From a virus (taxonomy: Duplodnaviria > Heunggongvirae > Uroviricota > Caudoviricetes): DNA of 64,000 nucleotides. Position 1 is the first letter of the stretch; every line of letters begins with the position of its first letter. This document shows, piece after piece, positions 1 to 64,000 of the stretch. A program made the translations under genes and the position numbers. Below the pieces are notes generated by a model, which worked only from the letters and a program-made list of their open reading frames with translations, did no database searches and was not told the DNA's origin. Where the stretch lies: positions 26,755 through 90,754 of the IMG/VR virus record IMGVR_UViG_3300035182_000695; one strand, given 5' to 3'.

Positions 1-119
1 ATAGAGTGTGGATTTGCGACTACTGTATGATGCCGCACGAAAGAGATGTCAACGCTGCAAAAAATATTAAACACTTCTGGCTTCGGAACAAGCCTGTAAA
101 CGCTAAAGTAATCCAGTAG
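1..119 (+). CDS. tnpB: C-terminal fragment of an IS200/IS605-family TnpB (OrfB); 5' part lies left of the window
   Basis: Frame 3 reads ...RVWICDYCMMPHERDVNAAKNIKHFWLRNKPVNAKVIQ*. CxxC...DRDVNAAxNI is the zinc-finger/RuvC-III tail of TnpB proteins; compare the C-terminus of the intact TnpB at 34665..35906 (CEACQLSLDRDLNAAINI). Confidence 0.55.
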   Translation, partial: RVWICDYCMMPHERDVNAAKNIKHFWLRNKPVNAKVIQ

Positions 120-180
120 GATACGCTTTGTTTATGAAATTTCATTTTGAAATAGTTCACTGGGTTAATTACGGCGATTA
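1..180 (+). mobile_element. Right part of an IS605-family (TnpB-only/IS1341-like) element, truncated by the window edge
   Basis: TnpB 3' end plus ~60 bp carrying small hairpins and the 9-mer ACGGCGATT (169-177). The same 9-mer recurs ~55 bp after the stop of the second TnpB (35958-35966), suggesting a shared right-end motif. Confidence 0.4.
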
Positions 181-196
181 ACTACAAATTTTAGCA

Positions 197-290
197 TTGT
201 TAATAACTATTTTCAAAATAAATTTGCAGGAATGAATTAATGTTGTACATTTGTGTAACATTTAAGTTAAACATCAGTAAAATCGAGACG
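197..290 (+). promoter_or_regulatory. Conserved promoter/leader element, copy 1 (Bacteroidota-type -33 TTTG, 19 bp spacer, -7 TACATTTG)
   Basis: TGTTAATAACTATTTTCAAAATAAATTTG(-33)...TACATTTG(-7) followed by conserved leader TGTAACATTTAAGTTAAACA. Near-identical copies at 8980, 14770, 21204 and 28130. Confidence 0.6.
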
Positions 291-291
291 A

Positions 292-1128
292 ATGAAATTC
301 TTAAAATTAAACAATTACAGTTTTTTATGCTTAGAATCAGAGAGTGATTTTTTAAAATTTGTTGCATTAAGTGAACAAACTAAAAGTAAACAATCTGCCT
401 ATTTTTGGTTCGGTTTCAAGAAGCATAATTTAAGAAAAACACCTATTGATTATGCGCAACATGAATTAAAAGCGGGTAATAGTATTGCTTACGCATTAAC
501 TCTTAAATTAGAGTACAAAAACTCAGAAACATCTATTGTTGACTATGCTAAAATGGCTGATACTATGATTAATGAGTTGCACGCTGCAATGAGTAGAATA
601 ATCGAAAGAGGTAAGTTTGTAAGAATAAACACTAGAGGCGGTTACTGCGATATTGATTCTTTTGAAAACTACGATGAAGTGAGGGACATTAATGAGCAAG
701 AAATGTATAGTTTTCTACTTTCAGGCGAAATTAATTCAGAGTTCAAAATAAACCGAAGCACGGTAGTTATTGAAAATGATAGCTATATACCTGCAAAGCT
801 TGTCGATTCGTTCTGTAATGCAACGAAAATGAATAAAAACGATATTCAAATAATTACATCTTTCAAATCAAAGTCTCTTTTGTTCAACGATTCTGATTTC
901 ATCAATTTTTTTGAACACGGCTTTGTTAACTGTAACCTTGCTAATATTGTTTTTGAAACAACGGCACAAGACTCAAATCAAATCCTTTCAATTAAGGCGA
1001 TACTTGAGAGCTGTATGAAGAAACGCTTAAATAAACAGCTAAATGTCTTTGTAATGACTTACGGCGAAAGTTCTAAACTACTATTCAATACTATTTTGCC
1101 AAACATTAAAATCACTTTTTTAAAATAA
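292..1128 (+). CDS. hypothetical protein, first gene after promoter copy 1
   Basis: 278-aa ORF directly downstream of the conserved leader; no motif recognised. Confidence 0.6.
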   Translation: MKFLKLNNYSFLCLESESDFLKFVALSEQTKSKQSAYFWFGFKKHNLRKTPIDYAQHELKAGNSIAYALTLKLEYKNSETSIVDYAKMADTMINELHAAMSRIIERGKFVRINTRGGYCDIDSFENYDEVRDINEQEMYSFLLSGEINSEFKINRSTVVIENDSYIPAKLVDSFCNATKMNKNDIQIITSFKSKSLLFNDSDFINFFEHGFVNCNLANIVFETTAQDSNQILSIKAILESCMKKRLNKQLNVFVMTYGESSKLLFNTILPNIKITFLK

Positions 1129-1134
1129 ACGAAA

Positions 1135-1731
1135 ATGGTAGATAATTTCGAGCAAATAAAGTCTTTATTAAAATTCGATAACGAAAACGAATTTTACTTC
1201 TTGCAAATCATTCAAAGAAAAAAAGACCATAAAGATTCTAACTTTAAATTAGGAATCTCAAACAATAACAGATTAATAAAAGCTTATTACATCTTTGAAG
1301 TTGAGCAGATAGATAAATACAAAACTGAGATAATCACACTATGCGAAACTTTTAACGCTAGAGCCGGAATCTGTTTGAACAGAAGAAACTCAAGAAAACT
1401 TTCACTTGAAATGATGAAGCTATTAGCCGACAACATTAGCAACAATCACTTTAATCAATTAGGTGGACTTTGGAATACTGTTTGCGGTCAATACAATCAC
1501 GATACCGATAAGAATTTGATAATTGATATTGATGATAAAAATTACGATGATTATGAACTGTTAAAGTTTATCAATAATCAACAGCCAGTAGGTAAGAAAT
1601 TAGTTTCAACGATTGAAAGTAAAAATGGATTTCATTTAATTGTAAAGCCGTTCGATTTAAGAACTTTTTCAGAATTGTTTCCTTTGTTTGAGATACACAA
1701 AAACAATCCTACAATTTTATACATTCCATAA
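1135..1731 (+). CDS. hypothetical protein
   Basis: 198-aa ORF in a compact same-strand array, 6 bp after the previous stop. Confidence 0.6.
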   Translation: MVDNFEQIKSLLKFDNENEFYFLQIIQRKKDHKDSNFKLGISNNNRLIKAYYIFEVEQIDKYKTEIITLCETFNARAGICLNRRNSRKLSLEMMKLLADNISNNHFNQLGGLWNTVCGQYNHDTDKNLIIDIDDKNYDDYELLKFINNQQPVGKKLVSTIESKNGFHLIVKPFDLRTFSELFPLFEIHKNNPTILYIP

Positions 1732-1896
1732 TGAAAAACTCAGATAGAATAAAACAGAATATATCAAAAGAGCCTGTAAAAGTTTTAAACTACGCTTACG
1801 GAATGTATGTTGCTCGTAGAACTTATAAGAAAAATATTTTTAAAAGCTTTGAGGATTATTTAATGAAACAGTTTAACGCATTTATGTATTAAGATT

Positions 1897-2115
1897 ATGG
1901 AAGTAAAAATTGGTTCAATATTAGTTGCAAAACAAGTTTGTAAAATGAAAGATGGTAGTGGCGACGCATTAATTATAGACAAGGAATACCCTGTCAAATT
2001 CATCACGCCTCAAAAAGAAATTTGCATTGATTCAGAAACAGATGAGAATCATCGTTTTGACACCGAAGAAGATTCGCATTACTACTACGGCTTATATTTT
2101 AATTTAAAAAAATAA
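1897..2115 (+). CDS. small hypothetical protein, tandem paralog A1
   Basis: 72 aa; C-terminus ...HYYYGLYFNLKK resembles the next ORF (...HKHYYGQYFKIK). Both begin with a Cys-containing N-terminus. Confidence 0.5.
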   Translation: MEVKIGSILVAKQVCKMKDGSGDALIIDKEYPVKFITPQKEICIDSETDENHRFDTEEDSHYYYGLYFNLKK

Positions 2116-2120
2116 AAACT

Positions 2121-2345
2121 ATGCAAAAAGGCACTACACTAATAGCAACAACGAACTGTGAAATGAAACACATTAGCAGAGCAAACGCCTTAGTTGAAGG
2201 TAAAGAGTATTTAGTTAAGGAATATAATCCAGGAAATAATATTGTTATTGAATCTGAGATTGCGATGGAACATTATTTCTTTTTAAAACCCGAACACAAA
2301 CACTATTACGGTCAATACTTTAAAATAAAATCAAATGAAGCCTAA
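2121..2345 (+). CDS. small hypothetical protein, tandem paralog A2
   Basis: 74 aa; paralogous to 1897..2115. Confidence 0.5.
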   Translation: MQKGTTLIATTNCEMKHISRANALVEGKEYLVKEYNPGNNIVIESEIAMEHYFFLKPEHKHYYGQYFKIKSNEA

Positions 2346-2730
2346 TTTTGAAGACATAAACTACAACAGCGATGTCATTTGTTGGGGACATGGAAACAAT
2401 TTAGTTGGACCAAATTTAATTGCATCTATTAGATTAAAGCCAGAATCAAAAAAAGAGATTGATGCACGAAAAAAAGACATTGAAGCTGCGAAGAAAATTT
2501 ATACAGAAAATATAAATCGTGGCGTAAAATTCATACCAAAAGGAGATAATGCGATTAAAGGAATTTCAGCTAAAATAATTTTCATTAACAGTAGAACTAA
2601 TACAGTTACTTGGATTCAAGAGCTAACTGAAAAACAAACTCAATTAGGTTACAAGCCTGCAAGCGGAAGATGGAATATTTCTGCTGTTATCAAAATGGTA
2701 AAAGAAAATAGAATAGAATTTTTAAAATAA
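2335..2730 (+). CDS. hypothetical protein
   Basis: 131-aa ORF whose start overlaps the previous stop. Confidence 0.55.
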   Translation: MKPNFEDINYNSDVICWGHGNNLVGPNLIASIRLKPESKKEIDARKKDIEAAKKIYTENINRGVKFIPKGDNAIKGISAKIIFINSRTNTVTWIQELTEKQTQLGYKPASGRWNISAVIKMVKENRIEFLK

Positions 2731-2736
2731 ATAATT

Positions 2737-3036
2737 ATGCACAAAGTACAAGAAAAATTAAGAGTATCGCATTTCGCACAATTACCTTGCAAGCCTTTCA
2801 CGGTTGAAGTTGCAGATGAAATTGAAGCTAATAAAATTATGAACATTTTAGCTAACCAGCATTTGTTCTTATTTGAACAAAAAATAATTCCCGACTATGC
2901 TAACGCAATTACTATTGAGATGTACGCAGAAGATTCTGACGGAGACGGAAATCCAGGCTGGTGCGATTACTTCAATGATGTAGAGGGAATGGATTGGGAT
3001 GAATTTAAAGATGAATATTTAACCGAAGATAAATAA
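2737..3036 (+). CDS. hypothetical acidic protein
   Basis: 99-aa ORF with a D/E-rich C-terminus. Confidence 0.5.
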   Translation: MHKVQEKLRVSHFAQLPCKPFTVEVADEIEANKIMNILANQHLFLFEQKIIPDYANAITIEMYAEDSDGDGNPGWCDYFNDVEGMDWDEFKDEYLTEDK

Positions 3037-3491
3037 TGAATACTAAAGAGAAAAAATTAGCTTCCGTCTTATTAGATATGGCAAGCTCAGAATTCGGGCA
3101 TCACGGCTGCAATGATGTAGATGAGAAAATATACGAAGGCTGGTCAATTGAAGAGCGTAGGGCGTTAGTTAAAGCGTTTCACGAATATAATGGCGACCCT
3201 CAAGAGTATGACGAAAATCATTTGCATATACCTGATTTTGCGTTAATGGGATTCTTCTCTGATAAACTTGAAAAAGAAAATCAAATCGATGTTGATTTAC
3301 CGACTGATTATATTACTGTTGATAGAATGTCTTCTTATAGCTTACTGAGAGATTACTTATTGCCTGACGACAAGAATATTGTTTTAAAAAACAGTAACGG
3401 TTCTGTAAACGGAGAGATGACAGAAGCATTAAGAGAGTTAGGAATATTGAATAAAAGAAAGTACGAGCTATTAGCTAAATTCAGAAAATAA
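3036..3491 (+). CDS. hypothetical protein
   Basis: 151-aa ORF; stop/start overlap ATGA with the neighbours. Confidence 0.55.
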   Translation: MNTKEKKLASVLLDMASSEFGHHGCNDVDEKIYEGWSIEERRALVKAFHEYNGDPQEYDENHLHIPDFALMGFFSDKLEKENQIDVDLPTDYITVDRMSSYSLLRDYLLPDDKNIVLKNSNGSVNGEMTEALRELGILNKRKYELLAKFRK

Positions 3492-3847
3492 TGGAACATT
3501 TATTCATACCATACGCATTATCAGTTACCGCAAAAGAAAAAGGATTTAACGCTGAGTGTTTTGGAATTCATACCGAAAATGGAATTTGGACTGTTCCAAC
3601 TACATCACAAACGCACTTCGATAATCAATTGTGTTCTGCGCCTATTTACCAACAGATAGTTGATTGGTTAGATGATAAGCATAAATTAAGAATTATTTTT
3701 TCGAGCTGTAAAACAAGTGGCAAATACAGGTACGATATAATTCAATTTGTAGGTGACAAATGGATTGGAGATTATAATTTAATTTCTTTTTATGACAGAA
3801 CGGAAATGAAAATCAAAGCTATACAAGAAGCACTAAAACTAATATAA
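3491..3847 (+). CDS. hypothetical protein, YQQIVDWL-family paralog 1
   Basis: 118 aa; MEHLFIPYALSVTAKEKGFN...APIYQQIVDWLDDKHKL. Member of a four-copy family with 3852, 10257 and 22442. Confidence 0.6.
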   Translation: MEHLFIPYALSVTAKEKGFNAECFGIHTENGIWTVPTTSQTHFDNQLCSAPIYQQIVDWLDDKHKLRIIFSSCKTSGKYRYDIIQFVGDKWIGDYNLISFYDRTEMKIKAIQEALKLI

Positions 3848-3851
3848 TACT

Positions 3852-4184
3852 ATGATAGAATTATTTGTACCGTATGATTTAGCATTATTAGCTAAAGAAA
3901 AAGGATTTAACTATAAAGTTATTGCAACATTCAACGCAGACAAAACAATACGTTTGTTTGACTACCAAATAGAGCGAAGTTCCGCATTAATCGCTCCTAT
4001 GTTTCAACAAATCGTTGATTGGTTAAGAACCAAGCACGAACTATACATAACTCAAGAGCCACACAAAGACGGTCAGTATTCGTTCTATTGTCAAACAGAA
4101 AACGGAATGATTGAAACTTATGGAGAGTATTACGAAGCGTTAAATGAAATGTTAACTGATATTTTAAAAATAACAATTAAATAG
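3852..4184 (+). CDS. hypothetical protein, YQQIVDWL-family paralog 2
   Basis: 110 aa; MIELFVPYDLALLAKEKGFN...APMFQQIVDWLRTKHEL. Tandem to paralog 1. Confidence 0.6.
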   Translation: MIELFVPYDLALLAKEKGFNYKVIATFNADKTIRLFDYQIERSSALIAPMFQQIVDWLRTKHELYITQEPHKDGQYSFYCQTENGMIETYGEYYEALNEMLTDILKITIK

Positions 4185-4185
4185 A

Positions 4186-4380
4186 ATGGCTAAGTTTAAA
4201 AATAATAAAACGGCAGATGAATACGCAATGCAATTTCATAATTGGTGCAACAAACTAACATCTGATAAAAACCCCAACTGCTTTGTTAAACTAACAAGCT
4301 TTGCCACTATACATCAAATTAAACCAACTGGAGCATTATTAGAAATTTTTAAAAAAGAAGTTTATGAAAGACAAAACTAG
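4186..4380 (+). CDS. small hypothetical protein
   Basis: 64-aa ORF in the array. Confidence 0.4.
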   Translation: MAKFKNNKTADEYAMQFHNWCNKLTSDKNPNCFVKLTSFATIHQIKPTGALLEIFKKEVYERQN

Positions 4381-4696
4381 AATACAAGTATTTTGCGGTC
4401 AAACTATTGAAACTTTCTGCAATAGAGAGCTTCATCCTGTGAATGAAGTGAAGAGAGCTATTAATCTTACAAGTTCTTTAATGGGAGGTGGACAACTTAA
4501 AGTTTACACGAATAGTCCTAATTTCGTTATGGCTATTAAAGCTTTGGCCGATAAACACGAAATTAATATTGAATTTTTCTTAAACAATGTAAGTCAAGGA
4601 AGAGACATTGAAGCCATATTTGGAGACTTTAATTCTTCTTTTACATTATTAGAAGAAATATGCGGTTACATAACAGAAAAACCTGATAAAAATTAA
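4364..4696 (+). CDS. hypothetical protein
   Basis: 110-aa ORF. Confidence 0.5.
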   Translation: MKDKTRIQVFCGQTIETFCNRELHPVNEVKRAINLTSSLMGGGQLKVYTNSPNFVMAIKALADKHEINIEFFLNNVSQGRDIEAIFGDFNSSFTLLEEICGYITEKPDKN

Positions 4697-4706
4697 AATA
4701 AAAACT

Positions 4707-5051
4707 ATGCAAGATAATTTTTTCACAAGATTATTTTCTTCTAAAAAGAAAGTAACTGCAACAGAGCCTAAAGAAGGCGAAACTGAATTCACATTTATTT
4801 GGTTTAAAAAAATGATTAACGGCTCAACAACTCACTACACACAGCCGTTCAGAACAAAAGTGTTTGCGAAGACAAGAGACGAAGCAAAGAAAAAAGTTTC
4901 AGACTTCGCACTTCAAAGAATGACTCTGGTTGTTGTCGATGAAGACTCTTATAAAGCGCAAGAGATTTATAAAATGCGTGATGAGTTTGACAAAATGAAT
5001 AAAGAGTTTGATAGGGTTTTTAAAGAAATGGATAACGAATTTAAAAAATAA
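4707..5051 (+). CDS. hypothetical protein
   Basis: 114-aa ORF. Confidence 0.5.
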   Translation: MQDNFFTRLFSSKKKVTATEPKEGETEFTFIWFKKMINGSTTHYTQPFRTKVFAKTRDEAKKKVSDFALQRMTLVVVDEDSYKAQEIYKMRDEFDKMNKEFDRVFKEMDNEFKK

Positions 5052-5057
5052 ATAATT

Positions 5058-6086
5058 ATGCAACAAGAAAGAAAACTAGCATCGATTCAAAAAATCACAG
5101 CACTCAGAGAAATTCCAAACGCCGATAACATTGAGTGCGCAACAATACTTGGCTGGCAAGTAGTAGTACAAAAAGGAGAATTTAAAGTAGGTGATTTTGC
5201 TATCTATTGCGAGATTGATTCTTTAATTCCGGACATTGAAATATTTTCATTCTTGAAAAAGATGACGAATGATACAATGAGAATTCGCACCGTTCGTATG
5301 CGTGGACAAGTTTCACAAGGTATTTGCTTTCCATTAAGCTTTCTTAAAAACTTCACATTAACTACTGATGTTTATGAGGGTGTAGATGTAACGTCTATAC
5401 TTGGAATTATAAAATACGAAGATGAAATTCCTGCCGAGTTATTAGGTAGCGCAAAAGGATATATGCCCGCAGATATTCCTAAGTCAAGCATACTAAGAGT
5501 TCAAACAATGCAAGAGGTTCTTAATAAATATCAAGGTACTCTTTGTTATGAATCTGAAAAGCTTGACGGAGAATCAATAACTATGTATTTGAAAAATTCA
5601 GAGTTTGGCGTTTGTTCAAAAGTTGTTGACTTCTTTGAATCTGAAAAATCAATTCATTGGCAGATTGCTAGAGCTATAAACGCAGAAGAGAAACTAAAAA
5701 AATTATGCGATAGTAAATTTCGCAACTTCTCTATGCAAGGCGAAATGATTGGAGAAGGCATCAAAGGAAATAAATACAAAATAAAAGGCAGAAAAGTAAT
5801 GTTCTACAACATATTCAATATTGATGAGCATCGCTATCTTAATTTTGAAGAGTTTGAAAACACATTAAAAGCTTTAGGATTAGAAAGTGTTCCTATCATA
5901 AACAGAAACTTGCCTTTACCGACAGATATTGAAGAGCTTGTAAAGCTTTCTAACGGACGCTCGTTGATTTATGACACTAAGCGAGAGGGAGTTGTTATAA
6001 CGCCGCTAGAAGAGATAAATGATATGGTTGGTCGTGTTATTTTCAAAGTAATCAGTCCTGAATTTTTATTAAAGCACGGAGAATAA
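5058..6086 (+). CDS. ATP-dependent polynucleotide ligase, RNA-ligase-like (Rnl5/DRB0094- or NgrRnl-like architecture)
   Basis: 342 aa; nucleotidyltransferase motif I KLDGES (lysine-adenylate), downstream EGIKG (motif IV-like) and K-rich motif V region. An ~165-aa N-terminal domain precedes KxDG (ATILGWQVVVQKGEFKVGDFAIYCEIDS), as in N-terminal-domain RNA ligases. Confidence 0.5.
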   Translation: MQQERKLASIQKITALREIPNADNIECATILGWQVVVQKGEFKVGDFAIYCEIDSLIPDIEIFSFLKKMTNDTMRIRTVRMRGQVSQGICFPLSFLKNFTLTTDVYEGVDVTSILGIIKYEDEIPAELLGSAKGYMPADIPKSSILRVQTMQEVLNKYQGTLCYESEKLDGESITMYLKNSEFGVCSKVVDFFESEKSIHWQIARAINAEEKLKKLCDSKFRNFSMQGEMIGEGIKGNKYKIKGRKVMFYNIFNIDEHRYLNFEEFENTLKALGLESVPIINRNLPLPTDIEELVKLSNGRSLIYDTKREGVVITPLEEINDMVGRVIFKVISPEFLLKHGE

Positions 6087-6589
6087 TGATACAAAGAGTA
6101 GAAGATGTAAAGCGTCCTTTAAAGATTGGCGAGAGATATATAGTTCCTTGCATAATAAAAGAGTCATTCAATGGAATTACAAAAGACTTGCTAATAATAC
6201 CCGTAATAAACAAGCCGCATAGCGATAAGGAGAATGGACAAAGCGAAATTCATTACCATATTGATACTAGATTTATCGACACTACTAATAGCTACTTCAA
6301 AGATAGAGAAGATGTTTCTATGTCTTTGGATAGTTTTAATTCAAGGCCTCAAAATAAAATAGATGGCATTTTTGATAGATTTGTTTTACCTGTTTTCAAC
6401 GAGACTTTTGGCAACGCTACTCCGAGTTCATTAGTGAGAAACTCAAAACTAAAACATAAATGTATTCACAAAGGAAAGTGTCCACACAGAGGAATGGATT
6501 TGTCTCAAGTTGAGCCTGTTGATGGAGTAATTACTTGCCCTCTTCACTCACTTCAATTTGACGCAAAAACTAAACAATTAAAAAAATAA
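6086..6589 (+). CDS. Rieske-type [2Fe-2S] motif protein, paralog 1
   Basis: 167 aa; C-terminal CPHRGMDLSQVEPVDGVITCPLH = CxH-x16-CxxH Rieske signature. Translationally coupled to the ligase (TAATG). Paralog of 20676..21191. Confidence 0.5.
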   Translation: MIQRVEDVKRPLKIGERYIVPCIIKESFNGITKDLLIIPVINKPHSDKENGQSEIHYHIDTRFIDTTNSYFKDREDVSMSLDSFNSRPQNKIDGIFDRFVLPVFNETFGNATPSSLVRNSKLKHKCIHKGKCPHRGMDLSQVEPVDGVITCPLHSLQFDAKTKQLKK

Positions 6590-6591
6590 GT

Positions 6592-7857
6592 ATGTTCGAG
6601 TCAATCAAAAACAAAACAATCTTTGCGAATAAGTATAAAGCGCATCCCGAAGCGATAATCATTTCTTGCTTTTTCAATCCAACAAAATCACCATACAGAA
6701 CAAAGGCGTTCAATATTTTCAGACGAAGTATAAAGCACTTGAATCATAAAATAATTGAATGCGTTATCGGTGATGCTACTCCTGAGTTAGAAGAGAGCGC
6801 AAATGTAAAAAGAGTTTACACACAAAACTTATTGTGGCATAAAGAATCTCTTCTTAATAATGTAATTGCAGAGTTGCCTAAAAAATACAAGTATGTTTTT
6901 TGGGTTGATGCTGATGTTATTTTCACTAACTTGAATTGGATTGTTGATGGTGTGGAAGAATTAAAACATAACAATATCATACAGCCGTTCGAGCATTGTG
7001 TTCACTTAGACAGAGATGAAATAGAGCCTTCTTTTGATATGAGTAGAGTAATTTATCATAAATTTCCAAATAGATTAAATGATAAAGTTTGGAGGAGCTT
7101 CTGCGCTAACTTTGCAACTGGCTTATCTTACAAGTCTGAAAATTATAATGAACATGGACACGTTGGCTTTGCTTGGGGAGCAAGAAGAGGTGTTTTAGAT
7201 AGAGTTCCTTTATATGATAGGGCATTGATTGGCGGCGCTGACCACATTATGGCTCACGCAGCAGCAGGGCAAATTGGTTGTAGTTGTATTGCTAAATCAT
7301 TTACTGATGACATAGATGAAGTAAAAAAATGGTCTTATGATTTTTATACGGTAGTTAACAAAGAGATTAGCTATGTTAAAGGTTCGCTATATCATATTTG
7401 GCATGGCGATATTGAAAAGCGTGAATACTTAAAGCGTGTGCAAGACTTTACAGCTAAAACAAAAAACATTACTGAGAAAGATGCTAACGGCTTGTATGTT
7501 ACCGCTGACAAAGATAACGAAACATATATGAAAAATTATTTCAATCATAGAGAAGTTACGCCGAGAGAGTATGCAAGAGAAAAACGCAAAGAACAAACTG
7601 ATTCAATGAAAAAAAATATTGAGCCTCAGAAAGATGATAATTTTATGCAATCAGTAGCAATGGGATATGTTACAGACTCAACTATTCTAGGAACTGTATT
7701 AGGTGGAAATCCTTTAGGTGCGGCATTAGGAGATATGCTTAACGATTCTGACAACTCAAAACATTCTAACGATGAGCAACCTACAATCGAACACAATCAT
7801 TCTAATCACAATGATACTTTGAGTACTGGCGAAACTTATCAAAATAATTTTTCATAA
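6592..7857 (+). CDS. putative GT-A fold glycosyltransferase with a low-complexity C-terminal tail
   Basis: 421 aa; N-terminal IIISCFFNP (GT2-like Rossmann start) and DxD motif in FWVDADVIF. C-terminal ~90 aa rich in N/D/S/H. Confidence 0.4.
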   Translation: MFESIKNKTIFANKYKAHPEAIIISCFFNPTKSPYRTKAFNIFRRSIKHLNHKIIECVIGDATPELEESANVKRVYTQNLLWHKESLLNNVIAELPKKYKYVFWVDADVIFTNLNWIVDGVEELKHNNIIQPFEHCVHLDRDEIEPSFDMSRVIYHKFPNRLNDKVWRSFCANFATGLSYKSENYNEHGHVGFAWGARRGVLDRVPLYDRALIGGADHIMAHAAAGQIGCSCIAKSFTDDIDEVKKWSYDFYTVVNKEISYVKGSLYHIWHGDIEKREYLKRVQDFTAKTKNITEKDANGLYVTADKDNETYMKNYFNHREVTPREYAREKRKEQTDSMKKNIEPQKDDNFMQSVAMGYVTDSTILGTVLGGNPLGAALGDMLNDSDNSKHSNDEQPTIEHNHSNHNDTLSTGETYQNNFS

Positions 7858-7858
7858 A

Positions 7859-8482
7859 ATGGAAACTAGAAAACTAAACTTTGGTTGCGAGCCATTGAAC
7901 TTGGGTTCGTTTGATTTAAAATTTGATGAGTATTGTTTTTATATGTACTTCCCTGTCAAGTTTCCTAACTCTATGTTAAAAATTGAAAAGCGTTTAATGC
8001 CTATATTGCCTTTGATTCAAACTGTAATGCAAAATGAACCAGAAATTAAAAATAAATACATCTACATTACATTAAAAAATCAATTTCTACCTAAAGGGCT
8101 TGCGCATAACAGACCTAATTGGCACTCTGACGGATTTGGCTCTAATGATACAAACTATATTTTTTATTCAAACACTCCAACAGAGTTTTGCATCCAACAA
8201 TACAAAAATATTAGCGAAGATGATTCTGTTTCCCTGAAACAATTTGAAGGGCAAAGTAGTGAACACAGCATAGTTACTTATCCTAACAATACACTTCTTA
8301 AATTAACGCCTGAAAATATTCATCGCATCGGATTTAAAAAAGAAGATGGAGTTAGATTATTTGTAAAGATTTCAGTTTCAGATAAAGAGTATGCGCTTGT
8401 TGGCAATACACATAACTACGATTTTGATTACAACTGGTCAGATAAAATTAAAAAAAGAGAACTACATAGAAACACACCTTAA
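7859..8482 (+). CDS. hypothetical protein with a possible 2OG-Fe(II) oxygenase-like HxD...H...R triad
   Basis: 207 aa; WHSDG (HxD), then 67 aa to NIHRIG (distal His), then RLFVKIS (candidate 2OG-binding Arg). Weak, motif-level only. Confidence 0.25.
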   Translation: METRKLNFGCEPLNLGSFDLKFDEYCFYMYFPVKFPNSMLKIEKRLMPILPLIQTVMQNEPEIKNKYIYITLKNQFLPKGLAHNRPNWHSDGFGSNDTNYIFYSNTPTEFCIQQYKNISEDDSVSLKQFEGQSSEHSIVTYPNNTLLKLTPENIHRIGFKKEDGVRLFVKISVSDKEYALVGNTHNYDFDYNWSDKIKKRELHRNTP

Positions 8483-8491
8483 ACTATTATT

Positions 8492-8965
8492 ATGAGTTAT
8501 TTAACAGAAGCAGAAAGAAAAGAAAAAATAATACACAACTGCGAATATTATCAATTTGAATCTTGCGTTGATTTATCGCAAGGTGTTAAAATTAAACAAA
8601 TCTATTATAGAGATGAAGATTTAACGAAAACGCATCCTGAGAAACTAGCAGTTGATGTAGCTCAGTTTACTATTTGGTGGACTTATAGCTTTCACAAAAA
8701 ACTTAACGGATTTAGCGGCATTGATACAATTAAATTTGAAGTGATTCCTAACAAAGATTGTGTAAAGCGAGCCAAACTATCAATTGATGAAATAAAATCG
8801 CTCATATTCTACGGAGATGAGCAGAATGAGCAAGGTATTAGCGTACCGAGAAAGAAACGATTGGATTTAGCACTTTCATTCGCTTTTGATAGTTTAGATG
8901 AAAGCAGATTTGACAAAGAAGCTATTGAAGAGCTGTTTTGGCAGCGAATACACGCACTACAATAG
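8492..8965 (+). CDS. hypothetical protein
   Basis: 157-aa ORF, last gene of transcription unit 1. Confidence 0.55.
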   Translation: MSYLTEAERKEKIIHNCEYYQFESCVDLSQGVKIKQIYYRDEDLTKTHPEKLAVDVAQFTIWWTYSFHKKLNGFSGIDTIKFEVIPNKDCVKRAKLSIDEIKSLIFYGDEQNEQGISVPRKKRLDLALSFAFDSLDESRFDKEAIEELFWQRIHALQ

Positions 8966-8979
8966 AAATTAACATTCAA

Positions 8980-9072
8980 TTGTTAATAACTATTTTCAAA
9001 ATAAACTTGTCAGTTCAAAAAATAGTTATACATTTGTGTAACGAATAAGTTAAACACTAGCAAAATCAGACA
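8980..9072 (+). promoter_or_regulatory. Conserved promoter/leader element, copy 2
   Basis: TTGTTAATAACTATTTTCAAAATAAACTTG ... TACATTTG(9028-9035) ... TGTAACGAATAAGTTAAACA; ATG at 9075. Confidence 0.55.
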
Positions 9073-9074
9073 TT

Positions 9075-9503
9075 ATGAAAAATCAAGACAAGTCAATTTA
9101 CAATTTAGATACAGTAGTATCTGTTAAAATAGTTGATAAGAAAAAATCACCTTATTTCGAGTTTAAACCATTCAAAAAGAGTTTCTTCGGGAACACAAAA
9201 GAAGGCTTCTATGATACTTTAGGATTCAGCGATGAGCCAATGACTAGAGAAAGTATTGAAACTGGCGTTTATAATAAAGGCGCTAACTACATACATAACG
9301 GAGCTGCTTATATTATTGAAAACAATGTGGTTTACTACAAACCGTATGTAAAAGTTACTCTTCAATCAGAAGAGGGTTTTGTTAGACAATTCGACACTTT
9401 CGATTCTGCTTTAGCTTACGGAAACAAAATTTCTGAAACCATCAAAAACAGAGTTGTTAAAAACGGCGATAAGTTCCAATTAAGCACTTCAAACGAAGAT
9501 TAA
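9075..9503 (+). CDS. hypothetical protein
   Basis: 142-aa ORF directly after the leader. Confidence 0.6.
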   Translation: MKNQDKSIYNLDTVVSVKIVDKKKSPYFEFKPFKKSFFGNTKEGFYDTLGFSDEPMTRESIETGVYNKGANYIHNGAAYIIENNVVYYKPYVKVTLQSEEGFVRQFDTFDSALAYGNKISETIKNRVVKNGDKFQLSTSNED

Positions 9504-9581
9504 CATATATTTCAGTACAAAAACGCTAAAAGCGTCTTAAAATCAAAATAAATCAAGTTAAATACTATAAAAACAAACAAA

Positions 9582-10136
9582 ATGACAAAGCAAATCTTAA
9601 ACATCTCAGAAAAACAAGAAGTGAATAATTATCCTTACGGAAGATTAAAAGCAACAGCATTCTTTTCAATTGAATTTGATTACAAAAAAGGGTTTCGTTC
9701 GGTATTTCAAACTATCAATCCGAAAACAAATAGATTAAACGCTGAAAAAAAATCAACATACTCTGCGTTTATGTGTCAGTTCAAAGAGGACGAAACTGGA
9801 CATATCAAAACAGCAACATCAAACCTAAGTAGCTATGAAGATGTTAATAAATTATTTGACTTCATTACAAAAAACCAAGACAAATTGCAACTTACAGAAA
9901 AAATGATTGAATCACTTTGCTTAGCTGCTATTGCTTGTACTAAAATAAACGCAAGATACACACCTTGTAATACAGAAAGTTTACTTAAAGTTTTAGATAC
10001 GCCTGTTAAAACTCTTGTTTCTATTGTTAAGAAAGAGGAAGGATTTTCTACTGCTGATGTTGTTATCGATATTTTTAAAATCGAAGAGTTAAAAGAACAA
10101 TTTAAAAACAGTAAAAATGCCGTTGCAAGTAATTAG
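9582..10136 (+). CDS. hypothetical protein
   Basis: 184-aa ORF. Confidence 0.55.
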   Translation: MTKQILNISEKQEVNNYPYGRLKATAFFSIEFDYKKGFRSVFQTINPKTNRLNAEKKSTYSAFMCQFKEDETGHIKTATSNLSSYEDVNKLFDFITKNQDKLQLTEKMIESLCLAAIACTKINARYTPCNTESLLKVLDTPVKTLVSIVKKEEGFSTADVVIDIFKIEELKEQFKNSKNAVASN

Positions 10137-10256
10137 AAACTACACATCTTCTGACGGCACTCGATTAGTTGAGTACAAAGATGAGACAGGCTACCAAAAC
10201 ACAGTACCGTTGAATGTGTTCAATAAAAAGTTTAATTCTAAAAAGAAAAAGAAATA

Positions 10257-10661
10257 ATGAGTAAGTTATATGTAACATTCGAGATTGCTAAAATTTTAAA
10301 ATCAATGCCGCAATTTGACGAGTCTTGTATTGTCTGCTACGAAGAGAGTGAGGATAATAAATTTGAATTAAGTAACTATGTTAATCAAACTGGTATTGTT
10401 ACTGGCGTTGAATGCGAGTTAGCCGCAGAAAATTGTTTTCCTGCTCCGACATACCAACAAGTTGTTGATTGGTTAATTGAAAAGCACGAAATTGAAGTTA
10501 ATGTTAAAAGCTGGAAAGGAGAAGGCGACGGAATTATAGTTTGGATTTTCTCAGTAAAGAAATTGGGAATGCCTTCAACTTATAGATTCGACACTAAATC
10601 TTTTAACAGAACCGAAGCTTGGATTAAAGCATTAACTCACGCATTAGAAAAAATAAAATAG
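10257..10661 (+). CDS. hypothetical protein, YQQIVDWL-family paralog 3
   Basis: 134 aa; ...PAPTYQQVVDWLIEKHEIEV. Confidence 0.55.
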   Translation: MSKLYVTFEIAKILKSMPQFDESCIVCYEESEDNKFELSNYVNQTGIVTGVECELAAENCFPAPTYQQVVDWLIEKHEIEVNVKSWKGEGDGIIVWIFSVKKLGMPSTYRFDTKSFNRTEAWIKALTHALEKIK

Positions 10662-10662
10662 T

Positions 10663-10923
10663 ATGGGCTACATTAAAAACTTAGAATTCATTTACAAAGA
10701 AACGATTGACCATTACGAATACAACAATGATGGATTTTCGGGTAAAATTAGAGTTAATCGCTCTCAAATGACTTACCAATACGATGTGTTTGATGTCATT
10801 CATAACAAACAAATTGTTTTCAATGTAGAAGAAGCGCACTTCATGGATTTAAAATCTATTTGCAATCAGATTGAAACAACAATAGCAGATTATAAACAAT
10901 TCCCCGAAGAATATATTGACTAA
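10663..10923 (+). CDS. hypothetical protein
   Basis: 86-aa ORF. Confidence 0.45.
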   Translation: MGYIKNLEFIYKETIDHYEYNNDGFSGKIRVNRSQMTYQYDVFDVIHNKQIVFNVEEAHFMDLKSICNQIETTIADYKQFPEEYID

Positions 10924-11246
10924 TGGAAAACGAAGGAATAAATCAAACCGAACTTAATAAAGAGTTCTTACAGCTATCTCCAACAAATAAAGCAGTTTTA
11001 ATTGGATTGTCAGTTATTGCTTGCGGAATAGGCGCTTATTTTTTGTACACTAAAAGTCCGAGCGTTCAAATTAGAAAATACAAGCGAAGGCCTAGAATTA
11101 AAAAGCCTAGAAGAGCGTATAGAAAACTCAAAAAGCAAAAGCGAAAAGAAAAGCGAGAACAACAATTAATTAATGGAATACATATTCATCGAGGTAATAA
11201 ATCAGACATAACTAACAAGTGGTCTTCGGGCTGCATAATTCTTTAA
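10923..11246 (+). CDS. membrane-anchored basic protein
   Basis: 107 aa; one predicted TM (LIGLSVIACGIGAYFLYT), then a strongly K/R-rich segment. Confidence 0.45.
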   Translation: MENEGINQTELNKEFLQLSPTNKAVLIGLSVIACGIGAYFLYTKSPSVQIRKYKRRPRIKKPRRAYRKLKKQKRKEKREQQLINGIHIHRGNKSDITNKWSSGCIIL

Positions 11247-11250
11247 AAAA

Positions 11251-11556
11251 ATGGAACAAACAACTTTACTATACTGCATAATTGCACTAATGTATGTATC
11301 AGGAATAATAATGATGTATCACGTTCTTAGTGATAGCAGCTCGACAACAATCGGCGAATGGTGCTTAGTTCCAGTTTGGTTTTTAGCAATCCCTTGTATA
11401 TCTATCTTCATTATGTTTGATAAAATTCTTCGCTCTAAATTTGTCAAAAACTTAAAAAAGAAATATTTCAACAAAGACAAAAAGTCCGATTTAGATGTAT
11501 TAATTTTTTCATTGATAGCAGCTATTGTTTTACTTTTCATAATACTTACAAAATGA
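11251..11556 (+). CDS. small integral membrane protein (3 predicted TM)
   Basis: 101 aa, highly hydrophobic. Confidence 0.5.
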   Translation: MEQTTLLYCIIALMYVSGIIMMYHVLSDSSSTTIGEWCLVPVWFLAIPCISIFIMFDKILRSKFVKNLKKKYFNKDKKSDLDVLIFSLIAAIVLLFIILTK

Positions 11557-11789
11557 GCAAAGGTTTAGCAGTCATTATCAGAAACGAAGAAGAGTTCAAT
11601 CGTTTAAAAGAATTTTTAGGAGAAGAGATTTTATACTTAGATTTTGTGCCTCAAATGGCAGAAGTAGAAACAAGCGTTATCATTCATTACATTGACAATA
11701 ATATATTTTCAATTGGTAGTGTTGGCAGCACTAAGTATCAAGAAGAGTATGAAATACGACACATCGAGTTCAGCGAATTTTTTAAATAA
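11553..11789 (+). CDS. hypothetical protein
   Basis: 78-aa ORF with ATGA overlap. Confidence 0.45.
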   Translation: MSKGLAVIIRNEEEFNRLKEFLGEEILYLDFVPQMAEVETSVIIHYIDNNIFSIGSVGSTKYQEEYEIRHIEFSEFFK

Positions 11790-11803
11790 ACAATAAACTA
11801 AAA

Positions 11804-12388
11804 ATGGGAGTTAAAGCTATTAAAGACAAGTACAAAATAGAGCATATTGTACAACAGAAAGGTGATATTATCTGGATTGGCGCACCGCTAAACTCTGAAA
11901 TTATTGGAATCAATATGGATGGTAAAATAATCAAGCATTATAAAAACCTAAAATACAATGATGGTTGGAGTACTAACGAAGATTTAAAACGCTATCAAGA
12001 AGAGATGTTGCTTGATGAAGGCGACGGAATATTAAAACAGCTAGTCCAACAAAAAGATGATTTTAAAGAACTTAAACCTGTATTTCAAATTGAAGACGGA
12101 AGAGTTAATGAATTATTTTGTGAAGAGTATGGGTGGCCGAATACTTGTACGAATGGAGAGATTCAGTATGAAGGGACTTTTTTTGAAGACTATCAAACTG
12201 CTTACAAAGAATTAATAATAGGCTCTAAATCAAACATAAAATCTTCTTGGAAAAACTTTAAAAGAAACTTCTCAGAACATTTTAATAGAATTTTAAAATG
12301 CTTCGGTATGTTGTTTGATGAAATTAAATTTTTTACATACGCACATACAATACAAAGAGTTAAAGGTTTCAAGCATAGAAAAAAATAA
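11804..12388 (+). CDS. hypothetical protein
   Basis: 194-aa ORF. Confidence 0.55.
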   Translation: MGVKAIKDKYKIEHIVQQKGDIIWIGAPLNSEIIGINMDGKIIKHYKNLKYNDGWSTNEDLKRYQEEMLLDEGDGILKQLVQQKDDFKELKPVFQIEDGRVNELFCEEYGWPNTCTNGEIQYEGTFFEDYQTAYKELIIGSKSNIKSSWKNFKRNFSEHFNRILKCFGMLFDEIKFFTYAHTIQRVKGFKHRKK

Positions 12389-12776
12389 AATGGAAGCAAA
12401 AGAATTTAGATTAGGTAATGTAATCAAAAATAAATTTAATGGCATAGCAGAAATAGTTTCGATTTCAAAAAATACAATCGACACGAAAGCGTTATACAAA
12501 AGTTCTAAGTTCGATAAAATATTATCTATTAAAGATGTTGAGGGATTAAAGATAAATAAACTAGCGTTAAAAAAGTTAGGTTTCACTTATCAAAAACAAA
12601 CTGGATTTTATGCTGACGAACACCATCTAGTTTTTGAAAACATAAACAAGACATTTATTTTCAGCCCTCATTGCACAATGGACATTGATTGCAGAATACA
12701 AGTAGAATTTGTTCACGAGCTACAAAATGCTTACTACACAAACACAAAAAAGAAAGAATTAAAATTTAAAAAATGA
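12389..12776 (+). CDS. hypothetical protein (start chosen at the internal Met MEAKEF to avoid a 70-nt overlap)
   Basis: Track ORF 12315..12776; the ATG at 12389 immediately follows the upstream stop. Confidence 0.5.
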
Positions 12777-13156
12777 AGTTCAATATCGCAGAAGACAACG
12801 AAGAAATAAATCTATACCAGCGAATGGTTTCAGATTGCGGTAAAGTAGAAATCGGAATATATCCAGTTATGTTCGGCTACCGTGTAAGAGCTGGATTTGT
12901 AAACGATGTTGCTTTCTTTGTAGATTGGTGCGCAGGCGACGACCAAACTCAAATAGAGCTATTGTATGCGATTTTAAAAAACATACTTGAGTCTGGCTAT
13001 GATTTGAGAAATCTACCGCCTGTGAGTAAAATAAAGCCGTTTTACAACGATGCTGAATTTTTAAAACTAATAGAGTCTTTAGTTGTAAATCCTCTATCTG
13101 TTGAATCACTAAAGCCGGTTCACTTAGATAGAATTAAATTAATGAATAGTTTGTAA
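12773..13156 (+). CDS. hypothetical protein
   Basis: 127-aa ORF. Confidence 0.5.
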   Translation: MKFNIAEDNEEINLYQRMVSDCGKVEIGIYPVMFGYRVRAGFVNDVAFFVDWCAGDDQTQIELLYAILKNILESGYDLRNLPPVSKIKPFYNDAEFLKLIESLVVNPLSVESLKPVHLDRIKLMNSL

Positions 13157-13167
13157 CAGTTATTTAT

Positions 13168-13473
13168 ATGGAAATTAAAAGAATAAAATGGTACGGTAAC
13201 GGTGTCGCTGTAAGAGTACATAACAAGGAAATTGTAGTGTCTAGTTCAGAGCAAGACCCGAATGCAATTATATTAAACTTTAAATCGTTCGATGCCAAAG
13301 ACGCAAATAGACCTGCCGTACTTCATCAATGTCATAGAGGAAAAGTTAAAGAGACTTCATTGAAGTTATCTGATGAAACTATGGCAATTGTTGTACAAAT
13401 GTATTTACAAAAAAAGCGAAGAGATTTAAAAATTGAACTAGAAAAAGAAAAGAAAAGCGATGAGAAAGATTAG
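13168..13473 (+). CDS. hypothetical protein
   Basis: 101-aa ORF with a KE-rich C-terminus. Confidence 0.45.
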   Translation: MEIKRIKWYGNGVAVRVHNKEIVVSSSEQDPNAIILNFKSFDAKDANRPAVLHQCHRGKVKETSLKLSDETMAIVVQMYLQKKRRDLKIELEKEKKSDEKD

Positions 13474-13684
13474 TTGGAAAAGAGTTCTAGCAATGTTTTT
13501 AGCTTTGCAGTTCGGCACGCCTATCATGCTTGCTTTATTTGAGTCAAAAACTCTTGATAAAGATTTCTTACCTATATTAAAAGAAGGCCTAACGATTAGC
13601 TTCTTTTTCTTACTCGTAATTTTTTATATACCATTATTATTTACATTCTTAAAACAAAAATATTATGCAAAAAATAAGAATTGA
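13460..13684 (+). CDS. small membrane protein (2 predicted TM)
   Basis: 74 aa, hydrophobic. Confidence 0.45.
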   Translation: MRKISWKRVLAMFLALQFGTPIMLALFESKTLDKDFLPILKEGLTISFFFLLVIFYIPLLFTFLKQKYYAKNKN

Positions 13685-14243
13685 TGAAGTAGATGTTATT
13701 CTTGATGAACTAGGAGAGAATCAAGGTAAAATAATAATATCAGGCTACGATACACATAACTACTCTTATTTTTGGGGAGCTATGGGCGGCGATTTAAAAT
13801 CTTTTTTAGTTCGTATAAACTCGCCTTATTTTGCCGATAAATTATTAGGCTCAAGAAGTTGCCACACATTTGATGCAAAGAAAACATTTGCTAATTTAAG
13901 AAAACATATTAGGGAAGAAATGGGGTTGCCGTTCTATGAACACGTTGAATTTCAAAAATCAATGAGAGAAACACTTAATGATTTTCAAAGGCAATGTGAA
14001 GAGTATGGACAAGAGTTTTTTGTACATAGTTTCGATAGTAACTTTGTAAACCGACTTAACTTCTATGATATAAAAGATAATTGGGAAAGAAAGCGAATCG
14101 AAAGTGATTTCAAAGAGATTAGTGAAGTGTGGCACTTTACAGGTACTAAGCCTTCAAATCAATATCAGTTCTTAGTTAAACTTCATTCAAAAATAAAAAG
14201 AGTTCTTAAAAAACAAATTAAAAAAGATGAAAAAGGAAATTAA
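13665..14243 (+). CDS. hypothetical protein
   Basis: 192-aa ORF. Confidence 0.55.
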   Translation: MQKIRIDEVDVILDELGENQGKIIISGYDTHNYSYFWGAMGGDLKSFLVRINSPYFADKLLGSRSCHTFDAKKTFANLRKHIREEMGLPFYEHVEFQKSMRETLNDFQRQCEEYGQEFFVHSFDSNFVNRLNFYDIKDNWERKRIESDFKEISEVWHFTGTKPSNQYQFLVKLHSKIKRVLKKQIKKDEKGN

Positions 14244-14391
14244 AAAGGAAGACTACTATGAGTGTAAAAGATGCGATATTAATTCTCTTGGACTCAGAAT
14301 GTGTCCTTGCCCTAGAGGTGGATGTGAAGCCGAAGTTGTAGGCGAGAAAATTACAACAGTTCAAGTAGTGATAACTAAAGCGAAAAAATAA
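14227..14391 (+). CDS. small zinc-ribbon protein, 54 aa (not in the ORF track)
   Basis: MKKEIKKEDYYECKRCDINSLGLRMCPCPRGGCEAEVVGEKITTVQVVITKAKK; CxxC...CxC...C pattern. Overlaps the previous gene's end in another frame. Confidence 0.3.
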   Translation: MKKEIKKEDYYECKRCDINSLGLRMCPCPRGGCEAEVVGEKITTVQVVITKAKK

Positions 14392-14445
14392 AATGAGTTC
14401 AGTAAAAGAATTTTTAGACAGCAAGCCTTTGACGTTAGAAAGGAT

Positions 14446-14733
14446 ATGTATGGCGGTTATAAAATAACTTACGCTTATCTATGTACATTATTAGAAGAAT
14501 ATTATTCGCAATCAAGCAGCTCTAAATCTGACATACAAATTAATAAATGGATTAAGCTCAGCGAAAAATCGCCAGAAATACATTCAGAAAACTACTTAGT
14601 TTATAAAGACGGTCAAATTTTAATTTCATTGTTTAGAGGAGATTGGAATATGTTTCATTGCGATATAAACAGAAATCTCAACGAGCCATTTGTTACGCAT
14701 TGGATGGAATTACCAAAGACTCCTTCTATATAA
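14446..14733 (+). CDS. hypothetical protein
   Basis: 95-aa ORF. Confidence 0.45.
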   Translation: MYGGYKITYAYLCTLLEEYYSQSSSSKSDIQINKWIKLSEKSPEIHSENYLVYKDGQILISLFRGDWNMFHCDINRNLNEPFVTHWMELPKTPSI

Positions 14734-14744
14734 ATTTCTAACAT

Positions 14745-14835
14745 AAAATTGTTGATAAGTTCAATTAAAAATAATTTTGTTGATTCAAAAAGATGTTATA
14801 TATTTGTGTAACACTTTTAAGTTAAACATTACAGT
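14745..14835 (+). promoter_or_regulatory. Conserved promoter/leader element, copy 3 (upstream box diverged)
   Basis: TTTG(14776-14779), 19 bp, TATATTTG(14799-14806), leader TGTAACACTTTTAAGTTAAACA; ATG at 14836. Confidence 0.5.
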
Positions 14836-15168
14836 ATGACAATGACAGATAAAGACAGTTTTGATGCTGTTACTAAACGAAACAATTTTAATGTAGCCGC
14901 TCAAGAAGCAATATTTGAAGAGGTTTGCGACATTCTAAAATTAGATAAAGAAGATTTAATTAATTCGAGTAAACTGCTAATTATTTCATCTTTTGGAATT
15001 ATCGGAAAAACATTATGGGAAGTTGTCAATAATAGAATAAAGCACATAGGCAGAACCGAGACAGATGAAGTTTTTGAATTCATAAAGCTAACTGCTCTTA
15101 TGCTAGCTTGGCGAAAAGTAGAGCAAGAAGGATTTGAGAAAATTGATTTAAGATTAATACTAAACTAA
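14836..15168 (+). CDS. hypothetical protein
   Basis: 110-aa ORF after the leader. Confidence 0.55.
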   Translation: MTMTDKDSFDAVTKRNNFNVAAQEAIFEEVCDILKLDKEDLINSSKLLIISSFGIIGKTLWEVVNNRIKHIGRTETDEVFEFIKLTALMLAWRKVEQEGFEKIDLRLILN

Positions 15169-15169
15169 T

Positions 15170-15463
15170 ATGAAAACAAAATTACTTACACTACTCGCAA
15201 TTGCTACTATTTTAGTTAGCTGCCGTAACGCCAAAGAAGATGCTGAAAACTACAAGGTTGGTAATCGTTATTTGAAATGGGCGCACTATGCTGTTTTAAA
15301 ATCAGATAAAGATAATCCTTTTGAAGCTGACACAGTTACTATTTTAGGAATTGAGAACGGTTATATAAGATATGTTAAATCGAGAGATATTCAATTTTCG
15401 GATATACTTAGCCATAGCTGCTCTATTAGTGATTTTGAAGACTCGACAAGAAAATTAAACTAA
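15170..15463 (+). CDS. predicted lipoprotein
   Basis: 97 aa; MKTKLLTLLAIATILVSC = signal peptide plus LVSC lipobox. Confidence 0.5.
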   Translation: MKTKLLTLLAIATILVSCRNAKEDAENYKVGNRYLKWAHYAVLKSDKDNPFEADTVTILGIENGYIRYVKSRDIQFSDILSHSCSISDFEDSTRKLN

Positions 15464-15477
15464 AAACATAAATAAAA

Positions 15478-16377
15478 ATGGTAGAATTAAATTTAGTTCA
15501 CAAAAACAAGTCAGAGGTAGAATATACTGTAAGTAATTTTCCTGACACGCAAAAGCAAATTAAAATCGAAATATTTTGCAGTCTTAATTTACACAATTCA
15601 GCATACGATAAAATCGTTAATGAAGGCGTTGTAATTAAATCACGAATGTCTTGGGATGATGTGCAATTAATTATCGCAACAGTAAAAGCTTTAAGACAAC
15701 TAAAAGCTAAAGAAATACATTTATGCGTTCCTTACTTTCTAGGCGCAAGAAGTGATAGAAAATTCGAGCAAGGTTCAAATAATTATTTAAAAGATGTTAT
15801 TTGTCCAATTATAAACTCTTTGGAGTTGGATAGTGTTTCTGTACTAGACGCTCACAGCTTTGTGTTAGAAGCTTGTTTAAAGAACTTCCAGAGTGTTGAC
15901 AATTATCAATTAGTTAGGTACGCTCAAAACGATTTACTGAAAAAGAATGTTGATGCAGGTAAATCTACTCATCTAAACGATTTTATCTTAGTTGCTCCTG
16001 ATGCAGGTGCGTCTCACAAAATATATAAGCTAGCTGAAAATATTGGATATAAAGGCGAAATTATTATATGCAGTAAAGAAAGAGGTACTGACGGCAAGTT
16101 AAGTAAAACAGTTGTTCCTGATTTTGATTACTCGAAAGACATTGTAATTGTAGATGATATTTTTGATTATGGAAATACATTTATGAATATAGTTAAAGCT
16201 GTTAGTCATAAGACAAATGAATCAGTTAGTCCAATAGGTAAAAAATATTTAATAGTAACGCACGCTATTCAAGAAAAAGGATTGGAAGCTGCTTCTGAAT
16301 ACTTTAACACTATTTACACTACTAATTCGGTAAGAGAATTTGATTTACCGAAAGTTAAAATCTTAGATATATTTTAA
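15478..16377 (+). CDS. Prs-family phosphoribosyl-pyrophosphokinase homolog (PRPP synthetase-like; candidate ADPR-PP synthetase Adps of a NARP1 pathway)
   Basis: 299 aa; IHLCVPYFLGARSDRK (Prs: ITAVIPYFGYARQDRR), LVAPDAGASHKIYKLA (Prs: VVSPDIGGVVRAR), IVDDIFDYGNTF (Prs PRPP loop VLVDDMIDTGGT). Confidence 0.6.
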   Translation: MVELNLVHKNKSEVEYTVSNFPDTQKQIKIEIFCSLNLHNSAYDKIVNEGVVIKSRMSWDDVQLIIATVKALRQLKAKEIHLCVPYFLGARSDRKFEQGSNNYLKDVICPIINSLELDSVSVLDAHSFVLEACLKNFQSVDNYQLVRYAQNDLLKKNVDAGKSTHLNDFILVAPDAGASHKIYKLAENIGYKGEIIICSKERGTDGKLSKTVVPDFDYSKDIVIVDDIFDYGNTFMNIVKAVSHKTNESVSPIGKKYLIVTHAIQEKGLEAASEYFNTIYTTNSVREFDLPKVKILDIF

Positions 16378-16401
16378 ACATAAACCATAAAAATAAACAG
16401 T

Positions 16402-16800
16402 ATGAACATATACACAAAAAGGTTGATTGACGAATGGAGAAAGCACGGAAAGCTCGTTGTGGCGATTGACTTTGATTCAACAATTTTCCCATATCACAAT
16501 TTAGAAAATCAAAAAGACATTGATAGAGCAATAGAATTAGTTCAAGTTGCTTACGCTATCGGTGCCTATATAGTAATTTTCACAGCGTCAGTACCAGAGC
16601 GTTTTGAATTCATTCAAAAATATTGCGATGAAAAGAAAATACCTATCAGTTCAATAAACAAAAATCCAATTGAGATGCCGTTCGGAAATAGTGGTAAGGT
16701 CTACGCAAATTTGTTTTTAGATGACAGAGCCGGATTTTGTCAAGCGATGGATATTTTAGAAGAAGCGATTAACGAAATGCAAAAAGAAACAAATAAATAA
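16402..16800 (+). CDS. small HAD-superfamily-like phosphatase (DxDxT motif)
   Basis: 132 aa; VVAIDFDSTIFPYHN carries HAD motif I (DxDxT). Small single-domain size as in NT5C-like/IIIB HAD enzymes. Confidence 0.35.
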   Translation: MNIYTKRLIDEWRKHGKLVVAIDFDSTIFPYHNLENQKDIDRAIELVQVAYAIGAYIVIFTASVPERFEFIQKYCDEKKIPISSINKNPIEMPFGNSGKVYANLFLDDRAGFCQAMDILEEAINEMQKETNK

Positions 16801-16826
16801 GTATAAACTAAAAACAAAAAAACAAA

Positions 16827-18434
16827 ATGGAATTTTTAGAAATCTATTGGACCGACGTGTACAAAACAGGTCACAAACCAATGCTTCCAGTTGGAAGTAC
16901 ATTGATGGCTTCAAACAACACGCCTAGAAGCGACAAGAACACAAACTGCCCGAACAACGGAGAGCTAGTTGTTTTTGGAGGTCAAATGTTAGTTCGCAAA
17001 ATGAAAAGAGATTGGGACGTTAACTTCTTTCAACGACCTATTGAAGAGATTGATAAGTTTGGAGAAGACTTAACTAAAATGTTAATGCTATCTGAGCCTT
17101 ATGACACTACTCACTTTAAAGAGTTGCATCAATTAGGCTACTTGCCAGTAAGAATTAAATCAATGCCTGAGGGTAGTGTAGTGCCTTACAAAATACCTTC
17201 GTTCACTATTGTAAACACTCAGCCTTTAAATGGCGTTATTGTTGATTGGTTAGTGAATTATTTAGAAACAATTTTATCTGCTGAATCTTGGCAAGCGCCA
17301 ACATCTGCAACATTCTCTCGCTCTCTTAGAAAATTAGGAAAAGAGTGGATTATGAAAACTGATGAGAAAAATCTTTGGTTTTTAGATTATCAGTTTCACG
17401 ATTTCTCTATGCGTGGAATGGGCGGTAAATCCGCAATTGTGAATTCGGGTTTAGGGTTCGCAACTAGCTCAAGAGGTTCTGACACGCTTCCTGTTATTCC
17501 TGCCGCTCGAATGTACTATGATGAAGTTGAGCCTTGTATTAATTCAGTTATTGCGTCAGAACACGCTATTATGTGTTCCTTGACAGGCTTCTTTATGCAG
17601 AACTCGGACGGAAATTGGGATAAAGTTGCTGATTTTGAATATGAGATGTTTGTTTACTTGTTGAAGAAATTCCCTAACGGTATTTTATCTTTAGTAATGG
17701 ACACTTGGGATTTATGGAGAGCTATTACTCAGTATTGTGTTAGAGCAAAAGATATTATTATGGCTCGAAACGGTAAATTAGTAATTAGACCTGACTCAGG
17801 AAATCCTGCCGATATTATTTGCGGAATAAACAGTAAAGATAGTTTGAGTAGTGATGTTAAGTGCTTCGCTGATTTACATCACAAAGCGTATGGAGAAGGT
17901 GTTCATAAATTCGGCGGAGATATTATCAACGAGAATCAATTTAAAGGCGTTATAGAGCTTTTGTATGAAATATTTGGAGGAACTATAAATGAACAAGGGT
18001 ATAAAGTTTTAGATTCTCATATCGGCGCTATTTATGGAGACAGTATCAATTATAAAGCTGCTGTTGAAATATTCACTAGACTTGCTAAAAAAGGATTCGC
18101 TTCAACAAATATTGTTCTTGGCATCGGCTCTTACAGTTTGCAATTCGTAACGAGAGACACACACTCGATGGCTCAGAAAGCAACTTACATTGAAGTTTGC
18201 GGAAAAGGAATAGAAATCTTTAAAGACCCTATTACTGATGGCGGAATGAAAAAATCAGCTAAAGGATTATTAATGGTTTACAAAGATGATGCAGATGGAA
18301 AAATTAAGTTGAAGGACCAATGTACTTGGGAACAAGAGCGTCAAGGATTGCTTCAAGTTATATTTGAAGACGGTAAATTTTACAACGAAACAACTCTTAC
18401 TCAAATCAGAGAGAGATTAAATTCAACACTATAA
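16827..18434 (+). CDS. Nampt-family nicotinamide phosphoribosyltransferase homolog (NadV-like; candidate Namat of a NARP1 pathway)
   Basis: 535 aa; multiple blocks alignable to NAMPT: IKSMPEGSVVPYKIPSFTIVNTQP, FHDFSMRGMGG, VIRPDSGNPADII, GIGSYSLQFVTRDT, IEIFKDPITDGGMKKSAKGLL. Confidence 0.7.
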   Translation: MEFLEIYWTDVYKTGHKPMLPVGSTLMASNNTPRSDKNTNCPNNGELVVFGGQMLVRKMKRDWDVNFFQRPIEEIDKFGEDLTKMLMLSEPYDTTHFKELHQLGYLPVRIKSMPEGSVVPYKIPSFTIVNTQPLNGVIVDWLVNYLETILSAESWQAPTSATFSRSLRKLGKEWIMKTDEKNLWFLDYQFHDFSMRGMGGKSAIVNSGLGFATSSRGSDTLPVIPAARMYYDEVEPCINSVIASEHAIMCSLTGFFMQNSDGNWDKVADFEYEMFVYLLKKFPNGILSLVMDTWDLWRAITQYCVRAKDIIMARNGKLVIRPDSGNPADIICGINSKDSLSSDVKCFADLHHKAYGEGVHKFGGDIINENQFKGVIELLYEIFGGTINEQGYKVLDSHIGAIYGDSINYKAAVEIFTRLAKKGFASTNIVLGIGSYSLQFVTRDTHSMAQKATYIEVCGKGIEIFKDPITDGGMKKSAKGLLMVYKDDADGKIKLKDQCTWEQERQGLLQVIFEDGKFYNETTLTQIRERLNSTL

Positions 18435-18443
18435 AAACAATAC

Positions 18444-18477
18444 GGTCCTTGTGTAAAAGCAAGGACTGTTTTTAAAA
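18444..18477 (+). terminator. Rho-independent terminator after the Nampt-like gene
   Basis: GGTCCTTG-TGTAAAAG-CAAGGACT stem-loop followed by GTTTTT. Confidence 0.5.
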
Positions 18478-18485
18478 AAAATAAA

Positions 18486-18962
18486 ATGAAAGTATTCGTA
18501 GTAGGCAAAACAACATTTGACAAAGTGATGCTTGAAAAAGGAATCACAAATGAAAACGTAGAGAGTAGAGAAAAAACTTTCTTCATCTCTATAAACGATA
18601 CTTGTGGCACAGATGAAGTTCCTTACTTTGAAAATAAATCGAATGTAAAAGTTTTATTTTTTGATGACATTGAAGAAGACTTAGAAGTTCCAATTCGTGG
18701 AACAGATAAATTTCGCACCGTTAAAGCGTTTAATAAAAATCAAGCCGAAGAGTTATTTGAATTTATTATATCTCATAAGAATAAAGAAACTTGCATTGTG
18801 CATTGCGCTGCCGGAATAAGTAGAAGTGGAGCGGTTGGAACTTTTATAAATGATTTTTTTAAAGGCGATTTCTTTGAGTTTAAAAAAACAAACCCTTATA
18901 TCCACCCTAACCCTACTGTTACTCGATTATTAAAAGAAGTTGCTAATGAGAAACAACCATAG
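18486..18962 (+). CDS. CX5R protein-tyrosine/dual-specificity phosphatase-fold protein
   Basis: 158 aa; IVHCAAGISRSGAVG = HCxxGxxRS(G) P-loop of the PTP/DUSP superfamily. Confidence 0.55.
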   Translation: MKVFVVGKTTFDKVMLEKGITNENVESREKTFFISINDTCGTDEVPYFENKSNVKVLFFDDIEEDLEVPIRGTDKFRTVKAFNKNQAEELFEFIISHKNKETCIVHCAAGISRSGAVGTFINDFFKGDFFEFKKTNPYIHPNPTVTRLLKEVANEKQP

Positions 18963-19050
18963 CGAACGCTCTACTCACGCTTTAATCATTGCTTACATAG
19001 CATTAGCATTATCTTTAATCAGTATAGCAATAACACTAATAAAAAACTAA

Positions 19051-19371
19051 ATGAAAACATACATAATTTGTGCGGCAAATCATTATGACGATGGAGCGGA
19101 ACACGTTCATCAACCTAAAAATATTAAAACAGGTTTTGTTGTTTGCGGACATAGACATCACAACTGCATTATGATATTTTCAATAATGGTTGGATTTCCT
19201 TATGATGAAAAAGGACGAGCATTACAAGATACTGAAATTCAAGGATTCTTGACTAACACAAATGAATTTGTAGATAGAGTGGAAGCGAGAGAAATTGCTT
19301 TAAAAGCAGGACAGTTAGAGGGAAGAAAAGTACATCACGAAACAAAATTATTTTCAGAAGATTTATACTAA
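19051..19371 (+). CDS. hypothetical His/Cys-rich protein
   Basis: 106-aa ORF. Confidence 0.45.
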   Translation: MKTYIICAANHYDDGAEHVHQPKNIKTGFVVCGHRHHNCIMIFSIMVGFPYDEKGRALQDTEIQGFLTNTNEFVDRVEAREIALKAGQLEGRKVHHETKLFSEDLY

Positions 19372-19372
19372 A

Positions 19373-19582
19373 ATGAGACTAGATAATTTACAGTTCGCAA
19401 AAGACATAATGACTAAGCGATTAATAGAAGATAAGCAGTCAATGAAAGAGTGCTGCGAATTAATCGGCACGAGTCCTGCAACACTATCAAGAATTGAACG
19501 TGGCGCTATGCCTGAGCTAATAACTTACGCTAACATTTGCAAATGGCTCAATAAAGATTTAACTACTTATATAAAAGAATAA
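19373..19582 (+). CDS. XRE-family helix-turn-helix DNA-binding protein
   Basis: 69 aa; CCELIGTSPATLSRIERGAMPELITYANICKWL matches the HTH_3 pattern (xxxLAxxxGxSxxxxSxxERG). Confidence 0.5.
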   Translation: MRLDNLQFAKDIMTKRLIEDKQSMKECCELIGTSPATLSRIERGAMPELITYANICKWLNKDLTTYIKE

Positions 19583-19587
19583 AAAAA

Positions 19588-19983
19588 ATGGTTGATTTAG
19601 ATTTACGAAAATTACTTACTTCTAAAACTGAAAGGTGCGCCGAAGTTTTAGAATTGCAACATATTTTAAAAGAGTCCAAAGATGGATATTTTGGAATTAA
19701 AACATTGACTTCGTTACAAAAAAAGTTTAACAGAAGTGATGTAGCTTTGTGCCAATTAAAACAATTAGGTGTTGAAGTGAGAAGCCAAATACCTAATTCT
19801 GAAATATGGTGGATGCCGAATTTAGAAAAAGAATATTTGAAAAAGAATATTTCTTATCATACATTGCTTGGCGAGTTTATTGGAACGCTTGAGGGAATAG
19901 TCCATTGGGAAATTCCAAAAGAATTGGAAGATAAATTAAATGCTCAAATTTTAGATTTAAGAAAGCGAACACTTAACGGTTAA
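19588..19983 (+). CDS. hypothetical protein (possible peptidoglycan-binding-like motif DGYFGIKTLTSLQKKF)
   Basis: 131-aa ORF. Confidence 0.4.
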   Translation: MVDLDLRKLLTSKTERCAEVLELQHILKESKDGYFGIKTLTSLQKKFNRSDVALCQLKQLGVEVRSQIPNSEIWWMPNLEKEYLKKNISYHTLLGEFIGTLEGIVHWEIPKELEDKLNAQILDLRKRTLNG

Positions 19984-19987
19984 TAGT

Positions 19988-20683
19988 ATGAGTGAATCAA
20001 GCATTGAACTTAAAGTAAAAAACTTTGCTAGAAAACTAGCTAAGAATAAACACTATCCTGTTACTCACACAGTAGGTGAGTTTGGAAATAAAGTCATAGG
20101 CGCTAAATTACTTCTTCGTAAAGATTTAAAATACTCTCAATTACTAGAACTATATAACGCTTCGTTTACTAAACCTAAAACAAAATCCAAATTCGCTTAC
20201 ATTGCAGTTAAAGAATGGATGGATAGCCTTTATGTAGTTGCTCACACTTTACCTAAGCCAGAAATATCAGACTCAGATGAGATTTTAAATAACGCATTAA
20301 CTAAATGGTTTGAAGGAGCTACATTGATTGAGTTCGCTAACCATTACGAAATGTCAGAAGCATATATTCGAGAGATTAAAAAAGCAAGAAATAACGGTAC
20401 TGACTTCAAACACAATATAATGTTAGGCTCTGATGCCGATTATATTAAATTCAAAAAGAATCCAAATAAAAAAGACTCTCTGATTGCTTATTGCGACAAA
20501 GAAGAAATAACTACAAAGCACGGCAAGTATAAATTAATTAGAAAACAAAGCAACATTCAAGGTGTTAAACACAGGCTTGTAATAGTTGATTGCGAAACAG
20601 ATGAAGATTATCTAGTGTTTAATAGATACGAAAACAAAGATGCGATTTATTCATTCTTAAATTTCTTAAACTCAAATGGCTAG
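19988..20683 (+). CDS. hypothetical protein
   Basis: 231-aa ORF; overlaps the next gene by 8 nt. Confidence 0.55.
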   Translation: MSESSIELKVKNFARKLAKNKHYPVTHTVGEFGNKVIGAKLLLRKDLKYSQLLELYNASFTKPKTKSKFAYIAVKEWMDSLYVVAHTLPKPEISDSDEILNNALTKWFEGATLIEFANHYEMSEAYIREIKKARNNGTDFKHNIMLGSDADYIKFKKNPNKKDSLIAYCDKEEITTKHGKYKLIRKQSNIQGVKHRLVIVDCETDEDYLVFNRYENKDAIYSFLNFLNSNG

Positions 20684-21191
20684 AGCGAAACTGATAGAAA
20701 GTGATTTATCAAATTTGACAGTAGGCGAGTTTTATAATATTCGATGCGCTAAACTAATTAATCATCTTGGAACTTTCATCAAATATGTTCCAGTTATAGG
20801 AGACGCACATAGAGACAAGCAATTTGGATTTGATTACACTCACTTGCATATTGACGGCAGATTCGCTTCATCTAATCCGGCATCTGATTATTCTGTTAGA
20901 GAAGATGGCACAACAAATGGGGTTGTTCTTTTCGGAGAAGTTGCCGACTGTAATCATTTTGCAAAAGAAATCGTTGTTAGAAAAATGAAGTGTAGAAGAC
21001 TAGGCACAGGAATAAACCCTCCAGTAGAAGCTAAAAAATATTTTGATTGGAAAAAATCAATGATTGGAAAGAGTTGCAAGGGTAAGAAGTGTCCTCATTT
21101 AGGATTCGAGATGATTGAAAGCAATGGGCTTTTAGTTTGTCAATTACACAATCTTATTGGTAGCATTGATACAGAGACAATTATTTGCTAG
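20676..21191 (+). CDS. Rieske-type [2Fe-2S] motif protein, paralog 2
   Basis: 171 aa; CKGKKCPHLGFEMIESNGLLVCQLH, and an N-terminal block HLHIDGRFASS aligning to HYHIDTRFIDT of 6086..6589. Confidence 0.45.
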   Translation: MARAKLIESDLSNLTVGEFYNIRCAKLINHLGTFIKYVPVIGDAHRDKQFGFDYTHLHIDGRFASSNPASDYSVREDGTTNGVVLFGEVADCNHFAKEIVVRKMKCRRLGTGINPPVEAKKYFDWKKSMIGKSCKGKKCPHLGFEMIESNGLLVCQLHNLIGSIDTETIIC

Positions 21192-21203
21192 TTAACAATC
21201 GAG

Positions 21204-21296
21204 TGTTAATAATTATTTTCAAAATAAATTTGCGCATCTGAATTAATGTTGTACATTTGTGTAACATTTAAGTTAAACACTATTAAAATCAAGGCA
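21204..21296 (+). promoter_or_regulatory. Conserved promoter/leader element, copy 4
   Basis: TGTTAATAATTATTTTCAAAATAAATTTG(21229-32)...TACATTTG(21252-59)...TGTAACATTTAAGTTAAACA. Confidence 0.6.
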
Positions 21297-21752
21297 ATGA
21301 GCAATCAACAAAAACCATTAAGCTCTGTAAGAGTAAACGAAAAAATCAAGATAATTGATGAAGATATTATCGCAAAGTTACCTAAATTAAAAGACAAAAC
21401 TCTAATCTGCTCAGTTATCAAAAAAAGCGGCAATAGATTGTTTTTTCAATATGTTTCTCCCGAAACTGGCTCAGGAACATTAAAAGTAACTTCAAATCCA
21501 ATGTGCGAAGTGCTTGGAGTTGAAAACATTTTAACTCTTTCTAAATTCATTATTGATTATAGAGATAAAAACGAGCGTCCTACCGTGCTTGTTTTGAATA
21601 TTAACGGCTCTTTATCAACTTTTGATGTAGATACTCGATTTTGGGAACAAAACCCCTCTAACATCAAATTAAAGTTCTTAAAAAAGAATATGAGCTTATA
21701 CTCTGTTCCAGGTTCTGCAATCGTTAATCAAATGTTAAACTCTAAACAATAA
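21297..21752 (+). CDS. hypothetical protein (start moved to MSNQQ; the track ORF begins inside the promoter element)
   Basis: Track ORF 21246..21752; the first 17 codons lie within the conserved leader, so the ATG at 21297 is preferred. Confidence 0.55.
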   Translation: MSNQQKPLSSVRVNEKIKIIDEDIIAKLPKLKDKTLICSVIKKSGNRLFFQYVSPETGSGTLKVTSNPMCEVLGVENILTLSKFIIDYRDKNERPTVLVLNINGSLSTFDVDTRFWEQNPSNIKLKFLKKNMSLYSVPGSAIVNQMLNSKQ

Positions 21753-21757
21753 AAAAA

Positions 21758-22276
21758 ATGACACCTACATTTTTAGATAAAATCAAAACTGCTGTTAGAA
21801 CAGCTAATCACCATCACGATTTATTAACAAGTGAAATGGTTGAAGAGGTTATGCCTAGCGTTGTCGAAGCTATTAATGCTCAAGCTAAGCGTATGAATTA
21901 TGACGGATTTACATACAATTCGGCAGCGTCAGATTATCCCGCAATGATTTATAGTTTACTTTATGAATCTTGCATTAGAGAAGTTGTTTTAAAGTACTTA
22001 GAAGATAATCATCAGTTCGCTTGGTTTAAACCAATGTACTTTGATGCGAGAGCGCAAGAAAAATTATTTGCGAATAAAACTCAAGCAGAAGGTAGAATGA
22101 ATAGAGACGGAAATACTGTTACGGAAGTTGTTATGCCGCTAGATTTCGGAAACAGATATGTAAACGACACTAAAAGAAAGAGACGCCAAAAACATAAGCC
22201 TGCTGAGTTAAAATACTTCAAAGGTTACTATACTGTTAATGGCGTTAAAAAACAAACAGACGCACAATTAAAATAA
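21758..22276 (+). CDS. hypothetical protein
   Basis: 172-aa ORF. Confidence 0.55.
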   Translation: MTPTFLDKIKTAVRTANHHHDLLTSEMVEEVMPSVVEAINAQAKRMNYDGFTYNSAASDYPAMIYSLLYESCIREVVLKYLEDNHQFAWFKPMYFDARAQEKLFANKTQAEGRMNRDGNTVTEVVMPLDFGNRYVNDTKRKRRQKHKPAELKYFKGYYTVNGVKKQTDAQLK

Positions 22277-22441
22277 AAAATATGTTCACTAAAAAAGAAA
22301 TATTAACCCGACTCATAATAATTCTACTTTCAATGTGTGTTGTTGAATTGGTTAGATTTTTATATGCACACGATTACTGCTTCACGGCCGGCTTTATTGT
22401 TTACTGTTGCGCATCTTCTGTAATATCTAAATATATTAAAA

Positions 22442-22849
22442 ATGATTAACGAAGAAATGGAATTTAAAGATGTTCTTAAAAAAGAACTAGCGGTTAAGTT
22501 GAAACACTTTGGCTACGACGAGCCTTGTAATTATGTTTGGCGTGGAGAAGATTTAGAGTACTGCTATCAATCAGGCAATCATTCATCTCTAGCTAAAAAT
22601 AGTGAGATGTCTGGCGTTGGAAACGAAGATTATTGGGTGTCAGCTCCTACATACGAGCAAGTTAAAGTTTGGTTTATGGAAAAGCATTTAATGTTTATAA
22701 ATGTAACCTGCGAAAAGTGGCTTAGTAATTTTATGGGCGAAGTAGAAACAGAATCAGAGTACAGTAAATTACCAATTGTGTATGATTATTTTGAAGCGTT
22801 CGCACTAGCGATTGAAGAAGCAATTAAATTAAAAAAAGCATCTGCATAA
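22442..22849 (+). CDS. hypothetical protein, YQQIVDWL-family paralog 4 (diverged)
   Basis: 135 aa; ...APTYEQVKVWFMEKHLMFINV. Confidence 0.5.
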   Translation: MINEEMEFKDVLKKELAVKLKHFGYDEPCNYVWRGEDLEYCYQSGNHSSLAKNSEMSGVGNEDYWVSAPTYEQVKVWFMEKHLMFINVTCEKWLSNFMGEVETESEYSKLPIVYDYFEAFALAIEEAIKLKKASA

Positions 22850-22852
22850 ACT

Positions 22853-23209
22853 ATGTGTAAGTTCAAACTACCTAGACTCAAACAATGTGAAAAGTGTCCT
22901 TGGAAAAAGACTACTAATCCGTATGATATACCTGACGGCTATGATGTTGAAAAACATAAAACTCTTACTTCTACAATTAGAACAGGAGATGATTTATTTC
23001 AACAAACATCGAACATGGCGTGCCACCATTCGGACGGAGAAGATTCTATGTATTGCGTTGGCTGGCTACACAATCAGTTAGGTGTTGGCAACAACATTAT
23101 GCTTAGACTGCAAATGATGAATTGTGAAAACATCGGGAAAATAAAATTAGTTGGCGCTCAGCACGAAAGATTTGAAGATACTTTACCGAAAGAAATTAAA
23201 AATAAATAA
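22853..23209 (+). CDS. Cys/His-rich hypothetical protein
   Basis: 118 aa; CxxC at the N-terminus, further Cys/His downstream. Confidence 0.5.
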   Translation: MCKFKLPRLKQCEKCPWKKTTNPYDIPDGYDVEKHKTLTSTIRTGDDLFQQTSNMACHHSDGEDSMYCVGWLHNQLGVGNNIMLRLQMMNCENIGKIKLVGAQHERFEDTLPKEIKNK

Positions 23210-23210
23210 A

Positions 23211-23426
23211 ATGGCTACTAAAAAGAAAAAGAAATTAAAGTCTGTTAAATCTCAATACTCAGGCAATTCATCTCAAGGATTTTGGGACATAGTTAACTCA
23301 ATAGAAAACGAATCCGATAAACAGGAATTATATTCTCTTGGAGTTGCTTTACAGAATATGGAAAGCTATGTTCTGAGACAGTTGAAAAATGTAAAAAAGT
23401 CTTACGTTTCTGATAAAAAAATTTAA
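23211..23426 (+). CDS. small basic hypothetical protein (start at MATKKKK)
   Basis: Track ORF 23151..23426; the internal ATG at 23211 follows the upstream stop. Confidence 0.4.
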   Translation: MATKKKKKLKSVKSQYSGNSSQGFWDIVNSIENESDKQELYSLGVALQNMESYVLRQLKNVKKSYVSDKKI

Positions 23427-23662
23427 TGAAGTGTATAGTAAAAGCGATGAACGAAACAGAATACAAGCCTAGAGCCAAATGGTGGGGTTTTGTTATAGGT
23501 GATTTTCGTTATCTATGCCGTTACAATCATATATTTTGCGTATTCTCTAAAACAAAAGTTATTTACTCGCATCACGAAACAGTAACGGATAAAGCAGGTG
23601 TTAACTTTGCAATAAAATATTTTAATGAAAATCTAAAAAAAGAAGAAAATGGCAACAACTAA
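23426..23662 (+). CDS. hypothetical protein
   Basis: 78-aa ORF. Confidence 0.45.
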   Translation: MKCIVKAMNETEYKPRAKWWGFVIGDFRYLCRYNHIFCVFSKTKVIYSHHETVTDKAGVNFAIKYFNENLKKEENGNN

Positions 23663-24005
23663 AACAAAACAACGCTCACAAATCCACATTAACGATAAAG
23701 CTTGTAGGACATTTATTTCAAAACTAACAGAAGCGGAATTGCTTTATGTTCGCAGTAACATAGACATAGTTCAATCGTTACGAGATTTAGTAAATGAGAA
23801 TAGACAATGTAGATTTTCAAAGCAAGAATTTATTGAACATTTTCAAATCAAGCCTTCTCAATATAATAATTTCATTAGCGGAAATTGGGATTACGATTTG
23901 AGAACTTTCGCTAAAATAGAAACGGCTCAAGAATCAATAAATGGCAGAAAGGCAAGAAAGTTGCGCAAAGAAGCAATGATGAAAAATGCAACAGAAGCAG
24001 CTTAA
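23649..24005 (+). CDS. hypothetical protein
   Basis: 118-aa ORF. Confidence 0.5.
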   Translation: MATTKTKQRSQIHINDKACRTFISKLTEAELLYVRSNIDIVQSLRDLVNENRQCRFSKQEFIEHFQIKPSQYNNFISGNWDYDLRTFAKIETAQESINGRKARKLRKEAMMKNATEAA

Positions 24006-24010
24006 ACAAA

Positions 24011-24214
24011 ATGGAAATATACAGAGACGAAAAAGCTGATACTGTTAGCTTCATTGATTTTAAAGGTAAAGATGAGAGTCTTTTATATCTATTGATTTTA
24101 AAATACTTAAATGACAATAAAATAAGCTATGTGCAACCGTCAAATAAAATAGTGATAACAAGATTTCACTTTGAGCAAATAAATGAAGTTTTACTAAAAG
24201 AAATAGATAGATAA
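24011..24214 (+). CDS. small hypothetical protein
   Basis: 67-aa ORF. Confidence 0.4.
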   Translation: MEIYRDEKADTVSFIDFKGKDESLLYLLILKYLNDNKISYVQPSNKIVITRFHFEQINEVLLKEIDR

Positions 24215-24377
24215 AAAATGGCTAGAGCAAATAGAAAAAAAACAAAACCAACAGTAAAGTCAAATAAGCAAGGCTCTTCAAAAGGCGGCGCTAAATTAGG
24301 ATATGTTCAGTTTTCAAAAAACAATAATACTCTTCGTAAGATAGACGCATCTAACTTTTATTTAAAAAATAAAGAAA

Positions 24378-24731
24378 ATGAAAATTAAATTTACATTAAA
24401 GAAATTAGGAGATACAGATTACTACTTACTTAGCGATGAAAAAATATTCGGCGAAGGATTTAGATTTGATTTACAACGTAACTCTGTCGGGTTTATTGAT
24501 GATGATAACTACTATAATAATTATCCAAATGATTTCAAAAAAATAATCGCATCTACAAATCATTTACAAAATACATCAATGATAGATTTTTTAAACCTAT
24601 TCGATGTTTTTGATAATAAGCCGCTAGAAGCAAAGAAGTGTTCTTGGACTGTTATTGCAGAAACAGATGTTAACAACAAAATAAAAATAACTGACGGTTA
24701 CGTTAAAATATTATCCATCGAAAATGACTAA
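24378..24731 (+). CDS. hypothetical protein
   Basis: 117-aa ORF. Confidence 0.5.
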   Translation: MKIKFTLKKLGDTDYYLLSDEKIFGEGFRFDLQRNSVGFIDDDNYYNNYPNDFKKIIASTNHLQNTSMIDFLNLFDVFDNKPLEAKKCSWTVIAETDVNNKIKITDGYVKILSIEND

Positions 24732-25464
24732 AGAAGAAGTATTACAGAAATGTACAATTGAAGGATTTAATGTCAAATTACCTGATGTTAACTTAGACAG
24801 AAAAGTATATTTAGAAGTAAGTAAATCACTTGAGCTGATTGGCGGAAAGTGGACTAGCGGAAAAATAAAGGCATTTGTTTTTAAAGAAGACCCAACCGAG
24901 TTGTTATCCCAAATAGCAAATGGAGATAAAAGGAACTTAAAAAAAGAATTTCAATATTTTGAAACGCCTCCCGAAATAGCAGACTTTATAGTTAAAGAAT
25001 CGGAGCTTAAAGAAAATCAATCTGTGCTTGAGCCTAGCGCAGGTCAAGGCGCTATTGTAAAAGCAATCAATAGATTATATCCTAATAAAAAAGTTAGCTG
25101 CTATGAGCTAATGCCAGTAAATCAAACTATCTTAAAAAAGATTGATACTGTTGATTTTTTAGGAGAAGATTTTTTAAATACAGATAATAAACAAAAGTTT
25201 GAGGTTATAATTTCAAATCCGCCTTTCTCAAAAAACCAAGATATAACTCACGTTAGAGAAATGTATGAGCGTTTAGAATTCGGAGGTAAGTTAGTTGCGA
25301 TAACATCGAAGCATTGGGAATTATCTACTAATAAAAAAGAAACTGAGTTTAGGGAATGGCTTAAAGACGTTTACGCAGAAGAGCTTGATATACCTGCCGG
25401 CTCATTTAAAGAAAGTGGAACGCAAATAGCAACTAAAATTTTAATAATCAATAAATACTATTAA
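24724..25464 (+). CDS. N6-adenine DNA methyltransferase (gamma-class motif order), orphan
   Basis: 246 aa; motif X FETPPEIADFIV, motif I EPSAGQGAIV, motif IV NPPF (VIISNPPFSK). No adjacent restriction endonuclease recognised. Confidence 0.55.
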   Translation: MTKEEVLQKCTIEGFNVKLPDVNLDRKVYLEVSKSLELIGGKWTSGKIKAFVFKEDPTELLSQIANGDKRNLKKEFQYFETPPEIADFIVKESELKENQSVLEPSAGQGAIVKAINRLYPNKKVSCYELMPVNQTILKKIDTVDFLGEDFLNTDNKQKFEVIISNPPFSKNQDITHVREMYERLEFGGKLVAITSKHWELSTNKKETEFREWLKDVYAEELDIPAGSFKESGTQIATKILIINKYY

Positions 25465-25465
25465 A

Positions 25466-26038
25466 ATGAGATTAATTAAACTATACAACCATTATTATTT
25501 ATTAAGTGATTTTGAGCCTAAACTTTTTGATGTAGTTTACAGTCCATTAATAGTTGAATCAATTTGGGACGGAATTAGCTTTGAAATAACAATGCTTAAC
25601 TCGGATTTAATGGCTCTGTACCCTAATGAGTTTGCGAAAGTAAATTCTGTAATTGCTTCTACTGATGTTGAACTAAATATACACATACTTAATTTACAAC
25701 AATGCGAGCAAGTTAGTAAATTAAAAAGTAAAGACAATTCGACTCAGAATTTGTTTACTCATACTGATATGAAAAAATGTTTTTCAAGAGGTATTTCTTT
25801 TGGCATAGCATCTGTTAAAGACAAAGATACGGAAGCCTTTAAATTTAGTACATTAATAAAATCTCTTAAAGACGGATTTCCTAAAGAATGGGATATTGAG
25901 ATAGAAAAAATAAAATGCTCTGATGAAGATGGTTGTTATCTTTCAGAACAATTCGGAAACAAAGAAGAGTGTTACCGTGGCTGCAAAATATTAAAACCAA
26001 AATTATTTAACGGACATATTAATATAATACTAAAATAA
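25466..26038 (+). CDS. hypothetical protein
   Basis: 190-aa ORF. Confidence 0.55.
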   Translation: MRLIKLYNHYYLLSDFEPKLFDVVYSPLIVESIWDGISFEITMLNSDLMALYPNEFAKVNSVIASTDVELNIHILNLQQCEQVSKLKSKDNSTQNLFTHTDMKKCFSRGISFGIASVKDKDTEAFKFSTLIKSLKDGFPKEWDIEIEKIKCSDEDGCYLSEQFGNKEECYRGCKILKPKLFNGHINIILK

Positions 26039-26046
26039 AAAATAAA

Positions 26047-26241
26047 ATGAGCGATAAAAAACAATATGTTGTGATGGTTGAAGGACGAAATGCGCCTTCT
26101 CGAATTTGGAACAACTACCAACAAGCGGAAGACGAAGCGAAGCGCCTGTGTATAAAAGAAAAGCTAACGGCTTATGTATGTGAAGCAATCACTAAGATTG
26201 AATTGAATGATGTTATTGTAACTAAACTTAATGAGCAATAA
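26047..26241 (+). CDS. small hypothetical protein
   Basis: 64-aa ORF. Confidence 0.4.
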   Translation: MSDKKQYVVMVEGRNAPSRIWNNYQQAEDEAKRLCIKEKLTAYVCEAITKIELNDVIVTKLNEQ

Positions 26242-26560
26242 CCCAATGAGCAACATTAAAAATAAAATCAGAAAACTATACGCAAGCAGCTTGTTAGAAT
26301 CTGGCTTAGAATGGCACCAAAAAGAATTAGTGCGTGATTTTCTACCTACTTTTTTGTTTTTTCAGAAAGTGAATTTGCTAGGTAAAATATTTGTTTATCC
26401 TTTTGCTTTTATTGCGTCTATTTTATACTTTCTAGTGCATTGTTTCGCTTTTTCTTTATGTTTTATAGTTTGGTCTATTGGTTGGACTGGCTATGGAATC
26501 GGATTGTTATTTCAATATTTATTTCTAAAAAAACAAAAGCATGAAACGGAAAAAAATTAA
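26231..26560 (+). CDS. small membrane protein (2 predicted TM)
   Basis: 109 aa, hydrophobic core. Confidence 0.45.
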   Translation: MSNNPMSNIKNKIRKLYASSLLESGLEWHQKELVRDFLPTFLFFQKVNLLGKIFVYPFAFIASILYFLVHCFAFSLCFIVWSIGWTGYGIGLLFQYLFLKKQKHETEKN

Positions 26561-26744
26561 AACTGAAACTAAAATTCAAGCCGCTAAGATTCATTCTATT
26601 CACGGACAAGATTGGAAATTAAAGCGTAGAAAAGGAACATCGATTTGGCTCGACAAATTAAAAGACAATCAAGCTGTTGTTGCAGGCGGTAAAACTTGGC
26701 ACTTTTTAATGACTGAAAAAAAACCTAAAAATGGAGTTAAATAA
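26541..26744 (+). CDS. small basic hypothetical protein
   Basis: 67-aa ORF. Confidence 0.4.
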   Translation: MKRKKIKTETKIQAAKIHSIHGQDWKLKRRKGTSIWLDKLKDNQAVVAGGKTWHFLMTEKKPKNGVK

Positions 26745-27036
26745 AAAAGTAATTGATAACATTGAGCATAGTTGCGAATTCGTAAACGATTTAGATTCGT
26801 ATGTAGAAGCTCTTATGCACTCTGTATCTTTACTTGATGTTCCGAGTGAGCTAGCTGCTAGCTTTCAACAGAAGTGTGATTTAATAAACTCTAACGCAAG
26901 TAAAATCAGATACATCAATATTCAATTGAGAAAAGAAAATAAAGAATTAAAGCAAAGAGAAATTGATAATGAAAAGACTTTAAAAGAAGCCAAACGAATT
27001 ATTGATAACCATAATCTAATTGCTTACTTAGCTTAA
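26731..27036 (+). CDS. hypothetical protein with coiled-coil
   Basis: 101-aa ORF. Confidence 0.45.
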   Translation: MELNKKVIDNIEHSCEFVNDLDSYVEALMHSVSLLDVPSELAASFQQKCDLINSNASKIRYINIQLRKENKELKQREIDNEKTLKEAKRIIDNHNLIAYLA

Positions 27037-27042
27037 AAAAAT

Positions 27043-27339
27043 ATGAACTTAAAGATTAAAGAACCGCCTCTCGTTAATGCTAAAGATATGAACGAGCAAT
27101 ACATTGAAACATTTAGCGTTCCAACTGATGAAGAGCTTGATAAATTACAAAAGTGTGATGTTGTTAAAGTATGTGTAAGTAAAGAAATTTTCAAAGCTGA
27201 AATAATTGAGGTTTTAGAAAAAAATTATTTTATTTGCCGAATAGACAACCAGCTAGTAATGACTTTTGTTCACGGATTACGAATGAATGATTTTATCAAA
27301 ATTAGGAAAGGTAATATATATTCAATAGTCAAAATTTAG
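27043..27339 (+). CDS. hypothetical protein
   Basis: 98-aa ORF. Confidence 0.45.
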   Translation: MNLKIKEPPLVNAKDMNEQYIETFSVPTDEELDKLQKCDVVKVCVSKEIFKAEIIEVLEKNYFICRIDNQLVMTFVHGLRMNDFIKIRKGNIYSIVKI

Positions 27340-27344
27340 GAAAT

Positions 27345-27602
27345 ATGCAAATGACAGAAACGGAACGCAATGAAATGTATATTGCGGAGCTAGAAGAGCA
27401 AGTGAAAACTCTACAAAACACCTGCATTGAACTCAGTAAAAGAGCAACTTATACAGAAGAAGAAAAAATAAAATATTGGGAGTTTGAATGCGAATGCGGA
27501 TTCAAAGGGCTTTCACTTTTTGTATTAGGCGGAGGTCAAATAGCTGATACTGGAGATTACGGCGATTGTTACTGCCCTTGTTGCAATAAAATAACTGATT
27601 AA
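27345..27602 (+). CDS. hypothetical Cys-rich protein
   Basis: 85 aa; CECGF...CYCPCC cluster. Confidence 0.45.
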   Translation: MQMTETERNEMYIAELEEQVKTLQNTCIELSKRATYTEEEKIKYWEFECECGFKGLSLFVLGGGQIADTGDYGDCYCPCCNKITD

Positions 27603-27613
27603 TAAAAGCATCT

Positions 27614-27871
27614 ATGAAAAAGCACTACACAACACACCCTAAAAATGAATTCATTCAATTAAGCGAATGCTGCAATGCCGTTATGTCTCAGCCTAATCAA
27701 ATTCCATTACTTGATTTTCTTAATAATAAAGAACGAGACTATACTTGTACAGAATGCTTAAATAAGTGCAAGAGAGTTGTTTTGCCGGCATTTCAGTATA
27801 TCGGAGAGGGTTCTTATCGAAGAAAGTCTTATGTGTCTAAAAAAGGAACTATAATAAATTCAAATAATTAA
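27614..27871 (+). CDS. hypothetical Cys-rich protein
   Basis: 85 aa; CC...CTEC...C. Confidence 0.45.
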   Translation: MKKHYTTHPKNEFIQLSECCNAVMSQPNQIPLLDFLNNKERDYTCTECLNKCKRVVLPAFQYIGEGSYRRKSYVSKKGTIINSNN

Positions 27872-27873
27872 AT

Positions 27874-28113
27874 ATGGCGATTTTAATTAAACCGGACGGA
27901 AACGAAGAGAAGCTTCAATTTACAACTTTGCCGTATTTACAAAAAGCTGTTTGCGGATATATTGAATGCGTTAAGATTGAAGACGGAAGATTTGTCGTTT
28001 TTAATGAGGATTATTTAGTGAAAAATCTTCCAATAAATCAAAAAGCGACTGATATTTGCTCATTTGAAGTGTTCGGAAACGCTGTAATTTGCACCAAAGA
28101 AGAGTTGAATTAA
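27874..28113 (+). CDS. hypothetical protein
   Basis: 79-aa ORF. Confidence 0.45.
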   Translation: MAILIKPDGNEEKLQFTTLPYLQKAVCGYIECVKIEDGRFVVFNEDYLVKNLPINQKATDICSFEVFGNAVICTKEELN

Positions 28114-28129
28114 ACAGATTAACAAATGG

Positions 28130-28224
28130 CTGTTAATAACTATTTTCAAAATAAATTTGCACATCTAAATTAATGTTGTATATTTGTGTAACATTTAAGT
28201 TAAACACTATTAAAATCAGACATT
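28130..28224 (+). promoter_or_regulatory. Conserved promoter/leader element, copy 5
   Basis: TGTTAATAACTATTTTCAAAATAAATTTG(28155-58)...TATATTTG(28179-86)...TGTAACATTTAAGTTAAACA; ATG at 28225. Confidence 0.6.
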
Positions 28225-28497
28225 ATGGCATTCGGCATTCAAGTAGATTTCGACAAAAATCAGATTACAATTCCAAGAGAATACTCAAGAATTGAGCCTG
28301 TGGATATTACTTCTTTTAAATTCGACAATGTTGTTGTTTTTACTAAAATAACAAATTACGAAATTGGTAAAATGACAATTGCAAGTATAATTGACATTAT
28401 TCAATTTTTAGGTGTTGAAAACAACTTAAAGATTTGTAAAAAAAGCGATTGGGATAAAGCTCAAGATAAATTAATTCAAGCAGTAAACAACAACTAA
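28225..28497 (+). CDS. hypothetical protein
   Basis: 90-aa ORF after the leader. Confidence 0.55.
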   Translation: MAFGIQVDFDKNQITIPREYSRIEPVDITSFKFDNVVVFTKITNYEIGKMTIASIIDIIQFLGVENNLKICKKSDWDKAQDKLIQAVNNN

Positions 28498-28498
28498 T

Positions 28499-28975
28499 AT
28501 GATTGATATTGAAATAGCTAAACAGCCAGACGCAATAGAAAAATATTTCTGCGAACCTTTCGCTAAATTAGAGTGCGAACCAATGGATGAAGAAGTTACA
28601 GAACTTTTCGCTATGCTTATGTTTGCGACTAATGAATCTGTTGATATTGAAGCGGCAAGAAAAGAATGGCAGTTTCAGGTTCTCGAAAAAAGATTATCTA
28701 TTCTGCAATACGAAATGGATGAGCGAATGAAAATATTTATTTTCTTCTTAACAACTGGAACTCCTGGTAAATTCATTATGTATCTGTACTATCTACAATA
28801 TATGTGTAAACAAAGAGGGCAAACATTTATAAAATTTGAAGATGTGATGCACTTTTTACCAAACGGATTTCCTAGTGATTCTCAAATGAATGAATTATGG
28901 GTAAACTGCAAATTATCTGACGGCTCTAATTTAATAGACAAAGGATTAGCTTCTAAATCAATTTTATTTAACTAA
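28499..28975 (+). CDS. hypothetical protein
   Basis: 158-aa ORF. Confidence 0.5.
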   Translation: MIDIEIAKQPDAIEKYFCEPFAKLECEPMDEEVTELFAMLMFATNESVDIEAARKEWQFQVLEKRLSILQYEMDERMKIFIFFLTTGTPGKFIMYLYYLQYMCKQRGQTFIKFEDVMHFLPNGFPSDSQMNELWVNCKLSDGSNLIDKGLASKSILFN

Positions 28976-28976
28976 G

Positions 28977-29261
28977 ATGAAAAAAGCGCATAAAGATTTG
29001 TACATAAAAATAAGAAGCGAATGTATTAAGCAAAACGAAGAGCTTATTAACGGCGATAAATTGATAAATGGGTTCTCAATCGAGCAAGCAAAGAAAAACG
29101 CTCTATATGACTTAGAAATCGATTTAAAGCATAAAGAACTTAGAATCACTTTACCTGAATTATTGCTTAATAGTGTGGAAGATTGCATTTTGATTGCCAA
29201 AAACAGAATGAAAGCGAGAAGAGAAAAAATGGTTAACGAATACTTAAAATCAGCAGCATGA
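28977..29261 (+). CDS. hypothetical protein
   Basis: 94-aa ORF. Confidence 0.45.
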   Translation: MKKAHKDLYIKIRSECIKQNEELINGDKLINGFSIEQAKKNALYDLEIDLKHKELRITLPELLLNSVEDCILIAKNRMKARREKMVNEYLKSAA

Positions 29262-29512
29262 AAAATATTATAGCAACGCAAACTTGGGGCGCAGATGAAT
29301 GTCATCACGGAGGATTAATTATATCATTCGGAGACCCAAAAGATTTTAAAGTGCAACGATTACAGATTGTTGATTTAGGTGTTGCTAAAGCAGTAGCTAA
29401 AGTTCCTGAGATGATTGCGCAATTAGAAGACTGCGCTAGAATATTTGAAGAAGAAATGGCTTATGAGAAAGCAATTGAAATAAAACAACTATTAAAATCA
29501 ATGCAAGTATGA
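29258..29512 (+). CDS. hypothetical protein
   Basis: 84-aa ORF. Confidence 0.45.
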   Translation: MKNIIATQTWGADECHHGGLIISFGDPKDFKVQRLQIVDLGVAKAVAKVPEMIAQLEDCARIFEEEMAYEKAIEIKQLLKSMQV

Positions 29513-29877
29513 TAATCGGATTCAATAAACGCTTTGTTCCTTTAATCGAGGATGGCTCTAAAATACATACTGTTCGCAAAGATGCTGCTAAAAGATGGAA
29601 AGCTGGCAGAACGATGCACTTTGCAACAGATGTTCGTAAAAAGAATATGAAAGTATTTAGAACTGGCGATTGTAAAAATACTGAGCGAATTGATATTGTT
29701 TGGAACGAAAAAAAGACTGATGTATCAATTAAAATAGGCTCTAAAAAACTTAATAAAGAAAAAAGACTAGAGTTTGCAAAAGCTGACGGATTCGCAACAA
29801 TGGAAGATTTTAAATCTTGGTTTAGCGAAGACTTTATTGATTACAAATTAATTCATTGGACAGAAAAAAAATACTAA
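29509..29877 (+). CDS. possible ASCH-domain protein
   Basis: 122 aa; N-terminal IEDGSKIHTVRK resembles the ASCH GxKxxExR motif. Weak. Confidence 0.3.
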   Translation: MIIGFNKRFVPLIEDGSKIHTVRKDAAKRWKAGRTMHFATDVRKKNMKVFRTGDCKNTERIDIVWNEKKTDVSIKIGSKKLNKEKRLEFAKADGFATMEDFKSWFSEDFIDYKLIHWTEKKY

Positions 29878-29881
29878 TACT

Positions 29882-30142
29882 ATGAGAACGGAAGATTTTA
29901 ACCTTGATGAATTAATTGAAGCATTGACAGGAACAACTGAGTCAATTGCGCATTTTCTTCCTGACGGAATGGTTGAAGAAGACTTAACAGAAGAAGAAGT
30001 TCAACGCATAGACGAAGAAATATTTTTGTGCGCAACTTGCGGCTGGTGGTGTGAGATTTCTGAAAATGTAGAAAGCGACGATTCAGAACTTCATTGCAGA
30101 GATTGCAAAGATGAAGACTCTGATGACGAGGACGAAGATTAA
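29882..30142 (+). CDS. zinc-ribbon protein with an acidic tail
   Basis: 86 aa; CATCGWWC...CRDCKDEDSDDEDED. Confidence 0.45.
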   Translation: MRTEDFNLDELIEALTGTTESIAHFLPDGMVEEDLTEEEVQRIDEEIFLCATCGWWCEISENVESDDSELHCRDCKDEDSDDEDED

Positions 30143-30159
30143 TAATAAAAGAAAAACAA

Positions 30160-30588
30160 ATGGAAAAGAAAAATGCAATAATTAAAGAATTCAATCTTAG
30201 CGAAGATGCTAAAGAATCTACTTTTACTATATTCAAAATGAGAGATATGGAGAAGATGATAGATGTATTTACATCTGCTTTAATAACTCAATTAGTAAAA
30301 AGATTTCGTGATGCAAAAGAATGGCAAATACTTGGACTTGTTGAGTGCGAAATAAAGCGCAATGATTCAAACTCTGACAATGAAATTTACGCTGTTGAGA
30401 AAAAAGCAAACAAGCTTCAAAAAGATAGAAAATATTTTAAGCAAGATTTTGATATGTCGGCCGAAGATTCAATATTTCCTTCCGAATATATTTGGCAGAT
30501 TAATGGCGCAACTGAAACATCTTACTACGGCACTATTTTACTACCGATGCACTCAAACTTATTTTTAAAAATCTCTTACTCGTTCTAA
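30160..30588 (+). CDS. hypothetical protein
   Basis: 142-aa ORF. Confidence 0.5.
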   Translation: MEKKNAIIKEFNLSEDAKESTFTIFKMRDMEKMIDVFTSALITQLVKRFRDAKEWQILGLVECEIKRNDSNSDNEIYAVEKKANKLQKDRKYFKQDFDMSAEDSIFPSEYIWQINGATETSYYGTILLPMHSNLFLKISYSF

Positions 30589-30639
30589 ACAAAAACAAAC
30601 AGATTTGCAATTTGCGAATCGAGAATTAAACAAACAATT

Positions 30640-31143
30640 ATGCTGTCAGACAAAGAAATATCAGAAAGAAACGGTTACTTAATCACATTAGTTACCGAAG
30701 TGAGCGAGAGAATGGACTCAGTAATTCACGTTACGGAATTACCGCACAAACCAAAATTAATAAACGCAGATTATACAAGACAATTAAATTGTTATGTAAA
30801 TAATTTTCACTTGATTTTAAAAGGCGGTAACGATGAAGTGTTCTACGAAATAAAATTGAAAGCAATTAGTGAGATGAAAAACTTCGATGAGATTGTTCAA
30901 AAAATAATTGAGTGGATTGCAATATTTGAACACACTAGAGTTTATACTGTGTCTTTAATGAATACTGATTTATTCGTTACAGGTTTTAACCATCATAATA
31001 AAATATTAAAGACTAACGCATATCCTGTTTTTGCTAGATACTCTCCTATTTGTTACTACGACTTACAAAGAGCAGAGGATATTGTATATAAATTTGATAC
31101 GTATAATTTAGTAATAAATAATAATGAATCGTATGGATTCTAA
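30640..31143 (+). CDS. hypothetical protein
   Basis: 167-aa ORF. Confidence 0.5.
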   Translation: MLSDKEISERNGYLITLVTEVSERMDSVIHVTELPHKPKLINADYTRQLNCYVNNFHLILKGGNDEVFYEIKLKAISEMKNFDEIVQKIIEWIAIFEHTRVYTVSLMNTDLFVTGFNHHNKILKTNAYPVFARYSPICYYDLQRAEDIVYKFDTYNLVINNNESYGF

Positions 31144-31519
31144 AAATGAAAAACAATTTCCGTCTTGGAATCTAGTTCAATATTCATTCGCTGTTGAATG
31201 GTGGAGAGAAACATATAACGGTATCGGTCACTTCGATAAGGACTTGTATGAAAAGTTTCTAAGACGGCAACATAACATAAATATAAATCAAATAGAGTAT
31301 AAACAAATAAATCAAAACGAAAAACAAATGAAAACATCAATCCAATTAATCATCGCCGCTGTTATAATTATAGCAATTAACGGCGTCTTCTTTGAGTACG
31401 CAATAAGCAGAGATTTGCCGTTACTCTTAACTATTATCTCTGCAATAGCTATCTTGGTTATAGATGGCTGGTTTTTCATTCAATTAGTAAAAAAAATAAA
31501 ACAAATTTTAAACTTTTAA
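31124..31519 (+). CDS. membrane protein (2 C-terminal TM helices)
   Basis: 131 aa. Confidence 0.45.
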   Translation: MNRMDSKNEKQFPSWNLVQYSFAVEWWRETYNGIGHFDKDLYEKFLRRQHNININQIEYKQINQNEKQMKTSIQLIIAAVIIIAINGVFFEYAISRDLPLLLTIISAIAILVIDGWFFIQLVKKIKQILNF

Positions 31520-31532
31520 AAAACAAATAAGT

Positions 31533-32492
31533 ATGATTAGTATTTTAATTTCAGTAGCGGTATTAGTAATTGCACTAGGCTACGCAATAGCAAACAGAAA
31601 AAACATTTACGATAGCGATGGAGACTTCGTTTTATCAGGATTAAAAACGCCAATCGCTATTTTAGTAGTTGGATTATTAATCGCATTCATTCAACCGTAT
31701 TGTCTTAAAAGAATTGACTCAGGAAATATTGGAATTAAAGTAAATTTAATTGGAGATAAGCGAGGTGTTTCTGATTACACTTACAAAAACGGATGGACTG
31801 CTTACAATGAATGGTCCGAAAGCTTATATGAATTTCCAACTTTTCAACAACATACAGAATATCAAAATCAAAGTGTTATTACAAAAGGAGGGTTTCAAGC
31901 TGATATAAAACCAACATTCAACTATTCAATTAAGCCGGAAGCTGTTGGCGATATGTTTATGAACCTTCGTGTGCCGATTAAACAAGTTGAGCAAGGATGG
32001 ATGATGAATGCCATTTGTGGCTCTATTAATGATGTAGCAAATAAATGGACTGTTGATGATATTTTTAACGAGCGAGAAAAATTTGAAGCCGCTATTACTG
32101 CTGAGTGCAATAAGCGTGTAGCCAAATGGTTTTTAGTTAGTCAGTTGAGAACAAATATAATGCCGCCAGAAGCCTTGAAAAATGCGATTATAGAAAAAAC
32201 AAAAGCCATTCAAGAAGCTCAAGGTCAAGTTCAAAAAGCAATAGTTGCAGACGCAAAAGCAAAAGTTAAAATGGCGACCGCTAGAGGTGATTCTGCTCAA
32301 GCTGTTATTGGAGCATCTGGTAAAGCATTAGCTGCTGAAATTACTGCGAAAGGCGAAGCTGCTGCAATGAAACTTAAACAAATGCAATTAACACCAATGT
32401 ACATCGATTATATTAGAGCGAACAATTGGGATGGAAAATATCCTGCTACTATGTTAGGCGGTAATTCACAGACGCTTTTAAATCTTAAATAA
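31533..32492 (+). CDS. SPFH/band-7 (stomatin/HflK-like) membrane protein
   Basis: 319 aa; N-terminal TM helices, then a C-terminal Ala/Glu/Lys-rich coiled segment ...AEITAKGEAAAMKLKQ reminiscent of the AEGEAEA tail of SPFH proteins. Confidence 0.4.
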   Translation: MISILISVAVLVIALGYAIANRKNIYDSDGDFVLSGLKTPIAILVVGLLIAFIQPYCLKRIDSGNIGIKVNLIGDKRGVSDYTYKNGWTAYNEWSESLYEFPTFQQHTEYQNQSVITKGGFQADIKPTFNYSIKPEAVGDMFMNLRVPIKQVEQGWMMNAICGSINDVANKWTVDDIFNEREKFEAAITAECNKRVAKWFLVSQLRTNIMPPEALKNAIIEKTKAIQEAQGQVQKAIVADAKAKVKMATARGDSAQAVIGASGKALAAEITAKGEAAAMKLKQMQLTPMYIDYIRANNWDGKYPATMLGGNSQTLLNLK

Positions 32493-32559
32493 AATATTCT
32501 TATCTAGCTATTCTAAAGATAGCAACTTTATATTAATTAAGTGAGAGAACCCATAGAGC

Positions 32560-32700
32560 AGCTTAGATAATCAAAGGATTTGGGGAAGCCTTTTATAAAG
32601 TAGATTTGATAGGATTGGCAACACGCACTCGAAGGCATAGTGCGTTTAAATGTCTAGTAGGCCTGTTCATCCACTAGCGGTTGCCAATTTAAAAACCATA
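32560..32700 (+). ncRNA. candidate structured non-coding element (nested hairpins, locally GC-richer)
   Basis: 323-bp ORF-free gap. TTGGCAAC[ACGCACT-CGAAGGCAT-AGTGCGT]TTAAATGT[CTAGT-AGGCCTGTTCATCC-ACTAG]CGGTTGCCAA forms two hairpins enclosed by an 8-bp closing stem. Confidence 0.2.
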
Positions 32701-32815
32701 GAGAAGTTTAACAAAGATGAATACAATAAACAACATAATTCTAATTGTGATAATTTGGGAAGTAGTTAAGTACTTTTTAAAGAAAGCGTTTTACAAAATA
32801 ATAAAGTAAATAAGT

Positions 32816-33247
32816 GTGGGCTTAGTAAATAAATATTCTTTTATATCAATGCGAAATAATCAAGTTACAGATGAGCAAATTTGTATTGGATTATTTTATA
32901 TGAATGAAACAGGCGTTGAGTTTAGATTCTCTGAAAAGAAAATTGAATTTACTAAAACATTAAATCCTGATGCTCATAGATTATTAGTTTTTTATGTTGA
33001 CCAAATGAAGCGTGCTGTTTTGTTAAAATCACTTACAATGCAGGAAGTAATTAATGAAGCTCACAGACAAAACGGAATCATTTATATTTCTGAGCCAAAA
33101 ATTATAAACATACAAGAGCCTTTAAATCTAATAAATGACAATAGCTCTTTTATAGGACGCTTTTTTGAAAAGAACGTAGATACACTACCGATTTTTAATA
33201 AAAATGAATCTGTTGGAATAAACATACATACAAAAAAAATAGGATAA
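32816..33247 (+). CDS. hypothetical protein
   Basis: 143-aa ORF; the true start may be the internal Met at ~32849. Confidence 0.45.
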   Translation: MGLVNKYSFISMRNNQVTDEQICIGLFYMNETGVEFRFSEKKIEFTKTLNPDAHRLLVFYVDQMKRAVLLKSLTMQEVINEAHRQNGIIYISEPKIINIQEPLNLINDNSSFIGRFFEKNVDTLPIFNKNESVGINIHTKKIG

Positions 33248-33249
33248 TT

Positions 33250-34491
33250 ATGGAAGAGAACACTAAAGAAAACGAACACATCGAAGAAGTTGCGACCGAA
33301 GAAGCTACCGGCTCTCTTGTATCAAAAAACAAAGAGCGTGGTTTAATTATTGAAAAACTAAAAGCCGAAAAAATAACAGACGGTAAGATTCAAATGATTA
33401 CTGTCGCATTTGAGCCTATGCTTAATAAGCTAAGAGAATTAGATGAAGAGTACGCAGATATTTTAACGCAGTTAGAAACAGAAGGTCCTACAAAAGAACT
33501 TTGCGAAAAAGCTCGTTCACTTAGATTAAAAATGGTTCATTGCAGAGGTGATGTTAAAGGCGTTCATAAACTTCAAAAAGAAGAAACAATCAGATACAAT
33601 AGAGCTGTTGATGGAGTTAAAAATATTTTTGATTTCGCTGTTACTAGCAAAGAAGAAAAACTTTCATCTATTGAAAATCATTTTGAAGAGCTTGAAAAAG
33701 AAAGACTAGCTTCAATTAAAGCGGTTCGTGAAGAGAAGCTAAAGGCTTTTAATTACGATGCTAGCAGCATTGATTTATCAAAGGTTGAAGATAGTATGTT
33801 CAACTTAATTTTAAATGGCGCAGAGAAAGCATTCAACGATAAAATAGCCGCAGATAAAAAAGCAGAAGAGGAGAAAAAATTACAAGAAGAGAAAGAGAAA
33901 CAAGAACTTGCAGATAAATTAAAAAAGGAAGCCGAAGAAAAATTAGCCGCAGATAAAAATAAGAAAGAGAAAGACGAAAAGGCTGCATTGCTAAAAGTTC
34001 AACAAGAAGAAATACAAAAGCTTAATGCTGATAGATTTTTAGAATTAGTTCCTTACAATACTAATGCAGATGTTATTGATTTGGGTAATATGACAGAAGA
34101 TGCTTATTTAAAACTACTATCAGACAGTAAAATAAAGCACGATAGCGATTTAAAAGAGAAGGAGCTGGCTAAAAAAGCTCAAGATAAAAAAGACGCTGAG
34201 CTTAAAGCTCAAAAAGAAGCTAACGAAAAATTACAAAAAGAATTAAAGGAAAAGGAAGATGCAGATAAAAAGAAGAAAGAAAAGGAAGAATCGGATAAAA
34301 AAGCAAAAGCGTTAGAAGATAAAAGATTAGCAAAACAACCTGATAAAATAAAAATGATTGCTTGGATTGATTCGATACAATTACCTGATGTCATTGTTAA
34401 AGAACATGAATCTAAAGATGTTGCTACATCAGTAACTCAAAAGTTCAACGCATTCAAAAAATGGGCTAAGTTAGAAGTTGATAAAATTTAA
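33250..34491 (+). CDS. highly charged K/E-rich coiled-coil protein
   Basis: 413 aa with KEKEK/AEEKL low-complexity repeats over the central ~200 aa. Confidence 0.55.
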   Translation: MEENTKENEHIEEVATEEATGSLVSKNKERGLIIEKLKAEKITDGKIQMITVAFEPMLNKLRELDEEYADILTQLETEGPTKELCEKARSLRLKMVHCRGDVKGVHKLQKEETIRYNRAVDGVKNIFDFAVTSKEEKLSSIENHFEELEKERLASIKAVREEKLKAFNYDASSIDLSKVEDSMFNLILNGAEKAFNDKIAADKKAEEEKKLQEEKEKQELADKLKKEAEEKLAADKNKKEKDEKAALLKVQQEEIQKLNADRFLELVPYNTNADVIDLGNMTEDAYLKLLSDSKIKHDSDLKEKELAKKAQDKKDAELKAQKEANEKLQKELKEKEDADKKKKEKEESDKKAKALEDKRLAKQPDKIKMIAWIDSIQLPDVIVKEHESKDVATSVTQKFNAFKKWAKLEVDKI

Positions 34492-34559
34492 CTAAAAAAA
34501 AGATAGTATATTTGTAAATTTATTATATTTGTAGTGCGATAATAAAAAAACTAAAAATG

Positions 34560-35990
34560 ATTTTCAAAAAAAATATTTAAAAAAACGTCTTCAAGCAAGC
34601 AGGAACTCTCGTCATTTTTGGCTTTTGTTATCGCAAACCTGCTTGCGAGAAGGCTATTTATTCAATGTTAGTAAGCTCAAAGCATAGACTCGAACTCAAC
34701 AATAAGCAGAGAACACTAGCGTTTAAACACGCTGGAATAGCTAGACACGCTTGGAATTGGGGAGTTAAAATGTGTCAAGAAGCTTCTGAAAAAAGAGAGA
34801 AATTGCCGTCAGCAATGACGCTTCATAAAAAATTAGTTGCGGAAGTTAAAGTTGAAAACCCTTGGTATTATGAAGTTTCAAAGTGCGCTCCGCAAGAGTC
34901 TTTGAGAAATTTAGACGAGGCATGGCGTAATTATTTTCACAACTTAAAAAATGGAGCAATTCAGAAAAAGAAAAAATCATATATTTCAGAACGAAAACGA
35001 AAAGGATTGCCGATTAATACCAAAAAACTTTTCGACTTAGGTAAGCCAAATTTTAAGAAAAAAGGGATGCGTGATTCTTTTTGTTTAAACTCTCATGCAA
35101 TAAAAATATCAGGAAATAAAATCAAAGTTCCTATATTCGGTTGGCTTAAAATTAGTGAAAAATATAATGATAGTTTTATTATAAAAGGTGTGGTCATGTC
35201 AAGAACGGCTAACGATTGGTTTGTAAGTTTTCATAGAGAAGTTGATAATTTAAAAATTGAAGGAATTGAATCAAAGCCTAGTATCGGCGTTGATTTAGGA
35301 ATAAAAACTTTAGCGATTTTAAGTGATGGTGTTGAATTTAAAAATGTAAATGCTTTCGGGATAAATAAAAGAAAATTAAAATTAGCGCAAAGAAAACAAT
35401 CTAAAAATTTCAATAAAGACAGTAAAACACAGAGTAATAACTATAAAAAAGCAATTAAAAAAGTAGCGAAAATTTATCAAAGAATAGCAAATATTCGCAA
35501 AGATGCAACTCATAAATTAACAACATATCTTGCTAAGAACCACAGCCTGATAGGGATTGAAGATTTAAACGTGAGTGGAATGATGAAAAACAGAAAGCTA
35601 TCAAGCGCAATCGCTGATGGCGGATTTTACGAATTTCGCAGACAATTAGAGTATAAAACTCTTTGGTACGGCTCGAAATTAGTAGTAATCGACAGATTTT
35701 TTCCATCATCAAAAACTTGTTGTTGCTGCGGAAACATCAAAGAAAAATTAAAATTGTCAGAGCGAATATACGACTGCGAAGCTTGCCAATTGAGCTTAGA
35801 CAGAGATTTAAACGCTGCGATAAACATACAAAATTATGCGGTGAGTTACACCGTGAATGTCTGTGGAGAGTTACAAAAACAGTCGATTTCGACTGAAACT
35901 CAATGAAGCAGAAAGTAAACAGCAAAAATAAAACTTGCAAAAGTTTAGTATTGTATAAGTTTTGCGTAACGGCGATTTAAAAGAAAAGAA
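34560..35990 (+). mobile_element. IS200/IS605-family TnpB-only insertion element (IS1341-like)
   Basis: Intact tnpB flanked by a left hairpin GCAAGCAGG...CCTGCTTGC (34597-34652) and right-end hairpins plus the ACGGCGATT motif (35958-35966) shared with the truncated copy at 169-177. Boundaries approximate. Confidence 0.5.
34665..35906 (+). CDS. tnpB: TnpB (IS605 OrfB; RuvC-like nuclease with C-terminal zinc finger)
   Basis: 413 aa; N-terminal MLVSSKHRLELNNKQRTLAFKHAGIARHAWNWG (TnpB N-terminal consensus), GIEDLNVSGM (RuvC-II region), CCCCGNIKEKLKLSERIYDCEACQLSLDRDLNAAINI (zinc finger plus RuvC-III). Confidence 0.75.
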   Translation: MLVSSKHRLELNNKQRTLAFKHAGIARHAWNWGVKMCQEASEKREKLPSAMTLHKKLVAEVKVENPWYYEVSKCAPQESLRNLDEAWRNYFHNLKNGAIQKKKKSYISERKRKGLPINTKKLFDLGKPNFKKKGMRDSFCLNSHAIKISGNKIKVPIFGWLKISEKYNDSFIIKGVVMSRTANDWFVSFHREVDNLKIEGIESKPSIGVDLGIKTLAILSDGVEFKNVNAFGINKRKLKLAQRKQSKNFNKDSKTQSNNYKKAIKKVAKIYQRIANIRKDATHKLTTYLAKNHSLIGIEDLNVSGMMKNRKLSSAIADGGFYEFRRQLEYKTLWYGSKLVVIDRFFPSSKTCCCCGNIKEKLKLSERIYDCEACQLSLDRDLNAAINIQNYAVSYTVNVCGELQKQSISTETQ

Positions 35991-36016
35991 AATTACAATA
36001 ATAAAAATAAATAAAT

Positions 36017-36475
36017 ATGGCAAAACAAATGAATATGCTTGCGTTAGCTATTTCAATAGCGTCAAAAGCGTTTGAAGGAAAATTAGATAAAGGCGGTAAG
36101 CCTTACATCTTACATTGTTTACGAGTAATGAATGGAGTTGACCAAAGGGATGAAGACAAAATGATTTCAGCTATTTTGCACGACCTTATAGAGGATACTG
36201 ATGAGAAGTCGGAAATTAATTACACATTCGCTTTGCTTTCAGAAATGGGATTCTCTGAGCGTGTAATTAGAATTTTACATTTACTTACTCATTCGCCTGA
36301 AACACCTTATCAAGATTATATAAAAGCTATTTCTGTTGATAAAGATGCTACTGAAATTAAGCTTAGAGACTTAGAAGATAATTCTAATATCGCTAGACTG
36401 AAATCAGTTCGCAAAAAGGATTTCGATAGATTAGAAAAATATCATCACGCTTATTTATACTTAAACGACAATTAA
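36017..36475 (+). CDS. HD-domain small alarmone hydrolase (RelA/SpoT-type (p)ppGpp/(p)ppApp hydrolase domain only)
   Basis: 152 aa; GKPYILHCLRVM and ISAILHDLIEDTD match SpoT hydrolase motifs GEPYIxHPLxVA and AALLHDVVEDT. Confidence 0.6.
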   Translation: MAKQMNMLALAISIASKAFEGKLDKGGKPYILHCLRVMNGVDQRDEDKMISAILHDLIEDTDEKSEINYTFALLSEMGFSERVIRILHLLTHSPETPYQDYIKAISVDKDATEIKLRDLEDNSNIARLKSVRKKDFDRLEKYHHAYLYLNDN

Positions 36476-36561
36476 GATGAGAGATTTTTATATCTTAGCA
36501 AATGAATATCCGTTAACTACATTAGCAATAGCGATATTCATAATTTCAATTGTCTCAATAA

Positions 36562-36930
36562 TTGAAGACGGATTTAAACGTAAAAAATAAACATAAAATG
36601 AAAACACACATCTTTAAACCAAAATTCAAATGTATTGTTCAAGGAGAGCAACAATCGGCAGAAGCATACGCTGAAAAATTAGAAGCGTTCGCTAAAGAAG
36701 TTCACGCAAGAACCGGATTATCTTACATAGCACCAATTATGACATCTTCATCAGACGGAAGAATGACAACTATGTTTCATTGGTCTGAAAACGAAGAAAC
36801 AAACGAAGTTGTTTGGGAAAAAGTTGTTAGAGAAATGGCTCGTTTTTTACCTACAATATTAGAAACTTCAATGATTTCAGAAATTGCTCAAGACCTTACT
36901 GATAGATACAACCGACCATCTGAAAAATAA
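36562..36930 (+). CDS. hypothetical protein
   Basis: 122-aa ORF. Confidence 0.45.
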   Translation: MKTDLNVKNKHKMKTHIFKPKFKCIVQGEQQSAEAYAEKLEAFAKEVHARTGLSYIAPIMTSSSDGRMTTMFHWSENEETNEVVWEKVVREMARFLPTILETSMISEIAQDLTDRYNRPSEK

Positions 36931-36934
36931 TAAT

Positions 36935-37336
36935 ATGGCAACAAAAATACATACAAAAAGAGTTAAAGAGCGTGTTCAGGAAAAGCGAAACAGGTTTATT
37001 GAGAAATATCAAAAATTTGATAAATGGCTTTACTCTATCGGATTTAGAAGCGCAACATTTAAAGAAAATTCTACTTATTTAGATTACAACTATCACACAG
37101 ACATTGATACTATGTACGCAGTTGAATGTTATATACACGACACTCTTAAACTTTCAATTAGATTTATTCGAGAAAATAAAAGACATATTTTTTATGTTAC
37201 AGGTGGCGCACCATACGAGCGTTCTGTTGGAATAAAGCTTGTTGATTTTCAGAAAGATATTTTTAGACAAGTAACTGAATTGAAGCGCAAAAAAATTCAA
37301 GAATTAAATAAAATACCAACACTATTACTGATTTGA
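36935..37336 (+). CDS. hypothetical protein (start at MATKIHTK)
   Basis: Track ORF 36884..37336; the internal ATG at 36935 follows the upstream stop. Confidence 0.45.
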   Translation: MATKIHTKRVKERVQEKRNRFIEKYQKFDKWLYSIGFRSATFKENSTYLDYNYHTDIDTMYAVECYIHDTLKLSIRFIRENKRHIFYVTGGAPYERSVGIKLVDFQKDIFRQVTELKRKKIQELNKIPTLLLI

Positions 37337-37337
37337 T

Positions 37338-37526
37338 ATGTATAAAATTTCATATAGAGGGATATTAAAATACGGTTATGTGACCGTACGGTTTTTTGGC
37401 AAAAAAGGTGGTGTAACAAATAAACCGCCAACAAAATTTAGATTTAAAATGATAGCTAATATTTGTTGTTGGTTACTAAACAAATCAGATGAAGAATTTA
37501 ATACATTTAAAGTAGTAAAAGAATGA
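37338..37526 (+). CDS. small hypothetical protein
   Basis: 62-aa ORF. Confidence 0.35.
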   Translation: MYKISYRGILKYGYVTVRFFGKKGGVTNKPPTKFRFKMIANICCWLLNKSDEEFNTFKVVKE

Positions 37527-37918
37527 AAGCAATCATAACAAGTTTTGAAAAAGACAAAGAAAACAAACTACACAAACACGTTTGCGTAAAAATCCCATTT
37601 AAAAATGTAGAAGTCAGTATAGCGTTTGATAACAGCTTAGGCGCTATGGAAGATTTGCGTAGATACAACTTGTGCGTGTATGATAAAAATGGCGCAAACA
37701 TAACTGAGCGTATCTTAGGAGCATCTGAAAACACACATTCATTTTCTGCTGAATCATTTGTAGAGTTTATCAACAAAGTAAATGATTTTGATAAGCGAGC
37801 AGACTTAGGTAACGCTCTTCAAGCTGCTAAAAAATTAATTGACAAAGCTTATGCGTCTCCAAACAACGAAGAGGGTTATAAAGATATTATTCAAGCAATT
37901 TCTAACACTAGAATATAA
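37523..37918 (+). CDS. hypothetical protein
   Basis: 131-aa ORF. Confidence 0.5.
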   Translation: MKAIITSFEKDKENKLHKHVCVKIPFKNVEVSIAFDNSLGAMEDLRRYNLCVYDKNGANITERILGASENTHSFSAESFVEFINKVNDFDKRADLGNALQAAKKLIDKAYASPNNEEGYKDIIQAISNTRI

Positions 37919-38205
37919 TGAGAAAAGACACGCACTCTGCTTTACTTCAAATAAAAGACGATAAAGGTAATGTATCAACAGCGTTCGTTAGTGGAATACC
38001 TGATAAGTGCGAACACGATGATAATGGCGAGACCATGCAATTCAACGACGCAGGCGAATATTTTAAAGAAAGTGAAATTCCTGACCACAAAACTAATTAT
38101 GATGAATGGTTGGCATTCACAACGAAGCATAGATTGACAGGCGGCTGCGTTTCTTGCTCTAAATGTGGAAAGCCATTTGAATTAGATTTATTCGCAATGC
38201 CTTAA
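37918..38205 (+). CDS. hypothetical protein with a C-terminal zinc ribbon
   Basis: 95 aa; CVSCSKCG. Confidence 0.45.
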   Translation: MRKDTHSALLQIKDDKGNVSTAFVSGIPDKCEHDDNGETMQFNDAGEYFKESEIPDHKTNYDEWLAFTTKHRLTGGCVSCSKCGKPFELDLFAMP

Positions 38206-38209
38206 TATT

Positions 38210-38398
38210 ATGAGTAAACAATCATCTCCATACTGGACAGATAATCAAGTAAAGAAGCTTAAAAAATACTTGAAATCTAAAAAAGGAATTGCTCATATAA
38301 AAAAGATGAGCGACAACGATAAAAGCATTGTTGATGATTGGACTTTTACGCATGAAGAATGGAATAAAATTAAAGATGTACCATTTATACTAAACTAA
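38210..38398 (+). CDS. small hypothetical protein
   Basis: 62-aa ORF. Confidence 0.35.
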   Translation: MSKQSSPYWTDNQVKKLKKYLKSKKGIAHIKKMSDNDKSIVDDWTFTHEEWNKIKDVPFILN

Positions 38399-38400
38399 AT

Positions 38401-38613
38401 ATGAAAACATACATAACATTACTTAATTTTTACGGAGACGGTAAAAGCGAATCTTGGCGATTACCTAATATCCCTAATAAAGGAGATTTAATTGTAATAA
38501 ACAGCACTAAAGCAATTGTTACTTTTAATGAGTATCGCTTTTCGGAAGACGGACAAATTTGTAATGTTTTTATTCATACAACCGAAATTCCTCAACAGTC
38601 TAATCAGCATTAA
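38401..38613 (+). CDS. small hypothetical protein
   Basis: 70-aa ORF. Confidence 0.4.
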   Translation: MKTYITLLNFYGDGKSESWRLPNIPNKGDLIVINSTKAIVTFNEYRFSEDGQICNVFIHTTEIPQQSNQH

Positions 38614-38994
38614 ATGAAGCCAATTAAAAAAAGTGTTTTGATTTGTAGAAAAGTTCGCTTCACTAGCGAAGCACTTGCGAAAACACAATTGTCTGCGATA
38701 AGAGAAAAATCAACAAGAAAAAAAGTACCTATTAGAGTGTATCTTTGTAAGTGTGGTTTTTGGCACTTAACATCTCGACCAGACTCTTTTGAACTTGAAA
38801 GTGAAGTATCTACACTCAAATTAGAAAATGCGTCGCTCAGCGAGTCTCTAAAGAAGGCAAAAGAGCAGATAAAAGAACAAAGCTATGTACTACAAAGCTT
38901 GAGAGATAAATTGCGTAATTGTAGAGCTGATAAAATTAAAGCGTTAAAAGAAATAATAGAATTAAGAAGATGTCAACCGTCAACGAAGAAATAG
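38614..38994 (+). CDS. zinc-finger plus coiled-coil protein (possible regulator)
   Basis: 126 aa; C...C...CKCGFWH, then a leucine-rich coiled coil. Confidence 0.45.
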   Translation: MKPIKKSVLICRKVRFTSEALAKTQLSAIREKSTRKKVPIRVYLCKCGFWHLTSRPDSFELESEVSTLKLENASLSESLKKAKEQIKEQSYVLQSLRDKLRNCRADKIKALKEIIELRRCQPSTKK

Positions 38995-39317
38995 AATTTA
39001 AAAGCACTAACAATCTACTTTTTGAAGTAGCTCCAGGTCCTTATCATACCGATTTCCCTGCTTATAGAGTAGGCACTTGTACGGGCATTTACACTTACAA
39101 CGAAAATGAATATGTTATTGTAGGCGTTGCAAATAATAAAAAAGGAAACGGCCATTTAAACGATGTGTTTGAATGGTTTGAAAATAGCTGCAAGCGAGAT
39201 AATAAGGATTTAGTTGTTGCTGAAATAATGAATAAATCATTTATGAAGCATCTTATTGAAAAAAGAGGTTTTGAGTTTCTTAAAAATAATTATGTGATTA
39301 AATCTTTCAGAAAATGA
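38970..39317 (+). CDS. hypothetical protein
   Basis: 115-aa ORF. Confidence 0.45.
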   Translation: MSTVNEEIEFKSTNNLLFEVAPGPYHTDFPAYRVGTCTGIYTYNENEYVIVGVANNKKGNGHLNDVFEWFENSCKRDNKDLVVAEIMNKSFMKHLIEKRGFEFLKNNYVIKSFRK

Positions 39318-39532
39318 CAGAAGAGAAAATAGGTAATGTAACAACGATTACATTATCTCACGAAGAATTTATTAAATCTATCAAATCGGGAAAATTCCCT
39401 ATGCAGTCAGGTCCATTTCTTGTAGATGGAGTTACTAATATAAACATAACGAATGTACCTGTTGGATTTAAAGAATATTACGCAGATTTAGGTTTTAAAA
39501 TCACGCATACTAATACTGAAAATAATGACTGA
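39314..39532 (+). CDS. small hypothetical protein
   Basis: 72 aa; weakly similar to the next ORF (tandem pair). Confidence 0.4.
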   Translation: MTEEKIGNVTTITLSHEEFIKSIKSGKFPMQSGPFLVDGVTNINITNVPVGFKEYYADLGFKITHTNTENND

Positions 39533-39734
39533 TAAAAGCACAGGTAGAACAAGTGTAATAACGCTAGACTACTCAGAATATACAGCAAATGATTTTAAAC
39601 TACCGGCATCAAAAGACGCTTGGAGAACAAACTGGATAACTAAATATGTTTTAAAGAGTGTTCCAGAAGATGTTGTTGATATAGTTCAAAGTTCTCATTC
39701 GGGAATGAATCTAACAATTAAAAAAATTAAATAA
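39525..39734 (+). CDS. small hypothetical protein
   Basis: 69-aa ORF. Confidence 0.4.
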   Translation: MTDKSTGRTSVITLDYSEYTANDFKLPASKDAWRTNWITKYVLKSVPEDVVDIVQSSHSGMNLTIKKIK

Positions 39735-39737
39735 AAA

Positions 39738-40007
39738 ATGTTTTTAAACGAGCAACTAGAATTCTTTAAAGAGAATATTAAAACGAAACTGATTATGGAG
39801 TGTTGTTCTTGCAACAATACTTATGTAGAACATTTTGATATTAAAGAAATTGAAGACTACGAAAAAACAAAACAAGAGTTTGCTAAAAAAGCATACGAGA
39901 AAGGCTGGCGATATTCTGTATCAACTATTTTTGCCGGAAGAAGGAATAAAGCCATAAGATGTAAATCGTGTCATACTAACAGAAATAATAAAAATTATTT
40001 TGACTAA
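39738..40007 (+). CDS. Cys-rich small protein
   Basis: 89 aa; CCSCNN...CKSCH. Confidence 0.4.
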   Translation: MFLNEQLEFFKENIKTKLIMECCSCNNTYVEHFDIKEIEDYEKTKQEFAKKAYEKGWRYSVSTIFAGRRNKAIRCKSCHTNRNNKNYFD

Positions 40008-40479
40008 AAAGATTCAACTTTCGCAAGGCTTTGAAGCGATTGTGGACGAAGAGGACTTCAATCGTATTAGTGATTTCAAATGGCATATAAACAGAACGAA
40101 AAGCGGATTAATTTACGCTAGGCGAACTATTGTATATCCAAGAGTTAACGGCGTTCAGTCTAAAACAAAACAATACTTACACAGATTTATTTTAGATAAT
40201 TTTGATAAAGATGTGAAAATTATTTTCAGAGATAAAAACCCTCTTAATTGCAGTAAATCTAATTTAATAATCGGGAACGAATCTTGTAAATCTTATAACA
40301 TAACTAAAAGAAAAAAAGGAAAAGTTAAAGGCGTAAGAAAAAAACACAATAAATTTCACGCTAGAATTTTTGACAAAGACAAGTGTATTTTTATAGGCTC
40401 ATTCGACACCGAGTCTCAAGCCAAAGAAGCTTATGATAAATTAAATTCTGAAATGATTAAAAAAAATACTATTTCTTAA
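40000..40479 (+). CDS. HNH_3-like / AP2-domain homing-endonuclease-like protein (HNH core possibly degenerate)
   Basis: 159 aa; YLHRFIL and IIFRDKNPLNCSKSNL resemble the HNH_3 core (vHRlv...vdHiDgnklNN..NL) but with H->R. C-terminal KFHARIFDKDKCIFIGSFDTESQAKEAYDKLN is an AP2 DNA-binding domain signature. Confidence 0.45.
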   Translation: MTKKIQLSQGFEAIVDEEDFNRISDFKWHINRTKSGLIYARRTIVYPRVNGVQSKTKQYLHRFILDNFDKDVKIIFRDKNPLNCSKSNLIIGNESCKSYNITKRKKGKVKGVRKKHNKFHARIFDKDKCIFIGSFDTESQAKEAYDKLNSEMIKKNTIS

Positions 40480-40912
40480 TCCAAAGATAAGTCATTGCTC
40501 CAGTAGCAGCTCCTCCAACAGCAATCGCAACCCATTTATAAACTATCTGCTTTCGTGTTTGTCTGCGGGCATCTTTTAATTTATTATTATACCCAACGAT
40601 TGCATAATCATAAATTTTGAAAGCATCTTTATTGTTTTTAATAACCATCGAAAAATTAGCACTTACTTTTTTCTCAGCTTGCAAAGCAGAGTCGCAATAA
40701 TCTAACTGTACTTCACAAATATTTCGCAAAGTATCACACGTTTGTAATTTGTAATATGTCTTCAATAAAAATTTACTCTGATTTACACTAAAGCAAATCA
40801 TTGTGTCTTTTTTATCATTTAATGTTACTGTTTGTGAAAACGCTGTTAAAGTCAGAAACGACACCGCTAACATTAGAAGCGTCAATTTGTTTTTGTTTTT
40901 TCTCGGATACAT
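40469..40912 (-). CDS. secreted/membrane protein (N-terminal signal peptide, C-terminal TM)
   Basis: 147 aa; last gene of the minus-strand module; overlaps 40815..41153 in another frame. Confidence 0.45.
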   Translation of the reverse strand: MYPRKNKNKLTLLMLAVSFLTLTAFSQTVTLNDKKDTMICFSVNQSKFLLKTYYKLQTCDTLRNICEVQLDYCDSALQAEKKVSANFSMVIKNNKDAFKIYDYAIVGYNNKLKDARRQTRKQIVYKWVAIAVGGAATGAMTYLWIKK

Positions 40913-41153
40913 ACTCTATTTTTGGTTTTAAATGTTCAAGTGAGTCTATTTTTGCTTCAAATTTAATTTCTCTTGCTCTATGATGCTCAGAATCGCTAAT
41001 TAAGCTATCATTTTCTTGTTTTAAAGCATCTAATTGACTTTTTATTGATGTAGTGTCAATCTCAGGTGAATTACCTTTAAATGCAATATATGAAACTATT
41101 GCTAGTGCAATGCTCAAAATGATAATTACGATTGTTTTAGTGTCTAGTTTCAT
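40815..41153 (-). CDS. type-II membrane protein with a periplasmic coiled coil (i-spanin-like topology)
   Basis: 112 aa; N-terminal TM IVIIILSIALAIVSYIAF followed by a coiled coil. Confidence 0.4.
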   Translation of the reverse strand: MKLDTKTIVIIILSIALAIVSYIAFKGNSPEIDTTSIKSQLDALKQENDSLISDSEHHRAREIKFEAKIDSLEHLKPKIEYVSEKKQKQIDASNVSGVVSDFNSVFTNSNIK

Positions 41154-41272
41154 GGCTTATTCTTGATTATATTTTTTCTTTAAAGCTTTGTATGTTGTGA
41201 ATTGAAAAATAATTCCAAAAACCAACACTAATGCAATGCAAGTTACTAATTGTTTTTCGCTTTTATCTAGTA

Positions 41273-41650
41273 TCATTTTGTTTCTGTTTTAGTTGTTGTT
41301 TCTGTTGTGCTTTCTGTTGCGTCTTCACTTGTACTCTCAATTGTTTTTTCTTCTATTGAGCCAGTTGTTTTCTTTTTACCGTATTCGTTTATTCCAAATA
41401 ACGCTAAGATAGCGCCGAAGTCAGCGCCAAGTATTACTGGAAACAAACTAAAATCTCTATTCAAGAACGCATAACTACACCAGTACTCGTGCATCTTTAT
41501 AACACAATACATTAAAGAAATGATTGTTAGTTTTTTACCACTAAGTCCCTTGTTAGAATTATCTAACGAGTACAAACTTTTTTCAATCATCTTAGAAACC
41601 CAAGTGTCTCCAAATGTTGTTTTAAACCAAATTAATAACTTCTTTAACAT
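41273..41650 (-). CDS. membrane protein with a T/E-rich C-terminal tail
   Basis: 125 aa; hydrophobic segments. Confidence 0.45.
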   Translation of the reverse strand: MLKKLLIWFKTTFGDTWVSKMIEKSLYSLDNSNKGLSGKKLTIISLMYCVIKMHEYWCSYAFLNRDFSLFPVILGADFGAILALFGINEYGKKKTTGSIEEKTIESTSEDATESTTETTTKTETK

Positions 41651-41659
41651 AACATTTTT

Positions 41660-42391
41660 TTAATTAGTGAAACCGTTGAACTTAACTACTACACTACCGC
41701 CTTTACAGCCTGCGCTTCTTGTCGGATTACATACTTTACTTGAATCTACTTGTTCTGGTTTTAAAACGCAAGATTGCATACCGTTAGTGTTCGTGCAATT
41801 TGTACAACCGTATGGGAAAACGCCAATTAAGTTAGTGTTCTTGTACATCGAATCGTTATAAAAATATCTTACATCAGGAAATGAATTTGTTGCAACCCAA
41901 TTGCAGCCGCCTATTAAAGATACTGACATTAAACAATTAACGCCGCCAATTGCGCTTATATCAATTGATTCTTGAGTTGTATTTAGATTAAATTCAAATG
42001 CGTTTATGCCAGTTATCCAAGTTTCACTAAAACAATTTATAGGTTGTGCACCAAAACTTACATTTGCTGAAAATCTTTTTATTGAAGTGTAGCTTACTGA
42101 ATCGCTAGCGTGTAAATAAAAACTTCCTACTAATCCTGTTTGAGTTATGCCGAAAATACTATCTACATTTTGCACATAATAAGTTGCTAGGCTATCTTCG
42201 TAGCCTGATAAAGTCAAAAAGACTAAAACACTATCGCTTGTAGTATTAACTATTTTCAACTCAGTATTTGAGCTTTCGCTTTTAACACTTTGTTTTTGTT
42301 TTACTTTACTGATATTAGTTACTATGATTGCTGCAACAGAAGTCATTGCTATCAATGAAATTATTGCTAATGATATTCTTAATTTTTTCAT
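41660..42391 (-). CDS. secreted Cys-rich protein
   Basis: 243 aa; signal-peptide-like N-terminus, S/T-rich linker, ~12 Cys in the C-terminal half. Confidence 0.5.
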   Translation of the reverse strand: MKKLRISLAIISLIAMTSVAAIIVTNISKVKQKQSVKSESSNTELKIVNTTSDSVLVFLTLSGYEDSLATYYVQNVDSIFGITQTGLVGSFYLHASDSVSYTSIKRFSANVSFGAQPINCFSETWITGINAFEFNLNTTQESIDISAIGGVNCLMSVSLIGGCNWVATNSFPDVRYFYNDSMYKNTNLIGVFPYGCTNCTNTNGMQSCVLKPEQVDSSKVCNPTRSAGCKGGSVVVKFNGFTN

Positions 42392-42400
42392 AAATTTATT

Positions 42401-42637
42401 TTAAGTTGTTGGGTACTTGTTTGCTACAAATGCTCTTGCGTAGTTTCCTATTTTAACTTCTATGTCGTCAACTGTATCTGTTTTTTCAAGACGACAGAAG
42501 CCAACATCTAAATTCTCAAAGCCATTGTATGTTTGATTTACAATGCCTGTTCTTATTACAACAGTTATTCCGTAAACACCTTCTTTATTTAAGAAAGGCA
42601 CTTGTTTTGATGTTGAAGATTTTAAAACGTATTCCAT
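42401..42637 (-). CDS. hypothetical protein
   Basis: 78-aa ORF. Confidence 0.45.
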   Translation of the reverse strand: MEYVLKSSTSKQVPFLNKEGVYGITVVIRTGIVNQTYNGFENLDVGFCRLEKTDTVDDIEVKIGNYARAFVANKYPTT

Positions 42638-42662
42638 TTTTTTATTTTTAAATTATTATTAG

Positions 42663-43937
42663 TTAAACTATTTTAACATCATTTCCGCTTCTCCATAATG
42701 AATTGGCAGGTAGTCCAGCTGGCGTTCCTGGCAAGTCCATAACGATAGCGTTATTACTCAAATCAACTCTCAATAATGGCGTGTTTCCGAAAAATAAAAA
42801 ATCAACACCTGTTGCACTTACTTTTATTCCAGTACTATTAATTCCAATTAATACAGATTGATTAAATGATGCTCCCGACGCTGTATTATAAGTTCCTAAA
42901 ACAATCAAATCGCTTGTTGAAGATATATTATTTCCATTTCCGTAAATTCCACAATTACCCAATTGGTCTATTACGTTATTAACCCCCGCTAAAAGTAATC
43001 CGCTTGAGTTAGTTATTGTATTTCCTACGCCTAAAAGATTTACAAAAGATGAGTCTGATGAAAAATTACTTTCTCCTGTAATGTAACTTGATTGAACATT
43101 TGAAAATGTATTATAGTTTCCTAAGAAAGAAGTACTTGTAACATTCAATAATTCATTTGAATAACCGAAGTTAAAAAGACTACTTGAATTAGTAAAATGA
43201 TTGAATCTACCGAAATTAAATATAGACGAAGAATTATCTACTTGAGAATAATCACCAAAATTCCAAAAATCAGTTGCGTTCGTGAAATTATTCGCACCTC
43301 CAAAATTTATAACTATTAATGAATCCTCGAAAACATTTCCGCCATCTCCTAAGTAAGAAAATATATATTGATTAGAGCCGACTAATGTTCCAGTACCTCC
43401 AATATTATTCATAAAGAAATTTCCTAACGCATCTCTTGTTTTAAGAAACAATCCTGATACATCATTAATAGCGAATGTATTTGAGCCTAACGCATCTATT
43501 ACAGTAGGTTGTAATAATAAACCACCTAACTGAATTATACCGCCTGGCGCAACTAGCAAGCCGTTATTAGCTCCTGCTATTGCGCTAGCTCCGCCAATTC
43601 CTAATCCTGATGCTGCCCATTCATTTTGATTCGCTACATTGCATTTTATATTTGCCCCGTCTGTATTTACAACAATACTAGCTTGATTGTTTACAATATT
43701 TCCTAACGAAGCTGAGAGCGTTAAATTATTTAAGCTAAATCCTGCACCAACATCATTTATATAAACGCATCTCGAAGCATATAGCAATCCATTACTTTGA
43801 ATGTTTTGCAAAAATAAAGTAACTTCGCCTAAAGTAGTATCTACATTTATAACATCGTATGTATCCATAATTGCACCTGAGAAAGGTCCAGTTATTTGAA
43901 TTACATTTTTTGGCGATATATCATTCCCGTTTTTCAT
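42663..43937 (-). CDS. tail fibre / receptor-binding protein with shared N-terminal module
   Basis: 424 aa; the N-terminal ~120 aa are nearly identical to 53013..53564. Remainder G/N/S/T-rich with NN(I/V)xxxS repeats, beta-helix-like. Confidence 0.55.
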   Translation of the reverse strand: MKNGNDISPKNVIQITGPFSGAIMDTYDVINVDTTLGEVTLFLQNIQSNGLLYASRCVYINDVGAGFSLNNLTLSASLGNIVNNQASIVVNTDGANIKCNVANQNEWAASGLGIGGASAIAGANNGLLVAPGGIIQLGGLLLQPTVIDALGSNTFAINDVSGLFLKTRDALGNFFMNNIGGTGTLVGSNQYIFSYLGDGGNVFEDSLIVINFGGANNFTNATDFWNFGDYSQVDNSSSIFNFGRFNHFTNSSSLFNFGYSNELLNVTSTSFLGNYNTFSNVQSSYITGESNFSSDSSFVNLLGVGNTITNSSGLLLAGVNNVIDQLGNCGIYGNGNNISSTSDLIVLGTYNTASGASFNQSVLIGINSTGIKVSATGVDFLFFGNTPLLRVDLSNNAIVMDLPGTPAGLPANSLWRSGNDVKIV

Positions 43938-44329
43938 TTAAGTATGAAATTTAAAATTAAAAACGCTACTGCAAACAATAACAAAACAACTCTAATTGGA
44001 AAATTCAATTCAAAAATTGCTGTTGAAGTGGTAGACTCATCCGTAAATCTCTTAGTGTATATATTTTTGTTTAATTTATTTCTAGTGTAATAATAAAATC
44101 CGTCGTGAAAAAAACTAAATGAGCAAATAAAAAATAACAATATAAAATAATTTGTTACCGCAAATAAAACGCCTGCAAATAAAGCTCTCTGTACAACATA
44201 AATCCAATGAATGTTAATTGACTTAACGCCATTCAATGCGTGATAGTAAAACGCTTCTCTAGCACCCTCAAATGAAGCGTACATAACAGATAATATTGCG
44301 AATAAGTAAATCATCATTTCTTTCCCCAA
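43934..44329 (-). CDS. integral membrane protein (about 4 TM)
   Basis: 131 aa. Confidence 0.45.
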   Translation of the reverse strand: MGKEMMIYLFAILSVMYASFEGAREAFYYHALNGVKSINIHWIYVVQRALFAGVLFAVTNYFILLFFICSFSFFHDGFYYYTRNKLNKNIYTKRFTDESTTSTAIFELNFPIRVVLLLFAVAFLILNFILK

Positions 44330-44544
44330 AAGCCCTCATATCCTTTATATTCTCGCCAAGCTTGCCAAAAGCAAATTAAGTTTAATATAACAGTTGCAGC
44401 TAATATAATTATTTCTACTACTTTTGACATATCTCCAGCATCTTTGATTAAATTATACCAAATTAAGAAGATAACTAAATTTACAAATAACAAAATTCCT
44501 ATTTTACCTTTGTTGTCTAATAAATATTTTACAAAACCTTTCAT
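44314..44544 (-). CDS. small membrane protein (2 TM)
   Basis: 76 aa. Confidence 0.4.
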   Translation of the reverse strand: MKGFVKYLLDNKGKIGILLFVNLVIFLIWYNLIKDAGDMSKVVEIIILAATVILNLICFWQAWREYKGYEGFWGKK

Positions 44545-44546
44545 TA

Positions 44547-45092
44547 TTAAAATTCTTTTAAAATTGTGTAAGTGAAAAACGCTAGTTTAGTCGCTTTTCC
44601 GTCATCGTGAACAACCTTAAAGTCAGCAGGATTGTTTAATACAGTACAGCCCGCACTCCACTTGTCTATTATTTGAGAAATAGCTTTTTCATTTGCTCTA
44701 TGAATATTAATTCCAAACATTCCTGTTTCTGTAATAGCGCCTTCTTCTGCAATATCGTTTAAGTTCTTATCTCTGTAAACCGTGATTGGCTTTGCTTGAA
44801 CAAACGCTTCATATTTACCTTGATGTAAACCTAATTTCCAAGAATCGATATATTGATTAGGAACTACAAGAGCAGCGCCTTTAGGATTTAATAAATTTTT
44901 CAACCAATGAGTTCCTGGATTCGTCGTACAAGAAAACCATTTTATTTTATCTCCACTAATAACGCCAAATAAATCATCAAATTTATCTTTCTCGTTTGCT
45001 TTTGAACGAACTGCTACAAAATGAAAATCAAACCATTTATAGTTTAATCTTTTATATTCAGCTTTTAATTCTTCGATTGTATATTTTTTCAT
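44547..45092 (-). CDS. putative cell-wall-active enzyme, H...SxGC motif (YkuD/L,D-transpeptidase-like), paralog 2
   Basis: 181 aa; GMFGINIHRANEKAISQIIDKWSAGCTVL, His-x18-Cys. Paralog of 45097..45807. Confidence 0.3.
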   Translation of the reverse strand: MKKYTIEELKAEYKRLNYKWFDFHFVAVRSKANEKDKFDDLFGVISGDKIKWFSCTTNPGTHWLKNLLNPKGAALVVPNQYIDSWKLGLHQGKYEAFVQAKPITVYRDKNLNDIAEEGAITETGMFGINIHRANEKAISQIIDKWSAGCTVLNNPADFKVVHDDGKATKLAFFTYTILKEF

Positions 45093-45096
45093 AATC

Positions 45097-45807
45097 TTAA
45101 AAATTTGGTATGATTGGCTTTCCTTTATAAAATCTGTAACCTACATAAATACTAGCTACTGCAATTATCGCTATTAGTGCGTAACTTGTTTTTCTTTTAA
45201 AAGCTCTTAAATAAGCTCTCTCATCAACTAATGTATATGTGAATGAATTTCCGTATAACGCTTCCTGCTTATCGCATAGAGCTAAGAATTTAGCGAAGTC
45301 TTCTGCATTTTCAAACACATTGCAACCAGCCGAGTATTTGTCAATTACCTTTGTTGTACCAACTGCATTCGCTCTATGAATATTAATTCCAAACATTCCA
45401 GTTTCTTCTTTTCCGTTATTGAAGTCAAGAACAGCATTTCTATCATAGTCTCTGTAAACAGTAATTGGCTTCGCTTGAGTTAAAGCTTTATACTTTCCTT
45501 GGTGCATTCCTATTTTCCAAGCTCCAACATACTGACCTTCTTTTAAGATTGCAGTACCTTGAGGACTCATTGGATTATTGAGCCAAAAAGTGCCTGGGTC
45601 AGTAGTTATATTAAACACTTTTCCTTCACACTTACCAGTATCATTTTTCCAAAAGACATACATCTTGTCGTCAAACTTATTTGGAACAGTTCCATTGTGT
45701 CTAACGCCAACAATGTTCAATTGATACGGCTTCGAGTAAAGAATATATTTCTTTGACTCAAGAAGCCGTATTAATGAACGTATGCTTTTATTATCTTGTA
45801 CTTGCAT
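45097..45807 (-). CDS. putative cell-wall-active enzyme, H...SxGC motif, paralog 1 with a C-terminal TM
   Basis: 236 aa; GMFGINIHRANAVGTTKVIDKYSAGCNVF; C-terminal hydrophobic helix. Confidence 0.3.
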   Translation of the reverse strand: MQVQDNKSIRSLIRLLESKKYILYSKPYQLNIVGVRHNGTVPNKFDDKMYVFWKNDTGKCEGKVFNITTDPGTFWLNNPMSPQGTAILKEGQYVGAWKIGMHQGKYKALTQAKPITVYRDYDRNAVLDFNNGKEETGMFGINIHRANAVGTTKVIDKYSAGCNVFENAEDFAKFLALCDKQEALYGNSFTYTLVDERAYLRAFKRKTSYALIAIIAVASIYVGYRFYKGKPIIPNF

Positions 45808-45810
45808 TTT

Positions 45811-46410
45811 TTATTTGCTTAATGCTTCAACTTTAGCTTTAGATTCAGCTAATTTTTTAGTCCAGATAGGAATTCTTGTTCTGTCTTGTTTAACTTCTAA
45901 TGAGCGTTTTTTAATTAACTCGTGCGCTTGTTTAATTTTAGAAGTTAAGATGTTAACTCGACGTGTCCAATGAGCTAATTGTTTAGCTTTTTCTTTTGCA
46001 GCTTTTTGTTCTTTTGACTCTTTCACAACAGCAGCAACGGCAGCAGGTTTTCCAACAGCGGCAGCTTTCGCAACAGCAGGAGTTTCAGTCGCATCAGCAT
46101 AAGACATAATTTCATCTTTACCTGTTACATCAGCTTCTAATAAATCTTCATCGGCAGGTCCGTAAGAATAATCTCCATCGAAATCATACATCGGGTCCAT
46201 TCCTAAAACGTCATCGCCAGACTCTTCTTCATCGCCTTCTGCGTTTGCGTATTCTTCTGCATCTAAATCATCGTCGCCATCAGCACTAGATTTTAATTCA
46301 GCAGGTCCAACTTTACTTTTATTTTTGAAATCAGTTGTTAATAAAGCATAAACTCCTACACCTAGTATAAGAGCAATCGCTACTTGTTTTGCATTTACTT
46401 TTGTTGTCAT
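45811..46410 (-). CDS. membrane-anchored acidic/Lys-rich protein
   Basis: 199 aa; N-terminal TM, D/E-rich middle, K/A-rich C-terminus. Confidence 0.45.
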   Translation of the reverse strand: MTTKVNAKQVAIALILGVGVYALLTTDFKNKSKVGPAELKSSADGDDDLDAEEYANAEGDEEESGDDVLGMDPMYDFDGDYSYGPADEDLLEADVTGKDEIMSYADATETPAVAKAAAVGKPAAVAAVVKESKEQKAAKEKAKQLAHWTRRVNILTSKIKQAHELIKKRSLEVKQDRTRIPIWTKKLAESKAKVEALSK

Positions 46411-46425
46411 TTTTTTAGTTATTTG

Positions 46426-46764
46426 TTATTTGTTTGTATTCATTTTAATTGTGTTCAGTAAGTCCAATATTTTATCTTGCTTATCTTCGATTCTTGAAAC
46501 TCTGTCTTGTAAGTTAACTCTTTCAACTTCACTCATACCTTTGAATATAGCAATGTTTGCCATATCATTTTTAATTGAAACTACATCCGCTTTTATTTCT
46601 TTAATGTCAGAAGAGTGAATGTCTAGTGTTGATGACGTTTTATAATAAAATCCGTACCCAACTCCTAACGCAACTATTAATGCTGCTGTTAAACTCACTA
46701 CATTTGAAATTAGAGAGCTTTTTTTGATGTGGTTTTCTAGTGTTTGTGATGCTGTTGCGTCCAT
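46426..46764 (-). CDS. single-pass membrane protein
   Basis: 112 aa. Confidence 0.45.
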   Translation of the reverse strand: MDATASQTLENHIKKSSLISNVVSLTAALIVALGVGYGFYYKTSSTLDIHSSDIKEIKADVVSIKNDMANIAIFKGMSEVERVNLQDRVSRIEDKQDKILDLLNTIKMNTNK

Positions 46765-46809
46765 AGTGCTGTGTTTTTTTATTCTTTACTTTTTTTACTT
46801 TTAATGAGT

Positions 46810-46911
46810 GTTGGAAAGGGCTAGCCCTTGAGAGAATCAACCCCGAAGGGCTAGTTCTTGAAAGGGTCAACCCCGAAAGGCTAGCCCTTGAAAGGGTCAA
46901 CCCTTTCCAAC
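46810..46911. repeat. GC-rich 3 x 30-bp tandem repeat, each unit carrying the palindrome AAGGGCTAGCCCTT, bracketed by inverted repeat GTTGGAAAGGG / CCCTTTCCAAC
   Basis: Units at 46816-45, 46846-75 and 46876-905. The only strongly GC-rich stretch in the window; intergenic between two minus-strand genes. Confidence 0.7.
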
Positions 46912-46927
46912 TAAATATTTCAATGTA

Positions 46928-47956
46928 CTAATTTTTTATTCTAACTCCTGAATCTTGTATTGCAATGTTTATTCCTTTAAATCCAACAACCGTCGGAGAT
47001 TGTCTTTCTACTCTCATTGATATTCTAAATATTTCAGAAAGTTCTCCGAATATTATCGGAGGTTGTCCTACTGCCGTATTTGGATTTTTTATTCCAATTG
47101 CTAATTTAAAATTCACAACTCTTTTTCCAAAATTACCGTGCTTTCCTTGAAATTTAAAAAAAGATATACTCTCATTTAATCTTGACGCATCAGGAACAAC
47201 CCATATTGGGCTAGGTCCACTTTGGTCTGAATATCTCATAAACTGCAAAGGATTAAAAGCTAGTAATGTTTTGTTGTATGCTCCTGCGCCGAACGTGTAT
47301 TCTGTATCTAACGGTATCGCTGTTGAGCCTGAATAAAAAGCGCCATTAGGAAAATTAATTCCGTCTTGATGCGTAGGATGATAGTATGAGCCTTTTTTAA
47401 ATTTTTTAGTTGGCACGCCTAGAATCTTCTTTCTGTAAGGTCTAGCAGTTCTTGCCATAAATAAATAATACTTAGGTTGATGTGATAAAAATGATTCCGA
47501 CTCTCCTGTGAAAGGCAAATAGAAAGAATATAAATCGTTATACAGATTAGAAGAATTGAATACTCCTATTTGAATTAAAGGCTTTGGTATAAATATTGAA
47601 CTAGATGAAGGTGTAGATGAGCCTTGAGCTAAAATACCGTATTCTGTTTGACTTGAAATAAATATTTCTATTTTACTTCCATTCTGATTCATTACATAAC
47701 TCGTCGTATTTTCAATTGTATTCGCAACAGTTGAAACAACAGTTATATTATTTGCAGAGGCATTATCGTCAGCATCATCTACAAATATTTTTGTAGATAC
47801 TGCGCAGCCAAAATTTATAATCTCAGGTAAATAAATAGTTATCGGACCAGTCGATGTTTTACATATAAAACGAATCTCGTTGTTTTGCAAGTTAAATTGA
47901 GCTGGACTAACTCTTAGTATATAATTTGTACCGCCTGGTATTGTAATGTAACTCAT
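46928..47956 (-). CDS. structural protein with the shared N-terminal module (tail-associated)
   Basis: 342 aa; N-terminus ...ILRVSPAQFNLQNNEIRFICKTSTGPITIYLPEI...NNITVVS follows the same pattern as 42663, 53013, 57608 and 59842. Confidence 0.5.
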   Translation of the reverse strand: MSYITIPGGTNYILRVSPAQFNLQNNEIRFICKTSTGPITIYLPEIINFGCAVSTKIFVDDADDNASANNITVVSTVANTIENTTSYVMNQNGSKIEIFISSQTEYGILAQGSSTPSSSSIFIPKPLIQIGVFNSSNLYNDLYSFYLPFTGESESFLSHQPKYYLFMARTARPYRKKILGVPTKKFKKGSYYHPTHQDGINFPNGAFYSGSTAIPLDTEYTFGAGAYNKTLLAFNPLQFMRYSDQSGPSPIWVVPDASRLNESISFFKFQGKHGNFGKRVVNFKLAIGIKNPNTAVGQPPIIFGELSEIFRISMRVERQSPTVVGFKGINIAIQDSGVRIKN

Positions 47957-47977
47957 TTTTCGTTTTTGCTCGTATCT

Positions 47978-48646
47978 TTAAACCATTGTGTCTAGCACTC
48001 CTTTTGAGCCTAGTAATTTTAATATGTATGATGCTGTTTCTTTTGGCAATTGCGGCATCATTTCTTCTATTGTTCCTGTGAATGAAATTATTTTTTTCGC
48101 AACAGCTCCGTATCTTCCCCCGTTGTAAATAGTAACAACTTTATCCATTCTTATTCTTCCGTCAGGCTGAGTAAATTCATCAATCAACTGCTTTAAAAGA
48201 ATTGAGCCAATAAGTAAATTAAGCTCAGGTTTAAATAAATCTTCTTTTGTGATAAATGTTTTACCTAAAGAAGTTTGTCCTTTCTTAACTGATTCAATTA
48301 AAGAATATCGAGAGCCTAAATATTTTTTAAGTATTGCAGCTTCTGGCTCAGATAATCTTCCTGCGCCTTTTTCTTTAACTAAGGCGTCTGATGCTGCGGC
48401 AGGAGAAACTTGCATTAATCCTATTGCATAAGGAGACTTAGCGTTAGGGTCTCCAGCACTTTCAATAAAAGTAAACGCTTCTAGTAACTCACTAGGAACA
48501 TTTGTTATTTCAGCTATATTATTTATGAATTTTCCAAACTTAGGCCTTATCACGCTAACTATTTTAGCTTGATTAGCTTTAGCTGAAACATCGTCGTAAT
48601 ACGCTTTGTTTATTGCTGGTATTTTTATATTTAATTCTGCTGACAT
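47978..48646 (-). CDS. lytic transglycosylase (SLT domain)
   Basis: 222 aa; IESAGDPNAKSPYAIGLMQV = catalytic ES...GLMQ signature of family-1 lytic transglycosylases. Confidence 0.55.
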   Translation of the reverse strand: MSAELNIKIPAINKAYYDDVSAKANQAKIVSVIRPKFGKFINNIAEITNVPSELLEAFTFIESAGDPNAKSPYAIGLMQVSPAAASDALVKEKGAGRLSEPEAAILKKYLGSRYSLIESVKKGQTSLGKTFITKEDLFKPELNLLIGSILLKQLIDEFTQPDGRIRMDKVVTIYNGGRYGAVAKKIISFTGTIEEMMPQLPKETASYILKLLGSKGVLDTMV

Positions 48647-48815
48647 TATTATCTAACGAATTTTATTTTACTTTTTTTAGCATCAGCCGTAACACCGCCT
48701 TTAGCTTTATTTTTCTTCTCAGTTTTGTTCTTGTCATAGAAATAAAAAGCTGTTGAAGCTGCCGCAACAACAAGTATAACTAACAATAAATTTCTAGTTT
48801 GCTTTTCCACGTTTT

Positions 48816-49127
48816 TTACTTCTTAGCGTTACCGTACATATTAGCTTGAGACTTACTACAAGGTGCATTGTATGTGCGTGTATTTCTACCATACTTATCG
48901 TACCATCTGCAATAGTCTTTATTATTCTCTACTGTATAAACCCATTTCTGAGTATCTTTAACATCAGGCGGTGGAGTTGAATCTGATTTAGATTGTCCGT
49001 TTGCACTTGAAAAATCTGAACTTTTAGCGACTTCTTTTTTAGTGAAAATTTTATCAGCAAACACTAATCCTGCAACTACGCCTAAGCAAGTAACAATAAT
49101 TATTTTATCTTTTGTTGTTGTACTCAT
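48816..49127 (-). CDS. membrane-anchored protein
   Basis: 103 aa; N-terminal TM. Confidence 0.45.
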   Translation of the reverse strand: MSTTTKDKIIIVTCLGVVAGLVFADKIFTKKEVAKSSDFSSANGQSKSDSTPPPDVKDTQKWVYTVENNKDYCRWYDKYGRNTRTYNAPCSKSQANMYGNAKK

Positions 49128-49138
49128 TTTAATAAATA

Positions 49139-49642
49139 TTAAATAAAACTTGTCATCATTTTTTTAGTTAGCTCGCTAGCTACTGAAATATCTTTAGCTA
49201 AGTTAGAGCCATTGTAATCTTTTACCATTTTAGAGTTGAAGTCAAATATTTTACCTGATTTATTAACTCCGTTTTCTTTTAGTACTAAAACTAAACCGTT
49301 AGGTAAATTCGCTCCTGTTATCTCAACATTTGCATTTGATGAATTAACAAATCCAAACTCTGCACCTAAGTCTTTCTTTTCCCATTGAATTTTGTCAGAC
49401 ATAATTATTTTACCGCCTGAAACGACGTTGAAGTAAACTATTTTTTTATCCCAATCAACTTTAGTAACTTCTAGCTTAGAAGCAGAAGCCGATTGTTGTT
49501 TACTTGATGAGTCTTTAGACTGATTATCAGACATTGAACCAGTTTTTTTCTTATCATTCATAACTTTATAAATGATGAAACCTGCTACACCAGCTACTAA
49601 TACTGAGCATACAGCTATTACTATTTTAGTATCTCTTTCCAT
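49139..49642 (-). CDS. membrane-anchored protein
   Basis: 167 aa; N-terminal TM, then S/Q/K-rich linker. Confidence 0.45.
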   Translation of the reverse strand: MERDTKIVIAVCSVLVAGVAGFIIYKVMNDKKKTGSMSDNQSKDSSSKQQSASASKLEVTKVDWDKKIVYFNVVSGGKIIMSDKIQWEKKDLGAEFGFVNSSNANVEITGANLPNGLVLVLKENGVNKSGKIFDFNSKMVKDYNGSNLAKDISVASELTKKMMTSFI

Positions 49643-49730
49643 TTTTAATTTTAAAGCGATGACGTTAAACTATTCAACGATAAATGTAAGCATTTTAACC
49701 ATACAATTTAACGCCATTGCCATTTTTTTG

Positions 49731-50009
49731 TTATTTAATTCCTTCTAAGTACTTAATTATTGGCGATTTCGCCATTACAACAATGTTCTCAGAGTCTTTT
49801 ATTAAATTTTTAAATTTAACGAAATCTGAATCATCCATTTCAACAATTTTATTTTTACTAAACGTAATCGCCCAATCAAAATATTTAACCGAGTCAGTTT
49901 TTGACATCGAACTCATTAAAAAATTAGCGACTAAATTCCCTGCCGTGTCTAGTTTTTTACCTTGTAAGTTAACTAACTCAAATCTTAAATCTACTTTTTT
50001 CATACTCAT
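49731..50009 (-). CDS. hypothetical protein
   Basis: 92-aa ORF. Confidence 0.45.
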   Translation of the reverse strand: MSMKKVDLRFELVNLQGKKLDTAGNLVANFLMSSMSKTDSVKYFDWAITFSKNKIVEMDDSDFVKFKNLIKDSENIVVMAKSPIIKYLEGIK

Positions 50010-50036
50010 TTATTTTTATTTATTTGTTTATAATTA

Positions 50037-50774
50037 TTATCCTTGCACTTCAACAGTTACATTAAAATTCGCTCCGTTCTTAGTTACATCAACTGTATTT
50101 AAAGTGAAGTTATCTACTGCTAAAACAATTATAGCATTTGTAGAATCTCTCTTAACACTAACAATCGGATTTAATGTATTTAAGTTGTGCGTTATTGTTA
50201 CAGGCGTTCCGCCGCCAACAGTAGTTGAAGGGGAAGTGTATTTATGCGGCAAGAAATCTGCGTTTTTTAACTTCAACGGAGTTATTGCTTTCGTGTCGTT
50301 AGTGCCAGTATTCGTCTCTGCTTGAGTAGCAATAGCTATAACGCCAGCGACAGTTTCACTAGCAGGAATAGTATTCCCTTGAACAACAGTCCAGTCAGCT
50401 AATGTTACAGGAGTATCAATATTTGCGAACAAACTATCACCAACTTCCAATGTAGTTCCGAAGAAAGGACCTGCAACAGTAACAACATAATACCAACCTT
50501 TTAATATGCCAGCACCACTTGTTAAGTTCGGCACATTTGTAGTTGCGTTATAACCTCCTTTGAAATTTAAGTTGCCAGTAATATCATTCATGTTCGCAAC
50601 GACTTGTATGTTCAATCCGTCGTCATACAACAATCTACCTGATGTTGTATCGAACATAAATCTTCCTTTGGACGGCGCACCACCTGTTACAAAGCCAGTT
50701 CCGTTTTGCGCTCTTGCATTTATTAATTCGTTTAGCGTTAAGTCTAAATCTACTGCTATTAATTGATTTGCCAT
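50037..50774 (-). CDS. tail fibre-like protein
   Basis: 245 aa; N-terminus ...GRFMFDTTSGRLLYDDG parallels 51822..53009 (...GRLMYDTVSKRVFIDTG). T/N/G-rich. Confidence 0.5.
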   Translation of the reverse strand: MANQLIAVDLDLTLNELINARAQNGTGFVTGGAPSKGRFMFDTTSGRLLYDDGLNIQVVANMNDITGNLNFKGGYNATTNVPNLTSGAGILKGWYYVVTVAGPFFGTTLEVGDSLFANIDTPVTLADWTVVQGNTIPASETVAGVIAIATQAETNTGTNDTKAITPLKLKNADFLPHKYTSPSTTVGGGTPVTITHNLNTLNPIVSVKRDSTNAIIVLAVDNFTLNTVDVTKNGANFNVTVEVQG

Positions 50775-50790
50775 TTTGTTTTTATTTTTC

Positions 50791-51339
50791 TTAATTTATT
50801 ATAATTACATTGTCAGTCATGTATCTAATTGAGTCTTGAGGAAATGCGATTCTTAGTTTTAAGAATTCATCGCTAACCATTTTTAATTCTACTTGATATG
50901 TACTTACATAATCAGAGCAGATGTCATGGCTTTCATCTAAATCAACTTTTAAATTCCAACCAAATCTTCTATTCATTAATTCTTTAAACCCATTCCAAAA
51001 ATCATATTTGATTGTTTTTTCGTCGCTTCTTTTTAATATTTTAGTTAACGATTTTTGAATCTCTTCGTTTGTTGCTGTTGGTTTAAGTATTGTGAAATCT
51101 CCGTTCGGAGAATATTTCTTTATTCTAAACGAAAGTCTGTCAGCTTGCACTCCATTTTCGTTAGCATCAACAATATACAAAGCTCCTAATTTCTCGAAAA
51201 CTATTCCAACGTGATTAAAATAAGAGCTATCGCAATTTTGTATAATGCTTGCGACTAGCCCTCTTCCATGAAATAAAACAATATCACCATCTTTGATGTA
51301 TTGTCTTACTCTACTGTATTTTTCAGTTATAGTTTCCAT
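50791..51339 (-). CDS. permuted papain-fold (C92/YiiX-like, NlpC/P60 superfamily) putative peptidoglycan amidase/peptidase
   Basis: 182 aa; DGDIVLFHG...NHVGIVFEKLGALYIVDANENGV, then downstream Cys (HDICSDYV), matching the YaeF/YiiX order. Confidence 0.35.
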   Translation of the reverse strand: METITEKYSRVRQYIKDGDIVLFHGRGLVASIIQNCDSSYFNHVGIVFEKLGALYIVDANENGVQADRLSFRIKKYSPNGDFTILKPTATNEEIQKSLTKILKRSDEKTIKYDFWNGFKELMNRRFGWNLKVDLDESHDICSDYVSTYQVELKMVSDEFLKLRIAFPQDSIRYMTDNVIIIN

Positions 51340-51347
51340 TTTAAAAA

Positions 51348-51809
51348 TTATAAAATATTTATAGCTCTCGTATCTCTGTGTAACGGATATAATTCTTCAT
51401 GTTCTAAAGGCAAAATACCAATATTTTCTAAAGTTTCTCTTGTTGGAGCGACAATGTAATTATTGCCTAGTGCTTGAATAAATCCACTTAAAACGAGTTT
51501 TTGATTCATAAATTTAGTGACTTTTATATCTTGCATAACTGGCTCTTCTTCTGTGCCGACATTTTCTTGGCCAGTAATCTCTTCCCATTCTTGCCTTTCC
51601 AAATCTATTAAAGTGTAGGTTCTTAAAAATTCTTTACTAATTTCCCCATTTGGATATAATTCAACTTCCCAATATTTAACTCTACAATACATAACAACAT
51701 CGTTTATGTCGCATAAAGTTTCTAATCCTGCATACTTACGTTTAACCGTAGCTCCTTTTCTTGTTTCATTTACGGTAATCCAACCGTTATTTTGCAATGT
51801 AGTTTTCAT
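51348..51809 (-). CDS. hypothetical protein
   Basis: 153-aa ORF. Confidence 0.5.
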   Translation of the reverse strand: MKTTLQNNGWITVNETRKGATVKRKYAGLETLCDINDVVMYCRVKYWEVELYPNGEISKEFLRTYTLIDLERQEWEEITGQENVGTEEEPVMQDIKVTKFMNQKLVLSGFIQALGNNYIVAPTRETLENIGILPLEHEELYPLHRDTRAINIL

Positions 51810-51821
51810 AATTTTTTTATT

Positions 51822-53009
51822 CTAGTTTAATATCTCGAAATAAACATCTTCAAAAGTAACTGATACTGACGCTGATGGATTTACCCAAGCCCAATTAAAA
51901 TTTATTGATTGAGCAATAGTAGTATTATAATTAAAATTACTAATATTTGGATTTATAGCATTTTTTACAACCCTAGTACTACTTTCACACTCTATATATA
52001 AACTAGCGTTTAAAGTAGATGATATTCCTAAAGATGTCCATACCATATCCGCTTGACCTCTGAATCCTCTGCTTGTTTGATTATTTTCAAACTGCATATT
52101 CGCTAATCTAACTGTATTTGAACCCGCTTGTAACCTTAAATTTACTTCACTACTACCAGCACCAGTACTGTAACGACCTCTAAAAGTAACCCTTAAACGC
52201 TTACCTACAACTAAACTATTTGCGGGAATAGTATAAGTATATCCAGTTCCAGTTATATTTGTTGGTACACCAGTATTACCAACTGTATTTGAAACACCGT
52301 TTGAGCCTCCTAAAAAACCCGATAATACTTTGTTCCCAATTAATTGTTGTTCAATTAATGATTTTCTGACGCTGTCATTCCACGCCATTCCTTCTGTTAA
52401 AGTTCCGATATAAGGCGTTTGAGGTTGAAGAAATAATGTTGGTCGTGAAGCGTCACCACCCATTAAATCTAACTTAGCTACTGGAATAGATGTTCCGCCT
52501 ATAATTGCATTCAAAACATCAATTTGAAGTGCTGCGCCAACGCCGCTAGATTGAGACAGGCGCAGTTTTCCGTTTACATTAATTTTATCTGTTAATCCTG
52601 GCGTAACGCCAAACCCCATAGCTCCATTACCCATAACGTATATAGTGTTACCTACAGGCGCCAATGAGTTCGTTAGTGTTATGTTTATATCTGTTGGATT
52701 TGTGCCGCCGCCTTTTACAACTAACTGTCCGTTTACTGTGTCCCAACTGAAATTAGCGTCAGTAGAAACGAATCCATTTACATCAGTAACTAAAACTTTA
52801 TTCGCTAATAGAGTTCCGAACTGTGCTGATAAACTATAAACTTGAGTTCCGGTATCAATAAATACACGCTTAGATACCGTATCGTACATAAGCCTTCCAA
52901 TAGTAGCAGGATTAGCAGCAGGAATAACTGCAAGATTTTCAATTCTTGTATTCTTCGCTTCGTTTCCTGACAAATCAACATTTACGCCTATTTCTTTATT
53001 ACCTGCCAT
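51822..53009 (-). CDS. tail fibre-like protein
   Basis: 395 aa; G/T/N/S-rich. Confidence 0.5.
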   Translation of the reverse strand: MAGNKEIGVNVDLSGNEAKNTRIENLAVIPAANPATIGRLMYDTVSKRVFIDTGTQVYSLSAQFGTLLANKVLVTDVNGFVSTDANFSWDTVNGQLVVKGGGTNPTDINITLTNSLAPVGNTIYVMGNGAMGFGVTPGLTDKINVNGKLRLSQSSGVGAALQIDVLNAIIGGTSIPVAKLDLMGGDASRPTLFLQPQTPYIGTLTEGMAWNDSVRKSLIEQQLIGNKVLSGFLGGSNGVSNTVGNTGVPTNITGTGYTYTIPANSLVVGKRLRVTFRGRYSTGAGSSEVNLRLQAGSNTVRLANMQFENNQTSRGFRGQADMVWTSLGISSTLNASLYIECESSTRVVKNAINPNISNFNYNTTIAQSINFNWAWVNPSASVSVTFEDVYFEILN

Positions 53010-53012
53010 ACT

Positions 53013-53564
53013 CTAGTTACAATATACCCAACCTGTTGTTGGTTTATTAAGTGTTATTATTACTTCATTGTTATCACTCCAAAAAACTTTAGCTAGTATC
53101 TCATTGAACAAATCATCAACGACTTGAACAGAACAACGCTTATTTAAGTTATGAGAAACATTCCAAGTTGTTGAAGGTGCGACTTGATGAAACACGAAAT
53201 TTTTATCGCCTGTTACCGGCGGCGTAACTAATAAACCAGATACAGTCCATTCGTTTTGACTAGCTACATTGCATTTTAAATTAGCTCCATCGCTAGTTAT
53301 TACAATACTAGGGTTATTGTTTACTAAATTGCCTAAAGAGCCTACTATTGTAAGATTATTTGTGCCGAATGTATTTGTAACATCGTTTATGTAAACGCAA
53401 CGAGAAGCGTAAAGTAAATTTCCGCTTTGAATGTTTTGTAAAAATAAAGTTACTGGACCAAGAGTTGTATCAACATTAATGACATCATAAGTATCCATTA
53501 TAGCACCCGAAAATGGTCCTTTTATTTGGATTACATTTTTGGGTGATATATTGTTTTGATTCAT
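53013..53564 (-). CDS. short tail fibre / receptor-binding protein with shared N-terminal module
   Basis: 183 aa; the N-terminal 120 aa are ~85% identical to 42663..43937 (MxxxNISPKNVIQIxGPFSGAIMDTYDVINVDTTLG...). Confidence 0.55.
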   Translation of the reverse strand: MNQNNISPKNVIQIKGPFSGAIMDTYDVINVDTTLGPVTLFLQNIQSGNLLYASRCVYINDVTNTFGTNNLTIVGSLGNLVNNNPSIVITSDGANLKCNVASQNEWTVSGLLVTPPVTGDKNFVFHQVAPSTTWNVSHNLNKRCSVQVVDDLFNEILAKVFWSDNNEVIITLNKPTTGWVYCN

Positions 53565-53565
53565 A

Positions 53566-53799
53566 TTAGTCAGTTAATATTTCTTTTATAGTTATCTCTC
53601 GAACGAACTTGTTGCCCTGTGTTAAATATATGTAGAATTTAGGGCTAAACTCTTCATCTACTGGTTTCATTATAACAAAGAAATCTTTATGACTACAATT
53701 TAATTCGATTGAGATATTCTCTAACGCATTTTGAATTGTATCGAATGTAGCTTTTTCTTTGTTAATTAAGCCACCCATCATTTCATCTAAAAGTCCCAT
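53566..53799 (-). CDS. hypothetical protein
   Basis: 77-aa ORF. Confidence 0.45.
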   Translation of the reverse strand: MGLLDEMMGGLINKEKATFDTIQNALENISIELNCSHKDFFVIMKPVDEEFSPKFYIYLTQGNKFVREITIKEILTD

Positions 53800-53883
53800 A
53801 CTGATTTATTTTTTATTGGTTTATATTAATTACAAACATAATAAAAAAGAACGTCTTTTTTCTCAAAACAATTCAACAAGTTA

Positions 53884-54393
53884 TTAAACTTTTTCTTTCT
53901 TAGCGGCTAGTATTTGCTTTAACGTCGTTTCATATATGTATGGAATTCCAACAGAGAATCCCCAAATAGAAACTTTAAGCTTAATGTCTAGTTTTATTTT
54001 TAAATCTTTTGAGCTTATCGCAACATCTAATAAACTTCTCCCTATCGTATCTAAAAGCTTCTTAGGGTCAAAATTTACATTAACAGCAATATCACTCGTC
54101 TGCTTAGCTTCGATAGTGTTAGAAGAGTAATTTACAATTTTTGTTACAAAAACATTGTTGATGTAAACTTTGTAGTCCTGTTCTTTTATCTCAAATTTTA
54201 TATCACTCTTATTTGTGAACAATAAAAATAAATCTAAGTTTACATTATTAAGAGAAGCATTGTTTACTTTCATTCGCTTGAACTTAATAACATAATTCAT
54301 AATCTTTTTATATTGTGAATACAATATTGCTCCAGTAATACTAACCAATCCTATGGCGCACATTATAATATGTTTTTTTTCTATCTTCATCAT
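53884..54393 (-). CDS. membrane-anchored protein
   Basis: 169 aa; N-terminal TM. Confidence 0.45.
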   Translation of the reverse strand: MMKIEKKHIIMCAIGLVSITGAILYSQYKKIMNYVIKFKRMKVNNASLNNVNLDLFLLFTNKSDIKFEIKEQDYKVYINNVFVTKIVNYSSNTIEAKQTSDIAVNVNFDPKKLLDTIGRSLLDVAISSKDLKIKLDIKLKVSIWGFSVGIPYIYETTLKQILAAKKEKV

Positions 54394-54402
54394 AATTAAA
54401 AT

Positions 54403-55128
54403 TTAACTTTCGTTTTTTAGTTTTTCTAATTTTTTAGCATTAAACTTAGACATATTGTACTTACCTCTCTTAACTCCTAACCTTTGCGAAGTCATCAACG
54501 CTTTCGTTTCTTCGGAAAATTTCTTTCCAAGTTTTGCTTTTCTCATTAATAATATAGAAGCTTCTGAGTTTTTTCTACCTCTAATTTTAATCAATCTCTT
54601 TTCAATCCTTTCTTTCGATTGTTTTTTTCCTTTATTTGCAAGTATAATTAGCTGCTTTGTTTCCTGTGTGTGAATTCTACCTTTGCTTGATATTCCTATA
54701 TTTTTTCTATGCTCCTCTGAAAACGCAATTCCTTTACGGCCATTACTTATGTTTTTTCTATGCTTTTCTGATTTAGGAATTCCTTTTGAACGAGATGAAA
54801 GTTTATCTTTAGTTGTTTGACTTACAAAATTTGAGCCCTGTCCTCCAATCGCAGAATTAGTTAGTTTAAATCCCCATTGTTTAAATTGAGCAATCCAATA
54901 TATTTCCCAAAATTCCCAATCTTCTACCGAAACCTCATCGATTATTTCCATAACGGGAAGTAGTCCATTTACTCTTAGTGATTTTATCCACCTATCTTTA
55001 TGGCTATCTTTATTGTCTTTTCGTAAATGACCTCCTAATCTTTTTTTTAGACTGTTAGCTTTTCCAATATATCTAACTTCACCATTTCTAGGGTCGCTTA
55101 AAGAATATATGTATGAAATATCTAACAT
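54403..55128 (-). CDS. GIY-YIG homing endonuclease with NUMOD3-like repeats
   Basis: 241 aa; YIYSLSDPRNGEVRYIGKANSLKKRLGGH (GIY...YIG...R); C-terminal repeats S(E/K)(E/K)HRKNI. Confidence 0.65.
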   Translation of the reverse strand: MLDISYIYSLSDPRNGEVRYIGKANSLKKRLGGHLRKDNKDSHKDRWIKSLRVNGLLPVMEIIDEVSVEDWEFWEIYWIAQFKQWGFKLTNSAIGGQGSNFVSQTTKDKLSSRSKGIPKSEKHRKNISNGRKGIAFSEEHRKNIGISSKGRIHTQETKQLIILANKGKKQSKERIEKRLIKIRGRKNSEASILLMRKAKLGKKFSEETKALMTSQRLGVKRGKYNMSKFNAKKLEKLKNES

Positions 55129-55129
55129 T

Positions 55130-55285
55130 TTATTTAAGTTTTATTTTTTTAATCTCATTCATAAGAATAGTAGTAACGCCAATAAATCCAAGAACAACTA
55201 TACCAAACTTAATGTAGTTTATGTATTGAAGTCTTTTTACTTTTTTTTCAAGTAATGCGATTCTTTCTTCGTTAGTGCTTTCCAT
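55130..55285 (-). CDS. mini membrane protein, 51 aa (not in the ORF track)
   Basis: MESTNEERIALLEKKVKRLQYINYIKFGIVVLGFIGVTTILMNEIKKIKLK; paralog of 55289..55441. Confidence 0.3.
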   Translation of the reverse strand: MESTNEERIALLEKKVKRLQYINYIKFGIVVLGFIGVTTILMNEIKKIKLK

Positions 55286-55288
55286 AAT

Positions 55289-55441
55289 TTAAGGTTTTTT
55301 CTTAGCGAAAAATTGTGCGATTGAAACTATACCAAAAAACGCAGCTATTACAGCAGCAGTTTGAATGTAGCTTTGATACTTAATGTTTTTCACATCTTTT
55401 CGTATCTCTTCTAGTATCGGGTCTTGATTAAGAATAGGCAT
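55289..55441 (-). CDS. mini membrane protein, 50 aa (not in the ORF track)
   Basis: MPILNQDPILEEIRKDVKNIKYQSYIQTAAVIAAFFGIVSIAQFFAKKKP; ATG overlaps the upstream stop (TAATG). Confidence 0.3.
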   Translation of the reverse strand: MPILNQDPILEEIRKDVKNIKYQSYIQTAAVIAAFFGIVSIAQFFAKKKP

Positions 55442-55980
55442 TATTTTCCTTTTTTAGATTTGTTTTTATAAATAACATACGCAACAATTCCTCCAACTAC
55501 TAATAGCACGCCAACTCCAATACTGATTTTAACAGCGGTACTCATAGCCGGCTTATCTGTTGTTTCTGTTGCTGATTTAGCTAATGCGGCAGCAATTGCT
55601 TTATCGCTTTCTGTTTCGTTTCCTAACGTAGAAGCAACTTGTCTTTGCGTTTCAGCTTGACTTAATTTAGCTTCTGTTCTGCCTGCTTTTGAATAAGCAC
55701 GAGATTGAGCGCCTAGATTTCTTCTATCGTTTCTTTGTGCTTTTGAATCTTCACGCAAAGCTCTACGTCTAGCACGTTCATTTTTATCAAGAATAGTTCC
55801 TGAGCCAAAACCTCCACGGCGTTTTTTTCTTTTTTTACCTGATGCGTAAGAGAAATCTCCATCCGCACTTGAATAAAAATTATCTTCGTCGTAAGGATTA
55901 CCTTTCATTGCATTCATCGGCATAACTACATCGTAGTTAAGTACCTCGCCATCCATGTTGCTAAAATCTCTGAATTCCAT
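55441..55980 (-). CDS. C-terminally membrane-anchored basic protein
   Basis: 179 aa; ...DGDFSYASGKKRKKRRGGFGSG... ending in a TM helix. Paralog of 63598..64000. Confidence 0.5.
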   Translation of the reverse strand: MEFRDFSNMDGEVLNYDVVMPMNAMKGNPYDEDNFYSSADGDFSYASGKKRKKRRGGFGSGTILDKNERARRRALREDSKAQRNDRRNLGAQSRAYSKAGRTEAKLSQAETQRQVASTLGNETESDKAIAAALAKSATETTDKPAMSTAVKISIGVGVLLVVGGIVAYVIYKNKSKKGK

Positions 55981-55981
55981 T

Positions 55982-56677
55982 TTATTTCTTTTTTAATTGT
56001 GTGTAAAGTATATATGCGCTAACAATCAATACTGATGTTATAACTATTGTTGTTATAGGATTATTTTTCGCTAACTTAGCTCCTTTTTTAATACCGTCAA
56101 TCGGCATTTTCGCTAAGTCATTTATAAACCCATTTATTTTATTCGCCTGTTGAACTATAAGACTATTGCCTGTGTCTAATCGTGATTGTATTGCAATCTT
56201 TGTTAACTCATCAGGATTAGTTATTCCTTTAACAACAGCGTCGTTTATAGGCGCTGCGAATTTCTTAAACCAGCCTGGTCCATTCCAAGCTGCGTAACTG
56301 AAATGAAAAACTAATCTAGGGTCTGCATTAACGATTTCTTGAGCTTTAGAGTTAAGATAGTTCTGTGAATCCTTTAAATAAACAGGGTACATAACTTTCG
56401 TTGCTAAATCTTTTAACTTCGAGTTAAGTTCGCCGCCTTTATAGTTCCACTTCCATACTGATTGATTTTTATTTTTATCAATCGTGTTCCAAAAATCGAT
56501 ACCGGCTGGAGTAGTGTTTATGCTACCGCCAGCCTTTCTATCGATTCCGAACATTGTTTCTCCGCTAGACGAATATCTACTATCGCCAGTACTATGCCAA
56601 GAAGGATTGTAATATCCGCCTTCTAGTCTGTCAATGACTTCTTTTGTTACTTTAGAGAATCCGTCTTCGCTAATCAT
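55982..56677 (-). CDS. GH108-like muramidase with a C-terminal TM anchor
   Basis: 231 aa; VIDRLEGGYYNP...GETMFGID resembles the GH108 N-terminal catalytic motif (EGGY...GG.T..GI). C-terminal hydrophobic helix. Confidence 0.4.
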   Translation of the reverse strand: MISEDGFSKVTKEVIDRLEGGYYNPSWHSTGDSRYSSSGETMFGIDRKAGGSINTTPAGIDFWNTIDKNKNQSVWKWNYKGGELNSKLKDLATKVMYPVYLKDSQNYLNSKAQEIVNADPRLVFHFSYAAWNGPGWFKKFAAPINDAVVKGITNPDELTKIAIQSRLDTGNSLIVQQANKINGFINDLAKMPIDGIKKGAKLAKNNPITTIVITSVLIVSAYILYTQLKKK

Positions 56678-56695
56678 TATTTTATTTTTTAAACT

Positions 56696-57343
56696 TTAGT
56701 TTTGAATTAAAGTTCCGTTTGCTACAACTTTGTAATTTACTCCGTTCGTGCCTGTGATGAATAACCAAAACAATCTTCCGTCAGAAGTTTTTTCAACTTT
56801 CTTTACAGTACCTAAAAGCATTCCCTTTTGAGCATTTCCTGATAGCTGATTTGACATATTATAAATTTTAGTTACAGCGCCAGCATAAACTTTTTTTCCA
56901 TTCGCTGCGTTAATATCTCCTGCTAATAAATCAGTAGCAGAAACTTTGTAGCCGCTACCGCTATTATTAGAAGTAGCAGACGTGTTTGATTTTGTAAAAT
57001 CAGAGCCATAAGTTTTAAAAGCTTTCGCTGTCTTTTGACCCCACTCACCATCCTCTTTCAAGGCAGGCTTAATTCCTTTTGCATTTGCAAATTTTTGGAA
57101 TTTTAAAATGTCTTCTTTTTTAGTCAATGCTCCGCTACCAGCAGTAACAACATTACCAGAAGTGTGTACGCTAGTTATAGGCTTTGAACCGCCGGAAGAA
57201 ACATTTTTATTTTCCTCTTCTGGAGTCTGTGTTGTTGAGTCATCTTCGTCTTGCTTTCGCTTCCAAAAGATATACCCAACAACACCACCTATAACAAGAA
57301 GACTTCCTATAATCAGGACTTTCTTTCTTGTTGACTTCTCCAT
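56696..57343 (-). CDS. membrane-anchored peptidoglycan-binding-domain protein
   Basis: 215 aa; N-terminal TM; DILKFQKFANAKGIKPALKEDGEWGQKTAKAFKTYG = PG_binding_1-like. Confidence 0.4.
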   Translation of the reverse strand: MEKSTRKKVLIIGSLLVIGGVVGYIFWKRKQDEDDSTTQTPEEENKNVSSGGSKPITSVHTSGNVVTAGSGALTKKEDILKFQKFANAKGIKPALKEDGEWGQKTAKAFKTYGSDFTKSNTSATSNNSGSGYKVSATDLLAGDINAANGKKVYAGAVTKIYNMSNQLSGNAQKGMLLGTVKKVEKTSDGRLFWLFITGTNGVNYKVVANGTLIQN

Positions 57344-57347
57344 TTTT

Positions 57348-57566
57348 TTACTTTTTAGCTGTTACTGTTTGTGCTGTTGGAACGCCCGCTTTAGCTTTCA
57401 TTTTACCTTGAATCATAGCTCCTGCTACAACTCCAACAATTGCTAATGCGCCTAAAGCCCATTTGTTTTCAACTTTACCGAATTTTTTCGCTGCGAAAAA
57501 AACGGCAACTCCACCAGCGATTGCGCCAATTGGATTTCCTGTGATTTTTGATACTTGCTCTTTCAT
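57348..57566 (-). CDS. holin-like small membrane protein (2 TM, charged C-terminus)
   Basis: 72 aa, immediately upstream of the PG-binding and GH108-like genes. Confidence 0.35.
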   Translation of the reverse strand: MKEQVSKITGNPIGAIAGGVAVFFAAKKFGKVENKWALGALAIVGVVAGAMIQGKMKAKAGVPTAQTVTAKK

Positions 57567-57607
57567 TTTGTTTTTGTTTTTATGGTTTTTGTTTTGATTT
57601 ATTTAAT

Positions 57608-57997
57608 TTATATTCCAACTACCCCTGACGCTCCCCATCTTCCGTTGTAGCCAATTCTTAATAATGCTACGCCGTTATCAAATTGTAAATTTGCTTTTTC
57701 TTTACCGTTGATTAAATCAGCGACTGGGAAAGCTTCTGATTTAAACCCGTTAATTGTGATGTCTGCCGCTTTATTATTCAAATCTACAATGAATATTTTA
57801 GCGTTAAATAAGCCGTTAAAGCTTTTAATTTGAGGTAATTGAATGTCAACTTTACCTAATGAAGTATCGCACAAAATACGAACTTCGCTACTTGTTTCAA
57901 CATTTAAACTACTGTTACGAACTGATAACGCATAGTTGCCAGCTACTAATTTTACTACTCCGTTTCCGTTTAAAGGAACATTGATGATTTCTGCCAT
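57608..57997 (-). CDS. small structural protein with the shared N-terminal module
   Basis: 129 aa; ...VRILCDTSLGKVDIQLPQIKSFNG... Confidence 0.45.
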   Translation of the reverse strand: MAEIINVPLNGNGVVKLVAGNYALSVRNSSLNVETSSEVRILCDTSLGKVDIQLPQIKSFNGLFNAKIFIVDLNNKAADITINGFKSEAFPVADLINGKEKANLQFDNGVALLRIGYNGRWGASGVVGI

Positions 57998-58039
57998 GGT
58001 TTTTTGTTTTTGATTGTTTATATTTTATTTTATTTTTAT

Positions 58040-58618
58040 TTAGTATGTTGGTATTGCATTGAAATAATTTGCTAATGCTGGATGCCATTTACCTTCTGAT
58101 AAGAATGGAATCGCTAAATCATATTTTGTTTTATCTGAAAATGCTGCGTATGTAACGCTGTTCAATGCGCTCTCGCCTTTCATCGCTTCAAACAACCCTT
58201 CTTTAAACTGAGCATTATAAACTTTATCTATAAATGCAAGCGTGTTTTTATTTTTAATTCTAGCCAAAGCTTTCATAAATGCTTTAACATCAGTACCCCC
58301 GCCTTTCATTGCGGAATAAAGTTCAACTACTGTATTTGCTATTGCTTTTTTTATTAAAGCGTTTTTATATGCCCCATATAAATTATCAATTTTCATTTTA
58401 TTCAAATCTATTTTAGTGCCACGGACTAACTCCATTCCACTATCAGTAGCTTGACTTATATCAACTTGGCTAGGCATTTTTGCGACATAATCTAAAATAG
58501 CCGTTGCATCTTTTTGATTTTTGTTTCTGTAATATAATAAAATACCAATCGCAACAACTGACAAGCTAATGCCGATTGCTACTTTTTTTTGTCTTGGTGT
58601 TAATTTACTTAAATTCAT
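58040..58618 (-). CDS. membrane-anchored protein
   Basis: 192 aa; N-terminal TM. Confidence 0.45.
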   Translation of the reverse strand: MNLSKLTPRQKKVAIGISLSVVAIGILLYYRNKNQKDATAILDYVAKMPSQVDISQATDSGMELVRGTKIDLNKMKIDNLYGAYKNALIKKAIANTVVELYSAMKGGGTDVKAFMKALARIKNKNTLAFIDKVYNAQFKEGLFEAMKGESALNSVTYAAFSDKTKYDLAIPFLSEGKWHPALANYFNAIPTY

Positions 58619-58630
58619 TTTATTTTAATA

Positions 58631-59050
58631 TTATATTAATGCTGCTTTAGTAGCCGCTCCAACTGCTTTTGCAGGGTCTTTCCCAATATTGAATATAATC
58701 ATAGCTAGCCCGCCAATAACTATTACGCCAACTGCTAATGTTGCGTATTTTCCAACTTTCAAAACACTACTTACCGAATCCGCAATGCTTCCTCCTGCGT
58801 CAACAACATTATCCCAAACACTTTCGTTTATTACAATATTGTATTTATCTTTTAAATGCTGTCTAATCGCACGAGTGTTAGCATTTCTACTACCTCTTTT
58901 CTCCCAAACATTTATAAATATTTGTTTCCCTAAACCGCTTCCGTATTTGCCAATAACAAAGTCAGACCATCTAATCCAATCAGCATCCGAACTTTTTACA
59001 GTTGGCATAGTCTGAATCGCTTTTAATTTTTGTATATCTTGTTGCGCCAT
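58631..59050 (-). CDS. C-terminally membrane-anchored protein
   Basis: 139 aa. Confidence 0.45.
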   Translation of the reverse strand: MAQQDIQKLKAIQTMPTVKSSDADWIRWSDFVIGKYGSGLGKQIFINVWEKRGSRNANTRAIRQHLKDKYNIVINESVWDNVVDAGGSIADSVSSVLKVGKYATLAVGVIVIGGLAMIIFNIGKDPAKAVGAATKAALI

Positions 59051-59063
59051 TGTCTTAATAATA

Positions 59064-59840
59064 TTAATTTATGAAACCGGTCAACCCTTCTAAATTTATA
59101 AAAAATCCACCAAGTGAATTTACGTCGTGTGCGTTTACTGAAAAAGGATTAACATTTGCAGATGCGGGTATTGAGAAAGGAGCATCATCGCTAGCTGCAA
59201 TGTAATCGTTTGCTGGTTGACCGCCCGTAACTTTACTAATTAAAAATGCTAATGGGTCATTTGCAAATAATGGACTATTATTAAATCCTCCAAACTCTTC
59301 ATTGAAAGGTGAAAATAAAGCTAATGAGCCAATTCCAAATCCAAGAGAACTTTGTGCTGTTGTAACTAACGAACATATTCTCAATGTTACCAAAGACCTA
59401 TAAAGAACTACCGGATTCCCAAACCCTCCAACAAATCTTCTCGTCGCTATAACATTTGTAAAGTTTATATCTCTTGCTACTGGCGTTGCAATAGTTGGGA
59501 AATTTTTTGCAGTTGATGTGTTTCCAGTCAAGAATATGCCTTGTCGTCCGTATAATGTATTGCCATTTGCATTTATCATTACACTAGCATTTAGACCACT
59601 TGTATCTAATGTAGCATTACCAACATCTCGATAACTATTCGCATTTGTAATGTAGTTTGCGGTAGCAAATCCATCTAATGGAATGAATAATAAACCACGA
59701 AGAGATATTTTATTTCCGTCAATAGAATATTGAGGCAAAATTCCACTAGCTTTAGCTGCCGGATAGTCATAGTAATTTAAGTTAAGAACATCGTTCCATA
59801 CTGTTGCACCTTGTGCTGGTAGTTCTGTATATGTTATCAT
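59064..59840 (-). CDS. structural (tail-associated) protein
   Basis: 258 aa; G/N/S/T-rich. Confidence 0.5.
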   Translation of the reverse strand: MITYTELPAQGATVWNDVLNLNYYDYPAAKASGILPQYSIDGNKISLRGLLFIPLDGFATANYITNANSYRDVGNATLDTSGLNASVMINANGNTLYGRQGIFLTGNTSTAKNFPTIATPVARDINFTNVIATRRFVGGFGNPVVLYRSLVTLRICSLVTTAQSSLGFGIGSLALFSPFNEEFGGFNNSPLFANDPLAFLISKVTGGQPANDYIAASDDAPFSIPASANVNPFSVNAHDVNSLGGFFINLEGLTGFIN

Positions 59841-59841
59841 C

Positions 59842-61737
59842 TTATGGTGCTATTAAAACTAAATTATATCTCATTCTCATTGTTCCGCTAACTTCATATT
59901 CTATAAAATCACTTCCGCTAGACCTCCCTACAAGTGTATTCAAGCTACTCGGCGCATCACAAAGTAAATCTGCCGGCACGGCTGCTGAATATACGGTATG
60001 TTGAAATCCAACGCTAAACGTATCGTTTGGTATAAATCTAGTTATGTGATTATTTGATATGTTAATTATTTTTTTTATAACTAATCCTGTGCAATTAATC
60101 AATTTCACTAAACCAAAGAAGTTAGTTCCTAAAGGCGGAATGGTTAATGTAAGGGTTGGTAAATCATATATTGCAGGGTCTGAGCAATCTAATGTAGTCA
60201 ACCAATTACTGAATCCTTTTCTTATTTTTGAATTCACTTGACTTATTGTTAGAATTCCCAAATCAACTGTATTTTCATCAGACACTTCGCATCCAGTTAT
60301 GTCAACGCCAATAGTTGTTGAAGTAACATTTAATACGCCTTGATTTGATAGATTATTTTTCAAAACAAGTCCATCAATTGAACCGAGACTCATTTGACCT
60401 CTTGATTCTAAATTACAAGAATCTACTGTTCCTGAAAGTGTGTTTATTTTTATAATTGAGCCGTTAGTAACTCTATTATTTCTAAGCTCACCGCCTACTA
60501 CAATACTTGGCGCATTAATTTCACTAGGAAACGCATCTGATGTTTGGGCGATATAATTTTTATTAGCTTTGCCTTTCATCTCTCCTAATATTAACCTTGC
60601 GCTCGACTCAAGAATATTATTTCTTACTTCGCCGGCATCTTTTTCGCTAGTCGCATCTGTCATAACAGAGCCAGAGGTTAATGAGTTGTTTGAAAAAGTT
60701 GCATAGCTATTTGTGCAAATCATAAATGAGCCTGCTAAAACTTTGTTTCCATAACAATTTGAATCTCTACCCCATTGAAACATTAATAATGAATTATTTG
60801 GTCCGCTAACAGTTAAATCAACTTCGTTTTCAAGATTGTCAGCTCTGTAAACAACATAATTTAACTTAACATTATATTTTATAACATCTACTGCTGCTAT
60901 GTAGCCCGTTGTTGTACTTTTAGCTAACACAACCCAATTCACTAAATCTGTATCAGGCGCAGTTCCCCAAACGCCAGTTAAATTTTTATAGTTGAAATTA
61001 TTCCAAACAACACAATCTCCAATCGCAACCGGCTTAGCTAATATACTCCACAAACCTAAAGCGACCCCGAAACCAGGAACGCCTGAATAATTTCCAACTT
61101 TTAAATAATCTGCATTCAAGAAGAATCCATATCCTCCAACAGTAACAGTATTAGAACTAGCGCCTTGAACAACAACGCCAACATCTGAAAATTGAGCGTC
61201 TGTTACTAAATAATTTTGACTTACAACTACTGTATTGGCTGCAATTAAAGCAATTAGCTGAGCGTTAGTTACACTTAGTAATCCTCCAATATTAACAATC
61301 GTTTGACCTACGCCATTAGATGCAACTACTGCACCAATAAAATTAAGTATAGGTTGATTCGGTAAATTAACACCTTGATTCGCTATAATGTGTCCGCTTG
61401 TTGTTGATGCTGAGTAATTGAAAGAGCCTAAATAATTAGCGTTATCCATTACTGTAATTTCGGCGCAACCGCCGTTAACTGCAATAATAGTTGATGCCGC
61501 CCCATTTATAGTTTGACTTACTCCTGCATTTATAGTAATGTTGTTTACTGATGCGTTGTTTGATTTATCAACGATGTAAAGTTTCCAAAGTGTATTCCAG
61601 TAATTAGCAGGAATAGCAGATAAATTAATGACAACAGGACCCAACGTCGTATCGCACTCAAGAGTAACGTCGTCATTTCTTAAAATAACAACACCGCTAA
61701 CGGTTCTTATATTATTGGGGTATTTTGTTGAAAACAT
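59842..61737 (-). CDS. large tail fibre/tailspike-like protein with the shared N-terminal module
   Basis: 631 aa; N-terminus ...VTLECDTTLGPVVINLSAIP...NNITINAGV; long N/G/S/T/V-rich body suggests a beta-helix. Confidence 0.55.
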   Translation of the reverse strand: MFSTKYPNNIRTVSGVVILRNDDVTLECDTTLGPVVINLSAIPANYWNTLWKLYIVDKSNNASVNNITINAGVSQTINGAASTIIAVNGGCAEITVMDNANYLGSFNYSASTTSGHIIANQGVNLPNQPILNFIGAVVASNGVGQTIVNIGGLLSVTNAQLIALIAANTVVVSQNYLVTDAQFSDVGVVVQGASSNTVTVGGYGFFLNADYLKVGNYSGVPGFGVALGLWSILAKPVAIGDCVVWNNFNYKNLTGVWGTAPDTDLVNWVVLAKSTTTGYIAAVDVIKYNVKLNYVVYRADNLENEVDLTVSGPNNSLLMFQWGRDSNCYGNKVLAGSFMICTNSYATFSNNSLTSGSVMTDATSEKDAGEVRNNILESSARLILGEMKGKANKNYIAQTSDAFPSEINAPSIVVGGELRNNRVTNGSIIKINTLSGTVDSCNLESRGQMSLGSIDGLVLKNNLSNQGVLNVTSTTIGVDITGCEVSDENTVDLGILTISQVNSKIRKGFSNWLTTLDCSDPAIYDLPTLTLTIPPLGTNFFGLVKLINCTGLVIKKIINISNNHITRFIPNDTFSVGFQHTVYSAAVPADLLCDAPSSLNTLVGRSSGSDFIEYEVSGTMRMRYNLVLIAP

Positions 61738-61758
61738 CTTTTATATTTTTATTTATTC

Positions 61759-62775
61759 TTAAAGTAACTTTTTGCTTTTTCTAGCTTCATCATAAAACAC
61801 TCTTTTCAATGAAACTTGTTTATAGAAGAAGCACATTGTAACTGTATGATTCGCTAGAACTTTGTATTTCATAATATCCATTCCGTCAGGAATAAATGCT
61901 CGGTTCAACGTCTTCATAATATCAAAATTAACGATGTCGCCAAATACTTGCATATTATCTACTTGTAAACCTAAATTCAAAGGGTCTATTTTAACAACGC
62001 CGTCAACTCGCTTGTTTTGAACAGATAGTGGTATCGCTTGCTGTCCTATCATATTTGGTCCTGAGAAAACAAATCTTGCATTTACAATTAACATTGGATT
62101 TGCAAGTAAATTGAAAAGAACGTCTGAGTAACTGACAGCGCCACCAGCAACTTGAATTTTATCATTTAAGTTCTGACTTGTTGATTGTAAATAATCAAGC
62201 GGCATTGACGGGTTAAACAACTCAAAATTAAAATCAATTGCAGAATCGTTATTGAAAATCAAAACTAATTCTTTTAATTTTTTTCCTTTGTAGTAACCTG
62301 TATTACGAATTGATTCTTCTGAATCTCCTTTGCTTAAAATAAATTTACTAACACCTTCAACGATTACATTTTTATCTCTAGGTACAATTACTTTACTTAA
62401 TTTTTTTTCGTTGCTACCGATAACATCAGCTCTTCTCTTTACATAAAATTCTTGAGATAGAGGTTTATTTTGTCTTACATTTTTTTTGTGCGATAATTTA
62501 CTAACTAAGATTTTTTTATTATGTGATTTTTTCTTTTTATTAGCCGCAACTTTTTTGTTTAAGCTAGAAAAAGAATGTTTAAAACTTTTGCCTTTAAACT
62601 CACTAAAATCAACATCAGAGAACGTGTCATCAGATAATTCAAAATCAGCGACACCTTTATCACTAACTAATGAATCTTCACTAATATCGTTTTCATCCTC
62701 AAACTGAGCGCCATTAGAACGTCTAATGTTTTTCTCAATTTCGTCGTAGTCTATGTCGTTATTTTTATAAATCAT
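61759..62775 (-). CDS. hypothetical structural-module protein
   Basis: 338-aa ORF. Confidence 0.5.
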   Translation of the reverse strand: MIYKNNDIDYDEIEKNIRRSNGAQFEDENDISEDSLVSDKGVADFELSDDTFSDVDFSEFKGKSFKHSFSSLNKKVAANKKKKSHNKKILVSKLSHKKNVRQNKPLSQEFYVKRRADVIGSNEKKLSKVIVPRDKNVIVEGVSKFILSKGDSEESIRNTGYYKGKKLKELVLIFNNDSAIDFNFELFNPSMPLDYLQSTSQNLNDKIQVAGGAVSYSDVLFNLLANPMLIVNARFVFSGPNMIGQQAIPLSVQNKRVDGVVKIDPLNLGLQVDNMQVFGDIVNFDIMKTLNRAFIPDGMDIMKYKVLANHTVTMCFFYKQVSLKRVFYDEARKSKKLL

Positions 62776-62781
62776 TTTAAA

Positions 62782-63579
62782 TTACTTTTCGTAATGAGTT
62801 AATTTTGCGAACTCTTGATTTTCAAACTTCTTAATGTAGTCATTTATTTTTCTCATTCTAGCAATGTTTCCTGGCGTTTGCGCTTTAAGAAACACTTTTG
62901 CAAAAACACAAATAGCATCAATTTTTGAAAACCCTAATCCGAGATAAATATACAAACCATTTATGTCTGCACCAAATTCATTTGATATTTCCAACCCGAT
63001 TTTTGGGTTTTTAAATTTATGGCTAAACTCGTGTAACAAAATCATTACACGCATAGGAATTGTGTACGGGTCAAACTTCATCTTAGAAGCTTCGATAGCA
63101 CCGGTTCTATGTCCTATTCTAGCAGGCGTACTCATAGGCTTGCCTGTCATTACATCACGAATAATGTCAAAGTATTTTATACTGTACTTTTTATCGCTAG
63201 TTTCAAATAACGTGCCGCTAGCTGTTGCAGGTCTGAATCCCGCCACTTGACTAAAATAAATTGCTAAATCTAAAAAATCTCTAACACTTTGGTCTAACCA
63301 AACGTCATATTTTCTTAAATCACCTCTCGTTACAGTTACTTCAAAATCTTTACTGTTCGGTCTTGAAATATCGTTACAACCTATTAACAAAGTTTTAGGA
63401 GAAACAGGGAAACTGAAATAAATTTCTCGCTCGCCTTGAACGATAATATCTCTAACAGCATACTTACTATTTTTTTTACCGTAATCTTCTGCGTAAACAC
63501 GAAAATTTCTTGTTCCATTACATTTTATCTTAATGAACAAACACATTTTATCGTTATTGCTTTCGTATTTTATGAACAT
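62782..63579 (-). CDS. hypothetical structural-module protein
   Basis: 265-aa ORF. Confidence 0.5.
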   Translation of the reverse strand: MFIKYESNNDKMCLFIKIKCNGTRNFRVYAEDYGKKNSKYAVRDIIVQGEREIYFSFPVSPKTLLIGCNDISRPNSKDFEVTVTRGDLRKYDVWLDQSVRDFLDLAIYFSQVAGFRPATASGTLFETSDKKYSIKYFDIIRDVMTGKPMSTPARIGHRTGAIEASKMKFDPYTIPMRVMILLHEFSHKFKNPKIGLEISNEFGADINGLYIYLGLGFSKIDAICVFAKVFLKAQTPGNIARMRKINDYIKKFENQEFAKLTHYEK

Positions 63580-63597
63580 AGTATTAAGCTTAAAATA

Positions 63598-64000
63598 TTA
63601 AGATTTTGCTACTGGAGCTGCTACTTTTTTCTTTCTTGTCGCAAAGTAAATTATAATACCTGCAACTGCTGCGATGCTAACACCGATAACTATTTTTTTA
63701 GTCATTGACATTGGCGGCTTCTCTTCAACTACTGGTGAAGTAGGCGTGTAATCATTATTAACTTGTGTGTTATTTTGATTTGTACCTAATTTATCAGTAA
63801 TTTTTCCTTTAAGGAAATCAGTTATACCTGAACTTTGTCCAAAATTTTTAACTTTACCGCCAAAGCTTTTAAGCTTAGTCCCTTTTGTTTTCGATTTGCC
63901 TTTTCCACTTGCGTAACTCAACATCTCATCTCCATCAAATGGAACATATTTATCTTCATCGGATAAGTGAGTGTTATTGAATAAAACTGGATTTGATGTA
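63598..64000 (-). CDS. C-terminally membrane-anchored basic protein, paralog of 55441..55980; N-terminus beyond the window end
   Basis: The reading frame stays open upstream of the annotated Met to the window edge (...VLFNNTHLSDEDKYVPFDGDEMLSYASGKGKSK), aligning with ...DGDFSYASGKKRKK of 55441..55980. Confidence 0.45.
   Translation of the reverse strand, partial: TSNPVLFNNTHLSDEDKYVPFDGDEMLSYASGKGKSKTKGTKLKSFGGKVKNFGQSSGITDFLKGKITDKLGTNQNNTQVNNDYTPTSPVVEEKPPMSMTKKIVIGVSIAAVAGIIIYFATRKKKVAAPVAKS

Follow-up and report, generated by a model that had tools for sequence, protein, structure and literature searches.

A 30-bp Tandem Repeat Beside a Tail-Fiber-Like Gene of Uncultivated Phages and the Candidate Branched RNA It Specifies

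Between two minus-strand genes in a 64-kb stretch of phage DNA (the window, i.e., the whole stretch that was analyzed; 32.4% GC) lies a short GC-rich array of 30-bp repeats (46810-46911; GTTGGAAAGGGCTAGCCCTTGAGAGAATCAACCCCGAAGGGCTAGTTCTTGAAAGGGTCAACCCCGAAAGGCTAGCCCTTGAAAGGGTCAACCCTTTCCAAC). A sequence-only reading had taken its dyad symmetry and 30-bp spacing as typical of arrayed sites for dimeric DNA-binding proteins, and had added that, once transcribed, the array should give a highly stable terminator or attenuator made of several hairpins. The question raised by this locus is whether selection acts on the array as DNA or as RNA, or not at all, and what such an element could do between two genes.

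Repeat Array and Its Fold on the Minus Strand

TRF analysis of the array gave a 30-bp period, 2.9 copies, and 86% matches, with the highest score in the window (134). A repeat finder placed the unit starts at 46816, 46846, and 46876, with units 2 and 3 being 83 and 80% identical to unit 1, respectively. The three head-to-tail units described in the sequence-only reading were thus borne out by both programs, and its dismissal of a CRISPR array was correct, since the units follow one another without unique spacers. The inverted repeat around the array (GTTGGAAAGGG at 46810 and CCCTTTCCAAC at 46901) is present and even longer than described: its arms reach 20 nt (46810-46829 with 46892-46911) at 85% complementarity. 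The intergenic placement between two minus-strand ORFs was also confirmed (Table 1). Other details held in part. The palindrome said to be perfect in each unit is perfect in unit 1 (AAGGGCTAGCCCTT), whereas it has two mismatches in unit 2 (AAGGGCTAGTTCTT) and one in unit 3 (AAAGGCTAGCCCTT); the GGGTCAACCCC hairpin assigned to each unit is exact in unit 2 and inexact in the others. The site is the richest 100-bp segment of the window at 53% GC, although "by far the most GC-rich spot" is too strong a description, with other segments at 50-52%. The search for more palindrome copies that had been proposed found none elsewhere in the 64-kb window, nor did the other array motifs occur again there. 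A covariance model of the element (R1, described below), run over the window with filters off, returned one significant site, i.e., a single copy.

The minimum free energy (MFE) fold of the minus strand, which is the sense strand here, is a three-way junction of -52.2 kcal/mol; the fold z-score is -4.1 on either strand. Among all 110-nt segments of both strands the site ranked first, at -51.3 kcal/mol; the average was -14.6 (SD 5.0), and the runner-up reached -38.7 kcal/mol. On the minus strand the 104-nt layout is X'1-UC-X1-UUCG-X'2-UC-X2-UUCG-X'3-UC-X3, in which X is approximately AAGGGCUAGCCC and X' approximately GGGUUGACCCUU, and the array flanks are GUUGGAAA and UUUCCAAC. A closing helix of 19-20 bp, consisting of X'1:X3 and an 8-bp extension, encloses two inner hairpins (X1:X'2 and X2:X'3) of 11-12 bp, each capped by a UUCG tetraloop. 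In this register a half-palindrome pairs with the neighboring GGGTCAACCC segment across the UUCG loop, which differs from the pairing drawn in the sequence-only reading.

The window alone already favors the UUCG register and the minus strand on three grounds. The UUCG loops exist on the minus strand only (the plus strand reads CGAA). The differences between units, GG to AA in unit 2 and CC to TT in unit 1, offset one another in the UUCG register and in no other; in hairpin B, GG to AA in X2 is met by CC to UU in X'3, giving AGAA/UUCU. Several stem pairs are G.U and would be A.C on the opposite strand. Both inner hairpins, on the minus strand, have the form that PMC8948821 gives for T4-type intergenic hairpins, (X)2-8 C-UUCG-G (Y)2-8 with complementary X and Y and G.U permitted, hairpin B as UAGCCC-UUCG-GGGUUG and hairpin A as UAGCCU-UUCG-GGGUUG. 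Rfam 15 gave zero matches at gathering threshold across the window (best score in the region in E-value mode, 15 bits vs. a gathering score of 100), and the search for tRNAs and tmRNAs gave none.

Table 1. Coordinates of the repeat array, the predicted RNA element, and the adjoining genes in the window
Feature	Position	Strand	Evidence or remark
Tandem repeat, 3 x 30 bp	46816..46905	none	TRF score 134; repeat family D1; gives rise to the repeated helix modules
Whole 104-nt structured RNA element (predicted): closing stem and two UUCG-capped hairpins	46809..46912	-	R1 109.7 bits, E 6e-25
Closing (outer) stem, 5' arm GUUGGAAAGGGUUGACCCUU	46892..46911	-	Pairs with 46810-46829
Closing stem, 3' arm AAGGGCUAGCCCUUUCCAAC	46810..46829	-	Includes the "perfect palindrome" of the sequence-only reading; fold and alignment
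Hairpin A, AAGGGCUAGCCU-UUCG-GGGUUGACCCUU	46862..46889	-	Loop 46874-46877; MFE fold, UUCG hairpin scan
Hairpin B, AGAACUAGCCC-UUCG-GGGUUGAUUCU	46833..46858	-	C(UUCG)G loop 46844-46847; fold, UUCG hairpin scan
Upstream gene, 342-aa tail-fiber, tailspike or baseplate-attachment-like protein	46928..47956	-	Stop codon 15 nt before the element
Spacer/leader, 44 nt, A-rich	46765..46808	-	No Shine-Dalgarno, no U-tract; sequence
Downstream gene, 112 aa, one predicted membrane helix, coiled-coil-like tail	46426..46764	-	ORF list, translation

Homologous Elements and Covariation

Eleven further distinct versions of the element were found on metagenomic phage contigs. Together with that of the window they make 12 elements, all of 104-108 nt and all adjoining homologs of the same tail-fiber-like gene. 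Three other contigs with the identical protein carry the identical element. Elements occur in the same place in L004, L010, L012-14, L022, L023, L027, L030, L034, L006/7, L026, L028, and L008/9, in which the fiber-like protein is 30-78% identical to that of the window. The covariance model R1, built from the close set of elements, matched at full length in every relative and added two members, L030 (a 97-kb IMG/VR contig, 88.8 bits) and L034 (a contig binned in a Bacteroidota MAG, 70.7 bits).

The relatives differ in instructive ways. L004 (protein identity 78%) has the same array with substitutions that include G to A together with C to U, and the replacement of a C.A mismatch by a U-G pair, consistent with the UUCG register. 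L010 (46%) has three identical 30-nt units of its own sequence (GGGUAUCUCUUUUCAAGGGGAUGCCUUUCG), and L012/13 and L014 (43%) have three-unit arrays with other helix sequences. The inner hairpins of L027 (41%) bear no resemblance to its own closing stem. The loops of L006/7, L026, and L028 are UUAU(U), and L008/9 carry an element of yet another sequence. L005 (46%) has one hairpin, equal to the window element minus its two inner units, as expected from a deletion between direct repeats; at least one phage can therefore do without the branched form. In L024/L025 the element (1377-1480, 63 bits) is upstream of the fiber-like gene and hence not strictly a 3' appendage to it; it directly follows an ORF for a 52-aa membrane protein, and the stop codon of this ORF falls within the closing stem. 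A spurious 32-aa ORF was called across the repeats in L024/L025.

A different element of 121 nt occupies the same place (∼634-760) in a 29% identical relative, L016, and was not matched by the covariance model. Its closing stem is 19 bp long, 15 bp of which form a perfect inverted repeat; GGCGGC-UUCG-GUCGCC is among its inner hairpins, and the MFE is -61 kcal/mol (z -7.0). The short-read contigs L004 (ending 63 nt past the stop codon), L011, L022, and L023 stop within or just before the array, as the 30-nt repeats evidently break k-mer assembly beside the fiber-like gene.

Several other searches gave no homologs. Against 50,697 phage records, neither megablast (45800-48000) nor tblastn (the 342-aa protein) found a match, and a single-protein scan of IMG/VR was negative as well. 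The pattern TTCGGGGT-N17-20-GCCYTTCGGGGT had five hits in IMG/VR, all by chance (coding sequence, viruses of 55-67% GC). A stricter 37-nt pattern had no hit in the genome contigs of 185,579 species and one chance coding hit in IMG/VR. Literature searches found no description of such an arrangement.

To score covariation, the 12 elements were placed in an ungapped alignment of 104 columns (A5), in which pairwise identity goes down to 38-50%. A5 was trimmed of loop insertions according to the covariance-model alignment and leans slightly toward the modeled structure for that reason; a MAFFT alignment (A4) was set aside because divergent members were off by one column. On the 12 elements, 90.0% of the cells of the three-way junction were paired and 28 of the 40 pairs were compensatory. 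The covariation score was 0.709 compared to 0.230 for shuffled alignments (none of 500 reached 0.709), and sliding the alignment by one column in either direction reduced pairing to 55%. An independent RNAalifold run arrived at the same junction, with compensatory changes in 29 of 37 pairs. Each helix contributed: the closing stem was paired in 93% of cells (13/19 pairs compensatory), hairpin A in 84% (8/11), and hairpin B in 91% (7/10). GGG/CCC is invariant in the closing stem, which keeps a U.G wobble in 10 of 12 members, and in 9-10 of 12 G.U wobbles persist at corresponding sites in the three helices. When the analysis was confined to seven close sequences, 95.4% of the junction cells were paired and half of the pairs (20/40) were compensatory, a result as high in 0/500 shuffles. 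The self-palindrome structure on the same seven sequences paired 75.9% of cells, a value reached in 44/500 shuffles and nearly matched by a +1 slide (74.3%), with two compensatory pairs.

The evidence is also strand-specific. Non-Watson-Crick pairs in the close set comprise 41 G.U and 2 A.C; in a 10-element set including more divergent members the counts are 67 and 20. The sense strand has the lower MFE in all 12 elements, and in close relatives the strands are typically 20-40 kcal/mol apart. In the window element the two strands fold almost equally well (sense -51.3, antisense -48.2, ∼3 kcal/mol apart), so the strand argument rests on the relatives. An excess of G.U over A.C and a better sense fold are unexpected for a protein-binding DNA palindrome, which points to RNA as the selected object.

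These results bear on the view that the locus works as DNA, either through dyad-symmetric sites for dimeric proteins (an operator, a partition centre, pac, or origin iterons) or as a cruciform site. The 30-bp spacing, the one perfect 14-bp palindrome of unit 1, and the near-equal folding of both window strands would suit it. However, the palindromes are not conserved beyond shuffle level, and the sequence drifts freely while complementarity between neighboring half-units is held through G.U on the sense strand only. Neither conservation of a recognition sequence or dyad nor strand-neutral symmetry was found. In addition, the orientation of the element always follows transcription, its motif has no second copy in the window, and the neighboring ORFs gave no DNA-binding domain hits. 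We regard a DNA-level element as extremely improbable, and the arrayed binding sites of the sequence-only reading were not supported. We concluded that the selected object, as judged from the compared sequences, is an RNA and not a DNA-binding array.

A second question is whether the repeat does anything. It could be a hairpin or tandem repeat that expands neutrally, or else a small insertion resembling a MITE and bounded by terminal inverted repeats: the copy number varies from one unit (L005) to three identical units (L010), the outer arms look like such terminal repeats, and 11-bp direct repeats occur at 46775 and 46932. The direct repeats are 20-24 nt away from the inverted repeats and do not abut them, however, and there is one copy per locus. 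The pattern searches of the 185,579 species and of IMG/VR likewise speak against a mobile repeat. That compensatory changes run across phages whose proteins share only 30-46% identity implies selection over a long period. An element devoid of function is thus a very remote prospect, and a MITE was rejected (no abutting target-site duplication, a single copy in 64 kb, and a pattern absent from genome contigs). Architecture, length, and adjacency to the fiber gene have been held by compensatory substitutions in at least 12 divergent phages.

One copy of the 11-nt direct repeat (AGAAUAAAAAA on the minus strand; 46775-46785 and 46932-46942) falls within the final codons of the 342-aa ORF and the other within the 112-aa ORF's leader; with respect to these ORFs, the two copies share their codon register. 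The repeat is absent from the relatives and is probably a chance A-rich match. A translational bypass of the T4 gene 60 type was rejected on the same absence and on the gap of 157 nt. A coding repeat was rejected as well: although an ORF (46640-46900) crosses the array, every frame is interrupted in at least one of the 12 members. A DGR target was dismissed since no second copy of 46700-47960 (template repeat) exists within the window.

We regard the closing helix as secure. The interior, being built of repeats, could largely pair in other ways as well: three sequential hairpins inside an 8-bp stem pair 84.6% of cells, and a nested rod, which is the single-sequence MFE structure in L024, L030, and L034, pairs 86.9%. 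The inner helices are 84 and 91% paired in the two-hairpin form compared to ∼81% in the alternatives, and the two-hairpin interior is more stable than three sequential hairpins in 12 of 12 elements. We therefore prefer the two-hairpin interior, which pairs better, is more stable, and explains the conserved tetraloops; on this modeling it is the best-supported arrangement, though not a proven one.

Such a compact fold might be released as a stable non-coding RNA, with double-strand cleavage of the closing stem freeing a junction of ∼90 nt that acts in trans or binds a protein. The length of strictly 104-108 nt in 12 members at 40-50% sequence identity would fit this possibility, as would the conserved 19-20-bp closing helix, the GCCC/GGGU module with its conserved G.U wobble in all three helices, and the single-copy locus. 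On the other hand, beyond the 2-nt linkers there are no conserved single-stranded nucleotides that could serve as a recognition surface, UUCG loops have no known protein or RNA contacts (PMC4371310), and L005 has just one hairpin. Release in this form appears quite improbable to us. Very improbable, too, is a more specific version in which a free-standing, pseudo-threefold RNA cut at the 20-bp stem would be bound by a phage protein, such as the neighboring fiber-like homotrimer or its assembly factor, so as to autoregulate or aid fiber production.

Gene Neighborhood and Read-Through

PHROG and Pfam searches assigned no family to either flanking ORF (342 and 112 aa). A stabilizer at the 3' end of a major capsid gene was rejected, as the upstream protein is fiber- or baseplate-like and not a capsid protein. 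The 112-aa protein has a homolog (51% identity) at another position in L008, and its gene is followed in the window by endolysin-related paralogs (PHROG hits). Two of the ORFs there, of 236 aa (45097-45807, minus) and 181 aa (44547-45092, minus), are adjacent paralogs with 42% identity, each matching phrog_3000 and, less strongly, an endolysin family.

The downstream gene varies among the relatives while the element stays beside the fiber-like gene. In L005, L010, L012, L027, and L008 the next gene encodes a fiber-like paralog of 449-574 aa, whose window counterpart is a 424-aa ORF (42663-43937, minus) 3 kb from the element; L006 and L026 have an unrelated 146-aa protein instead. Six window ORFs (112, 199, 236, 181, 76, and 131 aa) separate the element from the 424-aa ORF, and by eye the N-termini of the 449-574-aa homologs resemble the N-terminal region of the 342-aa family. 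The gap from the element to the next start is 44 nt in the window and 16-28 nt in the relatives. The element lies 0-21 nt past a stop codon in 11 of 12 lineages and is always oriented in the direction of transcription.

The window spans the boundary of two oppositely oriented gene blocks, and transcription converges at ∼40469-40479: the plus-strand ORFs extend to 40479, and the minus-strand ORFs occupy the part from 40469 on. Other genes in the window include an SLT transglycosylase domain protein (47978-48646), a nicotinamide phosphoribosyltransferase accessory gene (16827-18434, E 1.7e-160), an RNA ligase accessory gene (5058-6086), an IS-type transposase family protein (phrog_506, 34665-35906), and, within the late module, a homing-endonuclease-like ORF (54403-55128; phrog_314, with a weaker GIY-YIG-type match). 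A second structured spacer, between minus-strand ORFs at 49643-49730 (minus), contains a long imperfect hairpin (88 nt, -22.7 kcal/mol) in an area that is overlapped by a plus-strand ORF (49717-50325). A Shine-Dalgarno core precedes only 4 of the 99 window ORFs, and the leaders are A-rich, with 80% A at -3 and 60-67% A at -14 to -10, a pattern resembling that of Bacteroidota. The homologous locus of L034 is on a 375-kb contig (JAVTWD010000016.1) binned as a Bacteroidota MAG. Taken together, the few Shine-Dalgarno cores, the A-rich leaders, and the Bacteroidota-binned homolog suggest a Bacteroidota host for this phage.

The position just past a stop codon would suit a partial intrinsic terminator or attenuator, possibly one with a long stem resistant to antitermination, which lowers expression downstream of the fiber gene. 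A GC-rich helix is present (-52 kcal/mol) with an A-rich 5' flank and a U-rich 3' flank; in most members the invariant GGG/CCC core is followed by UUUC or UUUU, and good U-runs are found in L008, L024, and L028. Very long stems resist processive antitermination, and in TerR of pLS20 a long stem hardens the terminator in this way (PMC10325885). The window element shares with such terminators the GC-cored long stem after the stop codon and the A-rich 5' and U-rich 3' flanks, but it is branched. Moreover, a 7-9-nt U-rich tract directly 3' is missing: downstream of the CCC core the window reads UUUCCAAC (three U), and downstream of the full stem ACUCAUUA. A run of at least five U in 8 nt past the full stem was read in only 2 of 12 members, and a U-rich tract of any kind after the stem in 2-3, and a consensus terminator scan made no call at the site. 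The U-rich 3' arm is always paired with the 5' arm (99% paired, 7/8 pairs compensatory) and is GC-rich in L024, which indicates that the flanks are selected for pairing and not for U content. Termination here is probably not efficient, since the next gene seems to have no space for a promoter of its own. We consider a terminator or attenuator as the main role to be unlikely. The terminator remark of the sequence-only reading was on the right track in foreseeing stable RNA hairpins, although the predicted hairpins are in a different register and a canonical U-tract is missing.

Proposed Role and Comparison With Known Systems

With moderate confidence, and arguing from conservation and gene order, we lean toward a cis-acting intercistronic element for mRNA stability or processing in a late polycistronic message, possibly one that also attenuates. 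The array would be the DNA template of a structured RNA within a late message of the minus strand. RNA polymerase probably reads through the element, given that the next start is 16-44 nt away, apparently too near for a promoter in between, that the downstream cistron differs between relatives, and that no conserved U-tract follows. The folded RNA would then act post-transcriptionally, as a barrier to 3'-to-5' exonucleases, as an RNase III-type double-stranded site, or as both; the closing helix has the length expected of such a site (∼20 bp or more of near-continuous double-stranded RNA). As a result, the stability and dosage of the fiber-gene message would be uncoupled from those of the downstream genes, in the window the membrane-protein and endolysin-like genes. 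Partial attenuation of read-through may contribute. The tandem repeat itself would be a by-product: a helix module may have been multiplied by slippage, homogenized or re-expanded in some lineages (the three identical units of L010), and reduced to one hairpin in the L005 lineage by deletion between direct repeats.

Phage intergenic regions, above all those of T4, often contain hairpins of the form (X)nCUUCGG(Y)n, and some of these stabilize transcripts, as summarized in PMC8948821 (citing Tuerk et al., 1988, PNAS 85:1364). The T4-type hairpins share with our element the intercistronic location, the sense-strand orientation, the G.U-tolerant stems, and the C-G (or U-G) pair closing UUCG. In contrast to them, two such hairpins are fixed here in a branched 104-nt module with a 19-20-bp closing helix, and this module is built of 30-nt repeats, single-copy, and tied to one gene neighborhood.

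Intercistronic stabilizers and RNase III sites include the T7 early and late sites, the malE-malF REP hairpins, and the puf operon hairpins. By analogy with these, stable double-stranded RNA between cistrons that are read through could set differing stabilities of the message segments. The element has no sequence similarity to them, is not dispersed like REP, and lacks the characteristic internal-loop geometry of the T7 sites. The phi29 pRNA is likewise a phage-encoded RNA around a very stable three-way junction; it is an independent transcript with interlocking loops and binds the portal. Our element differs from it in having inert UUCG loops, in being embedded in an mRNA, and in giving no Rfam or sequence match. 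As a structured-RNA motif the element is new and well supported; its general type, a hairpin module between cistrons of phage mRNA, is familiar, and its branched architecture built from repeats is unusual.

An odd repeat has thus become a candidate RNA family of 12 distinct members of ∼104 nt, with strong covariation and no Rfam match, in poorly known large uncultivated phages that probably infect Bacteroidota. It offers a clear case in which tandem duplication of a hairpin module builds and rebuilds a branched RNA, and such arrays break short-read assemblies exactly beside host-range genes. Should the element indeed govern how stable the fiber message is relative to those downstream, it would be an insulator or stabilizer that is compact, portable, and extremely stable, suited to hosts in which translation is not driven by Shine-Dalgarno sequences.
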